Source of the DNA: Candidatus Saccharimonadota bacterium
GTDB taxonomy: Bacteria; Patescibacteriota; Saccharimonadia; Saccharimonadales; Saccharimonadaceae
DNA: 32,000 nt
NCBI GenBank assembly: GCA_000503915.1
Contig: CP006915.1
Coordinates: 780,001-812,000, forward strand
Direction of reading: 5' to 3'
Shown here: positions 1-32,000 of the stretch, one piece after another
How positions within the stretch are numbered: position 1 is the stretch's first letter
Layout of the letters: each line of letters starts with the position of its first letter
Program-made: the position numbers and the translations under genes
Notes under the pieces: model-generated
Told to the model about the DNA's origin: nothing
Databases searched by the model: none
The model's input: the letters and a program-made list of their open reading frames with translations, nothing else

Positions 1-251
1 ATATTCTCAAGGATACTTAGAATTAATGGCGAACCAGCCGAGTGTCCAACCAATACTGTATCTTGATCAAATTGATGATTTTTTAGCACTTTTGGCAGAA
101 ACATGCCTATCTCTTTGTGATTTATCGTCGGATAATGCGGTACGCTCACTTTATAGCCACGATTCTCTAGTTCATTCTTTAACCATTCGTACCAGTAAAA
201 CTTATTGTCCGGTGAGCAGTCCGTTCCATGAAATATGATTGCGTTTTTCAT
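1..251 (-). CDS. alpha/beta-fold serine hydrolase (YdeN/RBBP9-like), N-terminal part only; gene runs off the window start
   Basis: Absent from the ORF track because it has no stop inside the window. Reverse-strand ATG at 251-249 with GGAGGTG about 10 nt upstream. Translation MKNAIIFHGTDCSPDNKFYWYEWLKNELENRGYKVSVPHYP...DTVLVGHSAGSPLILSILEN contains a GHSAG (GxSxG) nucleophile elbow. It replaces track ORFs 26..238(+) and 239..451(+). Confidence 0.6.
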   Translation of the reverse strand, partial: MKNAIIFHGTDCSPDNKFYWYEWLKNELENRGYKVSVPHYPTINHKEIGMFLPKVLKNHQFDQDTVLVGHSAGSPLILSILEN

Positions 252-394
252 TGAGATGTAACACCTCCATCGACGACAAGGCTATCCCCTATTACACCTT
301 CAGTAGTCGCAAAACACAAGAAGACTCCATACTTTTCTCTGATCGTAGCCAACGTTTTATCAACGTGCTCTCGAACTATTTTCTCGACGCTCAT
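248..394 (-). CDS. 48-codon ORF, possible relic of a short-chain dehydrogenase C-terminus
   Basis: MSVEKIVREHVDKTLATIREKYGVFLCFATTEGVIGDSLVVDGGVTSQ. The tail FL.F....G.I.G..LVVDGG resembles the conserved SDR C-terminal segment. Its stop overlaps the next ATG as ATGA (251-248). Below the track size cutoff. Confidence 0.3.
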   Translation of the reverse strand: MSVEKIVREHVDKTLATIREKYGVFLCFATTEGVIGDSLVVDGGVTSQ

Positions 395-481
395 AGCCCT
401 CGCCCCATATTGACATCTCGCGTAATTTTTGCTACTATTGTGAGTGAGTAAACACGAAAGACATCCGAAAAGTTCATTGCT

Positions 482-1006
482 TTAGGAGGTCTTTCTTTTT
501 TGTTTAATGAGTCGGCTTTTTATATCTGGACGGTCGAGAAAGTCATAGAATTCTGAACCTAGTTTCTTGTACAAGCTCGAGGCGTATTTTTTGCTCGGAT
601 GAAGAATTTTTAAAAACTTCTTCTCTTCAATAAGGAAGTCAACCAGCTGCCTGTAGTCACCATCGTTTGATACAAGTACCACTTTGCCGTCGAGCTCCTG
701 CTTATGCAGTCGCTTCATGATGTGAAATACTATATCTGTATCGACATTGCCCTTCTTATTGCTGAGCATAAACGAGTTGTGTTCTCGAAATATCAGCACA
801 AATCCCGCCTCTTGAATTTTGGTGTATAAACCCTCGAGGTCATTGATCGTATAGCCGAGGAAAAAATAGGCAGTTTCAATATGATATTTCTCACGGAGGT
901 AGCGTCGAAACTTTACAAAATCTATGTCCCACGGTTTTTCAGCTTTGGCCGTAGCCATATGCAGATTCTGCCCATCGATGAAGGCTGTGTTTGGCGTCGT
1001 ACTCAT
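482..1006 (-). CDS. NYN-domain (LabA/PIN-like) protein, putative ribonuclease
   Basis: 174 aa with FIDGQNL near the N-terminus, GNVDTDIV and LVSNDGDY acidic motifs typical of NYN/LabA-like domains. It starts 2 nt after the pheS stop, so same operon. Confidence 0.7.
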   Translation of the reverse strand: MSTTPNTAFIDGQNLHMATAKAEKPWDIDFVKFRRYLREKYHIETAYFFLGYTINDLEGLYTKIQEAGFVLIFREHNSFMLSNKKGNVDTDIVFHIMKRLHKQELDGKVVLVSNDGDYRQLVDFLIEEKKFLKILHPSKKYASSLYKKLGSEFYDFLDRPDIKSRLIKQKRKTS

Positions 1007-1008
1007 CG

Positions 1009-2049
1009 CTAGAACTGCCTTAGGAAGTCTAATTTTGCCGATTCAAAATGTCGGACGTCTTCGATACCATGTTTCATCATGACGAGGCGGTCGACACCGA
1101 CGCCCCAGGCGAAGCCGGTGTAAACTTCCGGATCAATACCGGCAGCTTTTAGCACATTCGGGTGGATCATACCGCAGCCGAGCAACTCAATCCAGCCTTC
1201 GTAGCTACAAACCTGACAGCCTTTTTGGTCGCAAAATGGGCACGACAGTGAGAACTCAAAACTCGGCTCGGTAAATGGGAAATAGTACGGGTTGATCTGA
1301 ACATCGAGTTCTTTTTCGTAGTAGCTTTCCAAAAACTCTTTCAGTGTCGCTACCAGCATACCGGCATGGACGCCTTTGGCAACATAGACACCCTCGCACT
1401 GATAGAAAGTATGTTCGTGCCTAGCGTCGAGGTCTTCGTTGCGAAACACACGATCGATCGATACGCCAGCGATAGCTTCGCCATTTTCAAGCTTTGGCTT
1501 CAGCTTGGTTAGAATACGATTCTGCATAGTGCTGGTGTGTGCCGGAGCGACCAGCGCCTCACCAGCCTTGTCGGTTTCTTCGGTCATGAATGTGTCATAG
1601 TCGTCGCGCGCCGGGTGACCTTTCGGGAAGTTCAATGTTTCGAACATATGGTACTGATCGTCGATCTCTCGCGATGAAAAATACGAAAAGCCCATGCGGT
1701 AAAAAATGTCGGCAATGTTTTGGATTTCAGCCGATATCGGGTGCACCGTCCCCTGTTCACTCGGTAGAAGCGACGGCAGACCGGCATTCATATCAAACGG
1801 CGCCGTCACATCGAGTGGTGGCAGCGCGCCCTCTTTGTCGTTTTCTGCCGCTACTTTTTCTTTTAGCTCACCAGCCAGCGCATTGATCGCTTGACCAAAT
1901 GCCGCTCGGTCGCCAGCTTCCAGCGAGGGTATCAAGCCAAATAGTTCTCTCAGCTCCGGAGCTTTCAAGATATCACCCTTGGCTTCAAGCGTTTCGTAAC
2001 GGCCGAGAAGTTTTTCACGAACCGCACTGATCTTATCTTGGTAATTCAT
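1009..2049 (-). CDS. pheS: phenylalanine--tRNA ligase alpha subunit
   Basis: 346 aa with class II aaRS motifs: FPKGHPARD, RVFRNEDLDARHEHTFYQCEG, GWIELLGCGMIHPNVL, GFAWGVGVDRL. Confidence 0.95.
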   Translation of the reverse strand: MNYQDKISAVREKLLGRYETLEAKGDILKAPELRELFGLIPSLEAGDRAAFGQAINALAGELKEKVAAENDKEGALPPLDVTAPFDMNAGLPSLLPSEQGTVHPISAEIQNIADIFYRMGFSYFSSREIDDQYHMFETLNFPKGHPARDDYDTFMTEETDKAGEALVAPAHTSTMQNRILTKLKPKLENGEAIAGVSIDRVFRNEDLDARHEHTFYQCEGVYVAKGVHAGMLVATLKEFLESYYEKELDVQINPYYFPFTEPSFEFSLSCPFCDQKGCQVCSYEGWIELLGCGMIHPNVLKAAGIDPEVYTGFAWGVGVDRLVMMKHGIEDVRHFESAKLDFLRQF

Positions 2050-2067
2050 CTATAAAAGAGTATAGCG

Positions 2068-2307
2068 TTAGCTGCCGCTCATCACAAGCCAGACACTGAT
2101 GACGATGACTGCTAGGAAGATCATAACCCACACCCACGCGAGGCTGGTCGTACGCTTGGTACCTTCTAAGTAGGCGGAATCCTCGACACCATCGTGACTT
2201 TTCTGCTCGGGCTCAAGCGCCTTTTTCTTTGCTTTTTCAGCGAGTTCCGCGGCGATCCGCTTTTGCAGCTCGGTCCGCTCATTCTGCTGGTTCATAAATA
2301 ATGCCAT
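2068..2307 (-). CDS. small tail-anchored membrane protein
   Basis: Track ORF 2068..2463 trimmed to MALFMNQQNER...; the C-terminal TM is LAWVWVMIFLAVIVISVWLVM. An extended -10 TGTTACAAT (2314-2322, minus) ends 6 nt before this ATG, giving leaderless geometry. The longer version would overlap the divergent gene at 2390. Confidence 0.5.
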   Translation of the reverse strand: MALFMNQQNERTELQKRIAAELAEKAKKKALEPEQKSHDGVEDSAYLEGTKRTTSLAWVWVMIFLAVIVISVWLVMSGS

Positions 2308-2313
2308 GTACCC

Positions 2314-2354
2314 ATTGTAACATTTTGTACGCCTAGGCAAGGCTGTGCTATACT
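2314..2354. promoter_or_regulatory. back-to-back divergent extended -10 promoters
   Basis: Minus strand TGTTACAAT (2322-2314) serves the 2307 gene. Plus strand TGCTATACT (2346-2354) sits upstream of SD TAAGGAGGG and ATG 2390. Confidence 0.55.
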
Positions 2355-2389
2355 GTAGCCATATTTCTATATAAGGAGGGAATATACCA

Positions 2390-3226
2390 ATGGCAACCAA
2401 AAAACCTGCATCGGCTGGAAAAAGGACCGCGTCTACGCCGCGTAAGTCTGCGACCGCCGCCAAAAAATCAACTACAAGAGTAACCTCACGAGCAGCTGCC
2501 GTATCACCACGCAGCTACTTCACAAGTGTCGGAAACTTTATGAAAGCTCCGCTCATGGCAGCATCAGCGGCTGAGTTCATCGGTACGTTCCTACTGGCCG
2601 CTATCGGCTTGATCGTCTGGAGCGCTGACCCGAACTACACGCTGTTTACGCTCATCCCGATCGTACTGCTTGTCGTCGCGCTGTCGGGTGCCCACCTGAA
2701 CCCAGTCGTTACGTTTGGTGCGTTGGCTACCCGCCGCGTTAACCTAACCCGCGCGAGCGCCTACATCGTTGCCCAAGTCCTGGGTGCGCTGCTGGCTTTC
2801 GCGATGATGACCGGCTTTATAAACGCGGTACCTGATACAGGTAACGGCCTCGCGCAGTCAACTCCAAGCCTCTTTACGGCCGCCGAGCTGCCAAAGAACA
2901 GCGAATGGCTACTTGTATCGACTGAATTAGTCGGTGCGATCATCTTTGCCTTTGCGGTCGCCGGTGCCCTAAAGCTTGGCAAGTCTGGCGTAACTTACGC
3001 ACTTACCTACGCTGGTGGACTCTATGTCGCTCTCATCCTGGTTCGTACGGTTGCTTCGTACGTCAGTGGTACAGCGATCCTGAACCCAGCTCTGGCTGCG
3101 CCATTCCAGGCACTCAGCTGGCAAGTCTGGCCAATCGTTATCTACGTCGTCGCTCCACTGGTTGGTGGTGTGATCGGCTTCGGTTTAAACGATCTGCTCC
3201 AGAAAAAAGAAGTTACCACTCGGTAA
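2390..3226 (+). CDS. MIP/aquaporin-family channel with basic N-terminal extension
   Basis: 278 aa. First box SGAHLNPVVTFG (NPV instead of NPA), second box GTAILNPALAAPF, six hydrophobic segments, FIGTFLL start of TM1. N-terminal 45 aa are K/R/S/T/A-rich. Confidence 0.85.
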   Translation: MATKKPASAGKRTASTPRKSATAAKKSTTRVTSRAAAVSPRSYFTSVGNFMKAPLMAASAAEFIGTFLLAAIGLIVWSADPNYTLFTLIPIVLLVVALSGAHLNPVVTFGALATRRVNLTRASAYIVAQVLGALLAFAMMTGFINAVPDTGNGLAQSTPSLFTAAELPKNSEWLLVSTELVGAIIFAFAVAGALKLGKSGVTYALTYAGGLYVALILVRTVASYVSGTAILNPALAAPFQALSWQVWPIVIYVVAPLVGGVIGFGLNDLLQKKEVTTR

Positions 3227-3240
3227 TTATCTTCCTACAG

Positions 3241-3277
3241 AAAATACTCCGCCCATACCGAGCGGAGTATTTTTTAT
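3241..3277. terminator. bidirectional intrinsic terminator between convergent genes
   Basis: AAAATACTCCGC(3241-3252)/GCGGAGTATTTT(3262-3273) perfect stem flanked by an A-run and a T-run. It overlaps the rmuC stop. Confidence 0.7.
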
Positions 3278-4344
3278 TCTTCGCGAGGCTTATCAAGCAG
3301 GAGCGGCTCGATTGATTCCGCGCTGCCAGCAATCTTCACCACATCCTTGTCAACTTTCGTTAGTTCTTTCTGCGCACTATTAAAGTGATTGACGGTGGAG
3401 CTGAGGCTTCCCCCTAACTTCACCAAGTACGTTTGGAAAGCATTCATATGCCTACCAAGTTGCTCAACATTCTTGCGGATGACCTCGGTGTCTTTTTGAA
3501 TCTCCAGGCTACTGAGCCCTTGAGAAATAATCTGTAGCATAGCAGACAGCGTACTTGGCCCGACGATCGTGACTCGTTTTTCTACCGCCGCATATTGCAT
3601 GAGGTCGCGACCATTCACGCCACCGGCACCGACTTTATTTGCCAGGAGGTCATAATAGATCGCTTCGGACGGAATAAACATCAATGCCTGCGCCAGTGTG
3701 CCTTTCTTGGCATTGATATACTTAGCCGTTTCGTCGATCCGCTTCTTCAAGTCATCCTTAAAGGCTTTTTCCAACGCCGGCCGCTCTGCCGGCTTGGCCT
3801 CCACGAGGCGATTGTAATTTTCGAGCGAAAACTTGGAGTCGATCGGCAGCAGCCTATCATCGAGATGGATCACTGCGTCAACCACCATGCCCTCACCCAG
3901 ACGATACTGCAGTTCAAAAGCACCCGGTGGCAGCATATTTTCAAGAATCTGCTTCAGATAGAATTCGCCAAGTACACCGCGCTGTTTTGGATTTGACAGT
4001 ACGTTTTGCAAGGTCTTAAGTTCATCTGCTACGTCGACGACGCGGCGATTCGTTTCATCAAGCTTTGCCAGCCGCTGCGTCACGTCGGCTACCAGCTTCG
4101 CGCTCTCCGACAACTGCTTCTGAACTGTCTGCTGGATAGAAGTATTATTACGCTCGAGCTTGTCACCCATCGCCTGCTGCAATTGTCCGATTGAGCGCGT
4201 CAGTTCTGTCACGTCACTTTTCATCAACTCCACGGCACTGGCGTTCTTTAGTTCTCTTAGGCGCTGGTTCATGAAAAATATTACCGCGCCGAAGCCGACC
4301 ACAACCACCACCAATACTACTATTACCGTAAGCGTCTCTGTCAT
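3274..4344 (-). CDS. rmuC: DNA recombination protein RmuC
   Basis: 356 aa: N-terminal TM, long coiled coil, then a C-terminal nuclease-like region with MFIPSEAIYYDLL typical of the RmuC family. Extended -10 TGTTATAAT (4351-4359, minus) ends 6 nt before the ATG. Confidence 0.85.
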   Translation of the reverse strand: MTETLTVIVVLVVVVVGFGAVIFFMNQRLRELKNASAVELMKSDVTELTRSIGQLQQAMGDKLERNNTSIQQTVQKQLSESAKLVADVTQRLAKLDETNRRVVDVADELKTLQNVLSNPKQRGVLGEFYLKQILENMLPPGAFELQYRLGEGMVVDAVIHLDDRLLPIDSKFSLENYNRLVEAKPAERPALEKAFKDDLKKRIDETAKYINAKKGTLAQALMFIPSEAIYYDLLANKVGAGGVNGRDLMQYAAVEKRVTIVGPSTLSAMLQIISQGLSSLEIQKDTEVIRKNVEQLGRHMNAFQTYLVKLGGSLSSTVNHFNSAQKELTKVDKDVVKIAGSAESIEPLLLDKPREE

Positions 4345-4350
4345 GTCTTG

Positions 4351-4378
4351 ATTATAACACTGGCGAGTCGAATGATGC
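4351..4378. repeat. direct repeat copy 1 (contains the rmuC extended -10 box)
   Basis: attataacactggcgagtcgaatgatgc matches 4509-4536 gttatagcactggcaaggcgaatcactgc at about 21 of 26 aligned bases. Confidence 0.6.
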
Positions 4379-4508
4379 GAAAGCTTGCTTTCATATCCGA
4401 GACAACCCAGTGTTACATCAGTCGAAGACTGATATAACGAAGCGAGCCGAGAGGAATAAGAACTTGGTCTTATTCCCGAGGCGACCTGGTGTTAGACTTC
4501 CGCGGAAG

Positions 4509-4536
4509 TTATAGCACTGGCAAGGCGAATCACTGC
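4509..4536. repeat. direct repeat copy 2 (promoter-like TGCTATAAC on minus strand)
   Basis: See copy 1. It lies directly after the stop of the 4536..5027 gene. Confidence 0.6.
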
Positions 4537-5027
4537 TAGACTGTTAGAACAATCCTGATCACCACCACCGCTAGCGTAACCATCACCAAACTCAGACCCA
4601 GACTAACGGGCTGGACAAGCCAGGCAAACAGCACATAGCCGATTCCAAACGCAAGCACCGAGATGATAAGCACCGCGAGCCACGGGAGGTTCATGAGTAC
4701 CAGAAAAATAGTCCAAAACGACAGGAAAATACCAAGCGTCGCAAGGAGCGGACGATAGACTCGTTGTCGTACCATTAGGATCAAGCCGAGCATTGAACCG
4801 AGTACTAGTGCTACGATACTGGCAAAATCGTCCTTACTTTCGCAGCGGGCAAGCGCCACGCTGTCGCGACACATGATCGGCTCAAACACAAACCGCTCAA
4901 GAAGCAGGTAGAGCATGTATGTTAGTACTCCGACCAAAATGCCAGTTAGAAAAACATTGAGCATTGACCGCCAACTCATCGTTGCCCAGGTGCCTAGTGG
5001 ATCACTTACTTCAACCACTTTTGCCAC
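4536..5027 (-). CDS. polytopic membrane protein, unknown function
   Basis: 163 aa with 4-5 hydrophobic segments. GTG start preceded by GGGAGAG SD. Confidence 0.6.
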   Translation of the reverse strand: MAKVVEVSDPLGTWATMSWRSMLNVFLTGILVGVLTYMLYLLLERFVFEPIMCRDSVALARCESKDDFASIVALVLGSMLGLILMVRQRVYRPLLATLGIFLSFWTIFLVLMNLPWLAVLIISVLAFGIGYVLFAWLVQPVSLGLSLVMVTLAVVVIRIVLTV

Positions 5028-5040
5028 GATATCTCTCCCG

Positions 5041-5568
5041 TTATTTGTGCCTTATTGTAGCATTGGTTTGCGGCCTTGACCAGTGTCTGATATGGCGTGG
5101 TTTTGGAGTACTGTCTCGTTGCAAGTACCACAGTGCGCCGAGGCTCGCGATTACGACACCCCCAAGTACATCAATTGGTGTGTGTACCAGCGCCAGTACC
5201 CGACCGACCGCTACAGTAGCGGTCAGGATTGCTAAGATGAGCGACAGCCACTTCATGCGCGTCTCAAACCAAACCGCCAGGGTGATAGTTGTACAAAAGA
5301 GAATATGGTCAGATGGGAATCCGGGGTTATTCAAAAATGAAGCGCCAGCAGCTAACCCCAATTGCTCAAACGGGCGTTCAAACTCGGGTTGATAGATCGA
5401 GCCGATGAGTTTGGCAAATACATACGCCGTCAGCCCCGCCATCAAAATGCGGCAATAGGCTCGGTAACGGCCATCTTTCGGAACACGAAATAGTAGCGCC
5501 CAACCACCCAGCAGCAGCACAGGAACCAAGAGGCCATCGGCCATAATCTTTACGAGCGTTTCGAGCAT
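5041..5568 (-). CDS. PAP2-superfamily phosphatase (membrane)
   Basis: 175 aa. PSDH (PSGH-like) and GRVLALVHTPIDVLGG (SRxxxxxHxxxD-like) acid-phosphatase motifs in a polytopic protein. TATAAT lies 8 nt upstream of the ATG. Confidence 0.7.
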   Translation of the reverse strand: MLETLVKIMADGLLVPVLLLGGWALLFRVPKDGRYRAYCRILMAGLTAYVFAKLIGSIYQPEFERPFEQLGLAAGASFLNNPGFPSDHILFCTTITLAVWFETRMKWLSLILAILTATVAVGRVLALVHTPIDVLGGVVIASLGALWYLQRDSTPKPRHIRHWSRPQTNATIRHK

Positions 5569-5639
5569 ATGGCTCTATTATACCTCAGGTGAGACAAGGC
5601 CGCCTACTAAAACCTCGAGTAAATTGCTACAATGAAAGC

Positions 5640-6200
5640 ATGACCTCATCAGACAAAAATCAGCCAGTTCACATTTCCAACTCAACGCTCAACAAACTCC
5701 GAGCCGCCGTCCTCGGCGCCAACGACGGCATCGTCTCTACTTCCAGCGTCGTTATGGGAGTCGCGGGTGCAACTAGCAGCAAAAGTGCTATTTTCACCGC
5801 CGGTTTGGCAGCTCTCGTCGCCGGTGCCCTCTCTATGGCGGTCGGTGAATACGTTTCGGTCGGCAGTCAGCGCGACGCCGAGGAAGTACGCGCCCGTAGA
5901 TTAAAGGAGACCACCGGCGACGACCTGAGCAGCCCCAGCCACGCGGCTATTGCTTCGTTTCTTGCCTTTAGCGTCGGAGGCGCAGTACCATTTCTCGCCG
6001 TCATCTTGGCACCCGGGTCCACCAGTATCCCCGTCACCGTGGTCGCTGTCTTTATCGCTCTACTAATCACCGGCTACCTCAGTGCGACTGTTGGTGGTGC
6101 TTCACGCATACGGGCAATGTCACGCGTCATTATTGGCGGACTGCTCGCTATGGCGATCACTTACTATATCGGTACGTTGTTCGGCGGTATCGTAGGATAG
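5640..6200 (+). CDS. VIT1/CCC1-family iron/manganese transporter
   Basis: LRAAVLGANDGIVSTSSVVMGVAGA and GALSMAVGEYVSVGSQRD are family hallmarks. Start moved from the track GTG 5589 to ATG 5640 because TGCTACAAT (5625-5633) ends 6 nt before it. Confidence 0.8.
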   Translation: MTSSDKNQPVHISNSTLNKLRAAVLGANDGIVSTSSVVMGVAGATSSKSAIFTAGLAALVAGALSMAVGEYVSVGSQRDAEEVRARRLKETTGDDLSSPSHAAIASFLAFSVGGAVPFLAVILAPGSTSIPVTVVAVFIALLITGYLSATVGGASRIRAMSRVIIGGLLAMAITYYIGTLFGGIVG

Positions 6201-6214
6201 TACACCCCAGCGTG

Positions 6215-7966
6215 TTACCAGCCACCACCGCCTCCGCCGCCACCACCGCCACCAGCCGAACCACCGCCGCCACTGCCGCCCGCGCTTGAACTACTTGCTG
6301 TCGTATAGCTGGCAGCCGTGGCAAAGTTGCTCATCGCTGTGCTGAACATCACTGCATTAAAGGCACCGCGCCCAGCGTACCAGTCCGGCTGCATTTTGGC
6401 AGACTCATAGTAGGCACCGATTTGCTTATTCCACTCCTTCTCCTCGCCGAATAGTACGGCGTACGGCAGGACTCGCTCGTAGAGTTTGATGAGCTGATGA
6501 GGATTTTTAGTATCGACAACCACGTCGAGTCGTGCCGCACCCTCTGGACTCTGCAGCAGTTTTAACCGCTCAGTTTCGGCCACTTTTATATACATCTTTA
6601 GTCCCTCTAGATATCGATATAGCACTAAGCCTTTGTCGGTCAGTGGATACAATGTTAAGCCGAGTATGAATGTGGTCGCGGCGGCAATCAATAACCCCGG
6701 TGATAGCGTGATGAGCGCCGCACCCAGCGTGATAAAGCCGACTCGATAAAACCAGGCTGATTTTGCCGTTACTTTAGCGCGCAGTTTGTAGCCCTCCCGT
6801 ACTTGCTGCTGCAAAATTTCCGCGTTGTTGCGCATATTTATTGCCACTTTGAAGTTACTGCGCAAACTTTCGAGCTCAAGACGAGTACCAACCGCCGTCT
6901 CACCGAAAATATCCTTTAATAGATCTTTTTCTTCCACTGATAAATCACCGATGTCTTTGGTTATTTCGAGCTCATATTTAGCCGGTCTAGCCCATTTTTT
7001 CTCCGCCGTCTGGTATATCTTGATATAGTGCCGCACCGCAAAGTCTAGCAGCTGTGCGGTGAATGTTGCTCTCGCCCCATGAGCAATAGCACTCGCTGCC
7101 GTCACGCTAATATCTTTGGGCGGCAGATACTCAGGGATGATTGTGCTTCGCTCCGCTACGCGGTTTGATTGACGATAATAGCGAATACCCCACCAGGTCA
7201 CAAGGCTAATCGCAAGGAACGTGGTGAGGATTGTCATAATCATCCAGACTGTAGCCAGCTGCTCCCAGAGTGATGGTTGATACGCGCTAAAGGTACTAGG
7301 CTTAAAGCCAACGGCCAGCGTGACGGTTTGGCCAGGGGTGAGATTCACGGCAGACGTCGATAAAACGCCGTTATCATTTTTTAGCCTACAGCGGTCAGTA
7401 GCTCCCGTCGCTCCTTGGTAACATGCCATGTCCCCCGTCAAGCGTGCGGCGATTATCCCATCTATCGACACCTGTACCGTGAGACGCTTAATTGGCACCG
7501 CCCATTGGTCGCCATTCACATCCCAGTAGAACTCATCACGTCCAGTATCGGCGAAATAGCGCGTCACATCTTGCTGCTGATACGCCAGTACATACGTCTT
7601 CACTCCGTGTACATACTTGTCGCCTTCACCGATTCGTACGACGAGATTGTCGTTTTGCTCTGAGGTCGAATACGGCAGCGTACTGCCATTTTCGTCCTTC
7701 ACGGATAATAGTCTTAGATTGGTTGTATGGCCGTCATAGCGTGTCGGGATCGCCCGCTCGAGGCCATGGCTTTGATTAGTCTGTGGAAACACCGCTGTGA
7801 TCGTTTCTTGCGTCGTCAGTATCGAGCGGTCATCGGCATTTTTACCGAGTTGAAACGTTATATCATAATCACTTATATAAAAGTTATTTACACCCGCGGA
7901 CACCGTCACCGGGACAAGCTGGAGCGCGATCACCGCTCCCAGCAGCGCAAAGAGAAATCGTTTCAT
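6215..7966 (-). CDS. DUF2207-family membrane protein with poly-glycine C-terminus
   Basis: 583 aa: signal peptide MKRFLFALLGAVIALQLVPVTVSA, extracytoplasmic N-domain, central TM segments, C-terminal SSSAGGSGGGGSAGGGGGGGGGGGW typical of DUF2207 proteins. Confidence 0.7.
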   Translation of the reverse strand: MKRFLFALLGAVIALQLVPVTVSAGVNNFYISDYDITFQLGKNADDRSILTTQETITAVFPQTNQSHGLERAIPTRYDGHTTNLRLLSVKDENGSTLPYSTSEQNDNLVVRIGEGDKYVHGVKTYVLAYQQQDVTRYFADTGRDEFYWDVNGDQWAVPIKRLTVQVSIDGIIAARLTGDMACYQGATGATDRCRLKNDNGVLSTSAVNLTPGQTVTLAVGFKPSTFSAYQPSLWEQLATVWMIMTILTTFLAISLVTWWGIRYYRQSNRVAERSTIIPEYLPPKDISVTAASAIAHGARATFTAQLLDFAVRHYIKIYQTAEKKWARPAKYELEITKDIGDLSVEEKDLLKDIFGETAVGTRLELESLRSNFKVAINMRNNAEILQQQVREGYKLRAKVTAKSAWFYRVGFITLGAALITLSPGLLIAAATTFILGLTLYPLTDKGLVLYRYLEGLKMYIKVAETERLKLLQSPEGAARLDVVVDTKNPHQLIKLYERVLPYAVLFGEEKEWNKQIGAYYESAKMQPDWYAGRGAFNAVMFSTAMSNFATAASYTTASSSSAGGSGGGGSAGGGGGGGGGGGW

Positions 7967-8024
7967 TGTACTTTTCAGTATAGTACACTACCTACGAATC
8001 GTCCTTAAATCGTGTTGACAGCGA

Positions 8025-8053
8025 TTGACATATATACTTTTTTAGTGTACAAT
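8025..8053 (+). promoter_or_regulatory. near-consensus sigma70-type promoter
   Basis: TTGACA (8025-8030), 17-nt spacer, TACAAT (8048-8053). A second TTGACA lies at 8015-8020. Predicted TSS about 8060. Confidence 0.65.
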
Positions 8054-8097
8054 ATACAGTTACCCGAGCACCTCGGGTTTCCTGGGAGGGAGATGAA

Positions 8098-8457
8098 ATG
8101 GCACTTCGCACGCGCATGGAGACAACCCTCCGTGCCGAGCTCGTTGGGCGCATCAGTGAAGAACTCGGCTTACCCAAAGCCGAGACGAGCGATTGGCTCG
8201 ACTGGTTGGAAGGCGTTGTCTGCGCTATCCGTGTCGACGACTACAATGGCTTTCCGGCAAGGGAAGCCCCCATCGACCGGTTCAACTTCTTCGCCGCGCT
8301 AACCCAAGATCCGGCGCCGAAGGCCGGAAGCGTTCACGAAGGTCTCGAGAAGTTGCTGCTCTCACGGAAAGCCCGTGAGAGCAGCCTCTACCTCGAGCAC
8401 GACCGAAGCCAGGGTGGACCGTGCATCTGCATCGGTATCCAACCCGGGCGATCCTGA
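8098..8457 (+). CDS. hypothetical protein, GC-rich, N-terminus faintly HU/IHF-like
   Basis: 119 aa with SD GGGAGGGAG. Strong codon periodicity by hand count: about 55 of 118 codons end in C and about 83 end in G or C. RAELVGRISEELGLPKAETSDWLDWLEGVV resembles the N-terminal helices of HU/IHF, but the beta-arm motif is absent. Several alternative-frame ORFs overlap because of the high GC. Confidence 0.5.
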   Translation: MALRTRMETTLRAELVGRISEELGLPKAETSDWLDWLEGVVCAIRVDDYNGFPAREAPIDRFNFFAALTQDPAPKAGSVHEGLEKLLLSRKARESSLYLEHDRSQGGPCICIGIQPGRS

Positions 8458-8523
8458 TGGGTGGGGGCAGCGACATCGCTAGCCCCCACCCCGATCAATT
8501 CATCTCCCTCAAACTTTACATAC

Positions 8524-8544
8524 ACGCCGTTTACGGCGTTTTTT
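8524..8544 (+). terminator. intrinsic terminator
   Basis: ACGCCG-TTTA-CGGCGT followed by TTTTT. Confidence 0.7.
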
Positions 8545-8570
8545 CTACCTAAAAAAACAGACAAGCACTA

Positions 8571-8620
8571 TTGACATTTGTGCTCAAATATGGTATCATT
8601 CACCAGATGCAAATTGCATC
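8571..8620 (+). promoter_or_regulatory. sigma70-type promoter plus palindromic operator candidate
   Basis: TTGACA (8571-8576), 17 nt, TATCAT (8594-8599). The palindrome GATGCAA-A-TTGCATC (8606-8620) begins at the predicted TSS. Confidence 0.6.
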
Positions 8621-8628
8621 GTACCTAC

Positions 8629-9018
8629 ATGAACAGGAGATGGTCCCCGTTGCTAACGACAAAGACCTACACCGTCCAGGAGGCAATGGATATTCTTGGA
8701 ATGTCCAAGCGTGACCTGGTTGAAGCGAGTGGCCTTAACTGCAACACCGTCAAGCGGATCCTCTCGAACGATCCCGAGGAGTTCAATACTAGGCTTGAGA
8801 CAGCGATTCTTATCGCCGAAGCTCTCGGCCTCACAATCCACGAGATTAAGTGGCCTCGTGACATCACTCGGGTAGGGCGGCCGCCTCATACGGGTTGTCC
8901 GATCACCACGGTCACCAAGACGATCACGATCACACGAGTCGTTGAGATCAAGGTGCCTGTCTGCCCGACATGCCGACTTGAACTTCCGCTTACCGGCGTG
9001 TGTGACACCTGCTCATGA
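8629..9018 (+). CDS. XRE-family HTH protein with C-terminal CxxC...CxxC zinc-ribbon-like tail
   Basis: YTVQEAMDILGMSKRDLVEASGLNCNTVKRILSNDP...LIAEALGLTIHEI is a Cro/C1-type HTH. C-terminus is VCPTCRLELPLTGVCDTCS. The start is placed downstream of the promoter, since track start 8578 lies inside it; a TTG a few codons later is also possible. Confidence 0.65.
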   Translation: MNRRWSPLLTTKTYTVQEAMDILGMSKRDLVEASGLNCNTVKRILSNDPEEFNTRLETAILIAEALGLTIHEIKWPRDITRVGRPPHTGCPITTVTKTITITRVVEIKVPVCPTCRLELPLTGVCDTCS

Positions 9019-9044
9019 AAGCCCCTGAAGGTTGACGTTGAAAG

Positions 9045-9064
9045 CGCCCCTTCGGGGGTGTTTT
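9045..9064 (+). terminator. intrinsic terminator (UUCG tetraloop hairpin) between convergent genes
   Basis: CGCCCC-TTCG-GGGGTG followed by TTTT. Confidence 0.6.
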
Positions 9065-9074
9065 CAATTTCTGG

Positions 9075-10037
9075 CTACTTTTCCCACGGGAAATCGGCGT
9101 GGCCGAAGTGGCCATAGCGTGCGGTTTGCTCGTAAATTGGCTGCTTAAGATCCAAAAATGAGATGATACCACGCGGCGACAAATCGTAGCCCGTTACTTC
9201 TTCCGACCGTCCGTCAACCACCGCTGTCGCTTCGAGCGGCTGATCGTAACCAATGGCATACGCGAGGTAGACATAGACTTCACCCGCCTGTTTTTTCTGC
9301 AGATAATCGCGCGCGATTTTGCGTGCCATGTACGCCGCCGAGCGGTCGACCTTGCTCGGGTCTTTACCGCTGAAGCAACCACCACCAATCGGAATACGCG
9401 GACCATAGTTGTCGACCACCAGCTTGCGCCCGGTCAAGCCGGCATCAGCATCGAAGCCGCCCTGATGCCAGTCACCCGCCGGGTTGGCATGAATTGCTAC
9501 AGTATCACTCGTGTTTTTATCTTTCAGCCATTCCTCTACGGCCGCCCTCAACTCGTCGTGTGGTGCATTTTGAAAGCTGGCAACCACGGCCACGATCACG
9601 TCATCTTTCAGCGTCACTTGGGCCTTACCGTCAAACGGCCATTTTTCATAGAGATATTGGTTTAATTTACGGGATAATACTGTTTCGTGCGGCAATAGCT
9701 CCTCGGTTTCACTACAGGCATACCCGACCATAATCCCTTGGTCGCCTGCTCCGCCAGTATCGACGCCGTGAGCGATCTCTGGGCTTTGTTTCACCAGGTG
9801 TACGTCGAGCTCAACGTCACCGGCAATCTTTTTTACGATCGGCTCGATTGCTATGTGATCATTCGCCGTCACTTCGCCGGTGATAAACACCTTGCCATGG
9901 CCGCCAACCGTTTCCACCGCAACACGAGCATTTGGATCTCCCGCCAGATAGGCATCTAAAATAGCGTCCGATATTTGGTCGCACAGTTTGTCTGGGTGTT
10001 TTGGACTAACTGATTCGGCGGTTCTATAATTTGACAT
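9075..10037 (-). CDS. metK: S-adenosylmethionine synthetase (short form)
   Basis: 320 aa. ESVSPKHPDKLCDQISDAILDAYL matches the MetK N-terminal signature (GHPDK..DQISD); also GGAGDQGIMVGYA and GGGCFSGKDPSKVDRSAAYMAR. Confidence 0.9.
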   Translation of the reverse strand: MSNYRTAESVSPKHPDKLCDQISDAILDAYLAGDPNARVAVETVGGHGKVFITGEVTANDHIAIEPIVKKIAGDVELDVHLVKQSPEIAHGVDTGGAGDQGIMVGYACSETEELLPHETVLSRKLNQYLYEKWPFDGKAQVTLKDDVIVAVVASFQNAPHDELRAAVEEWLKDKNTSDTVAIHANPAGDWHQGGFDADAGLTGRKLVVDNYGPRIPIGGGCFSGKDPSKVDRSAAYMARKIARDYLQKKQAGEVYVYLAYAIGYDQPLEATAVVDGRSEEVTGYDLSPRGIISFLDLKQPIYEQTARYGHFGHADFPWEK

Positions 10038-10040
10038 AAA

Positions 10041-10182
10041 AATAACTCCTTTTTTTGGAAAGAAGGAGCCTTACTGGTCTTATCTTTCCAAACTATTATT
10101 GTTTGGCTAGAAGGGGCACCTGGCATAGAGCTGGTTGCCGGCAGGTCGTCGAGCTAGATCTCTCGCTGCACTCTGGATACGT
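10041..10182 (-). promoter_or_regulatory. SAM-I (S-box) riboswitch in the metK leader
   Basis: The minus-strand RNA is UAUCCAGAG-UGCAGCGAGAGAUCUAGCUCGACGACCUGC-CGGCAACC-AGCUCUAUGCCA-GGUGCC-CCUUCU-AGCCAAACAAUAAUAGUUUGG-AAAGAUA. It reproduces the SAM-I core: P1 UAUC..AGAG/..AAAGAUA, a GA-rich P2 kink-turn (GAGAGA/GACGA), the invariant CGGCAACC...GGUGCC P3, and a P4 hairpin. Downstream CUCCUU can pair with the SD AAGGAG, and UCUUUCC can pair with GGAAAGA of P1/P4. Confidence 0.75.
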
Positions 10183-10217
10183 CTGATTTATTAATTTACT
10201 GTCTTAGTGTATCACAC

Positions 10218-10946
10218 CTACTCGAACATACTGATCCAAAATGCTACCCCAAAACCAAGTGTCGTCACGATACCAGCGAGCGATCCACTGTCTTCAAATG
10301 CTTCCGGCATCATAGTGTCAGCCAGCATGGTCAGCAAGGCTCCAGCCGAAAATGCCAGTGTAAAGGCAACCACGTCAGGCGACGCTTCCTTAAAGATGCC
10401 ATAGCCGGCGAGCGACGCCAAGCCAGAGATACCCACCACACCACACCACATAGCGAGTAACGGCCACCTTTTCCAGCCACTCCTTAGTAGCCCACTACTT
10501 GAGCCGATCGCCTCTGGCAAGTTAGATATAAAGACAGCGACGAGCATTGCGACACTAATAGCGCCACCATGCACAATACTCAGCCCCAAGACGATTGATT
10601 CCGGGATACCGTCAAGTACCGTGCCGAGCACGATCGCCAGACCGGAGCTATTGTCATTTCCGCCCACACGCTTGCGCCGATGACCGCCTCGTTTATTGAT
10701 AAAATAATTTCCGACAAAAAATGTCGCCGCACCGCCCGCCAGGCCAAGTGCGAGACCCAAGCTTGGACCAGCCGTTTTAAATGCCTCTTCGGCCAGCTCA
10801 AACGCCACGGCACTGATCAGCACACCGACACCAAAAGCCATGATGAGTCCCACCACTCGCTTTGACAAGCGCCATCTCATACTGACGGCAGCTCCGATCA
10901 GGAGCGAGCTTGCTGCGAATATTCCCCAGAGTAATGCTTCAATCAT
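10218..10946 (-). CDS. ZIP-family divalent metal transporter (ZupT-like)
   Basis: 242 aa polytopic protein with a central Gly/His/Arg loop (KRGGHRRKRVGG) and the SNLPEAIG motif (HNxPEG-like). TATACT lies 7 nt upstream of the ATG. Confidence 0.75.
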   Translation of the reverse strand: MIEALLWGIFAASSLLIGAAVSMRWRLSKRVVGLIMAFGVGVLISAVAFELAEEAFKTAGPSLGLALGLAGGAATFFVGNYFINKRGGHRRKRVGGNDNSSGLAIVLGTVLDGIPESIVLGLSIVHGGAISVAMLVAVFISNLPEAIGSSSGLLRSGWKRWPLLAMWCGVVGISGLASLAGYGIFKEASPDVVAFTLAFSAGALLTMLADTMMPEAFEDSGSLAGIVTTLGFGVAFWISMFE

Positions 10947-10990
10947 ATTGCTTAGTATAGCGCTTTTGTCAGAAATAGTTTCAAAGATGA

Positions 10991-11040
10991 GAGATGCCCC
11001 ACCCCGTACCGCTAGGGTACAGAGTGGGGCGTATCATCTC
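10991..11040 (-). terminator. long composite GC-rich hairpin after the 11056 gene
   Basis: GAGATG/CATCTC, CCCCAC/GTGGGG and GTACC/GGTAC nested stems. On the minus strand it is followed by a T-containing tract. Confidence 0.45.
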
Positions 11041-11055
11041 GTGAGGAGGTGCCGT

Positions 11056-11373
11056 CTAGGCAACTCCCGGCACAGCGAGAGAGACAGCCACGTCGCGGCT
11101 CACTAGGTCGCGGTCGCGTTCGTCGAGCCCATCTTCGCGGCTGTCGAGTTCGAGCTGCCTGGCGTACTGCGACTCCTCGCGGACGTTGAGCTCGTGCTCA
11201 CGATTGTTTAGCTCGTTCCGGTAACCCTGGAGTTCGGCTCGCTCGCTGGTAAGCCGCCTGCGCACTGCGATGGTGTTGCGCCTCCTGGCCAGGCGGTATC
11301 CGACCACCACACCGACCATGAGGATAACGACTTCGGCGACGATCAAGCCGCCAAGGCCGATAGTAGCTTCCAT
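11056..11373 (-). CDS. GC-rich membrane-anchored coiled-coil protein, unknown function
   Basis: Trimmed to MEATIGLGGLIVAEVVILMVGVVVGY... (GGGAGG SD 6 nt upstream). One N-terminal TM, then an R/E/D-rich repetitive helix (NREHELNVRE, SREDGLDERDRDLVSRD). Confidence 0.5.
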   Translation of the reverse strand: MEATIGLGGLIVAEVVILMVGVVVGYRLARRRNTIAVRRRLTSERAELQGYRNELNNREHELNVREESQYARQLELDSREDGLDERDRDLVSRDVAVSLAVPGVA

Positions 11374-11505
11374 TAGTGCCTCCCTAGACACGAGATGATT
11401 TCCAGCCCACACTGGATAGAGAGATTATATATACTTCCTACGAAAATGCAACATCACGAGCTGGGTGAAGATTACGAGCAACAACAGACCTCTAATTTGC
11501 TTGGT

Positions 11506-11754
11506 TTATTCTTCGTTGCGCTCAACGACGATAGTACATTCGGTCACGAGGGCAGCGATCGCACCGACAGCAGCTAGTAGCGGCGCCAGCGCAGCACCGA
11601 CCACACCGATCGTTAGTGGTAGTTCAACAATACTTTTGCCTTCTTTGTTCTTTACCGTGATGCGGCGGACGTTGCCTTCATTGATGATGTCTTTTACTTT
11701 TTTCAGCAGGTCTTCGCCACTTACTTTGAATTCTTCGGTTCGTTGTTTTGTCAT
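11506..11754 (-). CDS. DUF4342-domain protein
   Basis: EEFKVSGEDLLKKVKDIINEGNVRRITVKNKEGKSIVELPLTIGVVGAALAPLLAAVGAIAALVTECTIVVER matches the DUF4342 pattern as I remember it. Confidence 0.75.
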   Translation of the reverse strand: MTKQRTEEFKVSGEDLLKKVKDIINEGNVRRITVKNKEGKSIVELPLTIGVVGAALAPLLAAVGAIAALVTECTIVVERNEE

Positions 11755-11774
11755 GGTTTTATTGTAGCCCTTTT

Positions 11775-12161
11775 TTAAAACAATACGAATTGGCCGGGAC
11801 CATATACGGCGATGATAGCCGCCAGCACCAGCATGATCAAATCATATTCCCAGCCACGCTTGGCCGCCCAGTACGGACTGTGCCATTTAAAGATCTGCAA
11901 GGAAAGTGTGCCGCACATCAGTAGTACGACGCCCACACCAGCCCACTGCGCTAGCACACCGGTCAACATGCCAAGCGCCGCTGCCAGTTCCGCTGTAGCC
12001 ACAAAATACGCTAGCGGCACAGGTACGCCGTCGTTTTTACTAAATTTCTTGATGTCTTTGAACTTTGCCCATGACTCGTTAAAAAACGTAGCCGTGATGA
12101 TGATTCGCACTAGTAATAATACGATACTTGTCACGATGACTGGTACGGTGAATTCAAACAT
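11775..12161 (-). CDS. DoxX-family membrane protein
   Basis: 128 aa with four TM segments. The AKFKD...GVPVPLAYFVATAELAAALGMLTG pattern fits DoxX. Confidence 0.6.
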   Translation of the reverse strand: MFEFTVPVIVTSIVLLLVRIIITATFFNESWAKFKDIKKFSKNDGVPVPLAYFVATAELAAALGMLTGVLAQWAGVGVVLLMCGTLSLQIFKWHSPYWAAKRGWEYDLIMLVLAAIIAVYGPGQFVLF

Positions 12162-12185
12162 AGTTTATATCCTTTGCTTATTATT

Positions 12186-12686
12186 TTAGTTGTTACTTCC
12201 GGCGATATAGTTGTAGTTCGCAGGTGCCCATGATCCAACGTATGAGCCGCCTTGCGACTCATAGTGCACACCGAGGACATAGTTGTCATCAGCACTACCA
12301 GAGTAGGTAACGTCGGTTAGTTTCTTGGATCCGCAGATGTAGTAAAACCGATAATCACCTGTGCCGGTAGGGTCCTGAGGCACTTTCTGAATATATTTTG
12401 GCGCCAATGAACCAATGAAACCGGCGGTGTCTGTATAGCAACTCGACCTAGTACCACCAGGTACGTAGGTTACGTTCGCTGTACATGTAGGGTAACCGCC
12501 ATTATCTATATGATACAATTCAAGTGCCTTTTGGATAGCAGCTACGCTAGTCTTTCGATTACTATCTCTTCCTCGCTGCTGAATGCCGCTATACGCCACT
12601 ATAGTGATCGCTGCCAGAATGGCAATCACCACAATGACGATGAGGAGTTCAACAATGGTAAAGCCACGCTGCTGACTACTATTCAT
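12186..12686 (-). CDS. type IV pilin-like protein (prepilin N-terminal methylation motif)
   Basis: Trimmed to MNSSQQRGFTIVELLIVIVVIAILAAITIVAYSGIQQRGRDS (G/FTxxE class III signal). The start overlaps the upstream pilin stop (TGATG). Confidence 0.8.
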   Translation of the reverse strand: MNSSQQRGFTIVELLIVIVVIAILAAITIVAYSGIQQRGRDSNRKTSVAAIQKALELYHIDNGGYPTCTANVTYVPGGTRSSCYTDTAGFIGSLAPKYIQKVPQDPTGTGDYRFYYICGSKKLTDVTYSGSADDNYVLGVHYESQGGSYVGSWAPANYNYIAGSNN

Positions 12687-13234
12687 CACTCCGCCTTCAC
12701 CACGTAATTCATACCACGCTCCGTATCGCCAGCTGCATAACAAGTTCCGTCAGTCTCATTTGTTGCTGCTGGCAAAGATTCAAGATTAGCGTACAAATAG
12801 GTTGTTACACTTGAGCCTATGGTGCAAGTATATTTCATGTACGTGTGGCACGTTACGCCTCCGCAGCTCTTTAACCCACTGGGGTCAATGATATCTTTTG
12901 ATACATAACCCCCCTCCTTAAGGCAGGCATTCATCGACTTAGGATAACCTGGATTAGCTCCGTCTTCATAATTAAAGAAGCCGCTTCCGTTTCCGTTAGC
13001 TCCACAGCCACTACCACTGTACATAGGGCCATTATTATCTACAGCATAAAGTTTCAGAGCTTTTGCGATAGCAGCCAGATCATTTTTGCGGACGCTATCT
13101 CGTGCACGCTGCTGAATGCCGTTGTACGCCACGATCGTAATCGCTGCCAAGATAGCAATGACGACAATGACGATGAGAAGTTCGACGATGGTAAAGCCTG
13201 GTTGTTTCTTTTTGTACGGAGTGAGATATATCAT
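12686..13234 (-). CDS. type IV pilin-like protein (paralog)
   Basis: MIYLTPYKKKQPGFTIVELLIVIVVIAILAAITIVAYNGIQQRARDS. Cys-containing divergent C-terminal domain. Confidence 0.8.
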   Translation of the reverse strand: MIYLTPYKKKQPGFTIVELLIVIVVIAILAAITIVAYNGIQQRARDSVRKNDLAAIAKALKLYAVDNNGPMYSGSGCGANGNGSGFFNYEDGANPGYPKSMNACLKEGGYVSKDIIDPSGLKSCGGVTCHTYMKYTCTIGSSVTTYLYANLESLPAATNETDGTCYAAGDTERGMNYVVKAE

Positions 13235-13356
13235 TGACGCCCTTTTGCTTCCGTAATAGATATGCTTATTGTATCTTACCGGGGAAAATATACAAATACT
13301 CTTAATGACTTCGTCTTTTCTCTTGACATTCAGAAGTAATAATTCAAAATATTTTT

Positions 13357-13995
13357 ATGGCTAATGACAAAGTGCGGTTCGAGCGGGCACTCAGAAAATG
13401 GGATACTCTTCATGAAGAAAAAGCATACAGTGTACCTCGTGGGTCTGGAGTAGTAGCTATACTTGCCTCCGATCGCGCTCTAGCAGACGAGAAAGCCGGC
13501 ACAGAAGATCTCGAGGCTGCCATGCGCGAGCGGCAAGCATTCCAGGACGAAGCCTATCGTATCGCCGAGACCCTCACTACAAACGGAGTTGGCACTCGCC
13601 TATTTCCGGCCTTTACTCTAGAAAATGTTAGTGAAGTATTGGCCGATCCGTCGGTCTCTTCCATTGTTACGATCGGAAACGGGAACTTATCCGAAGTGTG
13701 GGCCCACCAAGGAGTATGTGTCAGCTGGGACTTTATCGCCGATCACACCACTCACCTAAAAACCGGTTATTTCATGCAGCGTCAATGCGGCCATGTCGCT
13801 TACCACCTTTCCGTACCCCTTGGTACTTTTGCCATGGCGGATCACTCAAACGTCTTCGCAGCCCTCGATAAGTATTTACCGCCCGTACTTACGCCTGCAG
13901 ACGAAGCGTATATCACACAATTACACGATGAGCGTCGTCTCGGTATTGAAGCAGTGAGACGTTTGTTTGCTTTAGATAAAGGTCTTCTGGACTAA
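13357..13995 (+). CDS. hypothetical protein
   Basis: 212-aa ORF with no motif I recognise. TTGACA (13323-13328) plus CAAAAT ends 6 nt before the ATG. Confidence 0.55.
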   Translation: MANDKVRFERALRKWDTLHEEKAYSVPRGSGVVAILASDRALADEKAGTEDLEAAMRERQAFQDEAYRIAETLTTNGVGTRLFPAFTLENVSEVLADPSVSSIVTIGNGNLSEVWAHQGVCVSWDFIADHTTHLKTGYFMQRQCGHVAYHLSVPLGTFAMADHSNVFAALDKYLPPVLTPADEAYITQLHDERRLGIEAVRRLFALDKGLLD

Positions 13996-14191
13996 CGAAA
14001 AGATAGCACAACAAAAACCAGCGAAACATATCCATATCTCCAAGTGTCACATCGATCCCAAAATCTTCCGCGTGGTGGATGGGTTTAGAGCGTTTTTTTG
14101 CCATAGCTCTTATTATATTCGCTTAGATAATATTCATATGGATAGTAAAGCTGGCATATGTCTGTTAAAGTTATATTGAGAATCACAACAT

Positions 14192-14980
14192 ATGAATGAT
14201 GACATCTACAATGAGTTGAAGGAAAGCCTGCGCCTCTCCATCTTAAAGTACGTCTCTCATAAATCCTACGACAGCAAGCATCCCCTTGACGCTTTAATTC
14301 CCCAAGAAAGAAAAATCAGATCAATCGTAGGCGGGTTAGAGACCAGCATGGGAACCACCATCTGGGAACCGCTAGCAAAGACGCTTGCAAAAAATAATGG
14401 CTTCGAGATCATATCAGAAAAGATCTTAATCCCAAGCCCTATGCCAAAAGAACTTGCCGCAGAATTAGCAATATTGATTTCCCTACGAGAATCTAAATTG
14501 ACTTGGATACCTATTAAGCAATGTGTAGCTAGATTAAGAGAGATATGTGGGAAAATCGATCGATCTCTTATCCGGGGCTACACTGCCCCACCATCAGGCA
14601 CTGGTGTAGATATACGCTTGAGAAAAGATGGCACTGAGTATGCCTACGATACAAAGACAGTTCAACCCAATCTTGGAAGCGTTAAAAGCTTTAATAAACA
14701 AATCTTAGAATGGTATGCGTATGCGCTGTGTAAAAATCCATCGCTCGATATAAGATGCGGCATAGCTTATCCCTATAATCCTTTTGAAGGTAACTTTTGG
14801 TCGCATACCCCTCATACCAAGGGCGTCCTTGAACATGGCGTTGACGCCTTCGTAGAGGATGAGTTTTGGGACTTTCTTTCTGGCTACAAAAATACCTTTG
14901 GAATCATTACAAAATGTTTTGAAGAGCTTGCTGATGAAGGATTTGGACAAGAAATCTCTGAGTTGATAAAAAAGATTTAA
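14192..14980 (+). CDS. candidate type II restriction endonuclease (PD-(D/E)xK-like; possibly TdeIII-like)
   Basis: 262 aa lying immediately upstream of, and co-oriented with, a C5-methyltransferase. GTGVDIRLRKDGTEYAYDTKT offers a D...D-x-K arrangement. AT-rich relative to the flanks. The family assignment is from memory only. Confidence 0.5.
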   Translation: MNDDIYNELKESLRLSILKYVSHKSYDSKHPLDALIPQERKIRSIVGGLETSMGTTIWEPLAKTLAKNNGFEIISEKILIPSPMPKELAAELAILISLRESKLTWIPIKQCVARLREICGKIDRSLIRGYTAPPSGTGVDIRLRKDGTEYAYDTKTVQPNLGSVKSFNKQILEWYAYALCKNPSLDIRCGIAYPYNPFEGNFWSHTPHTKGVLEHGVDAFVEDEFWDFLSGYKNTFGIITKCFEELADEGFGQEISELIKKI

Positions 14981-15032
14981 AGAGCCCTTGCATAATGCAA
15001 AGGTTACTGCAATAATGTACTCAGGGGGAACC

Positions 15033-16325
15033 ATGAGCAGTTTATACACTATCGCAGAAACCGCTGAAAAAATTGGCGTCTCGGTCGATACTATTCGTCG
15101 CTGGGAAAAGAAGGGGCTTATCAAGTCGAGACGCAACGAGCTAAACCACCGGGTATTTTCATTCGATGAAATTACCCGCATTCACCGCAAAATTTCTGGC
15201 GACTCAGAGCACGACAACAACTACAAAATTCTACAAAATCATGGCTCCAAAAACTATACAGCAATAGATTTATTTGCCGGAGCGGGCGGTACGGCACTAG
15301 GTCTTGAGCATGCCGGCTTTAAGCACGTTTTACTCAACGAATACGACAAGCACGCAGTGGCCACACTCCGACTTAATAAACCTGAGTGGAATGTGGACGG
15401 TCGAGATATTCATGAAGTTGATTTTAGTGAGTGGCGAGGAAAAGTTGACGTTATCGAGGGTGGCTTCCCCTGCCAATCATTTAGTTATGCCGGTAAGCGA
15501 CTTGGCTTCGATGATACACGCGGCACGCTCTTTCATGAGTTTGCTCGAGCCGTAAAGGAGGTGCAGCCGAAAGTTGCTATTGGAGAAAATGTCCGCGGCT
15601 TACTTAACCACGACGAGGGTAGAACGCTCAAAACAATGGTCAAAGTTTTACAAGATCTCGGATATAACGTTGCATATAAAGTTTTACGGTCACAATACTT
15701 AGACGTGCCACAAAAGCGAGAACGCCTTATCATCATGGCTGTTCGAAAAGACGTTTCTGACAAACTTGTTTTCCCGAAGGAGCGCGACTATACCGTTTCA
15801 CTTCGTGAAGCCATCGGCGACAGACCCAAGAGTGATGGTCAGCAATATTCCGAGCGTAAGTACGAGATCATGAAGCAAGTCCCAGAAGGCGGCTACTGGC
15901 GCGATCTTTCTGATGAGATTCAGCGTGAGTATATGAAAGCAAGTTATTTCCATACAGGTGGCAAGACAGGTATGGCTCGTCGCCTGTCGTGGGATGAGCC
16001 AAGTTTGACTCTGACTTGCAACCCGGCTCAAAAACAGACCGAGCGTTGCCACCCGGAGGAAACTCGTCCACTCAATGTCCGCGAATATGCACGCATTCAG
16101 ACGTTCCCAGATGACTGGCAGTTCAGTGGCTCAGTTTCTCAGCAATACAAACAAATTGGTAACGCAGTGCCAGTGAACCTTGGCTACTACATGGGAAGCG
16201 CCGCTATTCATATGCTGGACGGCACAACTTCCGACGACTTCGAGCTCGTCGATCCATTAGACCCCACGACAGACACTATTGAGGCCGATGAAAAGCAGCT
16301 GGCGCTTATCCCTGCGCTTGCTTAA
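15033..16325 (+). CDS. DNA (cytosine-5)-methyltransferase with N-terminal MerR-type HTH
   Basis: Motif I DLFAGAGGTALG, IV GGFPCQSFSYAG, VI IGENVRGL, VIII QKRERLIIMAV, IX-X TFPDDWQF...YKQIGNAVPV. The N-terminus YTIAETAEKIGVSVDTIRRWEKKGLIKSRRNELNHRVFSFDEI is a MerR-like HTH. Start chosen at the ATG after the AGGGGGA SD. Confidence 0.9.
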   Translation: MSSLYTIAETAEKIGVSVDTIRRWEKKGLIKSRRNELNHRVFSFDEITRIHRKISGDSEHDNNYKILQNHGSKNYTAIDLFAGAGGTALGLEHAGFKHVLLNEYDKHAVATLRLNKPEWNVDGRDIHEVDFSEWRGKVDVIEGGFPCQSFSYAGKRLGFDDTRGTLFHEFARAVKEVQPKVAIGENVRGLLNHDEGRTLKTMVKVLQDLGYNVAYKVLRSQYLDVPQKRERLIIMAVRKDVSDKLVFPKERDYTVSLREAIGDRPKSDGQQYSERKYEIMKQVPEGGYWRDLSDEIQREYMKASYFHTGGKTGMARRLSWDEPSLTLTCNPAQKQTERCHPEETRPLNVREYARIQTFPDDWQFSGSVSQQYKQIGNAVPVNLGYYMGSAAIHMLDGTTSDDFELVDPLDPTTDTIEADEKQLALIPALA

Positions 16326-16407
16326 TAATATTTCACTGCGTATAAAACTCATCACTCTTGGCCTTCTTGGCACTTGTAAGATTGCTATTCGCCATAACCT
16401 CTTTATT

Positions 16408-16857
16408 TTATACTACCCAGAGCTGTATCCCTAACAAAATGGCACCCGCAACAACAGCTATCAATATTGCACCCCACCATGTTTCGTGCCAGCTCTTCTG
16501 AGGGTCTGCCGTAATTTTTGTAGACAACTTGTGATTGCTTCTTGTGTTAGCGCGAGCTTGAGACGAACTTACTTGAGCAACTTGAAATGCACCCGGAGAG
16601 TTAATCATAGTTTGATTCGTTGTTTTAGAATGAAAGCCCCTCACGGATTCCTGCTCTGATGGTGTTAATTTTTGAAATCCGCGTTGATCACTCTTACCCA
16701 TCTGCTTTGCGATTATATGTAAAGCAGCAGCAGCGGAAATACTTTTCTTACGTGCAAGCCTATTAACTTTTTCGTCAAATGAGGCGGGACGAGTAATCTT
16801 GAGCTCACGAATAAGCTTATTCCTAAGGGCTGACTGTTCCTGCTTCCAGTTTGTCAT
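16408..16857 (-). CDS. tail-anchored protein, unknown function (last gene of the mini-HTH operon)
   Basis: 149 aa: soluble N-terminal domain, S/T/Q-rich linker, single C-terminal TM WWGAILIAVVAGAILLGIQLWVV. Confidence 0.55.
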   Translation of the reverse strand: MTNWKQEQSALRNKLIRELKITRPASFDEKVNRLARKKSISAAAALHIIAKQMGKSDQRGFQKLTPSEQESVRGFHSKTTNQTMINSPGAFQVAQVSSSQARANTRSNHKLSTKITADPQKSWHETWWGAILIAVVAGAILLGIQLWVV

Positions 16858-16866
16858 AGCTCATTT

Positions 16867-17025
16867 CTACTTTTTGTTACGAGGTACTCTGCGACTGATA
16901 ATGGCTGCGTCTACACCAAGTACTTTAGCAATCTCAGCAGACTTGACGCCCTGTTGCTGAAGCTGTAGCACCAACAGCCATTTGACGTCGTCAAGAATTT
17001 TTAGCATCTTATGGCTCTCGTTCAT
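16867..17025 (-). CDS. mini-HTH protein paralog 3 (52 aa)
   Basis: Below the track cutoff. MNESHKMLKILDDVKWLLVLQLQQQGVKSAEIAKVLGVDAAIISRRVPRNKK. Its ATG overlaps the upstream stop as ATGA (17025-17022). Confidence 0.5.
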   Translation of the reverse strand: MNESHKMLKILDDVKWLLVLQLQQQGVKSAEIAKVLGVDAAIISRRVPRNKK

Positions 17026-17237
17026 TTCTGGGTCCCTTTCTTCATTCGACTACGTGCCATGCGCACGGCTGGTTCCGTCATACCTGCAACGGTGGCAATT
17101 TCAGCGTTCGACAAATCAAACTTATCGAGAAGCTCGATTTTCTCTGCATTGCTCTTTTGCTCAGAGAGACTCTCCAGAAGCAGTGCTGCTAGAAGATCAA
17201 GTTTTTTTGAAATTGTAGTTAACAGTTTTTCGTTCAT
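17022..17237 (-). CDS. mini-HTH protein paralog 2 (71 aa)
   Basis: MNEKLLTTISKKLDLLAALLL...LLDKFDLSNAEIATVAGMTEPAVRMARSRMKK. Its ATG overlaps the upstream stop as ATGA. Confidence 0.55.
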   Translation of the reverse strand: MNEKLLTTISKKLDLLAALLLESLSEQKSNAEKIELLDKFDLSNAEIATVAGMTEPAVRMARSRMKKGTQK

Positions 17238-17461
17238 CTCTTACCTTTCCGCTGAACTGCTAATTCCTTGCTTACATGGTTTGGCGTTTTATTAAGAATA
17301 CTGGCAATCTCCGATGGCTTAAGGCCAAAACTGTCAAGCATTACTATTTGGTCTCGCAGTAAGACTTTTGAGCCCGGCTCAATAGGATTAGCAAGTAAGG
17401 CAATCATTACACTCAGCTTGCGACTAACTTCTTCAAGTAGCTGTATCCCTCTCTCGTTCAT
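17234..17461 (-). CDS. mini-HTH protein paralog 1 (75 aa)
   Basis: Trimmed to MNERGIQLLEEVSRKLSVMIALL...MLDSFGLKPSEIASILNKTPNHVSKELAVQRK. The track start 17476 lies inside the -10 box. Confidence 0.55.
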   Translation of the reverse strand: MNERGIQLLEEVSRKLSVMIALLANPIEPGSKVLLRDQIVMLDSFGLKPSEIASILNKTPNHVSKELAVQRKGKR

Positions 17462-17467
17462 ACTTAC

Positions 17468-17495
17468 ATTATACACATTAGTAATGCTTATTCAA
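17468..17495 (-). promoter_or_regulatory. promoter of the mini-HTH operon, leaderless geometry
   Basis: Minus strand TTGAAT (17495-17490), 16 nt, TATAAT (17473-17468), then 6 nt to ATG 17461. TAGTAAT motifs at 17479-17485, 17497-17503 and 17565-17571. Confidence 0.6.
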
Positions 17496-17694
17496 ATAGT
17501 AATCTTACTATATCCAAGTAGCATCAATTGTTTGTATCTTAGTTATTGATATGGCAGATTATTTTAGTAATATAATATCGCAGATATATGAGGAGAGGGC
17601 ATCCCAGCCAAATACCTAACATTTGCCTTAACAACATTTTCTGCCCTACACTTAGCTTCACACCGAGTGATAACAGTGCCAGAATGCGCCGCAA

Positions 17695-17727
17695 ATAAAA
17701 ACACCTGCACTTTTCGTACAGGTGTTT
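17695..17727 (-). terminator. intrinsic terminator after the DUF378 gene
   Basis: AACACCTG/CAGGTGTT stem. On the minus strand it is followed by TTTTT. Confidence 0.7.
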
Positions 17728-17748
17728 AGTGAAAGTAACTAGGAAGTA

Positions 17749-17958
17749 CTAAGCTCCTTCCTTCTTTGACATGCCCATGACCCAGTCGATGAGTACCCAG
17801 AGTGCTGCAAGGCCGACGACGGCATAGACGACGCGGGCACCGACCGAGTCAGCGCCAAATAGGCTGTCGACGAGGTTGTAGTCGAAGAATCCGACGAGGC
17901 CCCAGTTTAAACCTCCGATGATTACGAGTAATAATGCGACGGTGTATACAGCTTTCAT
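17749..17958 (-). CDS. DUF378-domain small membrane protein
   Basis: IGGLNWGLVGFFDYNLVDSLFG...VYAVVGLAAL matches DUF378. GGGAGGA SD and TGCTATACT promoter upstream. Confidence 0.75.
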   Translation of the reverse strand: MKAVYTVALLLVIIGGLNWGLVGFFDYNLVDSLFGADSVGARVVYAVVGLAALWVLIDWVMGMSKKEGA

Positions 17959-18095
17959 AAGCTATCCTCCCATTAATATGTACCTTCAGTATAGCACCAA
18001 TTTTAAGTTACCATAGAGGTGGGGTAAAAGTTAAACCCCGAGAAATAGAAACGATTGCATAATAACTAAAAACTCGAGTCTCAACAGCCCAATCG

Positions 18096-18842
18096 CTAGT
18101 CTAAAACGCTTTCAGTCACAGGCTCCGGATTGCTTTTCCTGATAGCTTTTCGCTTCGTGCGAAGCCGTGGCTTCGGAAATTCAACTTCCTTAACAATGAT
18201 CTGGCGTAATGATTCCGCAACGTCTTCAATTTGAAAATATATTCCAGTTTGCTCTTTCAAATCATTACGCAAACGCTTAACAATTTCTTCTGAGTAAAGG
18301 ATTTTTGAGAGATTCTCAGGATTTAAGGCATTCGTTCTTTTCCAAAACGTTTCAAGTTCATTTTTCTCGACAGCTTTTTTAGTGAGATTCCAGAGAAGCT
18401 CCGGCGCTTTCTTTAAATCATCAGAATCGGTTAGATTGATTTTAAAAATGAGAGTTGTCGAAATCGGTTTGCCAAAATTCACCCTATAAAGCTGAACTTC
18501 CCTTCCGTTCATGAGCAAAATCCAGTCGATGCCTTCGTTGGCTGCGTACGACAAACTCTGCCGCAGATGCTTTTCATTTATATCGAGATCTATCGATTTC
18601 ACTTCAATCACAAAATGCTTTTTACGCTTCAGCTGAATAACGTAATCAGCGTACTCTGACTTAATTCGATACTCTGTTTTTATCTCCTCGAGCTCTTGGT
18701 AACCAAGTATCTCAGTAAGAAAGCTATTGGTCATGATCCTCGTGTCGGCTTCATTGCGATTTGAAAAGCCTTTTCGCAAATATTTTCGCTTATACTCTTT
18801 TAAGCCTTCTCGAAGTGTCTTCAATTGATTATCTGTTGCCAT
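18096..18842 (-). CDS. HsdR-N-terminal-like (PD-(D/E)xK) nuclease-domain protein, solitary
   Basis: NEADTRIMTNSFLTEILGY, ADYVIQL, VIEVKS, QSLSYA, ILLMNGREVQLY reproduce the type I restriction enzyme R-subunit N-terminal domain pattern. No helicase, HsdM or HsdS nearby. AT-rich. Confidence 0.6.
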   Translation of the reverse strand: MATDNQLKTLREGLKEYKRKYLRKGFSNRNEADTRIMTNSFLTEILGYQELEEIKTEYRIKSEYADYVIQLKRKKHFVIEVKSIDLDINEKHLRQSLSYAANEGIDWILLMNGREVQLYRVNFGKPISTTLIFKINLTDSDDLKKAPELLWNLTKKAVEKNELETFWKRTNALNPENLSKILYSEEIVKRLRNDLKEQTGIYFQIEDVAESLRQIIVKEVEFPKPRLRTKRKAIRKSNPEPVTESVLD

Positions 18843-18907
18843 ACTATTCCTTTGCCTTATATCTGTCCCAATAATACACCGTTAAAGATATGTTTGGAGA
18901 TTCTACC

Positions 18908-19411
18908 CTATATGGCATCGAGCTCAAACTGCCGAGCGATAGCAGCGCCGAGGAGTGCATAGCTGGTGAGCGCTCCGTAAAAGCGGCGCGATGCCAGATT
19001 GACGACTTCAACGGCGCGTGGCGTGTCTTCACGAAAGGAATCGAGTGCGAAATCGAGATAGTGTTGCAGCTTGAACTCTTTCAGCTGCGAAACTAAAGCA
19101 ACAGCATTTGCATTGACCGTAAACTCATCTTCACTTATCTCTGCACCCACTAGCATAGCCATGGCTTCGAAACTTGCCACACCATGATCGATCGCTTCAA
19201 TATGTAAATCATTTTCATAAATTCTACCCGAGCCACGGACCGCTGCCGGATGGCCAACCCGAAATGCCCAAGAGAATCTTTCGCCCTGGAGATGGCCTTG
19301 ATGTACGACGTCGGGATTCGCCAGCATCAGCTCAAGCAAATCAGCATTGGTATCACTCAAATCTTCATGCGGAAAGCGCGGCTGCAACTCCAAACCGGTG
19401 ATAATACTCAT
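18908..19411 (-). CDS. hypothetical protein
   Basis: 167-aa ORF with no recognised motif. Confidence 0.5.
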   Translation of the reverse strand: MSIITGLELQPRFPHEDLSDTNADLLELMLANPDVVHQGHLQGERFSWAFRVGHPAAVRGSGRIYENDLHIEAIDHGVASFEAMAMLVGAEISEDEFTVNANAVALVSQLKEFKLQHYLDFALDSFREDTPRAVEVVNLASRRFYGALTSYALLGAAIARQFELDAI

Positions 19412-19535
19412 AACAAACTTATACTACCGTATGGTCGATCTGTAAAGTAACCGCCTGCATGGTTCGCCCGAGTCAAAGCCTATCGGTGAGCCGAGCAACA
19501 AGACAGGTACCCGGGGTAAGAGGTATACTAAGACC

Positions 19536-20096
19536 ATGAAGAACACGACAATATCACTCAGCTTCACAACGACACTCTATACCCTGAAAGATTGGCTAAT
19601 CCTGCCGGTTCCGAAAGACGACAGCGTCAAGCTGCCCTCGCGCGGACAGGTCAGCGTGACTGGTCGGGTAAACGGTCAGGCATTCACCACCGTACTCGAG
19701 CCAGACGGACGTTGGAGCCACTGGATGCGTGTAAGTGACGACCTACAGAAAGCTACGGGAGTGAAGTCGGGCGACATGGTGACGGTCGAACTGACGATAA
19801 ATAAAGACTGGCCGGAGCCAACACTGCCAAAGGATTTTGCCGACGCACTAAAAGTTGCACCTCAGAAAGTCAAAGACAAGTGGAAAGACATAACGCCAAT
19901 GGCGCGCTGGGAATGGATTCGTTGGATGAATGCGACGTTGAGCCAGGAAACTCGCGCCGTGCGCATAGAAAAGACTGTTTCGAAGCTAAATGGCAAACAT
20001 CGTCGCCCCTGCTGCTTCAATTTGGCCGCTTGTACCGAGCCCTACCTGATGAAAAATGGCCAGCTACTAGAGCAAGCCGGAGCGATCACGTCGTAG
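19536..20096 (+). CDS. DUF1905 / YdeI-like (OmpD-associated) two-domain protein
   Basis: N-terminal LPSRGQVSVTGRVNGQAFTTVLEPDGRWSHWMRV...GDMVTVEL (DUF1905 pattern). C-terminal ITPMARWEWIRWMNATLSQETRAVRIEKTVSKL (YdeI pattern). TATACT ends 6 nt before the ATG. Confidence 0.7.
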   Translation: MKNTTISLSFTTTLYTLKDWLILPVPKDDSVKLPSRGQVSVTGRVNGQAFTTVLEPDGRWSHWMRVSDDLQKATGVKSGDMVTVELTINKDWPEPTLPKDFADALKVAPQKVKDKWKDITPMARWEWIRWMNATLSQETRAVRIEKTVSKLNGKHRRPCCFNLAACTEPYLMKNGQLLEQAGAITS

Positions 20097-20109
20097 TAGC
20101 TTACGAGCA

Positions 20110-20508
20110 CTATGAAAGATCGAGTGTCTCCGCCTCGATGAGTGAGCTGCCAAGAAGCTCGCTTTCGTAGGACATAAAATAGCCGGTGCGTATACGAATA
20201 TCCGTTGGTGGAATACCGAGGTGGTTGTACGGTCGCCAGAAATTATCCAGCGTCATAAAACTCTTTTGCGGCTGTCCGACCGGTCTCAGATCCTGGTCGG
20301 TAAATAGAAGCGTAAAACTGGTGCTGCCGAGCGAGCGCCGCAAGTTGTTGATGAGAACCGGCGCAAGGTACGCATCGGGCGGATCGTTTCCCTCACATCG
20401 CAACATGAGGTTTGCCAGGCGTAGCTCCTCGAGCTCCTCAGCATTTAGACGTGATGGTAGGCGCGCTTCGTAGTCGTGGAGGCTGCGTTCGATCGAGTAC
20501 CATGTCAT
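20110..20508 (-). CDS. hypothetical protein
   Basis: Trimmed to MTWYSIERSLHDYE...; TATAAT just upstream. No recognised motif. Confidence 0.45.
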   Translation of the reverse strand: MTWYSIERSLHDYEARLPSRLNAEELEELRLANLMLRCEGNDPPDAYLAPVLINNLRRSLGSTSFTLLFTDQDLRPVGQPQKSFMTLDNFWRPYNHLGIPPTDIRIRTGYFMSYESELLGSSLIEAETLDLS

Positions 20509-20570
20509 AAGTATTATAATAAAAGAATTTGGCGATAACCGCAACTACAGACACGTCGGCGGTCACGTTT

Positions 20571-21182
20571 TTAACGCACGTATTTCTCACCTTGACGAGC
20601 GGCCTGCCATACAATATTGGAAGCGAAGGTAAATCCTACCAGAAAGTCGAGCTCACGCTCCAGGGCGTTTTCGCGTCCTTCAAACATACGCTCTGCCAAG
20701 GCGGTCGCCACTGCCTGATACCGTGCATCCTGTTCTGCTAAAAACTCAGCCCAGTTGTCGGTTTCGCCACCCGCCCAGTCGTCCAGCCGCTCCTTGATGC
20801 TCTGTTCTATGGCATCTTTCTCGGGATTCCAATCGAGGCCAGCCAGGAAGTTATTGTTCAGAATTACCCGTTTAGTACCGGGTGGCGCTGGTGCAACATT
20901 GACATGGGTTGCCATAAGTGCGCCGCTAAAAAATTCTTCATTAAAACCACTCCTCACCGCCACTCCGTCGGGGGGAGCCGGCCGCAGGTCGGCGGCATAG
21001 ACCGCGTACTGCTCTAAAGACTTAAAGCAAGCTGTCCATTGGTACATGCTCTTTAAAACCTCCACGCTCTCTTGAAATTCGTACGGCGTGTCGTATATTC
21101 GCAGCTCTTCTTCAGCCTGCTCGATCGGGTCGCGCGGAAACGCGTAGTGTTCGGAGGGATGGTATGGGTATTGCTCTGCCAT
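20571..21182 (-). CDS. hypothetical protein
   Basis: 203-aa ORF with AAGGA SD. No recognised motif. Confidence 0.5.
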   Translation of the reverse strand: MAEQYPYHPSEHYAFPRDPIEQAEEELRIYDTPYEFQESVEVLKSMYQWTACFKSLEQYAVYAADLRPAPPDGVAVRSGFNEEFFSGALMATHVNVAPAPPGTKRVILNNNFLAGLDWNPEKDAIEQSIKERLDDWAGGETDNWAEFLAEQDARYQAVATALAERMFEGRENALERELDFLVGFTFASNIVWQAARQGEKYVR

Positions 21183-21236
21183 AGATACGTATCCTTACTG
21201 CTACTGTGCAGTCTACATCCGGCCTTGTCAAGAAGA

Positions 21237-21755
21237 TTAACGGTGGAACCGGTCGAGCGCTCGGGCAGCGAAGCGCTTTAGCTGCATATGAAACCTCGGG
21301 TCTCGAATCCCGCCTTCCGTCATAATGCCAGTAAACGCCGTATTTTCTTCAGGAGTGAGGCTGGCCGAAGCAATGTCAAGATAGCCGAGCATCGTAACGA
21401 TATCTTCGTCGGAGCAGCGGCTCCGCACCGCTCTGTCATCTACCGTAACAGCTTTGGATATCTGCGGAAAAAATGAATCGTAGTCGTACGCATCTCTGAC
21501 TGTAGGCTTCGACTTTTCAAGAACCCGTAATTTATAGCGAAAACTTACTTCACCAGTGTCGTATCGCTCACTACGCGCAGTCAGCGAAAACCTACGGTCA
21601 CTAAAAGGATCACTCCACCATGCTCCACAGTGTCCAACATCGTGACTTCTACCGAGCTCGTCAAGAACCGATGCAGTCTTTACTCGCAGCTGGTCACGCA
21701 AGTTGAGCGTCTCGGTACCGGGCATGAATGAATCGGGGGGATGATCAATTGACAT
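21237..21755 (-). CDS. hypothetical protein
   Basis: 172-aa ORF. Promoter TTGATT-16-TATAAT (TATAAT at 21767-21772, minus) lies upstream. Confidence 0.5.
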   Translation of the reverse strand: MSIDHPPDSFMPGTETLNLRDQLRVKTASVLDELGRSHDVGHCGAWWSDPFSDRRFSLTARSERYDTGEVSFRYKLRVLEKSKPTVRDAYDYDSFFPQISKAVTVDDRAVRSRCSDEDIVTMLGYLDIASASLTPEENTAFTGIMTEGGIRDPRFHMQLKRFAARALDRFHR

Positions 21756-21883
21756 ATTTGAAATTCATTATACCGCTAACAATGAAAAAATCAAGTGACA
21801 CTGGATGTAACCTACCGAAAGCTGCGACCTATATCGCACCGCCACTACATATGGCGGTAGAGGCACTCTAGGATACTAAAATT

Positions 21884-21912
21884 AAAAAGCTCCCGCGGGA
21901 AGGGAGCTTTTT
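21884..21912. terminator. bidirectional intrinsic terminator
   Basis: AAAAAGCTCCC-gcgggaa-GGGAGCTTTTT perfect 11-bp stem including the A and T runs. Confidence 0.7.
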
Positions 21913-21930
21913 ATAGTAAAAGATTGTGGA

Positions 21931-22494
21931 CTAGGCTTCGCCGGTACGCGTGTCCATCGCCAGTGCCACCATCAGTGGCCCAAACAATAACGCGTACAAG
22001 CCGACAATCCAGACAAATGCGACACCAGCCGACTCGGGCTGCGTGAGCAACCAGACACCGGCAACGACACCGAGTGCCCCGGCAACCATTGCCAAAGTCT
22101 GACCGGTTGAGTTACGGGCTGCGCCAAACAAGCCGGTGACTACATCTACCGCACCACGTACGATAAGCGTAAATCCTACCAGCAAAATAAGCGTAGCGAA
22201 CGATACGAGCGGATGACGCACCAGATAGACTCCCACGCCGACGGCGAAAAAGCCAAAGAGGAGTGACAACCACCACATCATATTTGCACGGGTCATATCG
22301 ACAAAACCATGTACAATCGCGATAACTCCCCACGCCAACACGAACGCACTAAACAAATAGACGAACGTGGTGAGGGTCAGCCCTGGCCAAAACAGCGCTG
22401 CCAAGCCGAATAGCATAGTGACGACTCCCGCGACGGCACCAAGCCACCAGAGGTCTGTAGTACCTCCTGTTACTCTCCTTGCTCTATCCGCCAT
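21931..22494 (-). CDS. HdeD/DUF308-family membrane protein
   Basis: 187 aa of repeated TM pairs with WW and G-rich spacing (LWWLGAVAGVVTMLFGLAALFWPG) typical of DUF308. Confidence 0.65.
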   Translation of the reverse strand: MADRARRVTGGTTDLWWLGAVAGVVTMLFGLAALFWPGLTLTTFVYLFSAFVLAWGVIAIVHGFVDMTRANMMWWLSLLFGFFAVGVGVYLVRHPLVSFATLILLVGFTLIVRGAVDVVTGLFGAARNSTGQTLAMVAGALGVVAGVWLLTQPESAGVAFVWIVGLYALLFGPLMVALAMDTRTGEA

Positions 22495-22531
22495 ACTTCC
22501 TCCTTTTATTAACGGATTATTTTCCTCACTA

Positions 22532-22729
22532 TCACATAGAGTGCCGAGATGCCCGCCTCCTTACGCCATCTCTCCTATTAGAAACACCCCACCGATAATA
22601 AGGAACCAAACATAAAAAATACTCGCGCGTTGGCGAGTAGGCTTCTAGGGCTTGACGAGCAAGGAGCGCGACCGCGACATAAAGAAGAGGGTGTATCAGT
22701 AGGCCGTCGGTGCTATGAAGTATAGTCAT
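22532..22729 (-). CDS. possible small protein (65 aa)
   Basis: AAGGAG SD 5 nt before ATG 22729. One hydrophobic segment. Otherwise weak. Confidence 0.3.
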   Translation of the reverse strand: MTILHSTDGLLIHPLLYVAVALLARQALEAYSPTREYFLCLVPYYRWGVSNRRDGVRRRASRHSM

Positions 22730-22787
22730 CCTCACTCCTTCTTCGTCTCTACTTCTATCATACACCCGCTGTCAAGAAATATTCTGT

Positions 22788-23105
22788 CTACACCTCCACG
22801 GCTTTTTTTAGGGCGTCTACCAACGGATCATTGGTGTTTATGAGATAGTAAACGTTTTTACCCTTTTTTGTGCGCAGTACCAGCTCTGCTTGCGATAAAA
22901 CTTTTAAGTGTTGCGATGCGAGCGACTCGGAAATACCGACCGCACTCGCCATCTGGCCGACGGTAACATTAGTTTCCTTTAGGAGTGCCCGGAAAATCAG
23001 GCAGCGGTTCGGCTCCCCCAATGCATCAAAGGCCGTCGCCATCCGGCTGACATTGATTCCCTGGATATAATTCTCGAGGTTTTTATGCTCTCTTGGGGTT
23101 AACAT
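22788..23105 (-). CDS. ArsR/SmtB-family transcriptional regulator
   Basis: ALGEPNRCLIFRALLKETNVTVGQMASAVGISESLASQHLKVLSQAELVLRTKKGKNVYY is a winged HTH of ArsR type. The start overlaps the upstream stop (TAATG). Confidence 0.8.
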   Translation of the reverse strand: MLTPREHKNLENYIQGINVSRMATAFDALGEPNRCLIFRALLKETNVTVGQMASAVGISESLASQHLKVLSQAELVLRTKKGKNVYYLINTNDPLVDALKKAVEV

Positions 23106-23791
23106 TATGGCGCCTCGTAGCCGGGGAAGTAGTCGAATTTGGCATGTACCTCGTCAACCCCCATCTGTTTCAACGTCGCTTCAAAAGCTTCGACCATCGG
23201 CTCCGGACCAGATACATAGTAGATCGGGTCATTCAGCTCGGCAGCCGCAGCCTTGAGCGCTGCTTCATCGATATGCTTGTCACCTTCAAAATAGGTAATA
23301 GTGAAGCCTGGGTGAGCCTGACTGATCGCTTCCAGCTCATCCTTAAAGGCGATCGATGCCTCGTCACGGTTAGCGTAGAGTAGTGCTATACGCACCTCCT
23401 TGCCGTCGTGATGTAATTTGTTCAAGATCGAGCGAAATGGCGTGATCCCTATGCCGCCCGCGACGAAAATATACTCTCTCGTGAGGTCATCGAGGGTAAA
23501 ATCACCCTCTGGAGCATCGGTCTCAATCGTTTCACCCGGTTTTAGACTCTGCAAACGTTGCTTAAACGTACTGCCCGGGTCGTTGATTCTGGTCGTTATC
23601 CAGATATCGCCTTCAAACGGCGCACTGGAAATCGTAAACCAGCGCTCATCACCTCGATCGTCCGCGTTGTCGTGTGGCAATGTATAGTGTACGTACTGAC
23701 CTGGCTGCCAAGAGGTCGGCTCAACCGGCGTGAAGACGAAGCGCGTGACGTTACCTTGTTTTTCTACTTTTTCCTTGAATATAAGTTTCAT
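23105..23791 (-). CDS. FNR-family FAD/NAD(P)-binding oxidoreductase
   Basis: RWFTISS (RxYS-type FAD motif), IFVAGGIGITPF (NAD(P) motif), YVSGPEPM. Confidence 0.75.
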   Translation of the reverse strand: MKLIFKEKVEKQGNVTRFVFTPVEPTSWQPGQYVHYTLPHDNADDRGDERWFTISSAPFEGDIWITTRINDPGSTFKQRLQSLKPGETIETDAPEGDFTLDDLTREYIFVAGGIGITPFRSILNKLHHDGKEVRIALLYANRDEASIAFKDELEAISQAHPGFTITYFEGDKHIDEAALKAAAAELNDPIYYVSGPEPMVEAFEATLKQMGVDEVHAKFDYFPGYEAP

Positions 23792-23935
23792 ACTTTATCA
23801 CCTGTTTAATTATGTAACTATTGTACCGTTTTTTCGCAAAGAGGTCAACCGCTGATGAATAGGTGTGATCTAGATCATAGGTAAAATACCCCTTGAGGTG
23901 CATACTATAATGACTAGTATACGAGGAGGTAGTCT

Positions 23936-24412
23936 ATGAGAATCACGGAACCAATCCGCACTGAGCATAAAGAGTTGATCCCAGAAATCGATAAGCTGAA
24001 GCAAACTGCCGAAGCTATTGGCCGCGTACCTTCAGAGCAACTGGCAGCGCAAATCGACGAGCGTCTCAATTTCTTGCATCACCACCTTCTCCCCCACGCT
24101 CGCCAGGAAGAAGAAATACTCTATCCGGCCGTTGCTCGTGCTATGGGTTCGAGTGACGCCACTCGGACAATGAGTCGCGACCACCAAGCAGTCAAGCAGC
24201 TGACTCAGCGTTTACAGGAACTGCGAAACAATTTTGACGACAACCAAGCCCGTGAAGTACTGTACGGACTTTATACGTTGGTCAGCGTACACTTCGCGAA
24301 AGAGGAAGAGATTTACCTAACACTGCTCGACGAGCGCCTTAGTGAGTCGGAAGCTGCAGAACTGTTCCACCAGCTAGAGCATGCTGGACATCACAGCGGG
24401 CATACACACTAA
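23936..24412 (+). CDS. hemerythrin-like (HHE cation-binding) domain protein
   Basis: EHKEL...HHHLLPHARQEEEILYP...DH...VHFAKEEEIYL spacing of His/Glu ligands. SD GAGGAGG and TATAAT promoter. Confidence 0.75.
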   Translation: MRITEPIRTEHKELIPEIDKLKQTAEAIGRVPSEQLAAQIDERLNFLHHHLLPHARQEEEILYPAVARAMGSSDATRTMSRDHQAVKQLTQRLQELRNNFDDNQAREVLYGLYTLVSVHFAKEEEIYLTLLDERLSESEAAELFHQLEHAGHHSGHTH

Positions 24413-24452
24413 TTCTCACCAGTGGCAGAGGTATAATTACTGCCATCATTCT

Positions 24453-24507
24453 TAATGCGGGCGGGATTCGAAAACTCATTTCCTGGCTGAGGTGAGGGGA
24501 TGCGAAC
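24453..24507 (-). other. two adjacent tRNA-3'-end-like fragments (not intact tRNAs)
   Basis: Minus strand TTCGAATCCCGCCCGCATTA (24472-24453) and GTTCGCATCCCCTCACCTCAGCCA (24507-24484). Each has a T-loop plus 3' acceptor-like layout but no matching 5' half. Confidence 0.4.
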
Positions 24508-24528
24508 TGTCGAATATTTATTTAAAAC

Positions 24529-25074
24529 CTACGAAGATAGCATATGATTTCTGACGATCTTTTCAACTAATTTATATACATCTCGTGGCGATCCATTTGC
24601 ATCCACTCGAATCAAATCAGGCCTTTGTAGCGCTTCAATAAAATCATACTTAAACATTACATCTTCAAGTTTATCACCGCCAAGATTCAAGTGCTTTTTA
24701 TTTGTACGACCACGATTTTCGATGCGCATACGATGTGTCTCAAGTGATGCCTGTAGGATGACCGGCAAGATTGAAACTTCTGGCATATCTCGCTTAAGTG
24801 AATCGAGGCTATCCCATACTTTTGCTGTCGACATGTGCGTATCTATGATAATAGTGATGCCATTAGCAAGTTGCTTCCTTGCTAAATGCCACATAACCTC
24901 ATAAGCAAGCGGTGATACTTCGTGGAAGTCTTTATTTAAAGCTCTGCGTAGAGCATCATTAATAACGTCGGAACTGAGTACGGGGTAATTACACTCCATA
25001 GATAGTTTATTCGCGATTGTTGTCTTGCCCGCTCCAGCAAAGCCACCAATTATAATAAGATTCGCTGTCTTCAT
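24529..25074 (-). CDS. P-loop kinase / AAA_33-like ATPase
   Basis: Trimmed to MKTANLIIIGGFAGAGKTT (Walker A), then IIIDTH (Walker B-like). AT-rich. The track's 44-codon N-terminal extension runs through the tRNA-like fragment. Confidence 0.7.
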   Translation of the reverse strand: MKTANLIIIGGFAGAGKTTIANKLSMECNYPVLSSDVINDALRRALNKDFHEVSPLAYEVMWHLARKQLANGITIIIDTHMSTAKVWDSLDSLKRDMPEVSILPVILQASLETHRMRIENRGRTNKKHLNLGGDKLEDVMFKYDFIEALQRPDLIRVDANGSPRDVYKLVEKIVRNHMLSS

Positions 25075-25130
25075 ATAAACATTGTAGCAAAACAAAAAAC
25101 TCGCCTGGGAGGTCTTCTTACAACTCTTAA

Positions 25131-25204
25131 GCTTGGCTGGGGATGAGGGATTCGGAACTATTGTCATGCTCCTCGAATAGCTAAAGCTATCTCGTCGGCC
25201 AAGC
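25131..25204 (-). other. 74-nt tRNA-sized element closed by a perfect 7-bp stem, containing a tRNA-3'-end-like fragment
   Basis: Minus strand GCTTGGC...GCCAAGC encloses 60 nt including GTTCCGAATCCCTCATCCCCAGCCA (25158-25134). I could not fold a cloverleaf. Confidence 0.35.
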
Positions 25205-25268
25205 AAGTAAAACTCAAACAGTCACTGACTGTTTTCGCCCTCTCGGGTTCGAATCTATCTCAAACATA

Positions 25269-25305
25269 AGAAATAGCTCTAGACCAAAAGGTATAGAGCT
25301 ATTTC
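25269..25305. terminator. perfect 13-bp hairpin, terminator-like
   Basis: AGAAATAGCTCTA (25269-25281) / TAGAGCTATTTCT (25293-25305). Confidence 0.5.
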
Positions 25306-25357
25306 TATGGCTGGGCGCTGTGGTCAAGGAATATAATTCTTTTTGAAGGAGGCCACC

Positions 25358-25498
25358 ATGCCAAAGAAAAAGAATGTAAAACAAGCCGACCCCATAGAAG
25401 TCAAACGAAAGCAAGATGCACTTGCCTTAGCGTATCTAATTTATGATATTTGGAAAGATAAACGCGCTCAAGGCAAGCAAAATACTAAAAATAAGTAG
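25358..25498 (+). CDS. small basic protein (46 aa)
   Basis: Below the track cutoff. Strong SD GAAGGAGG 5 nt before the ATG. MPKKKNVKQADPIEVKRKQDALALAYLIYDIWKDKRAQGKQNTKNK. Confidence 0.5.
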   Translation: MPKKKNVKQADPIEVKRKQDALALAYLIYDIWKDKRAQGKQNTKNK

Positions 25499-25552
25499 TC
25501 GTAATACCTTCTTTTCAAGAAAAATGCCCATTTTTAATTTATAGTGAATGTA

Positions 25553-26065
25553 ATGGGTAGGAAATCTAGTGTTAATTGGGTACAAGCTAGAGAGCTATAT
25601 CTTAAAGATTCACGATATAGCTATTTTGAGATAGCTGAAATATTTGGCGTGAGCAAAGCTTCGATACAAAAACGAGGTACTAAAGAAAAATGGCCAGAAC
25701 AGAGAAAAGCCTACTCTAATGCGACACTTTCAAAGAAACTCAGCATGCTGTCTATTGATGTCGATGTTGCAGAGGTGAACACACGCCATATAAAAGACTT
25801 CCGAATGATGCAGGCAATGGCAAGCAGGATATTTATTAAGGCCTGGGAGGAATATAATGAGGGTAAATTGAAGAAGGCGGCGCTAACACTTAAGCGTGCC
25901 TCGGACACGATGATTATTGGCATTAAGGGTGAAAGAAAAGTTCTCGGTTTACCAAGCGTCCGTCGCTTTAATGAGATGAAGCCCAAGGATCCGGGGCCAT
26001 GGATTGAGCTCGCAAAAGAGATCGAAAAATCTCGGCAAAGACCTACGACTAAAAATCAAGAGTAA
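25553..26065 (+). CDS. HTH DNA-binding protein, terminase-small-subunit-like
   Basis: WVQARELYLKDSRYSYFEIAEIFGVSKASIQKRGTKEKWPEQR resembles the N-terminal HTH of phage small terminase / YjcR-like proteins. Assignment from memory. Confidence 0.5.
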   Translation: MGRKSSVNWVQARELYLKDSRYSYFEIAEIFGVSKASIQKRGTKEKWPEQRKAYSNATLSKKLSMLSIDVDVAEVNTRHIKDFRMMQAMASRIFIKAWEEYNEGKLKKAALTLKRASDTMIIGIKGERKVLGLPSVRRFNEMKPKDPGPWIELAKEIEKSRQRPTTKNQE

Positions 26066-27068
26066 TTGTTACGGGTGAACTATTGGCGTGAATTGTCTTG
26101 CTATGTACCTCTATGCCCTTTAGTGGAGGGAATACATTCTTATTAATCAATTGGTTCAGCAAGACATACCGACATATTTGACGAAGTTGATCGACTAAGC
26201 TTTCTAATGAATAATTATCACTCTTGTACTCCTCAATGGCTTTCTTGGTGGTATATTCTGTCACACCGTCATTAAGTGAACCTCGACCAATAATAAGAGC
26301 AGGCATTAGCCCGTTGTGAACCGTGTTATTTCTTATTTCACTTCGAGCAACATCAAATATGAGACGATATTGCTTTCGGATTTCTTTGTCTTTTATGCGA
26401 CTAAAGAGCAGTTCTTTCCAGTCTTTATCCGCATTATTTATAGGATGATTAACGCCCTTACCGCAGGTCTCACATTTTCCTTTGCAAAACTCAGGCTTTG
26501 GCAGAAGCGCCTCCATGGCGGATATAAGTATTACTACCTGCCAGTACGCTGGATCAATACTTCGCAGTCGAGGGTTAAAGTCTATGTCTTGTGCTAGGAA
26601 ATAATTTTTGAGTGCAGCTATGTATACATCATCGGTTTTGAGGTAAGCTTTATAGATTTCATCATAGGAAACTTCATCTTCAACTTCATGCCCCCAATAC
26701 ACTCCCGGGAGGACGCTTCTAAAATCTAGACGCATTTCTCGAGCGGTTACTCCAGGATATTTTTCAGTATCAAGATCTTCAACATTAAAATCACTATACG
26801 TTTGCCCATATGCCTGGAAAGCGTATAGGGGCAGCCGACTGTCGGCTAATAATGCATGCATGTAAATCCACTTATCAATTTTCCCGTGATAGCCGTCCTC
26901 TTCTACTGTGAGTGACGCCGACCAGTGTGGTCGGTTCCAGTCATCAAGTACCGTAACTGATCCGGCTCTTGCAATTTTGAGTCCCTTGGTTTCGATAGGT
27001 AATGTAGGTACCAAATAGCTAGGAAGTCGTCTAATATTCTTCACTTTAAAGTTTTCGCATTCTGCCAC
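26049..27068 (-). CDS. HEPN-motif protein (putative RNase effector)
   Basis: 339 aa. ARSEIRNNTVHNG carries the R-N-x3-H (Rx4-6H) HEPN signature in a helical C-terminal half, preceded by CKGKCETCGK. The N-terminal half looks beta-rich. The GTG start sits inside the 3' end of the upstream gene (23-nt overlap). Confidence 0.55.
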   Translation of the reverse strand: MAECENFKVKNIRRLPSYLVPTLPIETKGLKIARAGSVTVLDDWNRPHWSASLTVEEDGYHGKIDKWIYMHALLADSRLPLYAFQAYGQTYSDFNVEDLDTEKYPGVTAREMRLDFRSVLPGVYWGHEVEDEVSYDEIYKAYLKTDDVYIAALKNYFLAQDIDFNPRLRSIDPAYWQVVILISAMEALLPKPEFCKGKCETCGKGVNHPINNADKDWKELLFSRIKDKEIRKQYRLIFDVARSEIRNNTVHNGLMPALIIGRGSLNDGVTEYTTKKAIEEYKSDNYSLESLVDQLRQICRYVLLNQLINKNVFPPLKGIEVHSKTIHANSSPVTITLDF

Positions 27069-27651
27069 TACATATTCGCTGGATATTCTTTAGAGGTTTA
27101 TCGAAGTATGTGTCGACTGAATACTTGGCGTCATCAAAAGTGTCCGCATCGCCTTTATAGCTTAGAATCTTCTCGATAGATGATTGTAGCGCCTTGTCGT
27201 CCCTGTCTTTTGATTTATTTTTCCAACGTTTAATCAAGTGGTCTTTTTCTGTCCCAATCAGTATGAAGAATGCCTTATCAAGCTGACCTTGTTGTGTGGT
27301 GAGAATATCCCTGTAGCTATTAGCCTTCTCCTCATAATTAAAGGCAGCTTGTTTCTGTATTTCAAGTTCAGTGATAGATGAAGCATCCCCGTCCCGAATC
27401 ATATGCATCATTGAACGAAATGAAATATTAAATTCGTGAAATACAATGAGAGTTCTTCGTATATTGCGTGCTGACGATATGACATCACCGTATGCTTGCT
27501 TCAACTCTTGTTTTTCGTTACGACGCCTTGTTATGTACTCGTTAATAAAGAAACCCAACATCGTTGTAATGGCAGCTATTATTGCAGCCAGTATCGTTGA
27601 GTTTAATATCTTATCCATGCAACTTATTATAAACTTTTTTCCTTCTTTCAC
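27046..27651 (-). CDS. N-terminally membrane-anchored helical protein, unknown function
   Basis: 201 aa. TM ILNSTILAAIIAAITTMLGFFI followed by a charged helical domain. TATCAT ends 6 nt before GTG 27651; the alternative start is ATG 27618. Confidence 0.55.
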   Translation of the reverse strand: MKEGKKFIISCMDKILNSTILAAIIAAITTMLGFFINEYITRRRNEKQELKQAYGDVISSARNIRRTLIVFHEFNISFRSMMHMIRDGDASSITELEIQKQAAFNYEEKANSYRDILTTQQGQLDKAFFILIGTEKDHLIKRWKNKSKDRDDKALQSSIEKILSYKGDADTFDDAKYSVDTYFDKPLKNIQRICSGRMRKL

Positions 27652-27772
27652 GGTATAATGATAATTGTCTAGGATTCAAACAATTAGTTAACGCGACCAG
27701 CCTCGCGTAGTTGTGCCGTAAAATGGGCAGCTACGTAAAAAAGAATAGGCATAACTGCTTGTTTGGGTCCTA

Positions 27773-27799
27773 GACAGTCCAGCGTGGCTGTCCTTTTTA
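27773..27799 (+). terminator. intrinsic terminator-like hairpin in front of the 27841 gene
   Basis: GACAG(t)CCA-gcg-TGGCTGTC followed by CTTTTTATTT. No + strand CDS for 1.7 kb upstream. Confidence 0.45.
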
Positions 27800-27840
27800 T
27801 TTGGAAGCCGCGGATTATTAACTCAAAGGAGGAGGAAACC

Positions 27841-28459
27841 ATGGCTACCAAGCAAAAAGAGTGGAAAGATATGTCAAAAGGTGAAAAGACTATGACCGTT
27901 CTAATCCTGCCCATTATCATAATAATTATTATTGCAGTCGCATCAGCAATATTCGGTGGCGATAAGAAGACTAACGAATCGGTAGCTAAAACCGAGATTA
28001 GCAAAACAGAAACTGCGCAACCCGTTCCTAAATTCGATACGTACCTAAATCGCCCTATGAGCGAAGTTGCGTCGGAATTTGGCCCAAACCTACGATCCAG
28101 CGAACAGTACGCAGATACGGGCCGAAAAAGACGGCTACAAGCTATTCTTTGAAGATGGCGGGCGCGATGATCCGGCCGACACACTTAAGAAACAAAATAC
28201 TGGTCAAGTAACAACCGTTAATATGGATTTACCACGGTTAGGTAAATGTAAGCAGGACCAGGTATTCGGTAAGATTGATGAAGCCATGCGGATTGCCGAA
28301 CTCAACCCAGAAACTAAGGGTGACAAAAGCGGCACACAGCAAGGCTATGCAGTTTACAAGAATTACATAGGTAAAGAAAGCCTGGAATTAAGTTTGATTT
28401 GCGAATACGATAACGCAAATTACAAACTACAACTACGAGTTTTGCCAGAATATAGATAA
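27841..28459 (+). pseudogene. membrane-anchored protein split by a +1 frameshift (or sequencing error)
   Basis: SD AAAGGAGGAGG then ATG 27841. MATKQKEW...TM(LILPIIIIIIIAVASAIF)...NRPMSEVASEFGPN is in frame 1. Plausible sequence continues in the next frame as YDPANSTQIRAEKDGYKLFFEDGG... to 28459. The switch point is near ggcccaaacc (28081-28090). Confidence 0.5.
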
Positions 28460-28509
28460 TCTGCAATTTAACTGGACTTTCTATTTTATCGAGCTAATAT
28501 GTGTCATGT

Positions 28510-29769
28510 ATGGAGATCAACCAACAGATACGATACTGCTTGTACGCCCGTAAATCGAGCGAACAAGACGAGCGTCAAGCGATGAGCATAGACTCACAAA
28601 TAAAAGAAATGTCCGCCATGGCGGAACGAGAGGGTCTGCAAGTGGTTGCGAGGAAGCAAGAAAGCTTCTCGGCAAAACAGTCTGCAAAGCGCCCGGTATT
28701 CAATGAGTTACTCGAGGCAATAAGAAACGACGAGTTTAATGGGATACTTACCTGGGCACCTGATCGCTTGTCACGTAATGCCGGCGACCTTGGCTCACTC
28801 GTTGACCTTATGGACTCTGGCAAGTTACAGCAGATACGAACTTTCGGACAAAGTTTCAGCAATACACCAAACGAGAAGTTCCTCCTGATGATCTTGTGTT
28901 CGCAAGCAAAGCTCGAGAACGACAACCGTGGTATCAACGTTAAGCGAGGTATCCGGGCAAAGTGCGAAATGGGTTGGCGGCCATGCATGCCGCCACTTGG
29001 TTACTTCACTCGCGCGGCGACCGGTAAGCAGCGGGACGTAATCATAGACGAAGAGCGAGCGCCTCACATTGTCAAAATGTTTGAAATGTGCGCCGCCGGT
29101 AAAAGCGGACGACACATAAAGCAATTCCTTGTCGAGAATGATGTACGCACTCGTAAGGATAAGATGATTCACTTAAGCATGGTCTACAAAATTCTTAAGA
29201 ACCCGTTCTACTATGGTCGCTTCGAGTATCCTGCTGGTAGCAGTAACTGGTATCAGGGGAAGCATATCCCGCTCATATCTAAAGAATTATTTGAACAAGT
29301 GCAAGCGCAATTGGTCGTCCCTCAAAAATCTAAATGGGGAGCTAAGGAGTTCCCTTATAAGCAATTTCTAAAGTGTTATTCTTGTGGATCGAGCATTGTA
29401 GGAGAGGAAAAAATCAAGCAATTTAAAAATGGTAATAGGCGTAGATACGTTTATTACCACTGCTCTCGACAGGTTGATTATGATTGTAAAGAGCCCTTTG
29501 CTTCTGAGGCGGCGATAGTCACGGCATTAACTAAGCTCAGTAATGAACTCATATCTGATGTATTAAAAGTAGAGCCAGGGTTAGCTGCTGCAATTGAAAA
29601 ATTTGCAAAAATGATCTCTCTAACTAATGATGCTCATATTAAAAATAATGTAATGGCAGCGTACATTCGATACGTCTTAAAGGATGGTTCGTTATTTGAG
29701 AAGACAAGGCTTGTCCGCAATCTGCAAACAGGATTGGCCCTTCATGACAGAAAGTTAGTAAGTCTTTAG
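28510..29769 (+). CDS. large serine recombinase
   Basis: YCLYARKSSEQDERQAMSIDSQ (resolvase catalytic Ser region), SRNAGDLG, recombinase domain (NPFYYGRFEY), zinc ribbon CYSCGSS...YYHCSRQVDYDC. Confidence 0.85.
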   Translation: MEINQQIRYCLYARKSSEQDERQAMSIDSQIKEMSAMAEREGLQVVARKQESFSAKQSAKRPVFNELLEAIRNDEFNGILTWAPDRLSRNAGDLGSLVDLMDSGKLQQIRTFGQSFSNTPNEKFLLMILCSQAKLENDNRGINVKRGIRAKCEMGWRPCMPPLGYFTRAATGKQRDVIIDEERAPHIVKMFEMCAAGKSGRHIKQFLVENDVRTRKDKMIHLSMVYKILKNPFYYGRFEYPAGSSNWYQGKHIPLISKELFEQVQAQLVVPQKSKWGAKEFPYKQFLKCYSCGSSIVGEEKIKQFKNGNRRRYVYYHCSRQVDYDCKEPFASEAAIVTALTKLSNELISDVLKVEPGLAAAIEKFAKMISLTNDAHIKNNVMAAYIRYVLKDGSLFEKTRLVRNLQTGLALHDRKLVSL

Positions 29770-29805
29770 CTATTCATATAGAGTCTGGTCGTAAGGCGGT
29801 AGAAA

Positions 29806-32000
29806 TTACTTATTAAGCCACTTCTCGTAACTGTGGTGAAAATTGTAATTTCGGGATATAAGTTTGTCATATATGCGCTTTACTACATCATCGTGGGTAT
29901 CTATTTTTTCAAGTTCGGCTAGTGCTACGTCGAAGTCATACGCTATCGAAGCTTGTTCGGGATAATCGATAAGAAACTCGAGATCTTTTAAGAACTGCTC
30001 AACACCAAGATGTTCTCGGACTTTTGCAAGAATAGAGCCGTTGTAGTGAAAAGGCCACCAATTATATTCGCCCGGGTGCTGGTCCTTTTTTGACTCTGCG
30101 ATTATGGCCGGTCTTTCGAAATCTAGACTCATTCTCCAAATCTTGTAACAATCATCAAACTTTTTATCGATATAACGCTTAATAAATATATGAAGATGAC
30201 TATAAACATGATGGTTATAGTTCTTAATAGCAAAGGGGAGGTATTTTATACTTATAGCGAAGAACTTATCAAAATTGCCATTGTTTTTAATTGGTTCTTC
30301 GGGCAGTTTTGCGATGTGCCAAACCAAAGATTCTCTGTGATCTTCTGAGCCATTTTCTAGGAAATCTTTTAACCTATCTTGAATTAGTTTTGGGTTATAT
30401 GGGGGCATTGGTCCGCCACGTGCCTTTGACCAATTCCTAAACGCACCCTTTCTGAATTCTGCAAGGAACAGGAGTAATGTATCAAGCTCTTTTAGTGTTT
30501 CTTTATCGCCGTGCTTTACGAATATATCAATGACTTCGAGTGCCTGAGACTCATTCATGGTTCTGATTCTATTGAAGACTCGTGCTAAGTGTTGCAAAAT
30601 CCCATAATGATAATTTGTCTTATCTTTCAACATAGTGAAAGCAAAGTCTTCTATCCCTTTGGCCGTAGAATATTTCATAAACCAATCCTTACTTTCAGGC
30701 ATAGTCGTGTGGCGATTGTTAGCAAGTGCTTCAAGCATTAGTAGTGATAGTTGTCGAACATACAAACTCTCGTCTGTACAGAGCTTTTTTGTGAGTTCAA
30801 ATGCACGCTCCGTATAATCTCGCCCTGCAACGGAATTAACGGGCATTAGTATCCAAGCAATACATCCACGCACACTACTGATTTGGATATTATGCTTTCC
30901 TTCAACAACGTCCTTATCAAACTCGCTATTTTTCTCAGGGCTTGGATCGGTGATAAAGAAGTCTGCTATATAGAAAGCTTCTTCAAATTTGTGCTTTTTT
31001 GAAAGCTTCTCGGCAAACCAAACGAAGTTCTCCCGTGTTTCAGTATTTGTAATTTTTGCGGCAAGTTTTGCAGCATTACCTGCAATCTCTAGTTCAGGCT
31101 TAACAATATCTAAGTAAATAGTGTCGAGATAGTCGTCAGGCATATCTCTTAAAACTGAACCAAAAACTCTCTGCTGATTCTCGGTCGGCTTATTGGCAAC
31201 TAGTGAACGCAGTATACCTATACCATTGTCGTAATCTTTCTTTAAAACATTGAGGATTGGATCTTTGGCGTCATACGAATGGAATGAGTCAAGCGACTTA
31301 GAGAAGTAATCACCGTGAAGAAATCCCTCTAAAAGGTGAGTACCCTGCTGGAAAGTGTCGTCGTTGCTAATGAGACGCATAATGGATTGAATTACGGTTG
31401 TATCAAACATAATTTGCCGATTCATATAGTCCTCATTCGCTAAAAGATTAGAGAATGTCTCTATGGCCTGCTCGTGTTTTGCCCCCAAGAGCCCCCAAAG
31501 AACCTGATCCATAAATACGTTAATTGGATAGCCAAACTCTTTAATCGCAACATTCAATAAAGTCCATTTTTGTTCGATGCTCAGTGTCTCGGAGTCTCTA
31601 ACATAAAAGAAAATGAGCTCGGCTTTGTGAGGTATGCCTTTCCTCATCTTTATGAATTCAGACAATATTCTAAAAGCTTTTTTATTGCCTTGTTCATATT
31701 GTTCAAGTAAGAATGGAATAAACGCCCTATTCATAAAGTCGGGTTTAGACTCGCTCACTTCGCTGACTTTAAGAGATATATATTTATCAGCAAGCTTCCA
31801 TTTTTTATCAATAGGCAACCTTTTAAGATAGGGCTTGATAATTGTTCTTATAAAGACTCTGTCGTGAACCTCATAATCCCCTCCGAAGTTTGACGTACCG
31901 CCTCCCATCAATTCCCAGCCATCATATTTGATCTTGAACCTCTCATATTGCCGGCTGTATTGATCTGCAAGTTGTTCAAGTAAATAACTAAAACTGCTTG
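29806..32000 (-). CDS. large all-helical repeat protein, N-terminus outside the window
   Basis: The track gives 701 aa from TTG 31911, but the frame stays open upstream to position 32000 (...SSFSYLLEQLADQYSRQYERFKIKYDGWELMGGGTSNF...). No catalytic or NTP-binding motif recognised in the visible part. Confidence 0.6.
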   Translation of the reverse strand, partial: SSFSYLLEQLADQYSRQYERFKIKYDGWELMGGGTSNFGGDYEVHDRVFIRTIIKPYLKRLPIDKKWKLADKYISLKVSEVSESKPDFMNRAFIPFLLEQYEQGNKKAFRILSEFIKMRKGIPHKAELIFFYVRDSETLSIEQKWTLLNVAIKEFGYPINVFMDQVLWGLLGAKHEQAIETFSNLLANEDYMNRQIMFDTTVIQSIMRLISNDDTFQQGTHLLEGFLHGDYFSKSLDSFHSYDAKDPILNVLKKDYDNGIGILRSLVANKPTENQQRVFGSVLRDMPDDYLDTIYLDIVKPELEIAGNAAKLAAKITNTETRENFVWFAEKLSKKHKFEEAFYIADFFITDPSPEKNSEFDKDVVEGKHNIQISSVRGCIAWILMPVNSVAGRDYTERAFELTKKLCTDESLYVRQLSLLMLEALANNRHTTMPESKDWFMKYSTAKGIEDFAFTMLKDKTNYHYGILQHLARVFNRIRTMNESQALEVIDIFVKHGDKETLKELDTLLLFLAEFRKGAFRNWSKARGGPMPPYNPKLIQDRLKDFLENGSEDHRESLVWHIAKLPEEPIKNNGNFDKFFAISIKYLPFAIKNYNHHVYSHLHIFIKRYIDKKFDDCYKIWRMSLDFERPAIIAESKKDQHPGEYNWWPFHYNGSILAKVREHLGVEQFLKDLEFLIDYPEQASIAYDFDVALAELEKIDTHDDVVKRIYDKLISRNYNFHHSYEKWLNK

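Follow-up and report, generated by a model that had tools for sequence, protein, structure and literature searches.

The window, by which is meant the whole 32-kb stretch of DNA analysed here, carries on its minus strand a compact row of four genes, g1 to g4, preceded by a promoter and followed by a short remnant of a methylase gene (Table 1). The first three genes encode mini-HTH proteins and the fourth a terminal protein, termed T. The original prediction of tandem genes for 75, 71 and 52 aa with ATGA coupling, followed 9 nt on by a gene for a 149-aa protein, agrees in its coordinates with the analysis: the ATGA overlaps lie at 17237-17234 (g1/g2) and 17025-17022 (g2/g3), and the gap between g3 and g4 is 9 nt. 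A GTG codon is found 15 nt 5' of the g1 ATG, and its use as the g1 start is unlikely, since it overlaps the -10 box. The block is AT-rich, as had been claimed, with a GC content of 0.41-0.46 versus 0.50-0.55 in its flanks. The R-M system and the nuclease-domain gene that had been placed at its borders were both recovered, the former as a TdeIII-type REase and a C5 methylase (14192-16325, plus strand) adjoining the operon on one side, and the latter as a gene for an HSDR_N_2/MmeI_N-like protein of 248 aa (18842-18096, minus strand), with the DUF378 gene between it and the operon. The arrangement supports the view that g1-g4 form a real operon of mini-HTH proteins and a tail-anchored protein, whose genes are probably co-transcribed and translationally coupled.

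Table 1. Features of the operon and its immediate surroundings in the window.
Feature	Position	Strand	Description
Intrinsic terminator of upstream DUF378 gene	17699..17727	-	12-bp stem, then T-run; 5' boundary of the module
Distal motif copy ATTACTA (coding strand)	17565..17571	-	About 100 nt 5' of the start
Candidate operator half-site TAGTAA	17505..17510	-	GTAA ends 9 nt 5' of the -35
TTACTA	17497..17502	-	Forms tight palindrome TAGTAA-GA-TTACTA abutting the -35; specific to the window
-35 hexamer TTGAAT	17490..17495	-	16-nt spacer to the -10; the pair matches 10/12 consensus positions
Candidate operator half-site TTACTA	17479..17484	-	Within the -35/-10 spacer, 5 nt past the -35
-10 hexamer TATAAT	17468..17473	-	Ends 6 nt before ATG 17461 (leaderless geometry)
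g1	17461-17234	-	75 aa counted from the ATG; sub-family A mini-HTH
g2	17237-17022	-	71 aa; sub-family B mini-HTH, paralog of A; overlaps g1 by ATGA
g3	17025-16867	-	52 aa; sub-family D minimal three-helix HTH, basic tail; overlaps g2 by ATGA
g4	16857-16408	-	149 aa; terminal protein T; N-domain, disordered linker and tail-anchor TM helix
Methylase stub	16333..16395	-	20 codons (MANSNLTSAKKAKSDEFYTQ, then stop) with its own SD

The three HTH genes had been described as paralogs, which holds fully for g1 and g2 (BLASTP E 2e-4; one BLAST cluster; g2 against the A-family HMM, E 7e-14). In the case of g3, there is no pairwise match to g1 or g2, and its relationship as an HTH protein is more remote (E 6e-6 in a profile-profile comparison over 27 HTH columns; A-family HMM E 7.5e-4). 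The three proteins are not equivalent, but belong to the distinct orthologous sub-families A, B and D. All three do begin with MNE, yet this is not a shared motif of the families, whose other members start with MEE, MED, MDK, MSD and others; MNE as a functional N-terminal motif was therefore dropped, as orthologs do not keep it. The AF2 model of g1 (pLDDT 82.5; helices at residues 3-24, 35-44, 49-56 and 60-74) exhibits a long hydrophobic N-terminal helix, followed by a three-helix HTH.

The soluble N-domain and single C-terminal TM helix predicted for g4 were borne out by its AF2 model, which consists of a helical N-domain (residues 1-75, pLDDT 77-90), a disordered linker (79-125) and a C-terminal TM helix (127-148), and by a Kyte-Doolittle 19-residue maximum of 2.64 at residues 131-149. 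The three-helix N-domain is basic, with a charge of about +9 counted from the sequence, and the alignment shows that it is common to the HEPN-bearing T proteins of relatives. With its single TM helix at the extreme C-terminus, the lack of a signal peptide and a cytoplasmic N-domain, g4 has the features of a predicted tail-anchored protein. Its only close homolog is P0002 (75% identity). The dN/dS of g4 is 0.077. By segment, its pN/pS amounts to 0.16 for both the N-domain and the TM tail, which is therefore under purifying selection as well, and to 0.24 for the linker. Pfam gives no HEPN match for g4, which does not show the HEPN fold with an Rx4-6H catalytic motif.

Downstream of g4, the stub matches plasmid sequences by tblastn with 80% identity (E 3e-3). 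Among the 12 matches listed, 11 are located at the N-termini of genes annotated as "adenine-specific methyltransferase EcoRI family", and the other record is unannotated. The stub is evidently, from these matches, what is left at the 5' end of a truncated adenine methyltransferase gene of the EcoRI family, which formerly followed g4. DNA homology between the window and its closest relative (L005/L006) stops at 16393, the start codon of the stub; in the relative an MmeI enzyme takes the place of the stub, and in L005 it begins 8 nt after T.

The leaderless promoter that had been proposed for g1, TTGAAT-16-TATAAT with 6 nt to the ATG, was confirmed and is the best-scoring site within 16000-19000; it is a strong promoter, and the only one of the operon. 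A TTGACA-like -35 occupies the equivalent place in 19 of the 19 related arrays with a placeable promoter, and an in-frame ATG is found 6-7 nt past the -10 in nine loci (the window, L007, L008, L012, L016, L025, L026, L029 and L031). This recurrent geometry indicates that the operon is leaderless in the Saccharibacteria-type clade. The TAGTAAT motif, suggested earlier as the operator, is present at 17479-17485, 17497-17503 and 17565-17571. The 32-kb window contains seven copies compared to 3.5 expected, and since three of the seven fall within 93 nt, the trio is taken as a real cluster, albeit by a post hoc test. The palindrome at the -35 has 7-nt arms, which are 100% complementary and 2 nt apart, whereas the two candidate half-sites at 17479-17484 and 17505-17510 form a wider inverted repeat, with 20 nt between its arms, that brackets the -35. 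The half-sites beside the -35 are kept at fixed positions in relatives: in seven aligned promoters from three lineages, GTAA is invariant at its position and (T/A)TAC at the spacer position, whereas the 9-nt stretch that separates GTAA from the -35 varies.

The gene set recurs in other genomes, in about 25 independent loci, as 3-7 tightly packed mini-HTH genes followed by T (L007-L020, L025-L037 and L040-L042). Loci L012-L039 were collected with an alignment of the D family (g3), and the census leaves out L021-L024, L038 and L039, which have a solitary distant D-like gene without an array. The order of the sub-families, defined by clustering, is fixed as A-(X)-B-(C/E)-D-(F) and is kept across phylum-level distances. 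The hosts are uncultivated bacteria, mostly CPR/Patescibacteria, together with one archaeal-looking contig (L042) and one diderm-looking contig (L040). Sub-family A comprises 126 representative clusters at E<=1e-3, with 142 matches among 5.8 billion proteins; the clusters are each rare and mostly singletons. The most conserved member of the array, according to the alignment, is sub-family D (g3). Packing is tight throughout, in that 76 of 80 junctions have an intergenic distance of 12 nt or less and 29 overlap. A module was defined by A, B and D in this order, with junctions of <=12 nt, and by a T protein downstream of them that has the common N-domain, and the window genes show each of these properties, with family HMM E-values of 2e-30 (A), 7e-14 (B), 1.5e-31 (D) and 1.4e-26 (T N-domain). 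With the content A-B-D-T, the window operon represents the minimal version of an operon type that is conserved and self-contained. Two irregularities among the relatives were set aside: an A-B fusion in L030, considered as a "Rosetta-stone" sign of interaction, is due to a single-base deletion in an A-run, which may be an assembly error, and gene B, supposedly lost in L026/L027/L032, proved to be an intact ORF that starts with a codon other than ATG.

The dN/dS values of 0.09-0.25 for every sub-family denote purifying selection. Among A orthologs the ratio is 0.12-0.17, apart from one near-identical pair at 0.44, and among B orthologs 0.11-0.22; g3 and its L006 ortholog give a pN/pS of 0.20. 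The original prediction had named the absence of the gene set elsewhere and a dN/dS of about 1 as grounds on which it should be given up, and these grounds fall away, since the gene set is conserved in other genomes and is under purifying selection. The idea of chance ORFs, or of a decaying remnant without function, is hardly credible. The proteins are indeed very short, g3 was missed in the annotation of one relative (L001) and the downstream methylase is truncated, but in every gene divergence at synonymous sites has reached saturation or far exceeds that at non-synonymous ones, the gene order is conserved over phylum-level distances and the AF2 model of g1 is confident. The idea is thus refuted by the conservation and dN/dS results.

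The terminal protein exhibits an exchangeable C-terminus. Its N-terminus consists of the small three-helix domain, in whose place some lineages have a winged HTH, and this is joined to a HEPN domain of the Swt1 or the Ymh type, a Schlafen/AlbA_2 domain, a tail resembling PDC-M14B or, in the window, a single TM helix. The Pfam scores are 43-47 bits for HEPN_Swt1 (cut-off 27.5), which exceeds the cut-off in T of L014, L017, L019 and L040, 71-78 bits for SLFN_AlbA_2 (cut-off 25.3) and 55 bits for Hypoth_Ymh in T of L018 (cut-off 25). The Rx4H motif is intact in HEPN-type T proteins, where it reads PTRNVIAH or PSRNAIAH. Of note is the comparison of L013 and L014, which share 94.4% DNA identity over 943 nt, from the promoter through gene D. 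Their homology stops at the stop codon of D, whereupon L013 codes for a Schlafen-type T and L014 for a HEPN-type T, and their flanks are unrelated. This pair demonstrates an array unit which, judging from the alignment, moves as a cassette and swaps effectors.

The N-domain of T resembles AROD, albeit weakly, by three independent routes, each of sub-significant strength: a PDB profile search (E 0.012, with a convincing residue pattern), a match of the L012 T protein to NCBIfam PRK08402 "replication factor A" (E 1.8e-4) and a Foldseek superposition of about 50 residues (rmsd 1.4-1.8 A). With the T N-domain as query, a profile search limited by its word index gave three matches. AROD is a three-helix protein-protein interaction domain of the archaeal replication protein A subunit Rpa1 (PDB 8aa9; PMC10122647); it is acidic, is fused to OB folds and has been described as archaea-specific (PMC10122647). 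The T N-domain, by contrast, is basic, mostly bacterial and fused to effectors.

The genomic context of the arrays is rich in R-M and defence genes, as about half of the lineages lie beside or inside them, and positions at the head of R-M operons recur too. The window itself combines the TdeIII REase and C5 methylase, the HSDR_N protein and the methylase stub. In L027 the array is positioned between an SNF2 helicase and an N6_N4 methylase, and in L026/L027 the methylase follows T by 29 nt. Other neighbours are DpnI and an AAA_21 ATPase (L034), GmrSD (L036), a Ymh-HEPN protein with HsdS (L015), and T1RH, ResIII and a methylase (L041). For L017 and L018, HsdM/HsdS and a C5 methylase were read from motifs, and the HEPN-type T of L017 is located between hsdM and hsdS. 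The remaining lineages, about half, show no recognisable defence neighbours (L007/L012, L008, L010, L014, L019 and L040).

The earlier statement that no described system has this layout agrees with the searches of curated families, solved structures and the literature, which yielded no description of it. Profile searches of the four proteins likewise assigned no Pfam family above threshold, though weak generic HTH matches did appear; for g1-g4 and 64 A-family members, Pfam, PHROGs, NCBIfam and PADLOC gave only such sub-threshold HTH matches, and Foldseek of two AF2 models against the PDB found nothing with E<0.5. Two models of PADLOC-DB 2.0 recognise parts of T, PDC-M34B the HEPN domain (E 1e-24 to 3e-34) and PDC-M14B the C-terminal tail in L012/L027/L036 (about 1e-6 to 1e-8); in addition, 12 of the 64 A-family members weakly match PDC-M64B (best 2.9e-5). 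Matches of g3 and of the B, D, E and X proteins are marginal and of the generic-HTH kind (E 0.004-0.014), and g2, g4 and the C and F proteins match no model. The PADLOC-DB 2.0 matches are thus to single domains, and in no case do all components fall within one known system. The literature search found no mention of PDC-M34, PDC-M14 or PDC-M64.

The conserved layout, the exchangeable toxic end and the proximity to R-M genes together indicate that the operon is probably a new candidate module of the anti-phage or toxin type. The reading that we favour, at somewhat better than an even chance, is that of a self-repressing HTH complex which controls a toxic effector, and which may thus constitute an abortive-infection or toxin-antitoxin-like module of defence islands. 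The HTH subunits would join through their hydrophobic N-terminal helices into a hetero-oligomer, which may bind the inverted GTAA/TTAC half-sites bracketing the -35, thereby repressing its own operon, and may at the same time keep T inactive by holding or tethering it. An infection, or the element being lost, would perturb the complex and set T free to arrest or kill the cell, by RNA cleavage in the HEPN versions and, in the TM version of the window, perhaps by membrane insertion and oligomerisation. Given such a release of T and such an arrest of the cell, the module would serve as an abortive-infection or toxin-antitoxin-like back-up within defence islands, by a logic which may be likened to that of PrrC beside a type I R-M system. 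The "regulatory or phage-exclusion module" with an "effector", as originally proposed, has thus gained support from the HEPN and Schlafen domains at the g4 position and from the frequent R-M and defence neighbours, but its anti-sigma version has not. Several points count against the favoured reading. A repressor or antitoxin role gives no evident need for 3-7 different HTH subunits. The PADLOC matches are to effector domains and generic HTH, rather than to a whole system. The conservation of the candidate operator comes from only three independent lineages. About half of the lineages lack recognisable defence neighbours. In addition, the window T has no enzymatic domain, and its single TM helix could be a mere anchor.

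A bolder proposal, which we regard as possible though well short of probable, is that the arrays represent a new class of prokaryotic conflict or immune system, in which a sensing and control hetero-oligomer of 3-7 distinct mini-HTH subunits would license an effector tethered via the AROD-like domain. Such a hetero-oligomer might read foreign or perturbed DNA, or might serve to decoy those phage proteins which are directed against HTH proteins resembling sigma region 4.

Among the rival explanations, the array may provide multi-component transcription control for the adjacent R-M genes as an elaborate C-protein analogue, with T as an accessory, whereby, after transfer to a new cell, the methylase or REase encoded downstream would be timed or restrained in its expression by the HTH proteins. 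The arrays have small HTH genes, a leaderless geometry and inverted half-sites around the -35, and C-protein units are known for such traits. Furthermore, the array is directly 5' of R-M genes, and probably co-transcribed with them, in three independent lineages (the window stub, L005 and L026/L027), and it is precisely at the start codon of the R-M cargo gene that the DNA similarity of the window to L005 breaks off. Still, we consider this explanation rather unlikely, as there is no R-M gene downstream in L007, L008, L010, L013, L014, L019 and L040, no HTH_3 (Xre-type) match was found among g1-g3 or the 64 family members, and a regulator has no need of 3-7 subunits, or of a terminal protein with a HEPN, Schlafen or TM part. 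The swapping of effectors on a constant array is typical of conflict systems and not of regulators. A slightly less likely explanation places the operon in the regulatory or addiction region of a small mobile element or island (an integrative element, a degraded prophage or a plasmid), with the HTH proteins as repressors or excision regulators and T as a post-segregational killer which stabilises the island instead of acting against phage. The AT-rich block, the 94%-identical cassette in unrelated genomic contexts and the rarity of each, mostly singleton, cluster are consistent with mobility, and recombinases were read from the sequence in two loci, L016 with a serine recombinase immediately 5' of the array, and L013 with an ORF like a tyrosine recombinase that lies about 1.1 kb past T. 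Most loci, however, have no recombinase beside the array, and their flanks are often ordinary chromosomal genes (MurB, FolD, PBP, Kdp). GenBank phages and PLSDB plasmids gave no DNA match to 16300-17700 and no tblastn match to g1, nor did two pattern scans of the IMG/VR viral contigs, limited to those patterns, reveal relatives. This explanation overlaps the favoured one, as it implies the same toxin logic with another beneficiary, and the two are hard to separate by sequence alone.

The original prediction had also likened the HTH segments to sigma region 4 and the last protein to a membrane anti-sigma factor, and a split sigma/anti-sigma system would thus have the mini-HTH proteins as free region-4 modules on RNA polymerase, with g4 as the membrane protein that sequesters them. 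Sigma70_r4_2 is the best Pfam match of g1, g2 and 6 of the 64 family members, ECF sigma region 4 appears among the weak Foldseek matches, and the single-TM topology of g4 is like that of many anti-sigma factors. The Pfam matches are nevertheless sub-threshold, with region 4 scores of 13.1 and 18.8 bits against a cut-off of 25.7, and no Foldseek match is better than E 0.5, such that the region-4 label was not upheld. No operon protein matches sigma region 2, no anti-sigma domain (of the zf-HC2 or RskA type, for example) was found in g4, and the TM helix ends at the C-terminus, leaving no extracytoplasmic sensor. Since most relatives have cytoplasmic HEPN or Schlafen proteins at the position of g4, whose C-terminus is interchangeable, a conserved anti-sigma role is incompatible with the data, and the sigma/anti-sigma scheme as a whole is very improbable.

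The module joins effector domains that are well known (HEPN, Schlafen, TM) to a putative control part of an unfamiliar kind, namely as many as seven tiny HTH proteins, co-translated and in fixed order. If the arrays are indeed a defence or addiction system, they would offer a new principle of sensing and regulation, a compact cassette of 1-2 kb that is testable in heterologous hosts, and profile families for genes which are now "hypothetical" or are overlooked in annotation because they are only 50-80 aa long. The CPR/Patescibacteria make up a large share of bacterial diversity, and their defence repertoire has been inferred almost wholly via models from cultivated bacteria; should the more tentative proposal of a new immune class hold, the arrays would be the first type of defence system found mainly in CPR/Patescibacteria, with archaeal and diderm relatives. 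The arrays also lend comparative support to leaderless transcription in Saccharibacteria and give a hint that the "archaea-specific" AROD domain has bacterial relatives.

Compared to known systems, the arrays share single traits with several. Like ECF sigma/anti-sigma pairs, the window operon unites region 4-like HTH and a single-pass membrane protein, yet it has neither region 2 nor an anti-sigma domain, and soluble nucleases replace the membrane protein in relatives. The PADLOC candidates PDC-M34, PDC-M14 and PDC-M64, which are computational and unvalidated, share single domains with the array proteins. The likeness to C proteins lies in a first gene that is leaderless, in small HTH proteins that head R-M genes, and in inverted half-sites at the -35. 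C proteins, however, are single Xre-type (HTH_3) dimers of about 70-100 aa, a Pfam family which g1-g3 do not match, whereas the array combines 3-7 different non-Xre subunits with an effector-bearing T. The array half-sites that bracket the -35 are unrelated in sequence to known C-boxes, g4 and the methylase stub follow where a C-protein gene would stand immediately 5' of its REase gene, and many arrays are devoid of the R-M partner that C proteins have. Type II toxin-antitoxin operons, in turn, resemble the arrays in their mobility, tight coupling, toxic HEPN domain, DNA-binding partners and small autoregulated operon, the autoregulation being proposed for the array. Type II antitoxins are labile, neutralise their co-expressed toxin through direct binding and autorepress the operon; on the side of the arrays, the sequence shows the operon architecture and a candidate operator. 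Type II operons comprise two genes, compared to four to eight in the array modules, and no antitoxin family was recognised among the array proteins. Unlike in type II systems, the candidate toxin T itself bears an N-terminal helical or wHTH domain, and the HTH genes come first and the effector last, in conserved orthologous sub-families.

Close parallels in logic are the HEPN families linked to R-M systems as part of a multi-pronged defence, including Abi2/Swt1 and Ymh (PMC3710099). As in many array T proteins, these are Swt1- or Ymh-type HEPN domains with Rx4H, beside or inside R-M operons. That survey mentions no mini-HTH array (PMC3710099), and its nucleases carry HEPN, whereas the window T has a TM helix only. 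PrrC of the EcoprrI type Ic system follows the same logic as that proposed here, in which a toxin stays latent and backs up the neighbouring R-M system. In PrrC and RloC regulation is exerted by a fused ABC ATPase, whereas in the array it would be exerted by a separate row of 3-7 mini-HTH proteins.

The operon g1-g4 of Candidatus Saccharibacteria bacterium RAAC3_TM7_1 (locus tags RAAC3_TM7C00001G0902 for g4 and ...G0905 for g1), which also occurs in GCA_003537595 and three metagenome assemblies, is conserved and coupled, whereby distinct sub-families of mini-HTH proteins follow one another in fixed order and end in a terminal effector slot. The cassette is mobile, and frequently has restriction-modification (R-M) or defence neighbours; an inverted repeat at its -35 box is conserved. 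All of the sequence features in the original prediction are present, namely the four genes, their overlaps, the promoter, three copies of TAGTAAT, the transmembrane (TM) helix of g4 and the AT-richness of the block relative to its flanks. ATGA overlaps join g1 to g2 (17237-17234) and g2 to g3 (17025-17022), and 9 nt separate g3 from g4.

About 25 independent loci with such an array emerged from context look-ups and pattern scans, and their small proteins fell on clustering into the paralogous sub-families A and B and into C, D, E/H, F and X. The gene order is constant, A-(X)-B-(C or E)-D-(F)-T, where T is the terminal protein. Every complete Patescibacteria-type array has A, B, D and then T, and the window, L017 and L034 exhibit this minimal core; in L040-L042 only A/B-like paralogs precede T, and D is absent. 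Since 76 of the 80 junctions are 12 nt or shorter, with 29 overlapping, the tight packing indicates that translation is coupled and that stoichiometry is probably fixed. Most loci come from metagenome-assembled genomes (MAGs) of CPR/Patescibacteria (Saccharimonas, Parcubacteria, Wolfebacteria), yet the range probably reaches diderm bacteria and archaea, because Kdp and LptD lie beside the array of L040 and PCNA beside that of L042.

Features of the window operon and of compared loci (L numbers); T is the protein that terminates an array
Feature	Locus	Position	Strand	Details
g1	window	17461-17234	-	75 aa
g2	window	17237-17022	-	71 aa
g3	window	17025-16867	-	52 aa
g4 (T)	window	16857-16408	-	149 aa
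Methylase stub	window	16395-16333	-	20 codons (MANSNLTSAKKAKSDEFYTQ, then stop); good SD of its own; 12 nt after g4
Strong terminator	window	17727-17699		closes DUF378 gene upstream of operon
T N-domain	window	16633-16857		g4 residues 1-75
T N-domain	L012	4430-4600
T C-terminus, Swt1-type HEPN	L014, L017, L019, L040			over Pfam cut-off
T C-terminus, Swt1-type HEPN	L008, L016			slightly under Pfam cut-off
T C-terminus, Ymh-type HEPN	L018			Pfam
T C-terminus, Schlafen/AlbA_2	L013, L015, L020
T C-terminus, helical tail matching PADLOC PDC-M14B	L007, L012, L027, L036			L007 assigned through similarity to L012
T C-terminus, single TM helix	window, P0002, L010
Neighbours	L026, L027, L030			SNF2 helicase, array, N6_N4 methylase
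Neighbours	L034			array, then DpnI and AAA_21 ATPase
Neighbours	L036			GmrSD, then array
Neighbours	L015			array, then Ymh-HEPN protein and HsdS
Neighbours	L041			T1RH, ResIII and methylase surround array
Neighbours	L017			array between hsdM and hsdS (read from motifs)
Neighbours	L018			array after C5 methylase (read from motifs)

Several loci depart from this layout. In L030 (3277-3723), the loss of one base from an A-run, which may be an assembly error, joins A and B in one 148-aa ORF, and gene B of L026, L027 and L032 is intact without an ATG (L026 3868-4063), its start probably being GTG or ATT. A solitary, distant D-like gene of 55 aa (MDKKTHQLLEDIKKLLILQLVINGANSEEIANILK...) recurs without an array in L021-L024, L038 and L039, directly downstream of ruvB in two of them; two of the MAGs that carry it bear the label Gammaproteobacteria, which may be wrong. 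In a reduced variant (L043 4682-6666), a MarR-like 108-aa protein overlaps an A-family protein of 74 aa, and about 400 nt further on lies a CHAT (caspase-like) protease, which may represent a further effector type. The window itself has a 212-aa ORF (13357-13995) with a very weak CHAT match (E 0.08).

The small proteins are under purifying constraint. The g1 protein is a member of a genuine family: an exhaustive HMMER search against 1.84 billion representatives found 126 clusters at E<=1e-3, nearly all of 64-109 aa, and among 5.8 billion proteins a profile search found 142 matches, almost all metagenomic singletons. Of the three paralogs originally proposed, g1 and g2 are indeed paralogous (BLASTP E 2e-4, both in one BLAST cluster), while g3 is only a more remote HTH relative (hhalign E 6e-6 across the HTH). 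Nei-Gojobori dN/dS between orthologous pairs is 0.09-0.25 in every sub-family (0.44 in one near-identical pair), pN/pS is 0.20 for g3 against its ortholog, and dN/dS is 0.077 for g4, with constraint in all three of its parts, including the TM tail; the ORFs therefore have a coding signature, far from the ratio of about 1 expected otherwise. The AlphaFold2 model of g1 (79-sequence alignment, pLDDT 82.5) opens with a long helix at its N-terminus (3-24), and three more come after it (35-44, 49-56 and 60-74). Foldseek searches with it returned only generic HTH proteins, all at E>0.5, and in the small proteins every match to a model of Pfam, PHROGs, NCBIfam or PADLOC stayed under threshold.

The terminal protein is modular. 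In the structure model of g4, residues 1-75 form a helical N-domain predicted with confidence; residues 79-125 are a disordered linker, and the chain ends in a TM helix (127-148; hydropathy maximum 2.64). An N-domain of about 70 aa is common to g4 and most T proteins by alignment, a winged HTH taking its place in others. It bears a weak resemblance to AROD, the three-helix domain of archaeal Rpa1, through three independent signals that do not amount to significant similarity: a profile search of the PDB (E 0.012, the pattern of residues being convincing), a match of the L012 T to NCBIfam "replication factor A" (E 1.8e-4), and Foldseek superposition (rmsd 1.4-1.8 A over about 50 residues). AROD is acidic and described as archaea-specific, whereas the T N-domain is basic and mostly bacterial. 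A tethering role would nevertheless fit, because AROD mediates protein-protein contacts without binding DNA (PMC10122647).

The C-termini, by comparison, belong to several effector types. To those tabulated may be added the T of L041, Swt1-HEPN-like by eye with no Pfam match, and those of L035 and L036, Ymh-HEPN-like by sequence, with weak PADLOC HEPN matches for the L036 protein only. The HEPN motifs are intact (RNVIAH, RNAIAH, RNKTHH), and the domain matches the defence candidate PDC-M34B with E as low as 3e-34. The exchange of effectors is seen directly in two different MAGs, in which L013 3224-4166 and L014 3225-4166 have 94.4% identical DNA across a 943-nt stretch that starts 115 nt before A, ends with the D stop codon and covers promoter, A, B, E and D. 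Past this codon the two are unrelated, with a Schlafen/AlbA_2-type T in L013, a Swt1-HEPN-type T in L014 and unrelated flanks. A constant control part with an exchangeable toxic part is the pattern of many defence systems. Two effector-type genes with a common N-domain, PDC-M14B-like and then Ymh-HEPN-like, end the array of L036 (3635-4919); in L035 (3148-4282) a Ymh-like T precedes a 147-aa protein with an RNRMIH motif, and in L015 (1593-3150) a Schlafen T precedes a Ymh-HEPN protein.

R-M or defence genes adjoin the array in about half of some 22 lineages, the remainder having housekeeping neighbours; no array relatives were found in viral contigs by pattern scans, or in GenBank phages and plasmids by sequence searches. 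The stub after g4 represents the truncated 5' end of a gene for an EcoRI-family adenine methylase (80% identity, E 3e-3; 11 of the 12 listed matches are so annotated and the remaining record is unannotated) and breaks off 7 nt away from the stop codon of a convergent C5 methylase. It is the trace of an earlier deletion or recombination, in which R-M cargo once co-transcribed with g1-g4 was lost. In P0002, the only close relative of g4 (75% identity), DNA homology ends at the start codon of the gene after T, and an MmeI-family type IIG enzyme stands in place of the stub. Upstream of the window operon, a solitary 248-aa protein (18096-18842, minus strand) matches HSDR_N_2 (E 3e-7) and MmeI_N (E 2e-4), and could be the nuclease domain of an MmeI-type enzyme, either free-standing or left as a remnant; the closest relative of the operon carries a full MmeI enzyme directly past T. 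A MerR-type HTH (MerR_1, E 2e-12) lies at the N-terminus of the C5 cytosine methylase (14988-16325, plus strand) in the TdeIII-type R-M pair, so this enzyme may regulate its own R-M unit without involvement of the mini-HTH operon.

Of 20 arrays examined, 19 have an identifiable strong promoter of the sigma-70 type. In the window, TTGAAT-16-TATAAT (17495-17468) is the best site of the region in a consensus scan and ends 6 nt before the g1 ATG. An in-frame ATG 6-7 nt past the -10 box recurs in nine loci (window, L007, L008, L012, L016, L025, L026, L029 and L031), so that this clade conserves the proposed leaderless geometry. Parcubacteria-type arrays (L013-L015, L017, L034-L036) have AT-rich leaders of 34-44 nt upstream of A without an SD; unlike the leaderless Saccharibacteria-type arrays, they carry a conserved "TTTACTTAACAGTCAATTAT"-like stretch directly before the ATG. 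TAGTAAT, originally suggested as a possible operator, does occur three times around and upstream of the promoter, at 17479-17485, 17497-17503 and 17565-17571 (7 copies in the window against 3.5 expected). Alignment of seven Saccharibacteria-type promoters from three lineages refines the element to an inverted repeat: all seven have GTAA 9 nt ahead of the -35 box and (T/A)TAC 5 nt past it, while the intervening bases vary. In the window, TAGTAA (17510-17505) and TTACTA (17484-17479), with 20 nt between them, flank the -35 box on both sides, a plausible candidate for an autoregulatory operator.

A somewhat probable account of these observations is a self-repressing HTH complex that restrains T, which is freed on infection or element loss. 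The HTH subunits would form a hetero-oligomer via their hydrophobic N-terminal helices, bind the operator to repress the operon, and hold T through its N-domain. Infection or loss of the element would disturb the complex, and the freed T would then cleave RNA in its HEPN versions or damage the membrane in the TM version of the window. The main alternative, a C-protein-like control cassette for downstream R-M genes, would suit the three cases of an array at the head of an R-M gene, but arrays without R-M genes exist and T carries toxic domains, which makes it unlikely. An addiction role for a mobile element, which overlaps with restraint of T by the HTH complex, is rather improbable, and the sigma/anti-sigma reading of the original prediction is very unlikely, as membership tests placed the proteins outside those families.

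A row of mini-HTH paralogs with a swappable effector has no description in curated families, solved structures or searchable papers. Its components are of known kinds and the logic of a constant part plus variable effector is already known; there is a substantial, though less than even, chance that the multi-HTH control part embodies a sensing principle of a new kind. The proposed relation of array and T has a parallel in the PrrC paradigm and in the R-M-linked HEPN nucleases described by Anantharaman et al. (PMC3710099).
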